In this document: positions 1-64,000 of the stretch, piece by piece
Numbering within the stretch: the first letter of the stretch is position 1
How the letters are laid out: the number at the start of each line of letters is the position of its first letter
NCBI GenBank assembly: GCA_051294905.1
Contig: CM119372.1
Span: forward strand, 434,001 to 498,000
Reading direction: 5' to 3'
DNA: 64,000 bases
Origin: Botryllus schlosseri
Lineage: Eukaryota
The notes under the pieces: model-generated
Database searches by the model: none
The model's input: only the letters and a program-made list of their open reading frames with translations
What the model was told of the DNA's origin: nothing
Made by a program: the position numbers and the translations under genes

Positions 1-547
1 GAACCACTGGCCTAGGCGATGTAAAGAGGAGGCTGTAAGTCTGAAAATTTTGAAAAAGTGTCTTATTTTCAGATTCCCAAAATATGGTAACTATTTTTGG
101 CAATACCAGTGATTGAAATGAAGCGATTTCGGACCAGTAACAAACGCTTTCTCCTATATATTCGTCTGTACAAAATCGAGTGTAGGGTAAGGTGGATTCG
201 TCATTCAATGCTTTGGAGAGGAAGACAGAGTGCTTGTCAAATGCCAATAATGGTCATAGTCGTTACAACGAAAGTCTGTGCTCTGTCAATCATTCCGATG
301 TGCTTCGTAGGCAAAGCCACTCAACTATGTCGTATTAATAATAATAATAATAACATGTAGAACTAGAGGGAATGGTAAAAGTAGTATTATAATTATAATA
401 ATTTTATTATGATTGTGATAATATAAGAATTTAATTAGTAAAATACAGACAATGTATGTTTGTCACAGTTTCAGATAAAATTCTGTTGGCATTGTCACTT
501 TGACACTTTCCTGAATCAATATGCGTTTTCAGTTCAGGGTACGTAAG

Positions 548-2471
548 ATGGAAAACAGCAGGGTTCTATTCTCAATATTGTACTGGCTGTGCGCTTTCTT
601 GTTCGTTGTGGGACCTGCGGAGATAAAAAGCGCCGGGATAACCGTGGAAAACCTTTTTTCTTCGTGGATCGGACGGGAAGATGTAGACTTTGTCAACTTT
701 CACATCAAGAGGCTTTCCTTCACTGCTGCGGTGCACAGCGCTCTTCCTATCGGTAGGTTCTCATATAATAGGCACCGGATCCCGATTTCATCACACCAGA
801 CTTGTACGTACAAACTACTGCATAGATTTTCAAAAACCTTCAACTAGAACTCGGAACTATATTAATTTTTCACAACCTGCAACTAGAACTAGACCTAGTA
901 ATTTTGCAAAACTTGCAACTAGAACTAGAACCAAGTCCTTTAAAAGTCCTCAACTTAGAACTTTCTAAAACATGTTAGCTATAATTAACTATAATAACTG
1001 ATAATGCAAATTACTGATAGAATCGGCATTCCATAAGGATTGCGCTTCTAGTTTGGAATGAGAGAGGGAGAGGTTTCGACCCCAAAACTCACCCCCTGGC
1101 TACGCCACTTTTAGTAGTGATGATTCTGAGATAGAAATATATGCAAGAACATCACACAATAGAACACCGGTATCAAAATTCGTGCCAAACGACGTCACAT
1201 GTTTTTTAGTTCTTCTACTACTAAATTATTTTTTAACTAGAACCACTCACTTTTCAAAATCCATAACTAGAACTAAAACTACAAAAATAGCATTAGTTAG
1301 ATAACCGTCAACTAACTAGATTGATAGTTTATACGTGTCTGCATCACGACTGACAAAGTTCATATTCCAATACGTGTTTTCCTTTTTGCTTCTCCAACTT
1401 TTCAAAGTGCATGTCTCTATTTACTTCACCTAGGCCGAGGTGTCTGATTTCAATGACTACTCCAAGACGTCTCCACACCTCCCTGTCCTGTCATTGCATC
1501 ACAGTCTTGCTGCGATTTGAAAATGATATCATTATTAACGACAAACTCACATTTTTCCAGGGTATTTCCTCGGAATGACATGCGTTTCTGATTCTGCCGC
1601 TAACATCTCGAGTCTGTTCAACGGGAGTTTAGAGTTTGGTTGGCAACTTTACGTTTGCACATCCATACTTTTGCACATTGCAGTTTTGACTATCATCTTT
1701 TACTGGAGCATGGACGACTGGTCTAACCATCCAATAGTTAAAGATATCAGCTTATATGTCAACCATAGAGGCTCTGAGGTTGCTCGATCTTCATGGAGAG
1801 TCCGTGGTAATGAAATCAGTAATGAATTCAGACGTATTGATAAGTACGCAACATCTTACACTGGGTGGAGCAGATTGATTGTGACGGAAAACTGGATTAT
1901 GATGACTGCGCTCTACAAAGTACGATTAGTACCGCAAGATAAAGTGACTCTCGCAGTAATGCAGTCAGAAGAGCATGATATCTCCCCGGAATCGAACTCC
2001 ATGGTGCAGTTTTTAAGTTTGAGGATTAAACCAACCGTGTCGCCTCATTTAAAGCCGTTTTATGTCCGGATTTTGTCGACCGAATTTAAAGAACTGAAAG
2101 AAGCCGTGATGAGATCAATTTTGACTTTACCGAACATTAGTATTTTGCAGACAGTTGACGAAATGTTTTTAAAAGCATTCCGCGAACACATTCATAGTAA
2201 CCGCTCTTTCTCCTCTCTCACACCAGTAGAACAATGCATAGGCTGCATGCAGAATACAGCCCAAATCAAACTAGTTAAAAACTGTGACAGCTCCAGTCCG
2301 TGCCAGACTTGTGCGTGTAGGCCCTTGTGGTGTATCGATTGTATGGGCAGGTGGTATGCGAGTCGGCAAGATCGGACTAGACCGGAGACTTGGTTATCGG
2401 GAAACGCACCTTGCCCTATGTGCCGTGCTAAGTTTTGTATGTTGGATATATCGGTGCTAGCCAGTAATTGA
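548..2471 (+). CDS. TMEM129: E3 ubiquitin-protein ligase TM129, 2 coding exons (548-752, 1561-2471), 371 aa
   Basis: Exon 1 reads MENSRVLFSILYWLCAFLFVVGPAEIKSAGITVENLFSSWIGREDVDFVNFHIKRLSFTAAVHSALPI. A phase-1 GT-AG intron (753-1560) joins it in frame to GYFLGMT. The C-terminus has the TMEM129 atypical RING: CIGC...C..C.CRPLWC..CMGRWYASRQD...WL....CPMCRAKFCMLD. Confidence 0.93.
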
Positions 2472-4020
2472 TGTGTTTCTCACTTTTAAAGGTTATCGTT
2501 ACATTTGAATTGTACATGGTGGACTGAATTTGTGTCTCCCATAATACAAGACTGTAAGATTTGTACAAACTACTGGATTATTTTTGAAACGCACAACTAG
2601 GACTAGAACTGCTCGCTTTTCAAGACTCAGAACTAGCGACCTTTAAAAATCTGCAACCAGCCAACCAATGACTGATAAAATACGAATTACTGAATTGCAA
2701 ACGAGCTTAAAAATTTTTGAGATAGAATCTGCATTTGAAAAGGACTGGGTTTCGACCTCCAAAATCTAACCCTGACCACGCCACAGTTAGTAGGGATAAC
2801 TTTGACCTATCAATGGCTGAAGAACATCACGCAACAGTACACCGGTATCATGGGGTAACCATATGTCCTCCTTTAGGAGGATTTGCCAACCTTTTTCGGG
2901 TTTATAAATTGTCCTCCGAGGATGCCTAAATGTCCTCCTTTACACGTTTTAGAGCTAATATAGTGGACAGATTGTAGTGAGAAAGGGCATAAATAGGAAA
3001 TTCGTGGTTCGAACGAAAGCGACTACCTTTTTTTTAGTCTTCCGACCGCGAAGTGAGAAAAATTTACCATTTTTTAAAGACTCTTCTCTGGTATTCTAAG
3101 TTTGAAAATTTTGAAAAAGTGTCATCCTTTCCCGATTTCAAAATATGGTTACCCTAGCTATCACGACTCACGTCAAATGACGACACATGTTTTCTACTTG
3201 TAATGCAACTATTTTTTTTGAACTAGAAATACTTAATTTTCAAAATCTGGAACTTGAACTAGAACTACTCAGAAGAACAGTAGTTAATTAGCTGTCAACT
3301 AAATTGGTAGTCTGATGTGTGTATAGCAGAGGTGGTCTGGTCAGTAACGAACTACTTCTACTTTTTCCAAGTACTCAAGTAGGTTTTGCCTACTAGCGCT
3401 ACTTACTCAAGCTACTTTCATTTCAACTTTTCCGGTTTTCAGGCAAAACTACTCCAACTCAACACATTGGATTTGAACAGTAGAAAGTAGTTTTGGGTAG
3501 TTTGCTTATAAGTGAAATTATCATAACTGGGCAAATAATCCTCCGTGTCATTGTAATGTAATCCAATATTTTTTCAGAAAATTGCAACAATATCTAATGT
3601 ATTTAGTCATTTTGCATTATGGAAGATGCACCCGCCATTTTAAAAGTGGCCACCTCAGATTAACTGCTAAAAGTGTGTGACTTTTCGACCGAATCTGCTT
3701 TTTGAAACTACTTTTCATAATTTCATTTTTACTTGCAGTAGTTTAGACTTGTCTTGAGATTGCGCATTCTACTTGTAATGGAGTAGAAATTTACAATGTT
3801 ACTTCTACTTGAGCAGCAACACTGTCTACTTTGACCACCTCTGCTGGCCAGTATATTTTCCAGCACCATATTTTGTTGGTGAAGCAGCAGAAAGATTTCT
3901 GTGCAATCTTACTTGATGTTCACAAAAAGTTTTCTTTTTCCTGTCGATGAATGCAATGCTGAATTTGATATTCCTTTTTCATCGCTTTGGACGAGAATAC
4001 TGCCATTTTCTTTCTCAGAT

Positions 4021-4819
4021 ATGACTTCAACTATCGTGCAATATGTAGTCGTTCGGGGTGACTTGATCAGTACCTTAAAATGGCCCCTAGGTGCCGTTAT
4101 TGCTCAGGCTTGTCATGCCAGCACGGCCGTGATGCACCTTTTCCGTGAGGATCCGTGTGTCCAGAAGTACACCGACGATTTGGATCGGATGCACAAGATT
4201 GTGCTTGAGGTGAGAGGGATCAATTCAGACTTGTGCATGTGCAAACTGCTGGATTTTTAAAATTCCCAATTAGGACTAGAACTTCTCTCTTTTCAAAACT
4301 CGAGACTACAACTACTCACTTTTCAAAACCCGCAACTAGAACTTCTTACTTTTCAAAGCTAGCTACTAAAGCCATTGAATTTTCAAAATGCACAACTAGA
4401 ACTACTAGTCACTTTTCAAAACTCGAGACTACAACTAGAACTACTCATTTTTCAAAATTTGCACATAGAACTACTCGCTTTTTAAAACTTACAACTAGAA
4501 CTTCAACTACTTGCATTTCAAAATTCGCAACTAAAACTAGAATTTGTCGTCAGCGATTAGTTGACTGTCAACTATCTAAATTGGTAGTTTGTACAAGTCT
4601 GCATAAAGCGGAGGAAGGCTGTTGGAACAAGAATTTTCTTGATTGCAGGCAAAGAACGAGCAAGTCCTACAAAGTCTAGCCGACGAACTCGAACAAAATC
4701 AGATCGATTACAAACTTTGGATTGAACAGCCGGAAAACTTCCCAACTTGTTTGGCGACGAAGCCTTGTCAGAAGGAAGATATTCAGAAGTTCTTCAAACA
4801 TTTGAAATTGTTGAAGTGA
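4021..4819 (+). CDS. PTRHD1: Putative peptidyl-tRNA hydrolase PTRHD1 (PTH2 family), 2 exons (4021-4209, 4649-4819), 119 aa
   Basis: Motifs VQYVVVRGDL..LKWPLGAVIAQACHA and DLDRMHKIVLE, then after a phase-0 intron YKLWIEQPENFPTCLATKP...FKHLKLLK*. Confidence 0.93.
4226..4601. mobile_element. MITE with cagacttgt(a/g)ca...tgtacaagtctg ends and internal actagaact/ttttcaaaa repeats; abundant family
   Basis: Terminal inverted repeats are visible. Related copies lie near 797-1341, 2560-3320, 11598-11875, 18680-18910 and 28244-29608. Confidence 0.7.
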
Positions 4820-5029
4820 TGTCCCAAAGCAGAGCCTGACTGATTATTATCGGTTAGCCGATCGTATAGAGTCTGCATCAGACTCTGAAAGAAATATTGA
4901 TACCGGCCATTAGAGGCAAAGAAGATATCGACCATTTTCGTGATGTCACAACATGGTAGTAGAGAGTCTGAAAAGTTGAATCTGCGAATGCTAGACTGGA
5001 AATATTGATCTATTTCTTAGACCTTACGG

Positions 5030-5993
5030 CAGTGTTGGGATGACTCGAGTCATGACTTGACTCGAGTCAGACTCGAGTCACCTTTTTCACATGACTTGAC
5101 TTGACTCGAGTCACTTTGCTAAAATGACTTGACTTGACTCGGCGTATCAGAAATGTGGATTGACTCGTGACTCGGAGCAAAATTCACGAGTCAATTTCAA
5201 GTCATCAAGTAATCGGTGTCGATTAAAATCCCTGTATCTTGCATTTGTTCGGATTGTTCGCGAAACGCTGGTGTAACCTGTGAGAGAGACAAATTATTCA
5301 ATGATCGTGCGTTTCACTGAGCCTCGATTGTTCTCTCACAAATAAATTGACCGCAAACGAAGTGATCGAAGCTTACAGCTTACGACCTTACGTTGTCGTA
5401 ACTCTTGTAGTAAAGTGATAAAATAGCAAAATGTATACTTCCGTTCTCTGTTCTTACCTTAACCAATAACCCTATTGTTTTATTGATATTGAATTCGAAT
5501 ATAGTTTATATAGTCCTTGGGGCCCGTGGCCATTGGCGTAAGCTAGAATTGTATGATATCTATTTGTTTATAAATGGGTAATGTATTGCATCTTATCAAT
5601 TCGTATCTCTACTCTCTATTTTGGCTGGTAATTATAAACTGTGACTATGCAATTACGTAGTTTAACAGTTTTACGTATATGTGAGTGATACAGCACCTTC
5701 TTGCATGTATATTTAACTCTATATTCGTTCACCGGTTCGGAGTCAATGACTGTATTCCAGACAGCTAGCAAATTGCAATGACGTAATCATGCCTCATACA
5801 TACTTCGAAAAGGCAACTTGACTTGAAATGTGACTTGACTCGTGACTTGACTTGACTCGAGTCACCTCCAAAAGTCGAGTGACTTGACTTGACTCGAGTC
5901 ACCTTTGAAAATCGATTGACTTGACTCGAGTCAAAATGTGCAATGACTCGAAATGACTCGTGACTCGAAGGTAGTGACTTGATCCCAACACTG
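5030..5993. mobile_element. Non-autonomous hAT-type element with gactcgagtc/gacttgac subterminal repeats
   Basis: TIR cagtgttggga...tcccaacactg with an exact 8-bp TSD ccttacgg (5022-5029, 5994-6001). An inverted sister copy lies at 24449-25381. Confidence 0.85.
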
Positions 5994-6090
5994 CCTTACG
6001 GGTGTTTAGGAGCAGCCTCTCTTGCTTAGCTTAGCAATGACTGCAAAGCTGTTCAATTACATACTCTGAAACTTTTGAAATGCTGGTTAA

Positions 6091-6579
6091 AGGGGCACTG
6101 CGCTCTAAAAATGATGTGGTCTCAAATTGAAGGGCAAAACGAAAGAAAAATTTTGGCCGCAGCCGTTCTCTTCAGAACGCCACCGTAATGGAGCTGTAAT
6201 GTATTGAAATTTCCAGAGTTGCAGCACGCTCCAGCAGTCACGCAGAGATCGAACTTTATATGGTTGTCAGCCGATGTTATGAAGGAAATATGTCGTACAC
6301 GCCAAGGTGGTTTATATACCGCGTTCAACGGAAGATGTCCAGTCAGGAGATTTATGTCAAAATCGGGCCTAGTGTATTATATTTCCTTCATAACATCGGC
6401 TGACAACTATATAAAGTTCGATCTCTGCGCGACTGCTGGAGCGTGCTGCAACTCTGGAAATTTCAATACATTACAGCTCCATTACGGTGGCGTTCTGAAG
6501 AAAACGGCTGCGGCCAAAATTTTTCTTTCGTTTTGCCCTTAAATTTGAGACCACATCATTTTTAGAGCGCAGTGCCCCT
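6091..6579. mobile_element. Palindromic MITE with TTAA target duplication (Kolobok/T2-type)
   Basis: Inverted arms of ~200 bp (about 6091-6290 and 6379-6579), termini AGGGGCAC...GTGCCCCT, TTAA on both sides. Confidence 0.8.
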
Positions 6580-7384
6580 TTAAGAACTTAAGGTAGATCC
6601 CTTATCTATTGAATATCGACAGAATATGTAAGGAGTTATCAGTGACAGTGCTAGTTCAGCGGTTCTCAAACTTTTTTAGACACGCCCCCGTTTATAATAG
6701 TAAAAAATCTCCAGAATGATGGCAATCCCAACAAATAGCATGATGGCGTGCAAGGTTATGACTGACTGTTGATGAGAGAGTTCTCAAATATGAAATTCGG
6801 ACTAAACACAGAGGAATAGCTATGAATTGGAGATAAATGCGCGGAGCCCGAAATGTTTTTTCATGTGATAGCAGCTTCGCGCCCTCCCATTTGAGAACCA
6901 TGGTGCTAGTTATAGGACCGGGGTTGTAATGACTCGAGCATGAAAATTGATTAGACTCAGTTTGTGTATTGAATCGAATTGTACTCAGTCATGCGTGATG
7001 ATTCAAATCTTGTGTATAAGGACCAAAACTTGAAAATAGGCCCAGAAACAGTTTGTTTGAATAAACATGTTCAGAGTGAGAAAAATGAGTATATATGATG
7101 AAGGCGAGCCCACGAGTTTCAGAAAATCGTAGTCAAACCTGATTTGACAATGAACACTGAACAGCGAACACTATGACATTTGCTCCCTGACGGTGAGGTG
7201 AAAATGATTCTACTTAATCAAGTCAAAACTATTGAGTGAAGATTGACTTAGTTAAAACCCTTATATAGGCTTAAAGGCTTAAAAATCCAATATCAGCCTG
7301 GCTCTAGACTTGAACGTATAAACAGAACACAGTAATCGTCTTTCACAATCAAATATTCATTTAGTCGAGTTACAGTGAACAAAA

Positions 7385-7630
7385 ACGTATGAAATGTTGC
7401 AAAACTGTCCTTTGTCGGCGAAAGCCAAATATACGTAGATATTTTCTGACCTTGAGAATACTCATCAGGACTCTCTGAATTGAAGTAGGTACAAATATAT
7501 GTGAGATGTCTTATTGAACGGGGTTGCCACAAAATCCAGAGCAAGCTTGCCGATTTCAGGCATGCGTGGCAAAGGCTGTAGTGTCCACCCACCGAGTGTT
7601 TTGAAACATCGCTGAACAATACAGCATTCT
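7385..7630 (-). pseudogene. Possible degenerate THAP zinc-finger fragment
   Basis: CCIVQRCFKT..TLQPLPR..LDFV, then after a frameshift YICTYF...KDSFATFH; loosely matches THAP spacing (C-x4-C, LHxFP, CSxHF, AVPT). Confidence 0.3.
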
Positions 7631-8789
7631 ATAGCGGCTGGGGCTGGCCACAACAATTCGAGTACTTAAATCTAAATAGAGTATTAATTCTGACGAGTCA
7701 AGTAGCGATAGAGGATTTTTCAGAGTATTGAAATTACATGCTCCTTGCCAGAGATGCCATTTCTGGGAAGTCGTGATCAAACCACAACATTGTCACAAAG
7801 TGCAATGAAAATACGAAATTATCTTCAATGTGATGTGGGACTGGCTAGGGTTACCATACGTACTCTTTTTTAGGGTTTTTGAAAATGTCCTCCGAGGACG
7901 CCTAAATATCCTCCTTTTTGGCAATTCGTCCTCCTTTACACGTTTTACAGCTAATATAGTGGACAGATTGTAGTGAGAATGGGCATAAACAGGTAATTCG
8001 TGGTTCGGACGACCTTATTTTTAGACATGGTGTTGAAGAAAAACTGTATTTCTGTATTTGAGCCGGAAAGTTGACCTTCTTTTTTTTTAGTCAACAGACC
8101 GCGAAATGTGTAAAATTTATCATTTTTTCAACATTTTTCTCCGGTATTCCGAGTATGAAAATTTTGAAAAAGAGTCCTCCTTTCCCGATTCCAAAATATG
8201 GTAACCCTAGGACTGGCATTATATTAGACTTGTTGGACAACGAGAAAATTTTTAGCCTAAATTAGAGTAGAATTACTGAATTCGCAAAAACTTGGACATC
8301 CAGTTCCGTTAATATCAAATCATAGTACATCCTTATGAGCATCAGAATAGAAAACTCGGCTACAGTTCTGCAGCATTTACAGGAAGATCAGAAATTAGAT
8401 CGGAATTAGAGCATACAAACATTCCACAGTTTAAATTAGAATTAGAGCAATGAAATATTTCACAAATAATGATTACCAGCATTTCGAACTAATGAGCGTA
8501 ATTATATAACTAGAATTAGCTATTTGTCCAAGTCTGCCTTATATTCTTTGTAATCGCATAGGAGGTGCATGTTCAAACTTTCCACATCGCACTGTTACAA
8601 CGTGATATTGAGTGCTGCTCGGAGCATTATACTCGTAATCAAATCACTCAGGCACTCAATTCTGCCAAGCCCTAGAATGTTGAACTTGCGAATATCTATC
8701 AGATTCACGAAGCTAGTCGCTTGCGGGCGTGCCACACTCCGCCGATTCGATTGGTCGTTTCCGAAACGAGACCATCTCCCGACTCGAGA

Positions 8790-20077
<11,288 letters not shown>

Positions 20078-21023
20078 TGTGTCTCACCCCAATTATCTTA
20101 TTAACATAGAAAGCATCAAATGTAGGGTACTCCCAGATAAAGCTTTTTGTGTGTGTCGGCTACTCCCAGATTATTGATCTTTGTCAGAATTCAGGACAGC
20201 ATGGAGGGATGAAATCCCAGAATACTTCACTTTTTGGTTCAAGGAGACAACTAAAATTTGTCATACATCCAACATTGTGTAGGGTGGCGACTATCAGATC
20301 TGTATGAGAAGAATATATGATGAAATACATAAACAATCAAAAGTGATGAATATAGTCATATGAGCAATATGGCTATTAGCCAGCATTTAGGGCTGTTCAA
20401 AATTGTTATTTTTTTAAATTTTATAGGCAACTTGATAAAATTGTTACAATGCCTTATATAAAGGTAGGCTACACATGAAATTTGGCTCAATTCCAACACG
20501 CAGAAGCGAAGTTATAGTAGAAAACTATGGATTTGAAATATTTGTATTTACGGTCAGGTGATTCTATTGTTATTTATCACGGAATTAGCGGCCGTAAATA
20601 CTATTTCTTCAAACCAGAATCCAAAATTTTCCGCCCCGTTAACTTGAGCCAAATTCATTACCGTATGCATCGTTTTGAGATGACCTAACAATTTCATGGG
20701 ATAAGGAAAAGGAATTCAAATTTTCTGCTAATCAATCAATCAACAATGCTTAGAAGTTATAACTACAGGTTGGAATCGAGTAGCGTATGGTATAATTTGG
20801 TGCGCAGCATTTTTTTAGGCAACCCAACAATTTTATCAAGCAGCCAGTAAAATTTGAAAAAATTGTTTTTGAACAGCCCTAATATAGAGCTTGGTCTGAT
20901 TGCTATATAGCGGACCCAGGTTTCGGCACATAATTCAGATTTGCATTACTGAGAACAAATCGCAATAATCGACAGATTCTTCGAGATGATTTGTAATTTT
21001 CTAGGCCTCAAAATTTAATCAAA

Positions 21024-21596
21024 TCAACTTAAAGCGTCCAATTGTTCCTGAATGGTTTCCAGTTTGTTATAGAAGTCAAGAAGTTCATCGTGATTCATTT
21101 CTATGACGCAGTCATTATCCCCGTTTCCAGATCCGAGCTGGAAAACCACATTTGGTTCTCCAATTCTTGATTTCGATCCTTGCGCGACTTGGAGCTTCAA
21201 ATGCCAGTCTATCGTGTTCAAACGATTGGAAGACAGAGTATTCTGTTTTAATGTGTTTGTAATTTCCCGTCCATATTTCTGCCACGCTTTAGACATAATA
21301 TCTGCAGTCTGCTCAGACAGATTATTTCCAAACTTTTGCGCCAGACTTTGGGGCTTTACGCCGTGATAAGCAACGTACATAAAGCATCGATGTATGGTTA
21401 ATAACATCAAATCAATGTCTTTCTCATCCAGACTCAAGACCTCTTTAAGTTTCGCCCGTTCGTCCGCGTTGAAGGCATCAGATATCTCCGCATTATTTTC
21501 GATAGTCTGTGCGACCCTGCTGATTATTTTCGGCAGCTTACTTTGGTCGACAGCTCTAAGCAATGAAAATCCGTTTTCTAATCCGGACAAATCCAT
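21024..21596 (-). CDS. COMMD10: COMM domain-containing protein 10, single coding exon, 190 aa
   Basis: C-terminal COMM domain L..IDWHLKLQVAQGSKSRIGEPNVVFQL...IEMNHDELLDFYNKLETIQEQLDALS; the N-terminal AF..DE..KL...LSL segment fits COMMD10. Confidence 0.88.
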   Translation of the reverse strand: MDLSGLENGFSLLRAVDQSKLPKIISRVAQTIENNAEISDAFNADERAKLKEVLSLDEKDIDLMLLTIHRCFMYVAYHGVKPQSLAQKFGNNLSEQTADIMSKAWQKYGREITNTLKQNTLSSNRLNTIDWHLKLQVAQGSKSRIGEPNVVFQLGSGNGDNDCVIEMNHDELLDFYNKLETIQEQLDALS

Positions 21597-23450
21597 TGCT
21601 GACGAATAGATTTATTTCCTCCACAGACAGAAACATATCCACTACACCGGAGTGATACGGTTTTCCGGGTTTCAGGATTCCGGTTATTGTGATTAGCCTC
21701 TGCCGGGATGTCCGACTAGTCTAACGAAATGATAAAATTACCGTACTTACAATTTTACGAAAACATTGACTAAATATTAGCGCCAAAACTGATACCGAAA
21801 TCGTATATTTTGGTGTCGTCAGCTGATCGAGCTGGTTAGCCCAACCCACGTGACTGGACTTCCCGATCTGGGCTTTTTGGTCTATTTATAGATGACCTGT
21901 CATAAAGATACGACTGGAAATGTTACTTACGATGTTTTCAGATAGTGGCTATTGCTTATTGGAACGGGTAAGTTAAATGTTGAACGCTTGAACGCGTCAT
22001 AAGCAAACGTTATCATTCGTTCCAATCGATTTGCACAGAAAGTGTCCTGTAAAATGAAAGTTTTTATATTCGGAATGCCTTCAGGTTGATCTTCGTCAGT
22101 CAAGCTTGAGTGATACCAGATTGACCAATCCGCTGGTGGAGTACGCTGAGCATCAATGAAGGACACTGGAAATTATAATCTGCAATCGTAATGGGAGTGC
22201 CACATTGCCATGGTCTTCTAGTAGGTCATGATATAGTCTAGGTGTATTTAATTGTGTTGTTTAAATCGTTTGAGTTACAGAAATAAAGTTATTTTGAGAG
22301 ACAGATTTGTCCCGTTCTATTTGAATGATCGAGCCAAACCATTAACTCTAACCTAATCTAACGCCGCAATTACTAGAGCCACAATCTAGCACCACAATTA
22401 CTATTTCGTTTCCATTAAAATTAAAAAAACAAACATGATTGGCCTCCTAGCAGAGTTGCGACCTCGTGAAAACTTTCCCACTCAGATGATGGCAGTAAAG
22501 TGTCGATATCGCGGACAAAATATTAATCGTTCCCATACAGATCATGGCTTTCCGGCGTAACCCCGTGAAGTTCTATATAGGATCAAAGTTCTGCATCTGT
22601 TTTTTCTCACACCTTATGAAGAGCTATTTGCGATCCCAGAACGTGGGACCTGGCAGCTGATATAAACATGGAGTGTAAATTTGTTCCGCTCTCTTTGCGA
22701 CCTACGAATAGAAAACAGTGCTAGTTTAAACCTTCACCCACATGGGCGTTGTGCCAGCAATCGCTCGTAATTAAGGACCGCTGCTTATGATATTTAGGAT
22801 GAGGACTAGTATATACGCTGTTCAGGTCATCATCATTTTATAATTTTTTTATCAAATCAATACACCACGAGATTGCGATATAATGAAAAGATAGGAGAAT
22901 GCCGAAACGACTTGGAGTAGTATTTTAATCAGACACACCCACCTTGGCCTACAGCATATAAATAAGAGGTATGGTGCACACACGATTTAAGAAATAATAA
23001 CATAAAAGGAAGTGACGAAAATGAATGCTGCGTGTGTCGGTTATAGGCGAGGTCGATATGTCAGATTGTGATCTGGTAATTTTGAGGGCACTTTAGTATT
23101 GACTCAGTTGAAACTGCTTGTATTTCGATTCGAATGTGGACATGATCGACGACAGCCGGATAGCCGACGAGATGCTGTTCCACACAGATCCGGCGAACTT
23201 GATAGAGCGATGCGTTTTTTATCCGTCTTGATCATGTAGCAGTTACATATTGTTCTTCGAGGAAGCACGTTTATTGTACTAATACTTGTGCCAGCCTGCA
23301 CATCACTTCTGAAATCCTATCTAAATAGTATAATTCTTTCAATTCTGCGTGACTTATATATTGTTTCTGTCGAATATTTTAAAAAGTTAGAACATTTCCA
23401 CTCGTGAATGTGATTTTGCAGCAATTCTTATACTCTGGCATAGCATCAAA

Positions 23451-26400
23451 ATGATGAGATTTGTCTGCCTTGCTTCTCTCGCTGCAGTGATCCTTTCGGA
23501 AGCAGGTGAGTAGCTCGAGAATATAGCGTCATTCTCTTTCTCGAACTAATTTTAAGTTCGAAAATGACTCATACCGAGTTCTATAGATATCCCTGCTCGA
23601 TCTGTATAGGCTATCCTTTCTTTGCATCGCGTACGTTGTGTGCCTCGGTCGGGTGAATAAATATTGCTTATTCAATATGTACAAAGGGAAAATGTCGATG
23701 ATTTTAATCTCTAAAAATATTCTAATTTGTGAAATATTTCTATGCTCTTATTGTAATTCTATAGTGTATAACGTCCGCTTTTCCTGAAAATGCTAAAGAA
23801 CTGTGGCATGAGAAACGAGTCAAGCTTGCTGTACAGACATTTACCTTTCTCATGCTTATGAAAATGAACTCTTTCTGCTGTAAATTTAACTTCATTCAGT
23901 TTCCAAGTTATCACGCACTAATTATAATTGAATGTGAAAAACTGAGAAAAACCTAATTCTCGCTCTATAATCGAATTTGGAAAAACTGTGTAGCTCTCAT
24001 TCTAATTTTAATTTAGAAACGTTGAAAATTGTCTAGTTGTTCATGTCCGCGCACAGGCATTGCGGTGAAAGCTTGGCGCGAAAACGGAGGCTTCTCCGTA
24101 GCGCGCGACTAACTCTTATTACAGAAGGGTCGACTGCTTGACTTGATTTCGTGTGACTTGGGTTTCATGAATGTATCGATCCTCAGTTGCAGCGTACGAG
24201 CAGGTGTGCTACGGCGAGCTGGGCTGTTTCACAAACGCCCCACCCTGGGGTAACACCCCGTCCAGAGACATATCGGACCTCCCAGAATCGCCGGAAGATG
24301 TCGACACTAGATTTTATCTCGACACGAGAATGCAGGAAGGCCTCGAACTCCATTACGATGATGTCGGCAGCGAATTGGAGTTAGTATCATTATTATATAT
24401 GAGTGGGATAAATGCGAAACAAGTGACTAATACCAGGGGTGGTCAAATCAGTGTTGGGATCAATGTCACTACCTTCGAGTCACGAGTCATTTCGAGTCAT
24501 TGCACATTTTGACTCGAGTCAAGTCAAGTCAATCGATTTTCGAAAGTGACTCGAGTCAAGTCAAGTCACTCGATTTTTGGAGGTGACTCGAGTCAAGTCG
24601 AGTCAAGTCAAGTCAAGTCACGAGTCAAGTCACAATTCAAGTCAAGTTGACTTTTCGAAGTATGAGGCATGATTTTGTCATTTCAGTTTGCTGGCTGTCT
24701 GAAATACATATTGAGTGGTCATTGATTCTGAACCAATGAACGAATATAGAGTTAAATATACACGCATGAAGACGCTGTATCGCTCACATATACCTAGAAC
24801 TGCTAAACTATACGTAAGTAATTGCATTGCCTCAGTTTATAGTTACCAGCCAAAATAAAGAATAGAGAAACGAATTGATAAGATGCACTTTACAAACATT
24901 CGAGCCTGCGCCAATGGATGATGACTATATAATCTATATTCGAATTCAATTTCAGTAAACCAAGAGGTTTGGTTAAGGTGAGAACAGAAAACAGAAATAT
25001 ACATTTTACTATTAAATTACTTTAATATACTAGTTTACGACATCGTAAGCTATAAGTTTCGATCACTTCGTTTGCGGTCAATTTATTTGAGAAAGAACAA
25101 TGAAGGCACAGTGAAACGCAAGATCATTGAATGATTAGTCGCTTTCGCGGGTTACACGAGCGTTTCGCGAGCAATACGGCCATATGCAAGATACAATGAT
25201 TTTTATCGACACCGATTACTTGATGACTTGAAATTGACTCGTGAATTTTGCTCCGAGTCACGAGTCAATCCACATTTTTGATACGCCGAGTCAAGTCAAG
25301 TCATTTTAGCAAAGTGACTCGAGTCAAGTCAAGTCATACGGAAAAGGTGACTCGAGTCTGACTCGAGTCATCCCAACACTGGGTCAAAGTAGTCATTGTT
25401 GCTACTCACGTAGAAGTAGAAGAAGAAGTAACGCGGTCAATTTTTACTCAAGTAAAAGTATGTATTCTAGTCCTATATATAGTTTTGCCTAAAATAATGG
25501 AAAAGGTCAAGTAGAAGTAGTCTAAAATCATAACCTCTTAAGGAAGTTAAAATCGGGCCAAATTTGGCGTGCTGCATCCTTTTTTTGGCCAACCTTACAA
25601 TGTAGTCAGTAAAACCTCGGAATCCGGAAAAAAATATTGTTTGAACAACCCTGCCGTGTGGTTATTTGTGTCGCATCTATCCGTAGGTTTTAGTTATCTA
25701 TACCAAGATGGAAAAGATATTATATTTTTCGTAAATCTTAACTTTTGTTGTTATTATTACTTAATTCTAGGGCGAGTACGTTCGATCCCTCTGCTATTAC
25801 ACGTATCGTTGTGATGGGTTACGTGGACGGAGACGACGACAAATGGATGAAGGACATGTCGCAAGCTTTGCTGGCCGTAAGGAAGATTATTGAGCTTGGA
25901 ATCTACAGAATTGAATAATATGTTCATATTGAAGTCTTTAAAATAGTTTATTGAGCTAACATCGCCTCGATTATTCTAAATTTCATGTCTGGGAGGTTGT
26001 ATTTGGTCATCGCCTGATAACACTGTTGATATACGAAGTTATTTGCAATAGTTGCAGACGATTAGGGCTTACCCCTGACGAGTGCCAGCCGAAAATATTC
26101 GTTTTTTTCTCAATATCAGTATATGTATATTGAAGATCTGTACCACTAAGAGTTCTTCAGATTGACAGAACCTCTATACCTCGTGACAGAGCGAAAACCA
26201 AAACGTGATCAGAGTGAACTGGAAAGGCGCTCGGATGGACTTGAGGTACGAACAGAGCGCAGTAAACGCAGAAGTCGCTGGTGCCGCTCTGGGTATACTG
26301 GTATCGAATGTCATGGTGAGTTCCAGTTTCTGCCAGGGATATATCTAGTTCTAGATATCCCTAGTTTGTGCAAGTGATTGGTTGCACTGGTAAGCAGATT

Positions 26401-29400
26401 TGCAAATGTAAAATGGATTGGGAGGTTTCGTTTGCTATTATATACCAATAAATTCACTGGTCTAAACGATAGGTAGCCTATTCGCATAATTTAAATCAAG
26501 TAAGATTCGTACCGGGCCTATTGCAGATGCTATTGTGTAGGCCAGTGATTATATTGCGCGGACCAGGCCAATGCAGATGCTATTGTGTAGGCCAGTGATT
26601 ATATTGCGCGGACCAGGCCAATGCAGATGCGATTGTGAAGGCCAGCGTTGGCTGCAGATGCTATTCATCAAGCCAGCGGAACTAGGCTTGTTCGAGAAGT
26701 GATAAATCAGGCCAGCGACGATTGTCGACCGCGCCGCAATCAATTACCTAATTTCGCAATCATCTCAGTGAGAGATCGCGTCACGCGTTACATGGTGATG
26801 TGTGTGCAGTGCACAGACGAATCTTGATAATTGGCAACCCGTTTCTCGCTAATTAGCCGCGCGCAACACCGATACGACTTCTTGAATTGCAACTGAACTA
26901 TAGCGTCAGAAGGTTATTTCAAAAGACGGGATTTAGCATTTCAAAAGGACGGGGGTTTCGACCCCCGCAACCCCCTGGCTACGCGCCTATGGATGGTTGC
27001 GTATTATTTGATATATTTTGTAATCATGTTCTTGATAATATAATACGAAGATGAGAATGTATTAATAAGTTAGCAGGAGTAGAGAGCGTAATCAGATTTC
27101 ATTCGCAGAGTTCGAACGGCCTTCCGCCATCTGCATTCCATTGCATCGGTCACAGTCTCGGCGCCCATGTCTGTGCGTACCTCGCCAACCGGGTTCCGGA
27201 TCTCGGACGCATCTCCGGTAAGTGTCACGTCAAACAATTCGCGAAAACATGCAAATTGAACTCCATTCCGAAACAGAAATAAACAAAAATAAAGTTCGGC
27301 TCATATCAAAGCAGTGTTTATTCTCATTTCCTGTAGCATTTCCAGGAAAACCAGAAATTGGATTAGAATTAACGAGCATAGAAACATTTCACAAATTAGA
27401 TCAAAATAACATTTATCGGTTCTAAGTAGTCTAATTATGGACAGCCTATACCCATTCTTTTCTCATGCGCACTGTTTCCAGGCTTGGATCCCGCGGGCGC
27501 TTATTTCGAAGGCACCGAAGCGGTCGTTCGCCTCGACCGCTCAGACGCGGCATTCGTCGACGTGATTCACACAGACACTGAGGACAGGAAAGGGTACGGG
27601 ACCGCCCAGGAGTCGGGGCACGTGGACTTTTGGCCCAACGGGGGTACTTCTCAGCCGGGTTGCGAACAGGTTGGACGCTGAGAATACCGTATGCTGCTGA
27701 TTTGGAGAGGCGATCAATAGAAAAGTACTTCTATTTTTGGAGTACTTCAAGTAGATTTTGCCTACTCGCGCTACTTCGTCAAGTGTGTTGCTTTTATACT
27801 ACCTCTACTTCTACAGTTTTCAGTTTTCTGGGCGAAACTATTACTGCAATACCACAAGTCAGTGTTGTAATGATTCGAGTCATATGACTCGAGTCGTGAT
27901 TTTTTGGTGGTAGTGAATTGAAAATGACTCGACTTGACTCGAGTCAAAACTATAGAAGTAAGATTGACTTGTGACTCGGAACCTTGCGACTTGGTTACAA
28001 CCCTCGATATATTATGATATCTGATGGTCAGAACGTGTTTTTCAGAACATTGTCGTCGACCTCGTGGGCACCGTCGTTCCAGGTGACTTCGTCGAGTGCA
28101 ACCATATGATGGCAACGTACTTTTACACCGAGTCTATTCTCGACCCGTGTCCTTACAGATCTTATCCTTGCGACTCTTACGACGATTTCGTGGCCGGAAA
28201 ATGCGTGCAATGCGGAGATACGGTGAAGTCACCCTCTTACGGCCAGACTTGTACAAACTATATCGATATAATCTACTAATGGTTTTTTGAGTAGCTCTAG
28301 TTTCTAGTTCTAGTTCCAGATTTCCAATAATAGTTCCAGTAATAGTTCTAGTTCTATTTGCGGATTTTGAAAAGTGATAGTTCTAGTTTTAGTTTTGGTG
28401 GCGGATTTTGAAAATTGAGTATAGTAGTAGTTTTATAGTTACAGTTGCGGACTTCGAAAAGTGAGTAGTTCTAATTCTAGTTCTAATTGCGGAGTTTAAA
28501 TAGTTAGTAGTTGAATAGTATATTCATATTGAAATGAACCCGAATATTTTCGGCTGACACTCGTCAGGGGTAATTGTCAGCAAGTAGTAGAGAATTCCAA
28601 AGAACAGCGTATATCAACAATCGTAACACAAAATATGACGTCACCAGCACGAAATGTCGAATACGAGAGCGTTCAATGTACTATTTTTAGATGATACACG
28701 AACTCTTTTTGTTGACACAGCCTTGGCTGGTGTATTTTGATAGGCACACAAATGAAAGTGTGAGCGACCCTTTCCGAGTATGCGAAATCTGTCGTCTCGA
28801 TAATTTTTCGCACAAGCGGGATTATCCAACAAGTGTTTGCCAATTGCAGAATTTATGGCCTTTGATTGTTCCGCATCAATCTTGAGCGGGTGAGTTAAGG
28901 GTGAGCTTTTCACCGAGCGTGTTCTAATGAATCTAGGGACATGCTGATTTATGCGTTCCTGCAAGCAATCAGCATGTCCCTAGATTCATTAGAACACGCT
29001 CGGTGAAAAGCTCACCCTTAACTCACCCGCTCAAGATTGATGCGGAACAATCAAAGGCCATAAATTCTGCAATTGGCAAACACTTGTTGGATAATCCCGC
29101 TTGTGCGAAAAATTATCGAGACGACAGATTTCGCATACTGGGAAAGGGTCGCTCACACTTTCATTTGTGTGCCTATCAAAATACACCAGCCAAGGCTGTG
29201 TCAACAAAAAGAGTTCGTGTATCATCTAAAAATAGTACATTGAACGCTCTCGTATTCGACATTTCGTGCTGGTGACGTCATATTTTGTGTTACGATTGTT
29301 GATATACGCTGTTCTTTGGAATTCTCTACTACTTGCTGACGATTACCCCTGACGAGTGTCAGCCGAAAATATTCGGGTTCATTTCAATATGAATATACTA

Positions 29401-30846
29401 TTCAACTGTATATTGAAGTTCTGTACCTCAAAGAAGCTGTTCAAATAGTTAGTAGTTCTAGCTCTATAGTTCGACTTTGCGATGGGTCCTAGATGTAGTT
29501 GTCGGTCTTGAAAAGTGAGGTCTGGACCACTTACTTTTTTAGTCAATTGTAAATTGCTACTTATATTTCTACTTGAGTAGAAATTTATGGCGTTATGCTC
29601 CTGCTTCTACTTAAGTACCGACGATGAGTAGCCTACTTTAACCACCATATTTAGTTTGTACAAGTCCGTTACGTCGTCACGTACCCCCTACTAACGCAAA
29701 CATATCAATATCTAAACACAGGGCTGTCCACGTCAAGGGTACTTCGCAAACGAGACTGCATCTCTCACAACAAGTTCTGTCAACACTTATCTTCAAACTG
29801 CCGACAATTCTCCGTATTGCGGTCCGTTTCCCGCGGTCCGTGACTCGTGAACTGCCAGTGACCAGATGCCTTGTTGTTTCAGAATACATGACTTACGTTT
29901 CCGTGACGATTGGCAGCGATGTGAAAAGCATCGATGGAAGTTTGTACGCGACATTGGTCGGAACGAAAGGACAAACCGAGAAAGAACGACTCGGAGTCGA
30001 GTGAGTACGCTTATAAATAGCTAGATAAATATATGGATGGATAGAGTTATTAGGATTAGTATTGTGCTTAAAAGTCGCATGCTAAAGTAACGCATGCTCA
30101 ACGATCGTGTTTCATGTTGTCGCGTGCAAAATGTCGGGCAACCCTCGAGAACATCAAAATAATCTCGCAAAATGTTTTATCCCAACTTGAAAATCATGTT
30201 ACTGAACTAAAAGCCGGAAATAAAGAAAAAATATAATCGACCTCTAATCTATTTTACTGTCATATGAATAATTCCGTTTCAGGCACAGCCTGCAGGCTGG
30301 CACGGCTTACAAAGAGCTCACGTACTACGCCACCGATCCTGGTGATGTCACAAGCGTGATATTCGAATGGAAACAGGAGGAGATCGAACTGGGAAGACAG
30401 ACGATTTCGGTTTCAGAAATCGCGGTTTGGAAAGGAGACGTTCAGACCACGTTAGTCACCGTTGGCAGACTTCGGCCACTGTCTTTTTAGACTGATTGGG
30501 GCGGAATGCCTCCTGTCCTTATTCTGATCTGATTTGTGAAAGCACTCTACGCTCTCATTTTAATTCTGGTCAAAGTAGTCAATACTCAAGTAAAAGTAGA
30601 AGTGACGCTGTAAATTTATACTCAAGTAGAGTGGAAGTAGCGATTTTCAAGAAAACTGTCAAGTAGAAGTAGTTTATAATCGCAATCACTTGAGGAAGTA
30701 GTAGGCAAATACACTTAAAGTACTCCGAAAAGTAAAATTACTTCGATCGTTAATGACCACTTCTCTTTTCCAGGTTCGTGTTTTGCGGCGATCAAAATCT
30801 GGAAATGAAAGAGAAGCAGCCCTACGTTTTCGACACTGTCTGTTGA
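23451..30846 (+). CDS. Pancreatic lipase-family protein A (secreted; hydrolase + PLAT). 11 exons: 23451-23505, 24187-24379, 25771-25876, 26190-26315, 27109-27217, 27482-27669, 28046-28222, 29722-29821, 29883-30000, 30283-30450, 30774-30846; 470 aa
   Basis: Signal peptide [18 protein letters not shown], then VCYGELGCF. Catalytic triad motifs GHSLG, GLDPAG and CNH, plus FVDVIHTD and [14 protein letters not shown]. Exon phases are consistent; AATAAA at 30865. Confidence 0.9.
24449..25381. mobile_element. Inverted sister copy of the 5030-5993 hAT-type element, inserted into the TIR of another MITE
   Basis: Same TIRs and interior in reverse orientation; TSD ggtcaaat/ggtcaaag (7 of 8 match). Confidence 0.8.
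26015..26160 (+). mobile_element. Short Penelope-like pLTR fragment with hammerhead core (26071-26104)
   Basis: accc-CTGACGA-gtgccagcc-GAAAATATTC followed by a tail similar to 29408-29442; the 3' strand of stem I has decayed. Confidence 0.65.
26522..26646. repeat. 50-bp tandem repeat, about 2.5 copies
   Basis: tgcagatgc...aggccag recurs at 26522, 26572 and 26622. Confidence 0.85.
28538..28571 (-). ncRNA. Minimal type I hammerhead ribozyme (mirror copy in the left arm)
   Basis: Exact reverse complement of 29345-29378. Confidence 0.8.
29345..29378 (+). ncRNA. Minimal type I hammerhead ribozyme of a Penelope-like element
   Basis: ACCC / CUGACGA / G-7nt-C / GAA / AAUAUU (palindromic stem III) / C / GGGU; stem I is ACCC:GGGU and predicted cleavage is after C29374. 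Confidence 0.8.
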
Positions 30847-31449
30847 TGAAATTGTCGCGTAATCAATAAATAAGTTCGGGTCTGGAGATAGAGTCGCGTA
30901 GAGATGTGGAAAGCCGTCTACATGCAGAGAGACGGATGCAGTCGATGATGACCAGGTCATGCTTCAAGCTTAAGAATGAAGAGGGTAGGATCTTGAGCTG
31001 CCGATGGCATAAGGACATATCACAACATCGAGTTTCCGTACTGCAGTGGTTCCAGAGGTGATCAAAGAAGCCAAAACAGCTACTCAAGTAGAAGTACAGA
31101 CCGACGCAAAAATCTACTCAAAAATACGAGCAGTGGTCTATTTAAGACCAACCTTATTATCATTATTCCTTATTCACAGTAAAACTAGTAAATCCACACA
31201 TAATCCGGGAAGCAACTTTCCCCAAAGGGAAATGGCAAGATTGGAGTAAATTTTTAAAATTTAAGTGCACAGCCAAATATTTATTCCTATGCAATACTTG
31301 AAGAGGTCAGATTACATATTTGCGGTGAATGATGAATTGCCATGAGCAGAGCAGAGATAGAGATGATTGAAAATGAAGAATCGAAATTCCAGAGGTAATG
31401 CTGTGATTCGCGTGTACAAGTGTAATTTTAGTCCAGTGGTGTATAACGC

Positions 31450-31692
31450 GCAATCAACGCCTTCCGAATAATATGCACAGTGCCCAATAACGTGATCCGT
31501 TTGATCATATACTATCTTCTTTACCTTCATTCAGTGTGCATGCCTCCTCTTTACATCGCCTAGGCCAAGGTGGGTGTCAGATTCCATAGACTACTCCTTG
31601 TCGCTTCGACATCTTCCTGTCTTTTCATTGTATCGCATTTTTGTGGTGTATTGAACTGATAAAATTGCTAATAAACCAATGATGATGATGAC
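31450..31692 (+). repeat. 3' end of an abundant retroposon family (SINE or LINE tail), ending AATAAA + (TGA)n
   Basis: The core cctaggcc.aggtgggtgtc.gatt...gtcg.ttcgaca...tttcattgtatcgca recurs near 1430-1540, 22840-22950, 37470-37650, 39275-39360, 44405-44490, 46120-46255 and 51285-51375, with variable 5' truncation. Confidence 0.65.
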
Positions 31693-31719
31693 ACACTTCT
31701 CGGAGTCGCATGTCACATG

Positions 31720-33013
31720 CAGAGGTGGTCAAAGTAGTCAAGAAAGCTACTCAAGTAGAAGTAGAAGTAGCGACGAAAAAATCTACTCAAGTACGAGTAG
31801 AAGTACTTCTTCCATAAGCAATCTAAAACTACTTGAAGTAGAAGTAGAATTTACTGACTTCAAATCTACTCAAGTAAGTAAGTAGTTGCGAAAACGATCG
31901 TAATTCGTTGGCATGGATTGTCAAAAGGTGCAAATTGAGCTATGCGAAAGGTGCCGAGCTCGATTCATATTGATGCATACCAGGAGGTTTTCAATTTTCG
32001 ACAGCATAAGCATCCGTCCGCATCATGGAATGAATATGATAGTGTTGATATGGAAATGCGACACTAATCCTCCGTTTAATCGAACAATTCATTCTAGAAA
32101 ATATCATGGTATGGCGCCCTCCCCCATATTATAACGCCAGTGTTTACTCGAAGAGCAATACGGAGAAGTTGTATAGAATACGGTGTGAGCACTTCACGCG
32201 ATTAGTGAACGTGAATAAAAAAGAATATGTTGGATCGTAAAAATACCATATTGTGCAGCTTTATTTCCGGAAATTAAAGGCATTAATACACTTGCTTTTA
32301 TACTTCAACATGTATGTTATCGAGACAAAAGAACTGATATCAATTAGAGTTCAAAGTATATGATACTGGGAATTGAAAGGGAAGCACAAATACTACTTCT
32401 AAAAGCGGAATATGTATTTCACGTCTAAAGACAGAAAGTTTCGAAAGTGGTGTGCTAGAACAGCTCTAAAACTAAAAAAGTCAGAGTTCACTTTACCAGA
32501 TTAGGACGCGCCATGGACTGCTAGATTACGATATGATAAGTAAATGCTAGATTGCGAAACGTCAGTTTCAAACCCTATGATGAGCCATATATATTGTGGT
32601 GAAATATTCCATATGGGCAAAGGGCGACCATGCAGTGTGAACGGAACGACGCCAACCCGCAACCAAAATTATCTACACCGATATTTTCGTGAAATCATAC
32701 TGGTTACTCCGTATCCCCTGAGCGCGAAGCGCGACGGAAATCTGGGTTTTACCCAACTTTTATGAAAATTAAATGTTGATACTCCGTGAAAACAGCCCCG
32801 AAATTCCTCAGGCTATCTTCTTGATTGGAGGATTAAACTACTTCTACTTGACAAACTGAAAATAGCGAAAAGTAAGTAAGTAGATCACAAAATATTACGA
32901 AGTAGAAGTAGAAGTAGCAAAAAATCAGATCTACTTGAGTAAGTACCTGAAGTAGAGGAAAACTACTTGAGTACTTCAAAAAAGTAGAAGTACTTCGTTA
33001 CTGACCACCTCTT
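31720..33013. mobile_element. Non-autonomous hAT-type element with gtagaagtag subterminal repeats
   Basis: TIR cagaggtggtca...tgaccacctct with 8-bp TSD gtcacatg. Many shorter relatives occur, e.g. 3327-3843. Confidence 0.8.
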
Positions 33014-33485
33014 GTCACATGGCCTACTTTATACGTCTTGGTGCGTCGTGGCGCGGTAATGGCCAACGCCGATATCCCCATTTCTATAAATCTTGCGTAT
33101 TTTTCTTGGGGTAAGAGACAGAGTACCCAAAAATCAGGATAATTGGCACCTTGAAATCGCGCGTAGCGCGAAAAAATCATCAAAAAGTTGCATAAATTTT
33201 CAAAAAATACTATATAATTTATGCTAATTCACGAAATAATTTTGGGCCCCTTCGAGCTCGGGTCCCCCCCAATTAGGGGGTTTGGGGTGAGGCAGTTATG
33301 GGCCTGGCTACGACTATGGTACGGTAAGAGCGGAGAACTAGAATAAGGGCCTAGGACCTATATCCTCAGCCTGTTAAAACGTGACCTTGACTGAAAACGT
33401 GCCAAAAAGAATAATCGAGATGATAAATGAGATGAATTTACTGCCTGCATACTATCACTGACGGATTACTAAAAATAGTTAAACG

Positions 33486-33558
33486 TAGTTCCGCTGGGGC
33501 TTGAACCCAGAACCTTCTGCGTGTTAAGCAGACGTGATAACCACTACACTACGGAACT
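33486..33558 (-). tRNA. tRNA-Val (anticodon AAC)
   Basis: 73-nt cloverleaf: acceptor stem AGTTCCG/CGGAACT, anticodon arm TCTGC-TTAACAC-GCAGA, T arm CTGGG-TTCAAGC-CCCAG. A T5 Pol III terminator follows at 33475-33471. Confidence 0.93.
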
Positions 33559-34213
33559 GCGATAGAGGTCCTCTCGTATCGTGGTTAAATAACCTAGCTC
33601 TTCTATTTGTTCGACGATATTGAGCTAATCGACCGTTGAAATGTATATGTCCGCACAATTTATGCGATGATAGGAACAAATACGAGGTTGATTCGAGCAA
33701 ATAGAGGATAGCTTTAATCTACTATAATCTCTATACTTCAACCATGTTTTACAGAAGTGATGTAGCTTGTCGGTTCAATCGCAGTTCTTGCTACAAAGCA
33801 GTACAAAGCAAGCTGCATCTATATCACAATAACAAGACATCAAAATAAACGAACCGGACAGTGGACACGATCTACCATGTGTTGTGAGAAACAGTTCCAC
33901 TTCGATCTACCAAATGAAATACTGTTCTCTTGCTATTCGTTGACGTCAAGGCAGACCAATAATGGCGACGACCAAGGACGAATAATACACACCGGTACGT
34001 TTCCATTTACAACTTAATTCCAGGCACATAGTTCGATATCATCGAGTGGTAAAGAGAGTTAGAGAAACGCTGTGTTGTGGACCGTTTTGAATAGTTGTAA
34101 GGAAATAGTCATGATATGCACGAATACTTCACGTTCGGTTGATACGACGTCTTCCAGTTCTTCTAGACTGATTGCTCGAGGAGTTCACACATGATACTCC
34201 CACGAGTGCACAG

Positions 34214-36033
34214 TAGGGTTATGACTAAAAAAAAATATTTTTGCTTGTAGCAGGAATTGATGAACATTTTGGTATAAATTAATAAAATTATAATCGTTTT
34301 GTCAAATCGAAAAAAATGTCCCGCACAAACTAAGTTCAATTTTCGACACTGGTCCAAATTTAGAAAAATTTAAAAAATTCAAAGATTTCTTTGCTACAAA
34401 TTTAATCTTCAAATATATGTCCTATTGCACTTCTTGTAAAGTTCATCCATCAATTTGAATTCCCTTTCTGTTATTATGTTAGCGTCAGGGACATCTATGA
34501 CGGACATATCCGACTTCCAACGGGGTTTTGAGGCACTTTATCGCTGCAGGACATTCGACCGCAAAGATATCAGCAAATCATCTTTGGTATATTCTAGAGC
34601 CCGACCGATATTGGATTTTATGGTCGATACCGATAAAACCGATATCTCACACCTTGACCGATAACCCTAATACATTCAGCCGATATTCAAAAGAAGTTGG
34701 ATGTATACATAAGCACATTTTCAAAGCTTCAGAGGGCATTTATTTGAACATCTTTACAGCCATTGTTATGCTTGAACATGAAATATACTAGAAAGGCTCC
34801 ATCTGGACACCTGTAAAGTTTAAGCTTTATGAAATATATCAATATTCTCAGTCTAGCGGTCAAACATTACAGCTTTCTCGCTTCCCACCGCCATGTTATG
34901 ACGTCACACGTAAATTGCCGATAAATTTTCAGCTCCAATGGCCGATTCCGATAATTCTTTCAAAGTGTTATTATCGACGAACCGGTAATCGGTCGGGCTC
35001 TAGTATATTCCATCTTTGGACATCTGGTTAGAATACCAGTCTTTCTGACACGCATTTGCGATGACTAATGATATCTCCAGAGTTATTCTACATCTGGGGA
35101 TTTGGAAGTACGCAATCATGGCCCTTGAGCACCACCTCGCATTGCGTAGAGATGGAAGTTTATGCCATTTGATTAGTGGTAATCTATACTATTTTCTTTG
35201 AAAGAGCAGCATGCTCTGCACAGGTCATTGATAAACTTAAAATCATCACTTCATCCTCGGTTTTCTAATATTTTCATCTGAAATTCTTGCTTGGTGGATT
35301 GCACCAAGTTTTCGTAGTGTTTTACCACATCATCTCCAAATTTGTAGCTGAGAGTCGGATTTGTTGAAGACGTTAGATTGAAGAACTCTTATATATGCGT
35401 TAAGAATCGATAACATGATGTTGGCAAACAGTATATTGTGGTTTATGTAAACCCTTGCTCATCATTGCATTTTGCAGTTTAGAAACAACGCCATTCTGTC
35501 GTCCAGTATCAACAGATGCTACGGTGTCACATATGATATATGAGATTTTTAAATTTTCCTATGCATCATAATCTTCTAATCAGTTTTCTAGAAGGCTGAA
35601 AATATCTAGAGTTGCTCTACTTTTGCGTTTTCGAACACCCAGTTTGATTTGTGTCAGACAAATTGAAATTATACGATATATACAGTCCACATCTAAAATC
35701 GGAATTAATAATTATTTATAAATTATTCAATTTTGACTGTAAACAAGAACACGATAGGAATATTTCAATCTTGGCGATCAAAATTTACCAAAATACTATT
35801 TTAAATCTTTACAATTGCAATTGGGTCAGTTAAAATCAAATCAGTCTCTATAAATTATATCTACAAAAGAAAGCCTATCCTTCATACAGTGAAAACTGGA
35901 AAATTTTTGTGCGGAAGTTTTTTTGTTTGAACAGTCTTAACTTTGTGAATTTTGAAATCAGGACACAAAGGTTCATCGTTTGTGACTACAGGACAAACAA
36001 AATTTTGAAATATTTTTTCTAGTCATAACCCTA
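34214..36033 (-). mobile_element. Decayed hAT-superfamily transposon (TAGGG termini, hATm-like) with transposase pseudogene
   Basis: TIR tagggttatgacta...tagtcataacccta with exact 8-bp TSD gtgcacag. Minus-strand remnants, with stops and frameshifts: ICDTVASVDTGRQNGVV...PQYTVCQHH, DDFKF, IKWHKLPSLRNARWCSRA, SVIDVP..NIITER..KLM. Confidence 0.8.
34595..35002. mobile_element. hAT-type MITE inserted in the decayed transposase
   Basis: TIR tagagcccgaccgat...atcggtcgggctcta with exact 8-bp TSD gtatattc. Confidence 0.85.
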
Positions 36034-36367
36034 GTGCACAGCCTCATACAACCGCAGTGCACAAGTACTACACACGCGCCTCCACGTCGTCCAAATATCA
36101 CATGATCGACCTAAAGCAACATATATTGCGTTGGAACCACTTGAAGTAGGCTACTATTTGTCTACTCTAAACAAATTATTCCAAACCAGAAAATATTTAC
36201 TCAAGGGTCCAACATTTCGTTTTATTATTCCGAGGCTTCGCGTCGTAGCTCAACGTAACTTCAGGTATAATAGGAGAAAACTACTAAAATATCAAGGCGA
36301 TTCTCCACTCTACTAGCGGTGAGGTCGATTGTTACATTTGCCCCAAGGGCCCTAGTTACATTTGTCC

Positions 36368-36702
36368 GGTGTCCGGTCAATACCGAGAATGCTATTACCG
36401 AGAATGCTATAACCGAAAAGGACAAGACCGAGAATGGACATTACCGAGAATGGACACCTCCGAGAATGGACATTACCGATAATGCAATATATGCAATGCA
36501 GGCATGTTATGCATATGAACAGGTCGTGTGTGTGCAACTGTGCATCACGGCGTTGCCACATTCGTTATCGATTCTCAGGTATAAATTTCTCGACAACGTA
36601 CGTTACATTAAGTTAGATTCTTGGCATTGGCCATTCTCGGTAATGTCCGTCCTCGGTTATGTCCATTCTCGGTAATAGCATTCTCGGTAATAGTATGGAA
36701 CC
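36368..36702. mobile_element. Mutator-like MITE with (t)accgagaatg subterminal repeats
   Basis: GG...CC termini, inverted arrays of accgagaatg, and a 9-bp TSD catttgtcc (36359-36367, 36703-36711). Confidence 0.75.
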
Positions 36703-36832
36703 CATTTGTCCCAGGTCTCTCCCTACCGGTGGTGGACTATCAGCATCAGCATGTCTATCTATATCTAACTGCATTGCATTGTGAGGAGATCGACGCCTCG
36801 TCAATCATCTCATTGTTGAACTGGTTCTAAAC

Positions 36833-37302
36833 CAGTGGTTCTCAAACGTTTTGTCTTTGCGGACCCCATTTGGACCGCCACGGACCCCCGCGGACCCCCA
36901 CGAAATTTTTGATCAAATTTAGCTCAATTATCTAGCAATCGTCATCTGTTTTGTGCGAGTGATAACTGTAGGCTTAGTGATAAAGAGCAACGAAATGTAT
37001 TTTCTTGAAAATAATATCATACCATTCATGTGGAAATTGGGTTGACTTCCATTATTTCAAAGTGAATTCTGCAACTGCATTTCTTGAAATAAGTGGTCGT
37101 GTCTTCAAAATCATCGCCTCAATTAAAATGAGTCCTCACAGCAGTAGGAAATTTCCTTATTGACGGCCATTCTGTTGATGTGAGCTCTGGAGTTTTAGTA
37201 GTAATGAAGCGAAAATGCCTCGTGATTTCCAAATTAAAAAAACAAACAAATTAGGTTATCAACTATTTTGAGGCTTCGCGGACCCCCGGTTGAGAACCAC
37301 TG
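36833..37302. mobile_element. hAT-type MITE inserted into the left end of a same-family element
   Basis: TIR cagtggttctcaa...ttgagaaccactg with 8-bp TSD ttctaaac; the sequence after 37310 repeats the element's own left end. Confidence 0.75.
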
Positions 37303-38701
37303 TTCTAAACCTTTTTGTCTTCGCGGACCCCCCGGGACCGTCACGGATCCCCGCAGAACCCCGAAGTTTTAGCTGAAATTTAGCTGTATTGTCGTGCAAC
37401 CTTCATCTGTCTTGGTAAATATTAACAGTAGGCTATTAAATCAGTCAATCAGTTTTATTAATATTTTCATCATTTCAAAACATCACAAGACTGCGATACA
37501 ATGAAAAGGCAGGAAGGTGTCGAAACAACTTGGAGTAGCCTTCAAGATCAGACACCCACCTTATCCTAGGAGAAGTTAAGAAGAGGCATGTACACTGAAT
37601 GAAAAGTATGCAAAGAATATAAGACGCAAGCGACAAAATGAGGCGGCATGTGGCAGAGGGCGAGGTCGATGTTAGGTCGAGGTCCGGTAATCCTGAAGGC
37701 TGGCTAGTATTCATTTAGATAAGTGATAAACAGCAACAAAATGACCATTCTTGAAATCAACATCATACTATTTATGTAGGAATTTGGAAGACGTTTATTA
37801 TTTCAAAACGAATTCGGTGGCTGCATTACTTGAAATACATTGTTGTGTTTCAAAAATCCGCGCCGTCGCTGTGACATGAACGAGTGCCGAAAATACATTA
37901 ATATGGAGTGGCGAATGTAATAATAACGCGTAACACTTCCAACAACACATTTGGGTCTGATGGCAACATACATCAATCAATCAATATCAGCATCATCATT
38001 TTAATAATACAACGTCCAACCTGGTCATTTCTATGTAGCAGCTCATCTTGAAGTTATATTCTGGAATAGCGGTTATGTATATCACAGGGAATATGGATTT
38101 TTTCGCAAGCGAATTTATTCCGTAACCCCAACAAAACATCTCTAAAACAGCAATATGTCTCTATCAGTAGGCACATCATTGGCGATTTGGCAATTAAAAT
38201 GAGTTTGCACAGTTGAATATTTCATCTCAAGCGGAAATTCTGTTTACGTGAGTCTTTAAGTTTTAGCAGTCAGCGGAACTGCTTCTTGATTTCTCTGCTT
38301 GGAAAAAAATAGAAATTAGGTTATCATTATCACCCATTTTGTAAATCTGGAGGTTTCGTGGGCTCTTTGGACCCCTGGTTGAGAACCAAAGGCCTGAAGA
38401 ATACAGCAGCGGCCTTTTCAAAACCATGCAATGCTGCTTTTTTGGTGAAGAGTAAATACTCTCTCTAATAAAGGGGTTTCTCACTCATTGCAGCTTGCTC
38501 CTTCCAGGGCCGACAATTGCGGTTCCTGACTACTACTCTACTTGTTAGCAGTGATGACTCTGAGCTAACAATGGATGTATGAATATCACACAACAGAACA
38601 CCGGTATCATGCTTCACGACAGCACAAAATATTTCATAGTAGGCTTTATATTAGCACCAGAATTTATCATTCATTCGCAAACCATCCGACAAGAATTTCG
38701 A

Positions 38702-41700
38702 TCAACAAAGAGGAATCGTATATCTCGTCAGTTCCTTCATCTGGATCGAAGTGTCTCCGCAAAATGTCAGCCTGAAAACGAAAAGTCATTTACTAACTGT
38801 CAGAATGGGTAGTCTACCTTTCCTTCTTACAACGAAACTAATGAAACTAATCAAACTAATGATCATAGGAATCATTATGAAACATAAATACACTTGAGGA
38901 TTCTCCGACAAAACTGGCCAGGCCCGGCCTGATTCTGGATTAGATAAGTCTACATTAAAAATCGGGTCAAACTAGTCACCGTCGGTACTCAATTAGGCCT
39001 ACATATAAAAGTAACACCGTCTAGATCTACTCAAGTGGAACTAGAAGTAGAGATTTACAAGTGTGTAAAAAAGTAAATAGTTCAGTTTCGCCTAAAAGAT
39101 TGAAAACTCTCTCGTAGAAGTAGTCTAAAGTCATAACAACTTGATGGAGTATAGTGTGAGCAGGCAAATCTACTTTAGGACCTAGGAAAGGTAAAAAGTA
39201 CTTCGTGGATTTTCAAAAGATATGACATCTAGTCTTAAGGCGCATTACCAAAACGTCAGAAAATATATTTGTACATTCGTTTCGACACCTTCCTATCTTT
39301 CATTGTATCGCAATCTTGCGGTGTATTGAAATGATGAAAAAAAATTAAGCAATAAATTGAATTAAATTTTTGAACTGGCTGCATCTGGAAGATTGCAATC
39401 TATGAGAAATTGATCAATATTTCCAGTTTGGCGATCGCTGATTATATTTATATGACTCTGGTGCAGAGGTCTCAAACTCAAATGTGCTTGCGAGCCAATT
39501 TCCCACTTTTTGACGGCGCCGTGGGCCGCAGCACCAATAATAGGGGAATTCAATGTATTTCCTAGTAGGCCTTATTTGACGGGATCTTGCAAACTGATAT
39601 TCCACACGCATATTGAAAATGTCATGAATTCACGCCTGTCTCGAAAAAAATTACAGTTTAAAATATCTGAATAAAATTGTTGCTGTAGTTAGCTTAGTTG
39701 CTGTATATTTAGTTTTGGGCACCATCCGAGAGTACAAATGCATCAGGTCGACATTGTAAAAGCTGTCGCGTTATGATTTTGCAGCTAGCGGACATTTGAC
39801 GTGACAAAATTAGAGGTGGAATATTTCAGAATTTTGCAAAAATTGACCTGATATCTGAGCATTGAAGCAGTAGGCCTACCACCTAATCCGGTTTTCGGGC
39901 ATACTACTAATAGCAAGTCTATTGATCATGTCCATTATCTAAGTCAAATTAAATCATTTACCTTAGAATATTGGAACAGGTCAAAAACAACTTCAATATA
40001 ATGGTTACTGTGCCATAGCAATAGAAATGTACAATCGCCGAAGTATTCATTGATCTTCCACTGCGTGGTAACTTTTGAAAGTGATGTAATAGTGAAGATT
40101 GATGAGTAGTTTCAGGCTTCTGGAGTAGTTTTGGGGCGAATTCCCAGTTTTCAAATTCAAAAAAGGATTGTCGAATACCACGAAATCCAAAATACCGTCG
40201 CGGGCCGCACAAAATGGACTCGCGGGGCGCGTGTTTGAGACCTCTGCAGTGAGTCATTAACACCATATTGTGACGTCACTAAAATTACCTCCAACGGTCT
40301 ATACCGATTTTTTCAGGGTGCAATATCGACTTCACATTGTCGGCGAGCCGATAATCGGTCGGCATATAGTATTAATGTTTCCTAATGATTCATATGTTCA
40401 TTAACTTCACATGTTTCATTAGTTTGATTAATATTTATTGTACAAAATATGCCATCTGGATCGCAGTCATGTACTCACGTCTTCTGTTCGGCTCCAACAA
40501 ACAGCGAGACGTAATCCACAGTGATGTAATCCTTGCCGACGTTAAGTTCTTGTTTGTCCCACAGAACCTTCACGTAGTTGATCGGACCCGGGTTGTAGTC
40601 GTAGTAAACCAAGTCGCTGTAGTAACCGCCTGGCTGCAGTTTGAATTCAGTCCTGGACAATATATTCGGGTTTTCGATACAATTATATCTACTTTTCGGA
40701 TTTGTTTATCCAATTTCAAACGAAATTTTTTAATTAGATTTCCGAGTCAAGTAAATGCAGGTGTGGTCAAAGTCTCTCTCTTTCTCGTGATAGACGGTTG
40801 GTAGTGCAGTAAGTAGTAGATAACTACTTGGATACATTGAAAAAGTACTTCTGCCTAGTTGCACTATTTCCGGAAACAGTTGCTCCCTACTTCTACTTGA
40901 CAATTTTCAGTTTTGTAAGTCAAATTAGGCCAGGAATATTTATTTTTTACTTATTCGGAAATCGCTACTTCTGCTTGTTCATGTTGCATTTTTTTCCCAA
41001 ATCTACTTGTTGAAACTGTTTGCGTACTTGTCATACTTTCATTTTCTACTTCAACTAAAAGTAGTTCTGATGCCTTATTGGCAATCGCTACTTTTACCTG
41101 TACTTGAGTAGAAAATGTAGGCCTATAATAATTACCTTACCAAATCTACTTTTCGAAAATATTCGAGTATTTTTCCGACCTTTCATTTTCTACTTCCGCT
41201 TTGAGTAGTTACATTGTCTTGTAATCGCTACTTTTACTTGCACCTGACTAGAAATTCTACTTCTTCCTACGGTGACTACTTGACCACCTCTGGTCATTGA
41301 AGACGGAGGCAGCGGCCCTTAACCCCAGTCGTGATATTATATATATTTTAGTATAATATTAAATATTTGACCAATAGAAATTTCGAATTAATAGACTAAC
41401 CCGCTCCCTCCAATTTGCTCCTGCTCTGTGACGGCATCATCGCCGTACACTGTAACATATAATGAGCCATCGATAGACTTGCTGTTTGTTCCCAATCTGA
41501 TTCCGATGTAGGACATGTATTCTGGAGATGTGAAAATAGCATATTGCCAAAAGGTCACGGGTAAGCTCTGCAATTAGTAGTGGTTACCTGCTAACTCAAA
41601 TAGCAGCTACTAGAAAAGCACTTAAGTACAAACCTTATCATTCAATACATTCATCACCGTAGTTCACTCTGCTACATGAATGGAGTTTTTCTGAGATTAT

Positions 41701-44700
41701 AGTTATAATTAGGACCATGATTGATTGTTAGTTTAAAGACGCGGTGATAATTTAGCGAGTTATCAAGTATTCATTATTAAACGATTACATTTGTAGTTAC
41801 CACTAAATTAGCGTCAAATCGTCGCAGGCTTTGCTTCCAATAGCAGCAGTTATAAATCACAGTAAAAATTTCAAAAGCAACTGCTCACACGACACTTGAC
41901 TACTACTGCAAAATAAGCCAGGGTTTCTTAACCAGGGGTACATGGACCCCGTGGGGGTCTGTGGACTAGATTTATGGGGTCCATGAAAGGCTAACGTTGA
42001 AAATACAAGTATAAAACTATATTGACCAGCGCAACTTATTTTTTCATTTCCAGCGCACAAAGACAATTCGTCTCGCAGACATATTTGACGACGTAAATTT
42101 CTACTCAAGTAAACTTAGAAGCAGCGATTTCGAAGTAAGTGAAAAGGTAAGTCTTCTGGGCCTAAAAAGTGAAAACTATGAAGGAGAAATAGAAGTAATC
42201 TGTAATCAAGATCAATTGAGGCAGGCAGGCAATGTACCGCAAAATGGCGACGCTGCTTTGGTTGAAAGGTAAGTATGAACTCGGTCGTTGTTGATTTGGC
42301 TTTCAGAGTCGATGGCGTTGAAGCCCATTCGCGGACAACCCTGGAATATAATCAGTTAGATAGACAGTGAAACTTGCGAAGTTCCAAACTTACAGTTCCA
42401 TCGCATTCCAGACACCTTCCATCTTCAAACTGCGAATAACTTAAACAAGGATAGGACTCGAAAAAGCACGGGCTGTTGATCGACTCAGTGAAAAACGAAA
42501 CCGCTCTTTGATGATTGCAAGCCACAAAGTCCCGGGCACCGCTTGCGACTCCATCTAAGCCAATTACAGTCGAGAGTGCGTTCTGGAATATACGTGATAA
42601 ATAAGAACAAGATACTATATTATACTGCATGGGGTTACCATATACGTCCTCCGTTAGGAGGATTTGTCCTCATTTTTTAAGAAATCGAAAACGTCCTCCG
42701 AGTACGTCCAAATGGCTTCTTTCTTAAAAATTCGCCCTACCTTATAGCTCTGACATCCATGCCTGTATGGGCAAAACTGAAAAAGCCCATAAATGACGCG
42801 AAATCTGGATTTCGATGTCAGTGACTGCAACGATTACTAAAAAAAACCTTGGAGCGGGTCTTCCGGGAATCGATTTGGAAAAATGACCTTCTTTAGTCAA
42901 TAAAACAATATTTCTAGTCCAAATTTTCAAATTACCCGTAATCTCGTCCGATTTTTATAAATTTTGCAATTTGTATGAAGTATCCTCTTTTCCAGATCTC
43001 AAAATATGGCCGTAGTGATTTTCTGTTTGTTTATTTCAATGTTTCGGATGAGCTTGGACTCGGCTGGCTTTTGGATTGCACTACTATTTCGATAATTCCT
43101 TAATATCAAACTTCAATGCATTGCTATATACTGCAAATCACTGTTATCACTGTTATCTATGCTCAGTTGTCTATGCTCAGTGACCTGATCGCATCCCGGC
43201 TGCTGTCTTCCGTCATTTGGCCAAAAGTCGACATTTCCAGATTGTTCCGCGATTCCGAGTCCCACAAATCCGTTCGAGAGCAGAGTCTCTGCGTCGCTGT
43301 GAATCACGTCCACGAACGAAGCGTCGCCGGAGTCCAGCTGGACATCGCTGCCGGTTCCGGTGAAGTACGGGCCTGCCGGGTCCAGACCTGCCGGAGATGG
43401 AAAGGAAGGGTACGGTTGAGGATGAGGTCATATCTGAGAGAGATGAGGGTGGGATATGGACTTGTAAAAATTTCGGATTTAGACATTATCTCGATTTACG
43501 GTCATTTTTAAGCTATATGTCTCAATTGTAATAAGATGTATGAAAATGGACTTATTATCGAATTTTGACTTGGATTTCGACACGATACAAAATTGGATTA
43601 GATTTGGGTTTGAAAATTCAGGATTTTTTTCCGACGTGGATTTATGATCATTTTGAAGGTGGATTTAGATATGAAAATTCTGATACCGATTTGGAATTAG
43701 ATTTAAAACTCTGCTTGGGTGATATCGAATGCGCCGCATAATACCAATTTCCTTACCAGAAACAGTTTCTGGCCTTATTTTTCAAGTACCAGAAACCTTG
43801 CTATTCTTTAAGTTACCATGAAATGACTGTCTTGGCCGCGCGAGTCTCAAGTCATATGACTTGGCCGAGTCATGCGGTATGAGTCGAGTACAAGTCGAGA
43901 CAATACAAAAATTGACTAGAGTCAAGTCGAGTCATGTTCCTTATTCAAGAAAATGACTCGAGTCAAGTCGAGTCAATAAAAATCTCCACTCGACTCATTA
44001 CAGCCCTGTCCGGATTTGGATTTTTATATAGCAAATAATTTCATCTCTAACCTGTGATGCGTCCTATGGGCGCAGTATTCCCCACGTACCCGCAAGTGTG
44101 CGCCCCCAAACTGTGCCCGATGCAGTGAAACTTGTCTGGCGACATCCCGTACTTGCTCTGTTTAACGGATAATAATCTGAATCGTTACTCGCTTTTTAGG
44201 TTTAGTTTTAACGCTTCTTACCATCAAGTTTTGAATGAAGATCCCGGCTGTTGTTCCGACGATCTGTGTGTCCACTGCGGCGCTCATGTAGTTAACTTGG
44301 CCTGAGCCTCCGAACCAACCGACTCGTATCACGTTAGCGTTCTCTTTCTACGAAAACGCGGTGATTTGAGTTGGGTTATTATTATAATATATATATTATA
44401 TCTTCTAAAACACCACAAAACTGCGATACAATGAAAGATAGGAAGCCGTCGAAACGACTTGGAGTATTTCTGCGAAATCAGAAACACATACCGGCGTCTT
44501 GATTCTAGACCAGGGGTCCCCTCCTAGGCGACCACGAGCCCTTTTCAGGGGTGGCGTGAAAACTTATAAAATATTTGTGATCCATAAAAGTCTAATCGAC
44601 GATAATAAAAGTAGAGTAGAAGTAGAAGTAGAATTAGCGAATCCTAAGTAAGTTAAAAATTGAGTGTTCGAGTCTTAGTTTTGCCTAAAAATTGAAACTG

Positions 44701-46424
44701 TCAAGTAGTAGTAACCTAAAGTAATAACTACTTGAGAAAGTTTTGCGAGTAGGCAAAGTCTACTAGAAGTACTTCTAAAAGCAGAAGTACTTCGTTACCG
44801 ACCACCTCTGTACTCAAGTAGTTTCCCTCTACTTGCAGTACTTTCTCAAGTAAATCTAAATTTCCGCTACTTCTACTCAATAGTTGTAGTTACTATATAG
44901 CCAAAGTATCATTTGCGTCGCAAGATGGGGTCGAATGCTTCTGCCGTGGAAAATTGATACCTGGGATGTTGTGGCACAAACACAATTCTCTGCAACGTTT
45001 AGTTTCCAGCATTTGACAGGGTTTATAAAGGACCACTTTTAATCGTACTTGAGTATTGTTTATCGTACTTCCACGTCTACTTGAGTAGTATTTGACCACC
45101 TCTGTTTGAGAGAGATCAAAGGGAATTTGGGCTTGGAAAGACGGATTTGAGACCGGATATGAATTAACGAATTTTTTAAGTGGTAGGCCTACTTAGATTA
45201 GCACACGCATTTTTTTTCATTTTCGTTGGACTTTTGAGCTGATTTCAGGATTTACTGGATTTCGGTATACATTTTCTGATACTTTTTTAAATTTTAATTG
45301 ATTTTAAGTGAATTTGATCATTACAGGATTTGAATTTGGATACGAAGTTTCTCATAAGTGGACATGCTCAACGGCTAAAGGATAGTCGCCGAAATACTGT
45401 ACCACTACTGTGGTCCGGCGTAGTTGATGCTTGTTTGCGGTATTCACGACTTGGCACTCACCGCCAGCAGAGCGTCTGACATGTCAACCATCCAAGCCAC
45501 ATTGGCACGATCTGTGTAGCCGTGAACGATGAAGCGAGTCATCGAGTTTGGGTTGAAAGATCTTAAAATGAAGACTGCTCCAACAACCAAATTTGAATGA
45601 TAGTTGTCTAGTTGTCTAATTAGACTAATTGCAGCGAAATTCGAATCTGTACTATGCTCTAATGTTAATTCTAGTCCAACTTCTGGTTTTCCCGAACATG
45701 CTTATACATTAGAACTGTGCAGTAATTCTATGATACGAACCGAACTTGATTTCTGTAGCATTTCTGTTTGATTTTGAATTCAATTCAATTACCAAGTGTT
45801 TGCGTGTCAGTCATTCTAATTCTAATCTAATCTGGAAAGCTGGAAACTTTCAATTAGTTGTCCAACTCTTCTCTCACCCCAACGAGTTCATGTCGTCAAA
45901 ATAGACTTCCAGGCCTTTTTGGGATCTGGTATCGAGATAGAAGTTTGTGTTAACATTTTCCGGCGTGTCTGGCAATATCGAGAACGGCCTCTGCTCTGTG
46001 TTACCCCAGGGTGGCTGGTTTGTGTAGCAGGCGTCGTTCAACTCTTGGTAACATACGGTGTCACCTGTGAAACATCAATAAAGGGGGCTCTTTAGATATA
46101 GTTCAATAGTCTGCGTTCATTAAGTCATTCATTGATATTTTGATCATTTCAATACACCACAAGACTGCGATACAAGGAAAATATAGGAAGGTGTCGAAAC
46201 GACCTGGAATTGTCTGTGAAATCGGACACCCACCTGGGCCTAGGCGATGTAAATGAGAGAAATACGTACTGGGTAAAAAGAAATACACTCCAATCAGAAC
46301 GAATAGGCTACTATTATCATTGTACCAAGCTCTATACTTCGGTAGATGTATTGCATGTATACTTTTTACAGAACATACCTTGGACTGCCACTGTGACAGC
46401 GGAAAGCAAAAGTATTTGGAACAT
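38702..46424 (-). CDS. Pancreatic lipase-family protein B (secreted; hydrolase + PLAT). 11 exons: 46424-46379, 46064-45878, 45561-45462, 44347-44222, 44157-44052, 43387-43185, 42582-42394, 42340-42238, 41521-41401, 40652-40479, 38771-38702; 474 aa
   Basis: Signal peptide [16 protein letters not shown]. Motifs [34 protein letters not shown]...DFVACNH. Intron positions and phases match paralog A. Confidence 0.9.
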
Positions 46425-47662
46425 CGTGACGAAAATAAGGTGGTTAGTAATAATTCTCCCTCAAGCAATCTCAACGTCCGCCTGGGTTTCTGCACTAGTT
46501 TTGCACGGACTGAAAACCGTCAACGTCTGAAGGCCGCTTTTTACGCGCTTGACACATCGGGCAACAGAGAAAATGTTGTATCACCTTTATTAGGTTGTTT
46601 GTCGACGCGTTACGCGAATTTTTGTGACGCGAAATACTAAAATAGTTCCCATGACAGGTGTGCGTTCCCATAGACAACAGCGTGCGATGCTTTCATCGTT
46701 TGCCTCTGAGAACGCGACAGTGAACTGTGATCAGACCAGATGACCCTTACTCAGGGTAAAATCGACTCCGTCCGGACTTGTATACAAACTAGCAATCTAT
46801 AGTTGTCGGCCAACTATAGCTACTGTTTTTTTAGTAATTGTAGTTGCTGATATTGAATTGTGAGTAGTTCTAGTTCTACTCAAAGTAATATTGACCACAC
46901 CTTATGCAACCTATACCAATCTGGTTATATAGTTATCGGTCAACTATAGCTACTTGTTAGGGATGGTGTGGACGTAAGGTTCACGTTCGCGTTCTTGGTA
47001 GGTTTTGCACTGTGAACTTTTTTTCATATATTACAATATCCACTTCATTGTAACATATTTGGTTGAAATTTATTGCATTTCAACTGCGGGCCACTCTATA
47101 CATGGCGCTGGCAGCATAAAAAGCAACACTAAACGAGCATGCTCCCATTTTACCTGCTCGAAATATCCATCTTTTCGTTTGTGGATATTTAGTGCCTCTC
47201 TGCTGTGAACTTGACCCGCAATCACACAACGTCAAGAGCGAAATACACTACATGTGGTTGATCGCTTCAGCAAATGATGCTTATTCAACCAATCAATGAA
47301 ATTGATATCATTGTCTGATGTAAAAATTTAGCAGGCGTACGGGTTCAATCTTGATTTCAAATGTTTATTGTGTCATAAAAACCAAATTCTTGCGATTGGG
47401 GTGTTGGCTACTGCTGCATAGCTTGTTAATGTGGTAATATCTGTAGCAAGTATAGAAACCCGTTTTACACTCTGCTCAATATCCACGTATTGCAATAAGC
47501 AATATGACGTCACGGGGTTCACGTTCGCGCTCACACAGTACCTTTCAAAAAGGATCGCGTTCACACGAATCTGAACCTTTCAGAGGTTCACACCATCCCT
47601 ATAGCAGCCTACTTGTCATTTCAACGGTTCTGCGCATTTTGAAAATCGAGTATAGTTTTAGG

Positions 47663-49067
47663 CGGGCCTTTGGAGCCGGAGCAAGGAGCCTGAGCCCTGG
47701 AGCTGTGCATTTTCACCGGAGATGGAGCCGGAGCCGGAGCTCTACATAAAATTCAGCCAGAGCCGGAGCCGGAGCTGGAGCCCGTTATTTGAGGAGTAGC
47801 TCCGGCTCCGACGTATTTCATAAGATGCTATTATGCAACAACCATATCCGCTGATTTCACAATTTTAATGCTGTGCGCAGCAATGGCATGAAGTAAAGTG
47901 CGATCTAGTGCAACTATGATGTTATCGACAATTGACAGGTATTCAGTATGACGTCACAAGCCGACACTGCGGCACCTATGTCTTGGTTGCTGCATCCGAT
48001 GTTACGGACGGCTGACAGACCCTAGATTACTACAGATATCTAACCTACGGGTAAATTAGTAATCTATATAGACCCTGGGATGGCCAACCTTCCCGGCTAA
48101 AGGGGGACATGCAATTGATGAACGAGTGCGCGATCCACTAGCCGCGCCAAGCGTGTAAAATTGTCAAAGATTATAAATGAACTATAGGTCAATAATATTA
48201 TTACTTGAGTATATTGTGGGTCTACTGTTTACCGCCTTATATGGGCTCAGTTGGCAAGGACACGACTATTCGGCGTCTGGACACATCGATATCGAAGGTT
48301 TCCGGTAATATGCGACAATAATTTCATCGTCGACGATCTTTCTGCGAGCGCCAAGACGAACTTTCTCCCGTTATGGCGAATACAGTTAGACTCAATCGGG
48401 TAGATTGGGCGTTTTTTTTTCATTATAAGGAGGGGGTAAGCTACCAAGCAAGAAATCGTGTGACAATTAAACACGCGAAGCGTGGAGAAAAATTTCACTA
48501 CCATTTTAGTATATTGTAATGAGAGAGCATGTTTATTCGTATACATTACATATCAACATTATTACACTACAAAAATGTAACAGTGAAATGCGACATGCAA
48601 GGTAGACGGGAGGGTCGATATGACAAAGTCTTCAGAGCCGAGCCACCCAGGACAGGAGCAACTTTTTAGTAATGTTCTACTAAAAATGTGACTGGACCCT
48701 GGATCTGCCAACGCGTCGGAACTGATATTTTAGTCATCAACATCCCAAGTGTCGCAGCCAGACTTGTAATTTTTGGTTGGCCTTGCAAGTTCACAATCTG
48801 AGCAATTCCTTTTCGATAATGTAACAGGATTTCGATAATATAATAGGAAATCACCTCGCGGGCTACTCAAAAACCTCTCGCGGGCCACATTTTGCCCGCG
48901 GGTTGCCCCCCTGATATAGACAGACCAATTCCATAATTTTCAGTGCCGGTGCCGGAGCCGGAGCAGTGGTAATAATGCAGCTCCGGAGCTGGAGCCGGAG
49001 CTAATGTATGATAGAAAAAAGCTCCGGAGCTGGAGCAGTTAAAATTTACGGCTGCTCCAAAGCCCTG
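47663..49067. mobile_element. hAT-type element with ggagcc subterminal repeats containing a nested element (48074-48913)
   Basis: Outer 8-bp TSD gttttagg; inner 8-bp TSD atatagac. Confidence 0.78.
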
Positions 49068-49362
49068 GTTTTAGGTCTTCTTCTACTCAGAGTAATATCG
49101 ATCACAACCACTCCAGACGTTACAACACAGCATTCTACATGCGCGAATCATTAGAATTTGGACACGATTCAGCTTCAACTTATTCTACTATACGCGAATC
49201 CTTGTGTCCAGCCCAATATAGAATATGATTATCTTTTCGCGAAATGCGATTTGACGCTACGAAGCGAACTTGGACAAGATACTTCTAGTTGTATAATTAA
49301 ATTAATTAGAGCGAAATGGCCTCAGCAAACACGAGATATCTTTGAACATGTCAGGATATCCG

Positions 49363-49571
49363 TTTCTTGTCCAGTCATGTTCAAATCATACCTTGTGCAT
49401 ACCTTGTGCTGAAGCACAAATTAAATATATCTTTTTCTTGTCCAGTCATGTCCAAATCATGTCTTGTGCATACCTTCCCAGCACAACTTGAATATATCTT
49501 TTTCTTGGCCATTTATGTCTAAATCATATCTTGTGCATACCTTGTGCTGAAGCACAACTTTTTCTTGGCCA
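49363..49571. repeat. Degenerate tandem repeat, about 60-70-bp unit, about 3 copies
   Basis: tttcttg(t/g)cca.t.atgt..aaatcat..cttgtgcatacctt...agcacaa repeats three times. Confidence 0.75.
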
Positions 49572-51103
49572 AATTTTGTCGAATGCTGAAAATATATTAG
49601 TGAGGAATATCAAATTCGATTATTGGTAGAGTGGAGTTTAGAAATGTACAGTTGGTTATATTGAATTTTTAGTCTTACCATAAGTGTCACTACCGAATGT
49701 TTCTCCTAGTGTCACGCTGCTTCGTGCGATTTTGCCACTGAGCTATATAAACACGATTTTGCAAGCTAAACTTCAACATAATATTAGCCCGCATCATTGC
49801 GCACATCCGCTGCTTTCGGTGCTGAGCGTTTAACGAAGCCGCACACGAATATGACTGACTATTAGTGTGTTTGGTATTAATACGCAGTCAAATTCTAACC
49901 CCAAATTTTGGAATCCGAATCCATCCGGCTCCATGTGGCAATTTCAAAGTCCGAAAATTCCGGTGGTGAATTTCGTATTCTGTGTCCGAAAAACTCCGGC
50001 CAAAATCATGTTATAGCCTAATAGAATAACCGTGCTAAAATTCGACTGACTGTGCCGACCTTAAATTAGTAATCAACTCATCAAATTTTGAGCTGGGCCG
50101 CGGACTAGATGCATATAGGAAGCCCCGGAAGTTGCATCGATTACCCTACGGCGGGCCCGAGATCACTGTTTCTGTGGGCGGAATGGCGCTGAAAAATGTG
50201 ACTTCGGTGCTGGTTACAACTTATAACACACAACCACATACTCCTGAACCGGATCGTGACCACCTTTAGTCGATAGACGAAGCTTTGCTGGGGTGACGTC
50301 ATATTGATCGACAATGTGCTCATACTATAGAGATTGTAGATCCTACAATCTCTATACTCATACCTAATTTTGAAATCCGCTAATGGGCGCTAAAGAACGT
50401 CCGGAATTTGTGCCACTTGAATATGGTAACCCTAAATTAGGGTTACCATATTTGGGAATCGGGAAAGGGTGACGATTTTACCAAATCATTAAAGTTAGTT
50501 GACGGGAAGTGAAAACAGCCGATTTTGTAATATTCACTGAAAATCTTGTGGTCTTGACTAAAAAAAAAAGATCATCACTTTGACTCTACTCCCAATTTAC
50601 CCACTTTTTATTTTAATTTGGTGGTGTTGACATAGTAAAACTAAAGGTCATCACTTTCATCCGACTCCCGAATGACCCGCTCGAAAGTGCGTACTACTTG
50701 TTTCACGTCATTTATGCCGATTTTCAGTTGATTCCGTCCAATATCATACAGCTGTAAAAACTGTGAAGGAGGACGAATTGCCAAAAGGATGACATTTACG
50801 CGTCCTCGGTGGACATTTGCAATAGGTAACGTAATTCTAATCTAAGTTGTGAAATGTGTCTATACTGTCATTTGGCTTCTACTCTCATTCTGGTTTTCCC
50901 GAAAATGTTACAGTGGAACTGTGTAGTGTGAAACGAGCCAAGCTTGGTCGGACGCATCAACAAATCACTTTTTCTGTCCCTCTCTTACGATCTACCTATC
51001 AAGAGATTCGAGACCATGTAGGGCGCAGTTTGATCCGTTTATTGAAATCCAAATACGCAAGGCAATAATAATATGATGTCCCGTGCTAATGATGAATGAA
51101 GAG

Positions 51104-53970
51104 TTACGAGTCTGAAAACAAATCACATTGAAGCCGAACAGTACACGCTCCAAGTACGCAAGAACTCTAACCTTGTTGCTGGTCTTCAATCATTGCGATG
51201 AAGTTTTCAAAATCCTATAAATGTTGAAATTGGATTTAGTATCATTAACATAGTCGGTTTGATATTAACTTCATTGGATAAAAACACTACAAGGTTCCGA
51301 TACAATCAAATGATAGGAAGGTGTCGAAACGACTTGTAGTCGTCTTTTAAATCAGACACCCACCTGGGCCTAGACGGGCTACAGAATGACGGTCGACTAT
51401 AACTGCTGCTTTTGAGTAGTTCTAGAATTCTTTGAGTAATGCTAGGTCTAAATGCGAATTCTGAAAAGAGAGTATTTCTAGTTCTACCTGCAGATTTTGA
51501 AGAACACCAGTAATTCTAGTTGCCTAACAACTAGAATACACGTGTCGTCATATGGCCTGCATCGTGATACCGGTGTTCTGTTGTGAGATGTTCTTGCAGC
51601 CATTGTTAGATCACAGTCATCACTACTAAGCTGGGTTGTAACCAAGTCATACGGTTCGGAGTCCCAAGTCATTCTCACTTTTATAGTTTTGACTCGAGTC
51701 AAGTCAAGTAAAGTCATTTTCAATTCACCACCGATTCAAGTCCGAGTCCAAGTCAGCTGGTAGAGGGTCGAGTCCGGGTCATAGCGTTTTGACTCGAATC
51801 CGAGCTCAAATCATTACGTTGACTGTTCAGTTTTCAGTTCAATCCGGTTCCACCCACTTTTTCAACTCTGCCCGAGTGATATAGAATGGCCCGCATTCAT
51901 AATACAGTAATTTTCCTCAATCTTAGCAGTTTCTGGCCCTATTTTCCAAGTATCATGACTGGTAGACGAAATGCCAATCATATGGTGACTTTACTATCCT
52001 TCGAAGTTACAGTGAAATGGCTGTCTTTGGCCGTTCTAGTCTCGAGTCATATGACTTGGTTCAAGTCATGCACTATGATTTGAGCACAAGTCGAGTAGCC
52101 TAAATGCGAAAATTGACTCGACTCGACTCGAGCCATTTTACGCATTTGAATATATGACTCGAGTCAATTCGAGTCACCAAAAATCGCGAGTGTAACAATG
52201 ACGTTGCCAGGGGTGAGTTTTGGGGTCGGAACCCCTTTCATTTCCAACTCGAAACTATCCTTTTGAAATGCCGGGGAGATAGCGTAGTGGTGACGATAAG
52301 CGCCCACGAATCGGGCGGCCTGGTTCGAGTCCCATCGGAGGTTCATCTGGGCTTCTCTTCTTCTCGTTTTTACGGTGACAAAAAAGGCCAGACAAAGACC
52401 CGGCGAAAGAAAGCACTCTGAAGGAATGGAAAGAACTTGAAAGGGCCGTGGTTTCAAAAAAGATCAACTTCGAAAAGAACTGTTTCATCGGGCACTCTAG
52501 GCCGAGGTGGATGTCAGTCATAAAAGGATCGCAACTGCGTGTCGTTCGATATCCTCCTTTCTGTTCATAACATCGCATTGTACATTGTGTGTGACTTGTT
52601 CAGATGAAAAATATAACCTAACGATTATTGATTGATTGATCCCCAATATTTCTTGGCTCACTTGCAATTTAGTAATTAGTATTATCAGTTATCAGTTAGT
52701 TGTGTTTTAGTTTGTTAGTGTCGGATTATTTTAGGTCAGGGGTCACCAACACGCGGCATGCGACCCGCGACTTGATTTGAGGTTTCGGGAGAAAGCTAAG
52801 AAAACATTTTGAAATGCTGAAAGTGAAGTGCAATGACCGAAACACTGCCAGGACCGAGACGCTTAGAAAACGGCTTAGGGCAGTGGTTCTTAAACTTGGG
52901 GGTGCGCCCCTTTCTGAGGGCGTCAAAGCATCCGAACGGGGCACGGAGCTGCGGTCAACTGAAAATTTTTTCGCGTTCGCTGCGATTTACCTTTAATTCA
53001 TAGTTACAGTTATTCCTCTCTGTATAGTCTCGAATTCATATTGTAGGATTCTCTCATCAACATTCAAAACCACCCTTGCCATTAAACTATCCGTTGGGAT
53101 TGCTAACATTATGAATGCGTTTTGTGATTTGACGATAAGAGGGGGGGGCTAAATTTTTCAGGATCATAAAGGGGGCATGTCCAAAAAGGTTTGAGAACCA
53201 CTGGTTTAGGGCTTCCCTACAATACCAAGCATTACGTGAAGATGGTCTTTCAACTGGTAACGTATCTTGCTATAGCCTCCAGAAGTGGTTCCAGATATCG
53301 CGTACACTGCACAGCTCAGAGTTCAAAATATAATTTAATTGATGACAGTGATCTTTTGTTGTATTTTTGTTCCTTTAATAAAATATTAGTTCTTTTGTGG
53401 TCACTATATCCATCGCCTATGTTAGGTAGCACAGCGTTGTACTTACGTATAGTTTTAAAACGTACGCTCGTGGTTGCCTTCTTTATATAGATATTGAATT
53501 CATGCGGCCCGCGGCCGCTACGAAATTTTAAAAGTGGCCCGCGACCCGATTTGAGTTGGTGACCCCTGTTTTAGATGGTTAGTTCTAGTTCTAGTTGTAG
53601 CTGTTCAGCTTGAAAATCGAGTAGTTTACACAAGTCTGGCTACAGAGGTATTTCGACTGAAATCTCACCTCAACATCACCGTAATACGGTCCGTACGCCC
53701 ACGCACCTTTCATGGCGCCTTGGAAATACGACCTGTAATCAAATAGAATCGTGAGAAAGAGAGGTATTGTGAAACTCCTCATTCCAAGCACCTTAATTTC
53801 CAGTAGAGATCGTGAATGGAGTTTGCTCTCTGGCGAACGTATTTGGAGTACGCCAAGATGTTGTAGCCGAGTTGCTGCAGTCTTACGCTGTGGTACGTTA
53901 CGTGACCGGCCCTGGCCTCGTGAAAGAGGCATGACGTAATCAACACAAGCGCCACGATCAAGTTCCTCAT
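51104..53970 (-). CDS. Secreted styelin-like host-defence peptide precursor, 4 coding exons (53970-53792, 53732-53669, 51214-51172, 51111-51104), 97 aa
   Basis: Spliced translation: MRNLIVALVLITSCLFHEARA-GHVTYHSVRLQQLGYNILAYSKYVRQRANSIHDLYWKLRSYFQGAMKGAWAYGPYY-G-DVEDFENFIAMIEDQQQDS*. GT-AG introns of 59, 2454 and 60 nt with matching phases (2, 0, 1). AATAAA at 51043-51038. Confidence 0.72.
52273..52640 (+). mobile_element. tRNA-derived SINE
   Basis: A box TAGCGTAGTGG (52280-52290), B box GGTTCGAGTCC (52322-52332), non-tRNA body and (ATTG)n tail. A partial reverse copy lies at about 56336-56473. Confidence 0.75.
52737..53568. mobile_element. hAT-type MITE with nested MITE (52881-53203)
   Basis: TIR caggggtcaccaac...gttggtgacccctg, TSD ttttaggt/ttttagat; inner TSD gcttaggg/gtttaggg. 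Confidence 0.78.
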
Positions 53971-54045
53971 CTTGGATCTGGAATTTAGATTCAAACTCTC
54001 AAAGTTGATTCGCTCTTTCAATGAGCGTGCCTGGGTCTGATTTAC

Positions 54046-54096
54046 GTGGCATCATCAACATAGACTGCATCAAAGTATAGTACTATAGTATTATAA
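54046..54096 (-). promoter_or_regulatory. Candidate core promoter and short 5'UTR exon of the peptide gene
   Basis: TATAAT starts at 54095 and a CAGT initiator-like motif lies 29 nt downstream (A at 54066). Donor gtaaat at 54045 and acceptor ttccag ending 53978 define a 68-nt UTR intron. Confidence 0.4.
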
Positions 54097-54164
54097 GATA
54101 GGGCTAGAAATCGGAGCTGTTTGTGAAGAAGGCCAATTTCCTACTTTTAAGAACGATTTTGGGT

Positions 54165-54466
54165 TAAAGAGCTTCTTGGAGGTACGGAACGTCAATATAC
54201 AATTAAATAGTATATTGATATTGAAATGAACCCGAATATTTCGACTGACACTCGTCAGAGGTAATCATCAGCAACTAGTAGAGAATTGGAAAGAACATTG
54301 TATATCAACAATCGTATCTCGTCACAAGCATGAAATGACATCTCAAATAAGAGAGCGTTCAATGTACTATTTTAATATGGTACACAAACTCCTTTTCTTG
54401 ACAAAGCTTGGGCTGATTTATTTTGACAAAGGTCGACTCCAAGGCACACAGATGAAAGTGTGAGCG
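54165..54466 (-). mobile_element. Penelope-like element 3' fragment with hammerhead motif (54230-54262)
   Basis: Encodes [35 protein letters not shown] (GIY-YIG C-terminus), followed by acct-CTGACGA-gtgtcagtc-GAAATATTC-gggt and the tail. Confidence 0.8.
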
Positions 54467-56473
54467 TGAGTTAGTTGCAGTGCCCTGACCAGATTATTTT
54501 ATGTATTTTCAAAGTCAGTGCAACAGTAGCTTGCATTTAAGACCCGTTTTAATAAATTTAGCGCTCACTTTTTCAAGCTATAACATTACCATAATTGTTT
54601 ATGAAGCTACCAGAAATTGTTAGTGGACCCCTGTTGCCCAACCGTGCAGTCACGTGTTTTGATCGGTCTGTGGGTTAGCTATCTATAGTCAAAATGTTTT
54701 TCAACTCTGGCCGTTGTCTTGAATCGCTTTAAGTAGACTCAAATGGAGACAGGCTTTCGTAAATGTCGCCAGAACTATAGCAACTTCTTTGATTTACTGC
54801 TAGTGATAGGAGAGTACCGATGAGAACGTTCTATTGACGACAAACACTAAACTGCGGACCGGGCGGACGTTAACAGCTCTTACTGATTTTGTTATGGTCC
54901 CCACTACAGCTGTTTAGTACTGCAAGTTTTGTGACCCCCTATTTAGTATACGCCTTGTTAATCAAAACCTCGCCATTTCTTTATAGCGATACATTCGCGA
55001 ATAAACTTGCTTGGTACAGAAGCTATTCTTCAATGCTGCTCCTACATAGCTTCTAATTCTAATTCAAAAGAAGCTCCCTACCTGTCAACGTCTCTTCGCC
55101 AACAAAAATGCTGAAACTGGCTGCGGATTCGCTTCGACAGGTGACTGTATCCGGGAAATGGCGTCACAATCTGTCAACATAAACTAAGGAAATGGCGCGA
55201 ATATCCGGCTGTGCAAATTACCATATCCCCGTTTTTATTATTGCTGATATCGAAGGAGATTCGGAAAAAATTCCATATGGACCCTTGAAGCAGCATCAGT
55301 ATGTTCGACTCGAATTAGCAACTCAACAAACTCTTCATGCAAATCAATTCGATGTTCGATGATAACACCACCATGTGATTAAAGTTGGTGTGGGCACTGG
55401 GAAAAAATTATCTCCTTCACGCTTCAATTAGGTAGTCCAGCATGTTGTTACTTTCAAATCGTCTGAAGCAGTGATTTAACGCAAAACGCAAAACGCGGTA
55501 TCGGTGTGTGTTAATTGTGACGATATTTTATACCGAGATAGGTCACAAGATTGTGTAGCCTATGGTATATCTTGATGATGTCATCAAACACTGCGCCAAG
55601 TTTCAAGTTTGTCACTCAATGATAACGGTAGTAATTGCCCGGTTAGCCATGTTGTGTACTGGCTTAATGCGATCATTGCATGACATAGCTAGTTAGCGAA
55701 TCACCAGTGTTGAGCTTAGTCGAGCTGGAACGATAGCCTACTTGTGCAGCTATGTTATTGACTTGGCTGCATCCTTAGCAATTTAGTAGGAAATATAGAA
55801 CAACGTGAACAGCCGAACAACGTCGTTTATGACAGAACTGACAATAGACCGAAGTATCAGCATTTCAAAAACCGACTGCCATGAAAATAATGACTGGATG
55901 GCAGTCATTTGTAGACGTTCACCCCTCTAACTGTGAGAAGATGGTGGTTAATAGCTATACTATCCATCGGGAACCTGACAGTAAACGTTTCTGCAAGAAC
56001 GGTCTTGTGACTGACCTTGTGGTTTTTATGGCTCTACAACAGGACAACTAATTTTCGGCAATGACAGTCAATGATAGAACGAATAGTTGCAACCAAATCA
56101 AGAAACACATATCACTTTATAACCCCTCGTATAGGCTATACATCAGTGGTTCCCAAACTTTTCCAGCAGCGGCACACTAGAAAAATTCTAAAACGCTCGC
56201 GGCACACTTACAGAAAAAAGCTGCCGTTAAAAGAATATTTTCTGCACGTGCTAATATGCTTGTCTACACGAACATTTACGACTGAAACAATGTTGCATTG
56301 TTGTCCAACACACGAGCATTTCGTCGTCAATTTCAAATAATGATAATCGTTGAGTTACATTTTTCATCTGAACAAGTCACACACTATGTACAATGCGATA
56401 AGACACAATGCGATGTCATGAACAGTTCTTTTCGTTGTTGATCTTTTTGAAGCCGCGGCCCTTTCCTCTAGTT

Positions 56474-57935
56474 CAGTGGTCGGGAACCTATATCTCGCGA
56501 GCCATATATGGCTCTTTTGGGCATAAAGTATGGCTCTTTGCGAAAATTCTAATTTTGTGCGTTATTTATCAATATTGTAGCAACTTGTTATTAAATCTTC
56601 AGCACGACCAGTATAATTATTCTTGTGGCAGTATAAACATGTCTTTAAGAGGTGAATTCAGTGACTTATTCAGGGTTAGGGGCTCGGACCCTCAAATCTA
56701 AGTTGCTCGGACCCACAAATCTAAGTTGATGTCCCGCCTGCGCCACGAAATCTCGGATTGCACAATGCCTTGATTGCTCAATGAGAATAGCAGTCAAGGC
56801 GACGCCTGTATGACAATGCAGTTTTCAAATACGCATTGTCTTCCTGATCTATGGCGATAAATGAACTCCGTGGAAGTGACATTCACAATTACAAATAAAA
56901 ATTACAAACAACACCATAGTGATCCACGTTCTTGATTGACAACGTAGCTTTGTAGCTACTGTTCAAATATAGGCGTGTGGCACAACGTTGTGTTACCGCC
57001 GAATACTTTGAGAATTGAGAAACTGAATCGGAATCGGTATGGCAATTACATTCAATTATTACACTGGTCAACAGAACGAAAAAAAAATTGGGCAGAACAT
57101 CTAAGAGTCGTTTCTGGGGTTTTTGAGGTTGCTGATTACGAATATCACATTAGTGATTAGAGATTGGCTCTTGTACCCCTAAAAAAGTCCAAAATTACTG
57201 TATTTACCATTAAATATTTCACTTGGCAAGAAGAAAATCGTAGTTTTTTCTAATTTTATACTTCACTTCAATAGATAATAAGTGACTATAAAGAACCCTC
57301 ATGTCGTCCCCATGGGTTATCTCCAAAACAAGAGCCAATTTGAAAAAACAAAGGTCATTTTCGGAATCAGCGCCCTTCAGAACCACCAAACCCACTCTCC
57401 ACCCACTCTCTTCTCCACACTTTGTGTGCCTAAAAATATGCGTTGACCAGTGTTATCATTTATTATAAATTCTATGATATTTATGATGAATTGCGCTATG
57501 CTAATCCCGGCGGTGCCTCACCTATGCCTTACCTCCCCTTTCACGTTATATTTTCGAACAATAAATAGGCAAGTTGCGTGATTTTCGTAGTCAAAATGTT
57601 CAAAATCTACTTGACAGGTTAGGCACTGCCTCACGTGCCTCCCCTGAAGCCACGTCACAGACGCATCACACATTACAGTGGGTATGCATGCTGCTGTATA
57701 GTGACCATCATGTTTGGCTCTGCCTACTTATGTCCCCACGGATCCTCACATTTAAGAATATCGTCAAGACGAACCTACCTATAACTGACGAAAGTCGACG
57801 AATTCGCACTACCATGACGTCACGATTTTTCAATTCTGACGTATTAGTTGAATAAAATGTATGGCTCTTTGGAAGTTAAGATGGAAAATATGGGGTCAAT
57901 ATGGCTCTTCGGACAAAAAAGGTTCCCGACCACTG
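56474..57935. mobile_element. Non-autonomous hAT element inserted in a SINE
   Basis: TIR cagtggtcgggaacct...aggttcccgaccactg with exact 8-bp TSD ctctagtt. Confidence 0.85.
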
Positions 57936-57948
57936 CTCTAGTTCTTTC

Positions 57949-59362
57949 CAGACATGGGGTGATTACTTCACGAATGTAATCGATTGCGATTACGATTACT
58001 TGTGAAACCCGCGATTACGATTACGATTACAGCAAAATCAGGAAGTAGGCGATTACGATTACATTTCAAAAGTAATCACGATTACTCACGATTACATTTG
58101 TTTTGCTTCCTAGAACTAATTTCAGAAGAGATATTGGAAGACAATATAAGACTTGCGATGAAAAGGTCTGATGAGATAACAACTTTCTTTATAACTCATA
58201 CGTCATTTGCTTGTTACGCCATAAGGCACCCATTGCCCAAGTCTATGCAGGACTATTCGTCGCACTATTTGCATTCTTGCCAGATCCGTAACTGCCACAC
58301 CCCAAACTCCCCAATAGGACCGGGAGCGAGCTCGAAGGGGACTCGAAAGTATTTTGAAGAGAGTTAATTAACTTGAAAATTTTCTTCGAGCTTCGGGATT
58401 TATTGTCTCTAAATAGCTGGATTTTGAAATGCCTACCGCTCCCCCTCAAGAATAAAAGCATGCATAATTTATAGGAATAGGCATTTCGGTGGCGGTCATT
58501 ACCCCGCCACGACACACCAAAAGACGTATGCAATTTCGGCCAACATGCAACTCCACACAGTGTGCTACCAAAGAATGACCTTGGTCAAAACTTTGGGTAT
58601 GTATCCATTGTCAGTAGCCGCGCTCTGTGGGCGTGACGAATAGTCCGGTCCTTCCAATATGAGCTCCAACAACGCAAATGCCAACCGGGGCACTTACAGA
58701 GGAATGAAGACATGACAATTTGTGTGTGCGTCTCACGAAAGTTTTTCTTTTAGTCTGCTACGTTTGGGCGACTACAGTATCTTTTGATTATATAAAAGAC
58801 GGGAGGTCACGAATTAACAACATACAATAAAGTTATTATAACAACATACCAGATGCTATAATTATGAATTACGTGTCCCCAGCTCTACCGGTAAATCTGA
58901 ATGAATAGCAATATAATGCAATTACCAATATTATTGACGAAATTCAGTCATCAACTTGAAAACTGACCACCCTATGGGGCCCCAATACCCAGGGTTGTAA
59001 TGACTCGAGTCGAGATTTTTTGGTGACTAGATATGAGTCGAGTCATTTTTTCAAATGCGTGAATTGACTCGACTCGAGTCATTTTTTGTATTGACTCGAC
59101 TTGTACTCGAGTCATGCAAGTCATGTGACTCGAGACCAGAACGGCCAAGACAGACATTCCATGTAACTTCGAAGAATAGTAAAGTTACCACATTATTTGT
59201 ATTTCGTCTATTAGTACTGATACTTGGAAATGGGGCCGTAAAATGTGAAAACTGATGAAAATTACTATATTATGAACACGAGCCATTCTATATATCACTC
59301 GAGCAGAGTTGAAAAAAGTGGGTTGAACCGGAATGATCTGAAAACTGATCTGAGAACATAAC
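57949..59362. mobile_element. Left part of a second copy of the 15126-17708 hAT element, interrupted by the LTR retrotransposon
   Basis: Collinear with about 15126-16613, including the nested MITE that starts at 58990. Confidence 0.85.
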
Positions 59363-62300
59363 TGTTATGTTCGTGCATTTACGTTTTAGTGTCGTACAAC
59401 TCTTTCGTTCTATTGGATTAGTAATTACAGCCAATCATTATTTCCTCGTGTGTCGTGCTTGTATTTATACCCTGTGTTCTGTTGCCTCGTGGTCTTTCAT
59501 TTAACTGCACTCTGGACCGTGTCGCTGCCGTTAAGTTATTCTGCTGATAATATACTGATTCTGTATTGCAACCTCGTCGCATTGAGTTATTGTTCAAACA
59601 AGATCAAGAACATAACAATTGGTGTCAGAAGTCGGATTCATAGTTATTTCTGCGACGAAGATAAAGCATGGATTCAGGTATATTGAAGCTGCTCGAGAAG
59701 CAGCAGGCAATGATGGCGAGCTTACATGAAACAATGGCAAATCAAAATGCACAGCGGAAAGAAGATATGGAGCAGCAAAATGCTCGGCACAGAGAAGAGA
59801 TGGCACAGCAAAAGCAGCAGCATGAGCAAGCCATATCGCAATTAGCGCAGAGGTTGAGTCCCGGTGCGTCAACATCTGAAGCTACCGCTCCCAAGTTTGA
59901 TTCATTTGTGAAATCAAAGGAGAAATGGGACCAGTATCTGCAACGATTCAACCATCACCTAGCAATTTACGGCATTTCCAACATGGAGAAGAAAAGAGCG
60001 TGTCTACTCTCATGGGTTGGACCTGAAACGTACTCGCTCCTACGTAATTTGATTGGTGCTGCTGATGTCAGTGCGCAAACTTTCGACGCGTTGACTGAGA
60101 AGTTGTCTACACACTTCAAGGACTCAATTCATGTGCAAGCAGCCAGGTACGAATTTTACAACTGTAAAATGCAACCGGGACAATCGTACGCCGATTGGAT
60201 CGCTTCTCTACGCGGAATCTCCAAGGATTGCAACTTCATATGCTCAAGAGATGGCTGTGATCAGAGCTACGTTGATGAGCTAATGCGCGATCTCATCATT
60301 AAAGAAACGCCGCACGCGGATGTGAGACGGCATTGTCTAACACAAACCAATCCATCCCTTGACGACGTTCTCAAAGTAGCCGCAACATACGTGAGAACGC
60401 TGGAAACCGATAGGGTTATCCAGGGCGAGAGTAACGGTAAAGACACTTCCATCGTCAACAAAATGACGGGAAGTTATCAGAAGGGGAGAAAACCTTCCAA
60501 ATCCAACCAAGGCAACTTCCCGGAAAGACTGAAATCCTGCAGCCGCTGTTTCATCGATCACCAGAGAAAAGACTGTCAATATCGACATGCAGTATGTCAG
60601 AAATGTGGTCGTAAAGGTCATATCAAACCTGTGTGCATGTCAACCAAACCTAGTATCACGCAACAGGTCACATCCGTCAATTTCTGCTCAGTGCCACTCC
60701 TCTCCTTCGACATCGGTCAACTATATCGACGCGTAGGAAACCAGCTCTGGATCAACTCCAGCATCAACGGCATTCCGTTGCCGACACAGTGGGACACTGG
60801 TGCACCCCCCGCCATGGTGGGATTGACTGGGTACAAAACTTTGGGCTCTCCGAAACTCTCAGCATACCATTGCTCTTTCGTAGCGTATGGCGACAAGCCA
60901 CTGAAAGTGAAAGGTATTTGCACTGTAAGCGTGCAGGTGGGTTCTGAAGTTCGAGTTGGCTTAAAATTGGTGGTTCTCGACGAACACCGTGGGCAAAACA
61001 TTTTTGGTCTCGATTGGAGCGATGCTTTCTCCATGACCGCTAAGGGAACGTCTGCTTTGGATGCAATTTCTTCGCAGATGGTCAAATCGCAATCATGTAA
61101 TACTATTGACATTTCTGATTCGAACGACAAATTGGCATCTTTTCGGTCCAAATTTCCCTCCGTTTTCTCTAATGTATTAGGACGATGCACCAAGACAAAG
61201 GTGACAATTCACTTGAAAGCTAATGCCAAGCTGACAATTCACTTGAAAGCTAATGCCAAGCCCGTATTTAACAAGCCACGTCCTTTGCCTTTCGCAAGGC
61301 AAATCGCTGTTCAAACCGAATTGGATAGATTAGTCAATCAAGGTATCCTCGAACCAATCAATTACAGTGATTGGGCAGCACCAATTGTTGCCGTCACTAA
61401 ATCAAATGGATCAGTACGCATTTGTGGTGACTTCAAAGCATTGAATCAACAAATTCAGATAGATCAACATCCCCTGCCCTCCTTGGATGAGATCCTTCAC
61501 AAGTTACAGGATGGTTGTATTTTCTCGAAAATTGATCTTGCCGACGCTTATTTCCAGCTAGAATTAGATGATGATGCGAAGAATTTGTGTGTCATCAACA
61601 CGCAATTCGGTCTATTCCGTTATCGACGCATGTTTCGGAGTCGCATCTAGCCCCGCAAATTTTCAACGTTGAATTGATGCCATGATCGCCGGCTTACCCG
61701 GTGTTGCTAGTTTTATCGATGACATAATCGTTACTGGCATTGATGAACGCGACCATTTTCGCAACTTATCGCTACTCTTTGAGCGCCTCACCGAGTACGG
61801 TTTCACCGTCAACTTCGCGAAATGTGAATTTTTCAAAAGTAGTATCGAGTACCTTGGTCACATAATCGACAAGGACGGCAAACGCCCGTCTCACAAATCC
61901 GTTGAAGCAATCAAACAGTTGCCTAAACCTCAGGATGTTCGCCAGCTACAGGCATTCCTGGGCAAAGTCAATTATTATCGCGCGTTTATTCCTAATTTTA
62001 CGAATAAAGCCGCTGCTTTGTACCGCCTTCTTCAAAAAGACGCGAAATTCATTTGGAATACGGACTGTGACGCAGCTTTTCGCATTCTCAAAAACGACGT
62101 AATCGACGCTACGCAGTTAGCTCATTATGATGTAAACAAGCAGCTCATTTTGTCAACTGATGCTTCTCAATTCGGAATTGGCGCTGTCCTCTCAATCGAG
62201 CACAATGGCGAAGAGAGACCGATCGCGCACGCATCCAAAACACTTTCCGATTCGCAAAAATCCTACTCTCAAATCGAGAAGGAAGCTCTGTCAATCATTT

Positions 62301-64000
62301 ACGGAGTCACTAAATTTCGTCAATTCTTGTATGGTAGAAAATTTACGCTCGTAACGGACCACAAACCGCTTTTAGCTATTTTCTCGCCAGACAAGAAAAT
62401 CCCCGTGATTACAGCGCAACGCTTACAGCGATGGGCACTAACGCTCATGTCTTACCAATACGATATTCGCTATAAACCGACTAATCAGCACGGAAACGCC
62501 GACGGTTTATCTCGTCTACCAAAGGGTCCAGACCCTGAGTTTGACGAACTGGAAATTCGTGAAAACGCGGAGATCGTTCACGCTATTAATATGGCATTCG
62601 ATGGCTTACCGTTAACTCGCAATGAAATTCGCGACGCGACGCTGAAAGACGAAACCATGAAACTAGTAAAATTATCTGTCACTCATGGTAATTGGAATCC
62701 AAAGACGCAAATTGATGATTTTTCTTGGTTTTCGACTCGCAAACATTCGCTTTCTCTGCACGAAGACATAGTCATACTCAATATTGATGGTTTTCAGCGC
62801 GTAGTAATTCCGCAGTCACTTCGCTCGCGAGTCTTATCATTGTTGCACGAAGGACTTTGGGGTATCGCGAAAATGAAGCAGATGGCTCGACGTTACATCG
62901 CATGGCCTTCCATTAATCGCGACATTGAAAATCTCGTGAAGAGTTGCAACGCTTGCCGCAAGGTAATGAAAGCGCCTGATCGTCAGTATCGCGAATGGCC
63001 TAAAACTTCTGAAAGCTTTGAACGAATTCACTTGGATTTCGCAGGTCCAATAAACAATAAGATGTTTCTTGTCATCGTCGATGCGCATTCGAAATATCCT
63101 TTCGTTAAAGTAATGAATGTCGGTTCTACCACAACCTTGTGTGTGGTCAACGCTTTGAGGGAAGTCTTCTCTATCGAAGGCTTGCCCATAACAATTGTCA
63201 CGGATGGCGGGCCGCAATTCACATCGAATGAATTCGATACGTTTTGTTCTAATTTGGCAATCAGCCATATCGTATCACCGTCTTTTCACCCTGCCTCGAA
63301 CGGGGAAGCGGAGCGTTTCGTCCAGACTTTGAAAGCTGGATCAATAAAAAATTGCGACGGGGGAAAAGATCTCAACTTCGCGCTCCAAACACTTCTCGCT
63401 ACGTACCGATGTGCACCGCACCCGGGCATAGACTGGAAAACGCCTGCCGAGATTTTACATGGTCGACAGCCGCGCAATTTGTTAAGTTTGTGCTCGCCCT
63501 TCGACAAATCAAAACCCGTTACGCCTGGACAATCAGTCACTCATTTCGAGATTGGTTCCGCGGTTTACGCTCGCAGTTACCGAAGCGGACCAAAGTGGGT
63601 TGCTGGCGTGGTGACGGAAATACTGGGGCGTGTTGTGTACATTATAAGAACAGATCATGGGTATTGGAGAAGGCATAAAAACCAACTCCAACCACGCTTG
63701 ATTTCCACAAGTAATGATACAGCCACACAGGAAGTTGCTCAGCCTCAACAGTCCCAAGCTGAGCAACCATTGGTCAGGAATAGGGCACAACGCCCTGCAG
63801 CTAGTCCTGCCCGTACGTCGGGTAGACGTTATCCTCTCAGGAACAGAAAGCAAACCGATTTCTACAGACCTACGTAAATGTGGGCAACCCTCTCAACTTA
63901 TAGGGGAGGACTGTTATGTTCGTGCATTTACGTTTTAGTGTCGTACAACTCTTTCGTTCTATTGGATTAGTAATTACAGCCAATCATTATTTCCTCGTGT
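59363..64000 (+). mobile_element. Ty3/gypsy LTR retrotransposon (Mag-like); 5' LTR 59363-59617, 3' LTR from 63912 (cut by the window end)
   Basis: LTR ends tgttatgttc...gaacataaca. PBS tggtgtcagaagt (59620-59632) is complementary to the tRNA-Leu 3' end; PPT aggggagga at 63902-63910. Domain order is Gag-PR-RT-RH-IN. Confidence 0.95.
59668..63877 (+). pseudogene. Gag-Pol polyprotein disrupted inside RT
   Basis: Two Gag zinc knuckles (CSRCFIDHQRKDC, CQKCGRKGHIKPVC), protease DTGA, RT WAAPIV..RICGDFK..FSKIDL and FIDD, RNase H TDAS/YSQIEKEAL, integrase HLDFAGP/VTDGGPQF/SNGEAER. Frameshift near 61633 and in-frame TGA at 61670-61672. Confidence 0.9.

Follow-up and report, generated by a model that had tools for sequence, protein, structure and literature searches.

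The window, a stretch of 64,000 nucleotides of Botryllus schlosseri DNA, carries on its minus strand a gene that is real, spliced and transcribed and whose four exons, starting from an ATG at 53970, join in frame into 97 codons. Our working interpretation, held tentatively and with a confidence somewhat short of one half, is that this single-copy Botryllus gene encodes a 97-aa secretory prepropeptide built like an antimicrobial precursor with an anionic propiece, from which a host-defence-type effector would be released.

The division into four small exons giving 97 aa, proposed in the first-pass annotation, was reproduced from the sequence and was recovered in RNA contigs (Table 1). The three introns all begin with GT and end with AG in the sequence, and translation carried on into intron 1 or intron 2 encounters a stop codon. 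The joints 51111/51172, 51213/53668 and 53730/53790 were each present in one contig of the runs X5, X8 and X18, which belong to three studies. With the cut moved by +1 the second of these joints is equivalent to 51214/53669, and with the cut moved by +2 the third is equivalent to 53732/53792; the junctions predicted beforehand (53792/53732, 53669/51214 and 51172/51111) were therefore exact in the contigs of the three runs. In the raw reads of X24, a run recorded as single-cell RNA-seq, the joints at 51111/51172, 51213/53668 and 53730/53790 were crossed by 39, 41 and 41 reads starting at 20, 26 and 18 distinct places, respectively. These junction reads all came from one strand, the first mate lying on the plus strand in all of them and on the minus strand in none. 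A single X5 contig of 365 letters spans all four exons, and the open frame occupies about 80% of this message of about 365 nt.

Table 1. Features of the gene, in window coordinates, with the content of each feature or the RNA data that bear on it.
Feature	Coordinates	Strand	Content or RNA data
5' untranslated stretch	53971..53980	-	directly behind splice acceptor; contig matches end at 53980
Coding exon 1, 179 nt	53792..53970	-	start codon, predicted 21-aa signal (53970-53908) and first 38 putative mature residues
Intron 1, 59 nt, GT..AG	53733..53791	-	59-nt skip in 3 contigs and 41 raw reads
Coding exon 2, 64 nt	53669..53732	-	remaining cationic aromatic-rich segment RSYFQGAMKGAWAYGPYY, Gly78, start of acidic tail DVE
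Intron 2, 2454 nt, GT..AG	51215..53668	-	2454-nt skip in 3 contigs and 41 raw reads
Coding exon 3, 43 nt	51172..51214	-	acidic tail DFENFIAMIEDQQQ
Intron 3, 60 nt, GT..AG	51112..51171	-	60-nt skip in 3 contigs and 39 raw reads
Exon 4	51028..51111	-	last 2 codons D, S (coding ends 51107); TAA 51106-51104; 3' UTR

RNA of the gene was detected in all four runs that were mapped, from four studies including that of X24. In 16 runs from six studies, three of which were among the mapped ones, 0.59-0.69 of the sampled words of the locus are present; by our own arithmetic this is near the share that a spliced message would give (193 of the 302 words possible). The sole coding difference among the runs, in what is a weak sample, is a T>C at 53884, which changes GTA to GTG and is synonymous at Val29.

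At the 5' side, the match between RNA and genome ceases at 53980/53977, right behind a genomic ttccag acceptor whose AG occupies 53979-53978. Beyond 53980 the X5 contig continues for 14 letters and those of X8 and X18, each 197 letters long, for 60, none of which come from this place, and the RNA depth is 0 across 53984-54117 in the four mapped runs. The 5' end of the transcripts is thus either a spliced leader or an upstream non-coding exon; a Botryllus spliced-leader sequence was not found in the literature searched. A TATA-like site near 54096 had been taken as flanking the gene. Since the transcripts leave the genome at 53980/53977 and no depth is seen upstream, this site lies outside any contiguous first exon. 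At the other side, the AATAAA signal noted previously is present at 51043-51038 and the RNA depth declines just past it, from 18.7 in the bin 51036-51169 to 0.53 in the bin 50902-51035 in X24. The RNA ends at about 51030, the X8 contig extending to 51028 and one X18 contig to 50990. An in-frame start further upstream, in an unseen 5' exon, is conceivable and would count against the reading as a secretory precursor.

The composition of the precursor agreed with its first description as a signal peptide followed by a Cys-free cationic segment of 56 aa, a Gly and an acidic tail of 19 aa. The putative signal peptide (21 aa, called by eye with the von Heijne -3/-1 rule) has a positive n-region, MRN, a hydrophobic core of 13 residues and the end ARA|G. 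The middle segment has a charge of +6 from 4 R and 3 K against 1 D, with 3 H besides; the tail that follows Gly78 is free of basic residues, and its 4 D and 3 E give it a charge of -7. The tail had been described as charge-matched to the cationic segment, which these values bear out, the net charge of the whole propeptide being -1. In the 56-aa segment, 9 residues are Tyr (16%), 2 are Trp and 1 is Phe, and its C-terminal end is formed by the Gly- and aromatic-rich stretch GAWAYGPYY. AF2 modelled mature residues 1-38 as one helix covering residues 4-37 with a mean pLDDT of 86.8, for a 38-residue fragment run with no alignment, a type of run that favours helices. The mean hydrophobic moment was 0.32, a value matched by 78 of 2000 shuffled sequences, and the peak value of 0.45 was matched by 545 of 2000.

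Before the tail, none of the usual cleavage sites (dibasic, RxxR) was found. The precursor contains no dibasic site at all, and its lone [KR]xxR motif is KYVR at residue 43. Because no basic processing site precedes the tail, its cleavage and the C-terminal amidation of the peptide are purely inferred, by analogy with the Styela peptides. These features also bear on a possible signalling role, in which the product would give rise to a hormone, a neuropeptide or a cytokine-like factor with an amidated Tyr at its end. Such a precursor would likewise have a signal peptide, a Gly at the amidation position and a C-terminal piece to be discarded; against this stand the lack of dibasic sites, a length of 56 residues without Cys that is long for such a peptide, the lack of any match to a Pfam hormone family with single-exon queries, and the failure of these queries to reveal conservation beyond this genome, and we regard a signalling function as very improbable.

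In Ciona, the haemocyte precursors Ci-MAM-A and Ci-PAP-A place a cationic helix between a signal and an anionic extension at the C terminus. Short anionic C-terminal propeptides of 15-30 residues neutralise mature antimicrobial peptides, according to PMC10608444, and the tail of the Botryllus precursor, with 19 residues and a charge of -7, falls within this description. Judged on sequence, the layout fits the general class of antimicrobial-peptide precursors with a short anionic C-terminal propeptide; the antimicrobial reading of the gene is unproven. In PMC10608444, the sea-urchin centrocins and strongylocins follow this principle, a short anionic propeptide of 15-30 aa neutralising a cationic peptide. 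The centrocins are two-chain and the strongylocins Cys-rich, they come from another phylum with unrelated sequences, and the principle alone is in common.

The first-pass annotation had presented the product as a styelin-like precursor. In styelin precursors a signal is followed by the peptide, a Gly and a C-terminal extension that is acidic, and this general layout, with a Gly at the amidation position, was found in the Botryllus product. The likeness extends to a linear and Cys-free peptide from a styelid ascidian, as are styelins A-E of Styela clava. In the literature, styelins A-E are C-amidated, have modified aromatic residues including DOPA, measure 31-32 aa and are Phe-rich. PMC9966394 adds that styelins and botryllin have a KHK motif in common and that their mature peptides are more than 30% identical to one another. 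The Botryllus peptide departs from this set: its 56 residues exceed the family length of about 31-37, it has 1 Phe and 9 Tyr and a charge of +6 where a Phe-rich and strongly cationic peptide is typical, KHK is absent from all 97 residues, and the 30% identity was not reached with botryllin, the member compared. The layout part of the styelin-like claim therefore stood, whereas length, KHK, Phe-richness and identity did not; the relationship to styelins is unproven, and on its sequence the product cannot be shown to belong to the styelin/botryllin family. The clavanins and clavaspirin of Styela clava are amidated, helical, His-bearing haemocyte peptides, and the peptide here likewise contains His and is predicted to be helical; by description they differ in being 23 aa long and rich in His and Phe, unlike the 56-aa peptide.

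Other antimicrobial-peptide families combine a conserved prepro region with a hypervariable core. A very divergent styelin-family member, in which common descent would have preserved the signal and the acidic propiece while the mature part was replaced or elongated, should be weighed on these grounds. The order of parts (signal, Gly-initiated peptide, Gly, acidic tail) is the same, and a tail motif named in the first-pass annotation would link styelin precursor tails to the tail of the Botryllus product; neither this motif nor three short variants of it were found in the literature searched. The genera Botryllus and Styela are placed in one family, the Styelidae, in PMC9966394. Against common descent count the family features listed above and the dissimilarity to botryllin from the same genome, and we consider such a descent possible and rather unlikely.

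A correspondence to botryllin itself had been suggested. According to PMC9966394, botryllin is the sole gene-encoded antimicrobial peptide described from Botryllus schlosseri. Two published primers matched exactly at a botryllin gene on contig C11 of the same genome, which identifies the host as Botryllus schlosseri or a near relative, whereas the present gene is located on C2, and the botryllin product has 158 aa compared with 97. Local alignment of the whole proteins gave a score of 26, which was reached by 882 of 2000 shuffled sequences; for the mature part the alignment score was reached by 1793 of 2000 and for the pro-region by 1521 of 2000. With another contig, another length and no similarity, identity with botryllin was ruled out. 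The two genes nevertheless share four coding exons and a small secreted precursor in which a signal is followed by a cationic, Cys-free, predicted helical peptide and an acidic C-terminal pro-region. The mature peptide is 37 aa long with a charge of +11 in botryllin and 56 aa long with +6 here, that is 0.30 and 0.11 charges per residue, respectively. The peak hydrophobic moment is also lower (0.45 against 0.56 for botryllin), as is the mean moment. The botryllin peptide is bounded by RRRRR upstream and KK downstream, whereas such basic sites are missing here, and its pro-region has 89 aa and a net charge of -22, compared with 19 aa and -7.

Relatives were searched with single-exon translations, so one recognisable solely through its tail or over the full 97 aa would escape. 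With exon 1 (59 aa), its mature part (38 aa) and exon 2 (21 aa) as queries, no Pfam family was matched at E up to 1 or 10. The exon 1 query gave no candidate in a word-indexed search of 5.8 billion clusters (lengths 32-104), no credible relative among 1.84 billion representatives with phmmer, and the ESM Atlas gave no usable match. Two phmmer matches with E up to 0.001 were internally repetitive proteins, in each of which 5-6 stretches aligned with the same piece of about 20 residues, and were judged spurious. No styelin came up in the word-indexed or phmmer searches. Short resemblances to NPY and to serum amyloid A were dropped, neither having Pfam support. The gene's own peptide words were not found in the main texts of the literature searched. 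In the Botryllus genome, exon 1 queries (protein and DNA) found, beside the live copy, nothing but a single decayed remnant of exon 1, the exon 2 protein matched itself alone, and a back-translated pattern of exon 3, with up to 3 mismatches allowed, occurred in a single place, which is exon 3 itself. The gene is an orphan, single-copy and with no detectable relatives. As no relative was found, nothing links it to a tested function.

These results would also suit a young orphan gene, transcribed and perhaps translated, that has no settled function and whose precursor-like layout is a by-product of composition. The lack of relatives beside one live copy and one decayed exon-1 fragment, together with the weak amphipathicity, is in agreement with such an origin. 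Clean splicing at three introns, RNA in all four mapped runs from four studies, a well-formed signal peptide, the close charge match of the two parts and, from a weak sample, the synonymous nature of the lone coding variant argue for a functional product, and we find it unlikely that the gene lacks a settled role.

The abundance of tyrosine raises a further alternative, in which a secreted Tyr-rich peptide acts chemically and not by lysis of membranes, as a DOPA or cross-linking substrate that phenoloxidase or peroxidase would use in clotting, in repair of the tunic, in adhesion or in the melanic rejection reaction. The 16% Tyr with two Trp, the GAWAYGPYY stretch and the modest charge of the peptide are compatible with this. 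Several DOPA/TOPA peptides are known from tunicate blood cells (PMC3039461), and PMC9966394 places phenoloxidase and polyphenol substrates in the morula cells, where the styelins, DOPA peptides and possible phenoloxidase substrates, are stored in granules. However, the peptide has no repeats and no similarity to known DOPA proteins in the Pfam and phmmer searches, and the long regular helix predicted for it is untypical of adhesive or cross-linking peptides; a purely chemical function is in our opinion improbable.

For the preferred reading, a secreted host-defence-type effector made as a charge-masked precursor, the following course can be proposed. The signal peptide would be removed after Ala21, leaving a propeptide of 76 aa whose net charge would be close to zero, because the 19-aa amphipathic acidic tail (-7) offsets the putatively helical, Tyr-rich segment of 56 aa (+6, plus 3 His). 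In this charge-masked form it may be kept in secretory granules. Upon release the tail would be cut at Gly78|Asp79, the Gly possibly being consumed for C-terminal amidation, and the freed peptide would work extracellularly as a host-defence-type effector, either by binding membranes with its long helix, by offering its nine tyrosines as a DOPA/phenoloxidase substrate, or by both, the second being modelled on proposals made for styelins and botryllin. A bolder version, which we think improbable, would make the gene the founder of a new family of long (56-aa) Tyr-rich amidated botryllid blood-cell peptides with a styelin-derived signal and propiece around a new core. These would combine a membrane-binding helix with a role, once Tyr is converted to DOPA, as a substrate of phenoloxidase feeding the cytotoxic, melanising reaction of the morula cells, and their tail would be freed by a Gly|Asp protease that needs no basic residues.

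Allorecognition and innate immunity are studied in Botryllus schlosseri as a model, and a second expressed, putatively secreted and charge-masked peptide beside botryllin, one for which no relatives were found, offers bench work a concrete candidate. If it is related to styelins, it shows how far a peptide core can drift while the prepro parts persist; if it is a tyrosine donor, it adds a gene-encoded substrate to the phenoloxidase system of the morula cells. As it stands, the finding is of an ordinary kind, a small secreted protein restricted to one lineage, and what makes it valuable is the verified gene model.

The large intron had been described as filled with transposons, and intron 2 is indeed rich in dispersed repeats, which make up most of its 2454 nt and over which the RNA depth reaches thousands. 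Part of it is tRNA-like in appearance by eye; a tRNA scan and Rfam over the locus gave no match. An element of about 0.8 kb lies inside it at 52737-53575, and about 40 of its copies, spread over many contigs, were scored at 80-84% identity; for intron 2 the genome yielded 18,700 first-look candidates, of which 40 were scored.

The gene under study, on the minus strand of the window, encodes a precursor that combines a small secreted cationic peptide with an anionic propiece. The reading frame starts at an ATG at 53970 and crosses four exons, separated by introns of 59, 2454 and 60 nt that each start with GT and end with AG, and the joined frame codes for 97 residues; retention of intron 1 or intron 2 leads to a stop within a few codons. 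The four-exon coordinates and junctions of the first-pass annotation were exact, both by reading of the sequence and by RNA joints, and its in-frame join of 97 aa is borne out by the four exons with GT-AG introns. RNA mapping over 50500-54500 was carried out with four sequencing runs (X5, X8, X18 and X24) of 24 on record for the stretch spanning exons 1 and 2, and this check, which the annotation had proposed, returned all three joints. Each joint was present in one contig apiece of X5, X8 and X18, which belong to three different studies, and a single 365-letter contig of X5 carried all four exons in order. In X24, recorded as single-cell RNA-seq, the joints were found in 39, 41 and 41 raw reads, starting at 20, 26 and 18 places. 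The first mate of these reads was always on the plus and never on the minus strand which, with the GT-AG orientation, establishes a minus-strand transcript. The sole coding difference among the runs, 53884 T>C (one X18 contig and 4/5 X24 reads), is by our reading synonymous (GTA to GTG, Val29).

Coordinates of the peptide gene exons and of neighbouring features in the window
Feature	Position	Strand	Remarks
Exon 1	53970-53792	-	coding, begins at ATG
Exon 2	53732-53669	-	coding
Exon 3	51214-51172	-	coding
Exon 4	51111 onward	-	last sense codon ends 51107; stop TAA 51106-51104
TMEM129 (Tmpp129) frame	1539-2471	+	310 aa, nearly whole family model, Pfam E 1.7e-94
COMMD-family gene	21024-21611	-	195-aa frame, COMM_HN and COMM domains, seemingly one exon
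Pancreatic-type lipase exons	42352-43427	-	Pfam Lipase, E 4e-23 and 6e-16
Ty3/gypsy-type retroelement	59665-63877	+	two long frames

TATA-like and AATAAA signals had also been proposed to flank the gene. The AATAAA (51043-51038) is sustained by the read depth, which declines just past it, in X24 from 18.7 to 0.53 between adjacent bins; the X8 contig stops at 51028 and one X18 contig continues to 50990. The TATA-like site near 54096 falls outside the mature RNA. The genome match of all contigs ends at 53980, immediately behind ttccag and, three letters being ambiguous, splicing probably uses the AG at 53979-53978 as its acceptor. The X5 contig runs 14 letters past this point; in X8 and X18 the contigs of 197 letters have an overhang of 60 letters, with no place anywhere in 50500-54500. 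The depth is 0 at 53984-54117 in 4/4 mapped runs. Taken together, these results indicate an upstream partner for the message: a spliced leader or, alternatively, a non-coding exon that escaped detection. PMC3691228 refers, with citations, to trans-splicing in B. schlosseri; if this message is trans-spliced, the TATA-like site could drive an outron. Just upstream of the gene, 54118-54385 is a very high-copy repeat (word depths up to ~25,000), found on both strands in RNA-type contigs and reads; it could conceal an upstream exon.

The precursor opens with the signal peptide MRNLIVALVLITSCLFHEARA, for which the -3/-1 rule predicts cleavage behind ARA. It is followed by a Cys-free segment of 56 residues (4 R, 3 K, 3 H, 1 D; net +6), by Gly78 and by a tail of 19 residues (4 D, 3 E, no basic residue; net -7), so that the whole propeptide has a net charge of -1. 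Residue counts thus agree with the composition first read from the DNA: a signal ending EARA/G, a 56-aa Cys-free cationic part, a Gly and a 19-aa acidic tail. There is good support for the gene and for its secreted, charge-masked propeptide. AF2, given mature residues 1-38 alone as a single sequence, gave one helix (residues 4-37, mean pLDDT 86.8). On the Eisenberg scale with 18-residue windows, the mean hydrophobic moment of 0.32 was equalled by 78/2000 shuffles and the peak of 0.45 by 545/2000. None of KK, KR, RR, RK or RxxR occurs anywhere in the 97 residues. Cleavage at Gly78/Asp79 would call for a protease independent of basic sites. That the product is a signalling peptide is most unlikely.

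Botryllin, the published styelin-like peptide of this species, had been raised as a possible identity. Both botryllin primers tested from PMC9966394 (2/2) match the same genome assembly exactly, ~2.2 kb apart on contig C11, where the botryllin gene occupies C11:9,115,218-9,117,435 with four coding exons (149, 103 and 121 nt and a last exon). Its product of 158 aa, with a 37-residue core of charge +11 and two His, agrees with the values reported in the botryllin description of PMC9966394 (158 aa, 37 aa, +11.2), which identifies the host as B. schlosseri or a species very close to it. The gene studied lies on contig C2 and is not botryllin. By sequence comparison, all local alignments to the C11 product were at shuffle level or lower: the whole-protein score of 26 was equalled by 882/2000 shuffles, and the scores without signals, of tail against pro-region and of mature against mature part by 1974/2000, 1521/2000 and 1793/2000, respectively. 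The botryllin core has a charge per residue of 0.30 and peak and mean hydrophobic moments of 0.56 and 0.38, whereas the gene studied gives 0.11, 0.45 and 0.32. A second botryllin-like site, 55 kb off at C11:9,172,179, matches a primer with one mismatch and repeats part of the DRDEYDGALQQ... exon without any difference; on these grounds botryllin seems to be duplicated in GCA_051294905.1. In its passages on the gene, PMC9966394 leaves duplication open, and the relevant text of PMC13635237 speaks of a botryllin paralogue.

In view of its high tyrosine content (9 Tyr, 16%, with 2 Trp), the 56-residue segment may serve, additionally or instead, as DOPA/phenoloxidase substrate; a Tyr peptide with a solely chemical or structural task is a rather improbable reading of the product. 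The link to styelins proposed in the first-pass annotation is a tail motif that styelin precursors may share. This motif and three variants had no occurrence in the literature text searched, and no styelin precursor was returned by any protein search. The published family features, as described in the pertinent parts of PMC10608444 (31-32 residues, Phe-rich, C-amidated, with DOPA and other modifications) and PMC9966394 (>30% identity and a KHK motif shared with botryllin), do not extend to the gene studied in length, Phe richness, KHK or identity. In the account of PMC10608444, a short anionic C-terminal propeptide (15-30 residues) neutralises the cationic peptide, and this general principle of antimicrobial precursors matches our gene. 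The idea of a phenoloxidase substrate goes back to the botryllin authors, who put it forward for both styelins and botryllin within morula cells (PMC9966394).

The label "antimicrobial peptide" would be one of analogy, and three features weaken it: the charge density is low, the peak amphipathicity is ordinary, and no known site for cleavage is present. We tentatively read the product as a granule peptide of the host-defence type, whichever of the two chemistries it uses; true styelin descent, a case nested within that estimate and not additive to it, is unlikely. The earlier observation is confirmed and its interpretation partly supported. The gene is unsurprising in itself but, in a model ascidian, deserves bench work.

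Pfam gave no family for three single-exon translations, the word-indexed protein search no candidate and the ESM Atlas no usable match. Over 1.84 billion representatives, phmmer returned two matches (E 1e-4 and 3e-4); they were set aside as repeat proteins, each matching a ~20-residue piece of the query several times. These large searches used single-exon translations and not the joined 97-aa product. The databases seem poor in tunicate data because the gene's own protein was not returned, so the lack of matches argues only weakly for absence from other ascidians; that the gene is an orphan without settled function is considered improbable. The only other trace in its own genome also lies on contig C2, at a distance of ~590 kb (C2:1,077,985-1,078,353, minus strand), where parts of exon 1 and intron 1 remain as three segments with 78-89% identity. 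This copy is decayed, with stops and no ATG, and is interrupted by the insertion of a repeat rich in GACTCGAGTC, a kind that intron 2 contains as well; exons 2, 3 and 4 were absent within 10 kb downstream. Exon 2 and back-translated exon 3 gave self-matches only in this genome.

Intron 2, described earlier as a transposon-filled 2.45-kb intron, indeed consists mostly of dispersed repeats, as revealed by a search of the genome (495.5 Mb; 18,700 first-look candidates, 40 scored). Among the 40 scored, copies of a ~0.8 kb element at 52737-53575 lie on many contigs, including most large ones, with 80-84% identity. Its ends appear inverted by eye (ggggtcaccaac...gttggtgacccc), suggesting a non-autonomous DNA transposon; the repeat search did not report the arms. 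The 52242-52375 stretch resembles a tRNA-derived SINE by eye, with no ARAGORN or Rfam match. At the adjoining 52376-52643, X24 has hundreds of opposite-strand reads which continue into unlike sequence, and thus stem from repeat copies transcribed at other loci.

The window is animal DNA. The TMEM129 frame suggests a gene with no or hardly any introns. On the strand of the peptide gene, the lipase gene is its next downstream neighbour. In the Ty3/gypsy-type retroelement, the first frame (661 aa) covers gag, protease and the start of the reverse transcriptase and the second (734 aa) its end, RNase H and integrase, the reverse transcriptase being divided across both.
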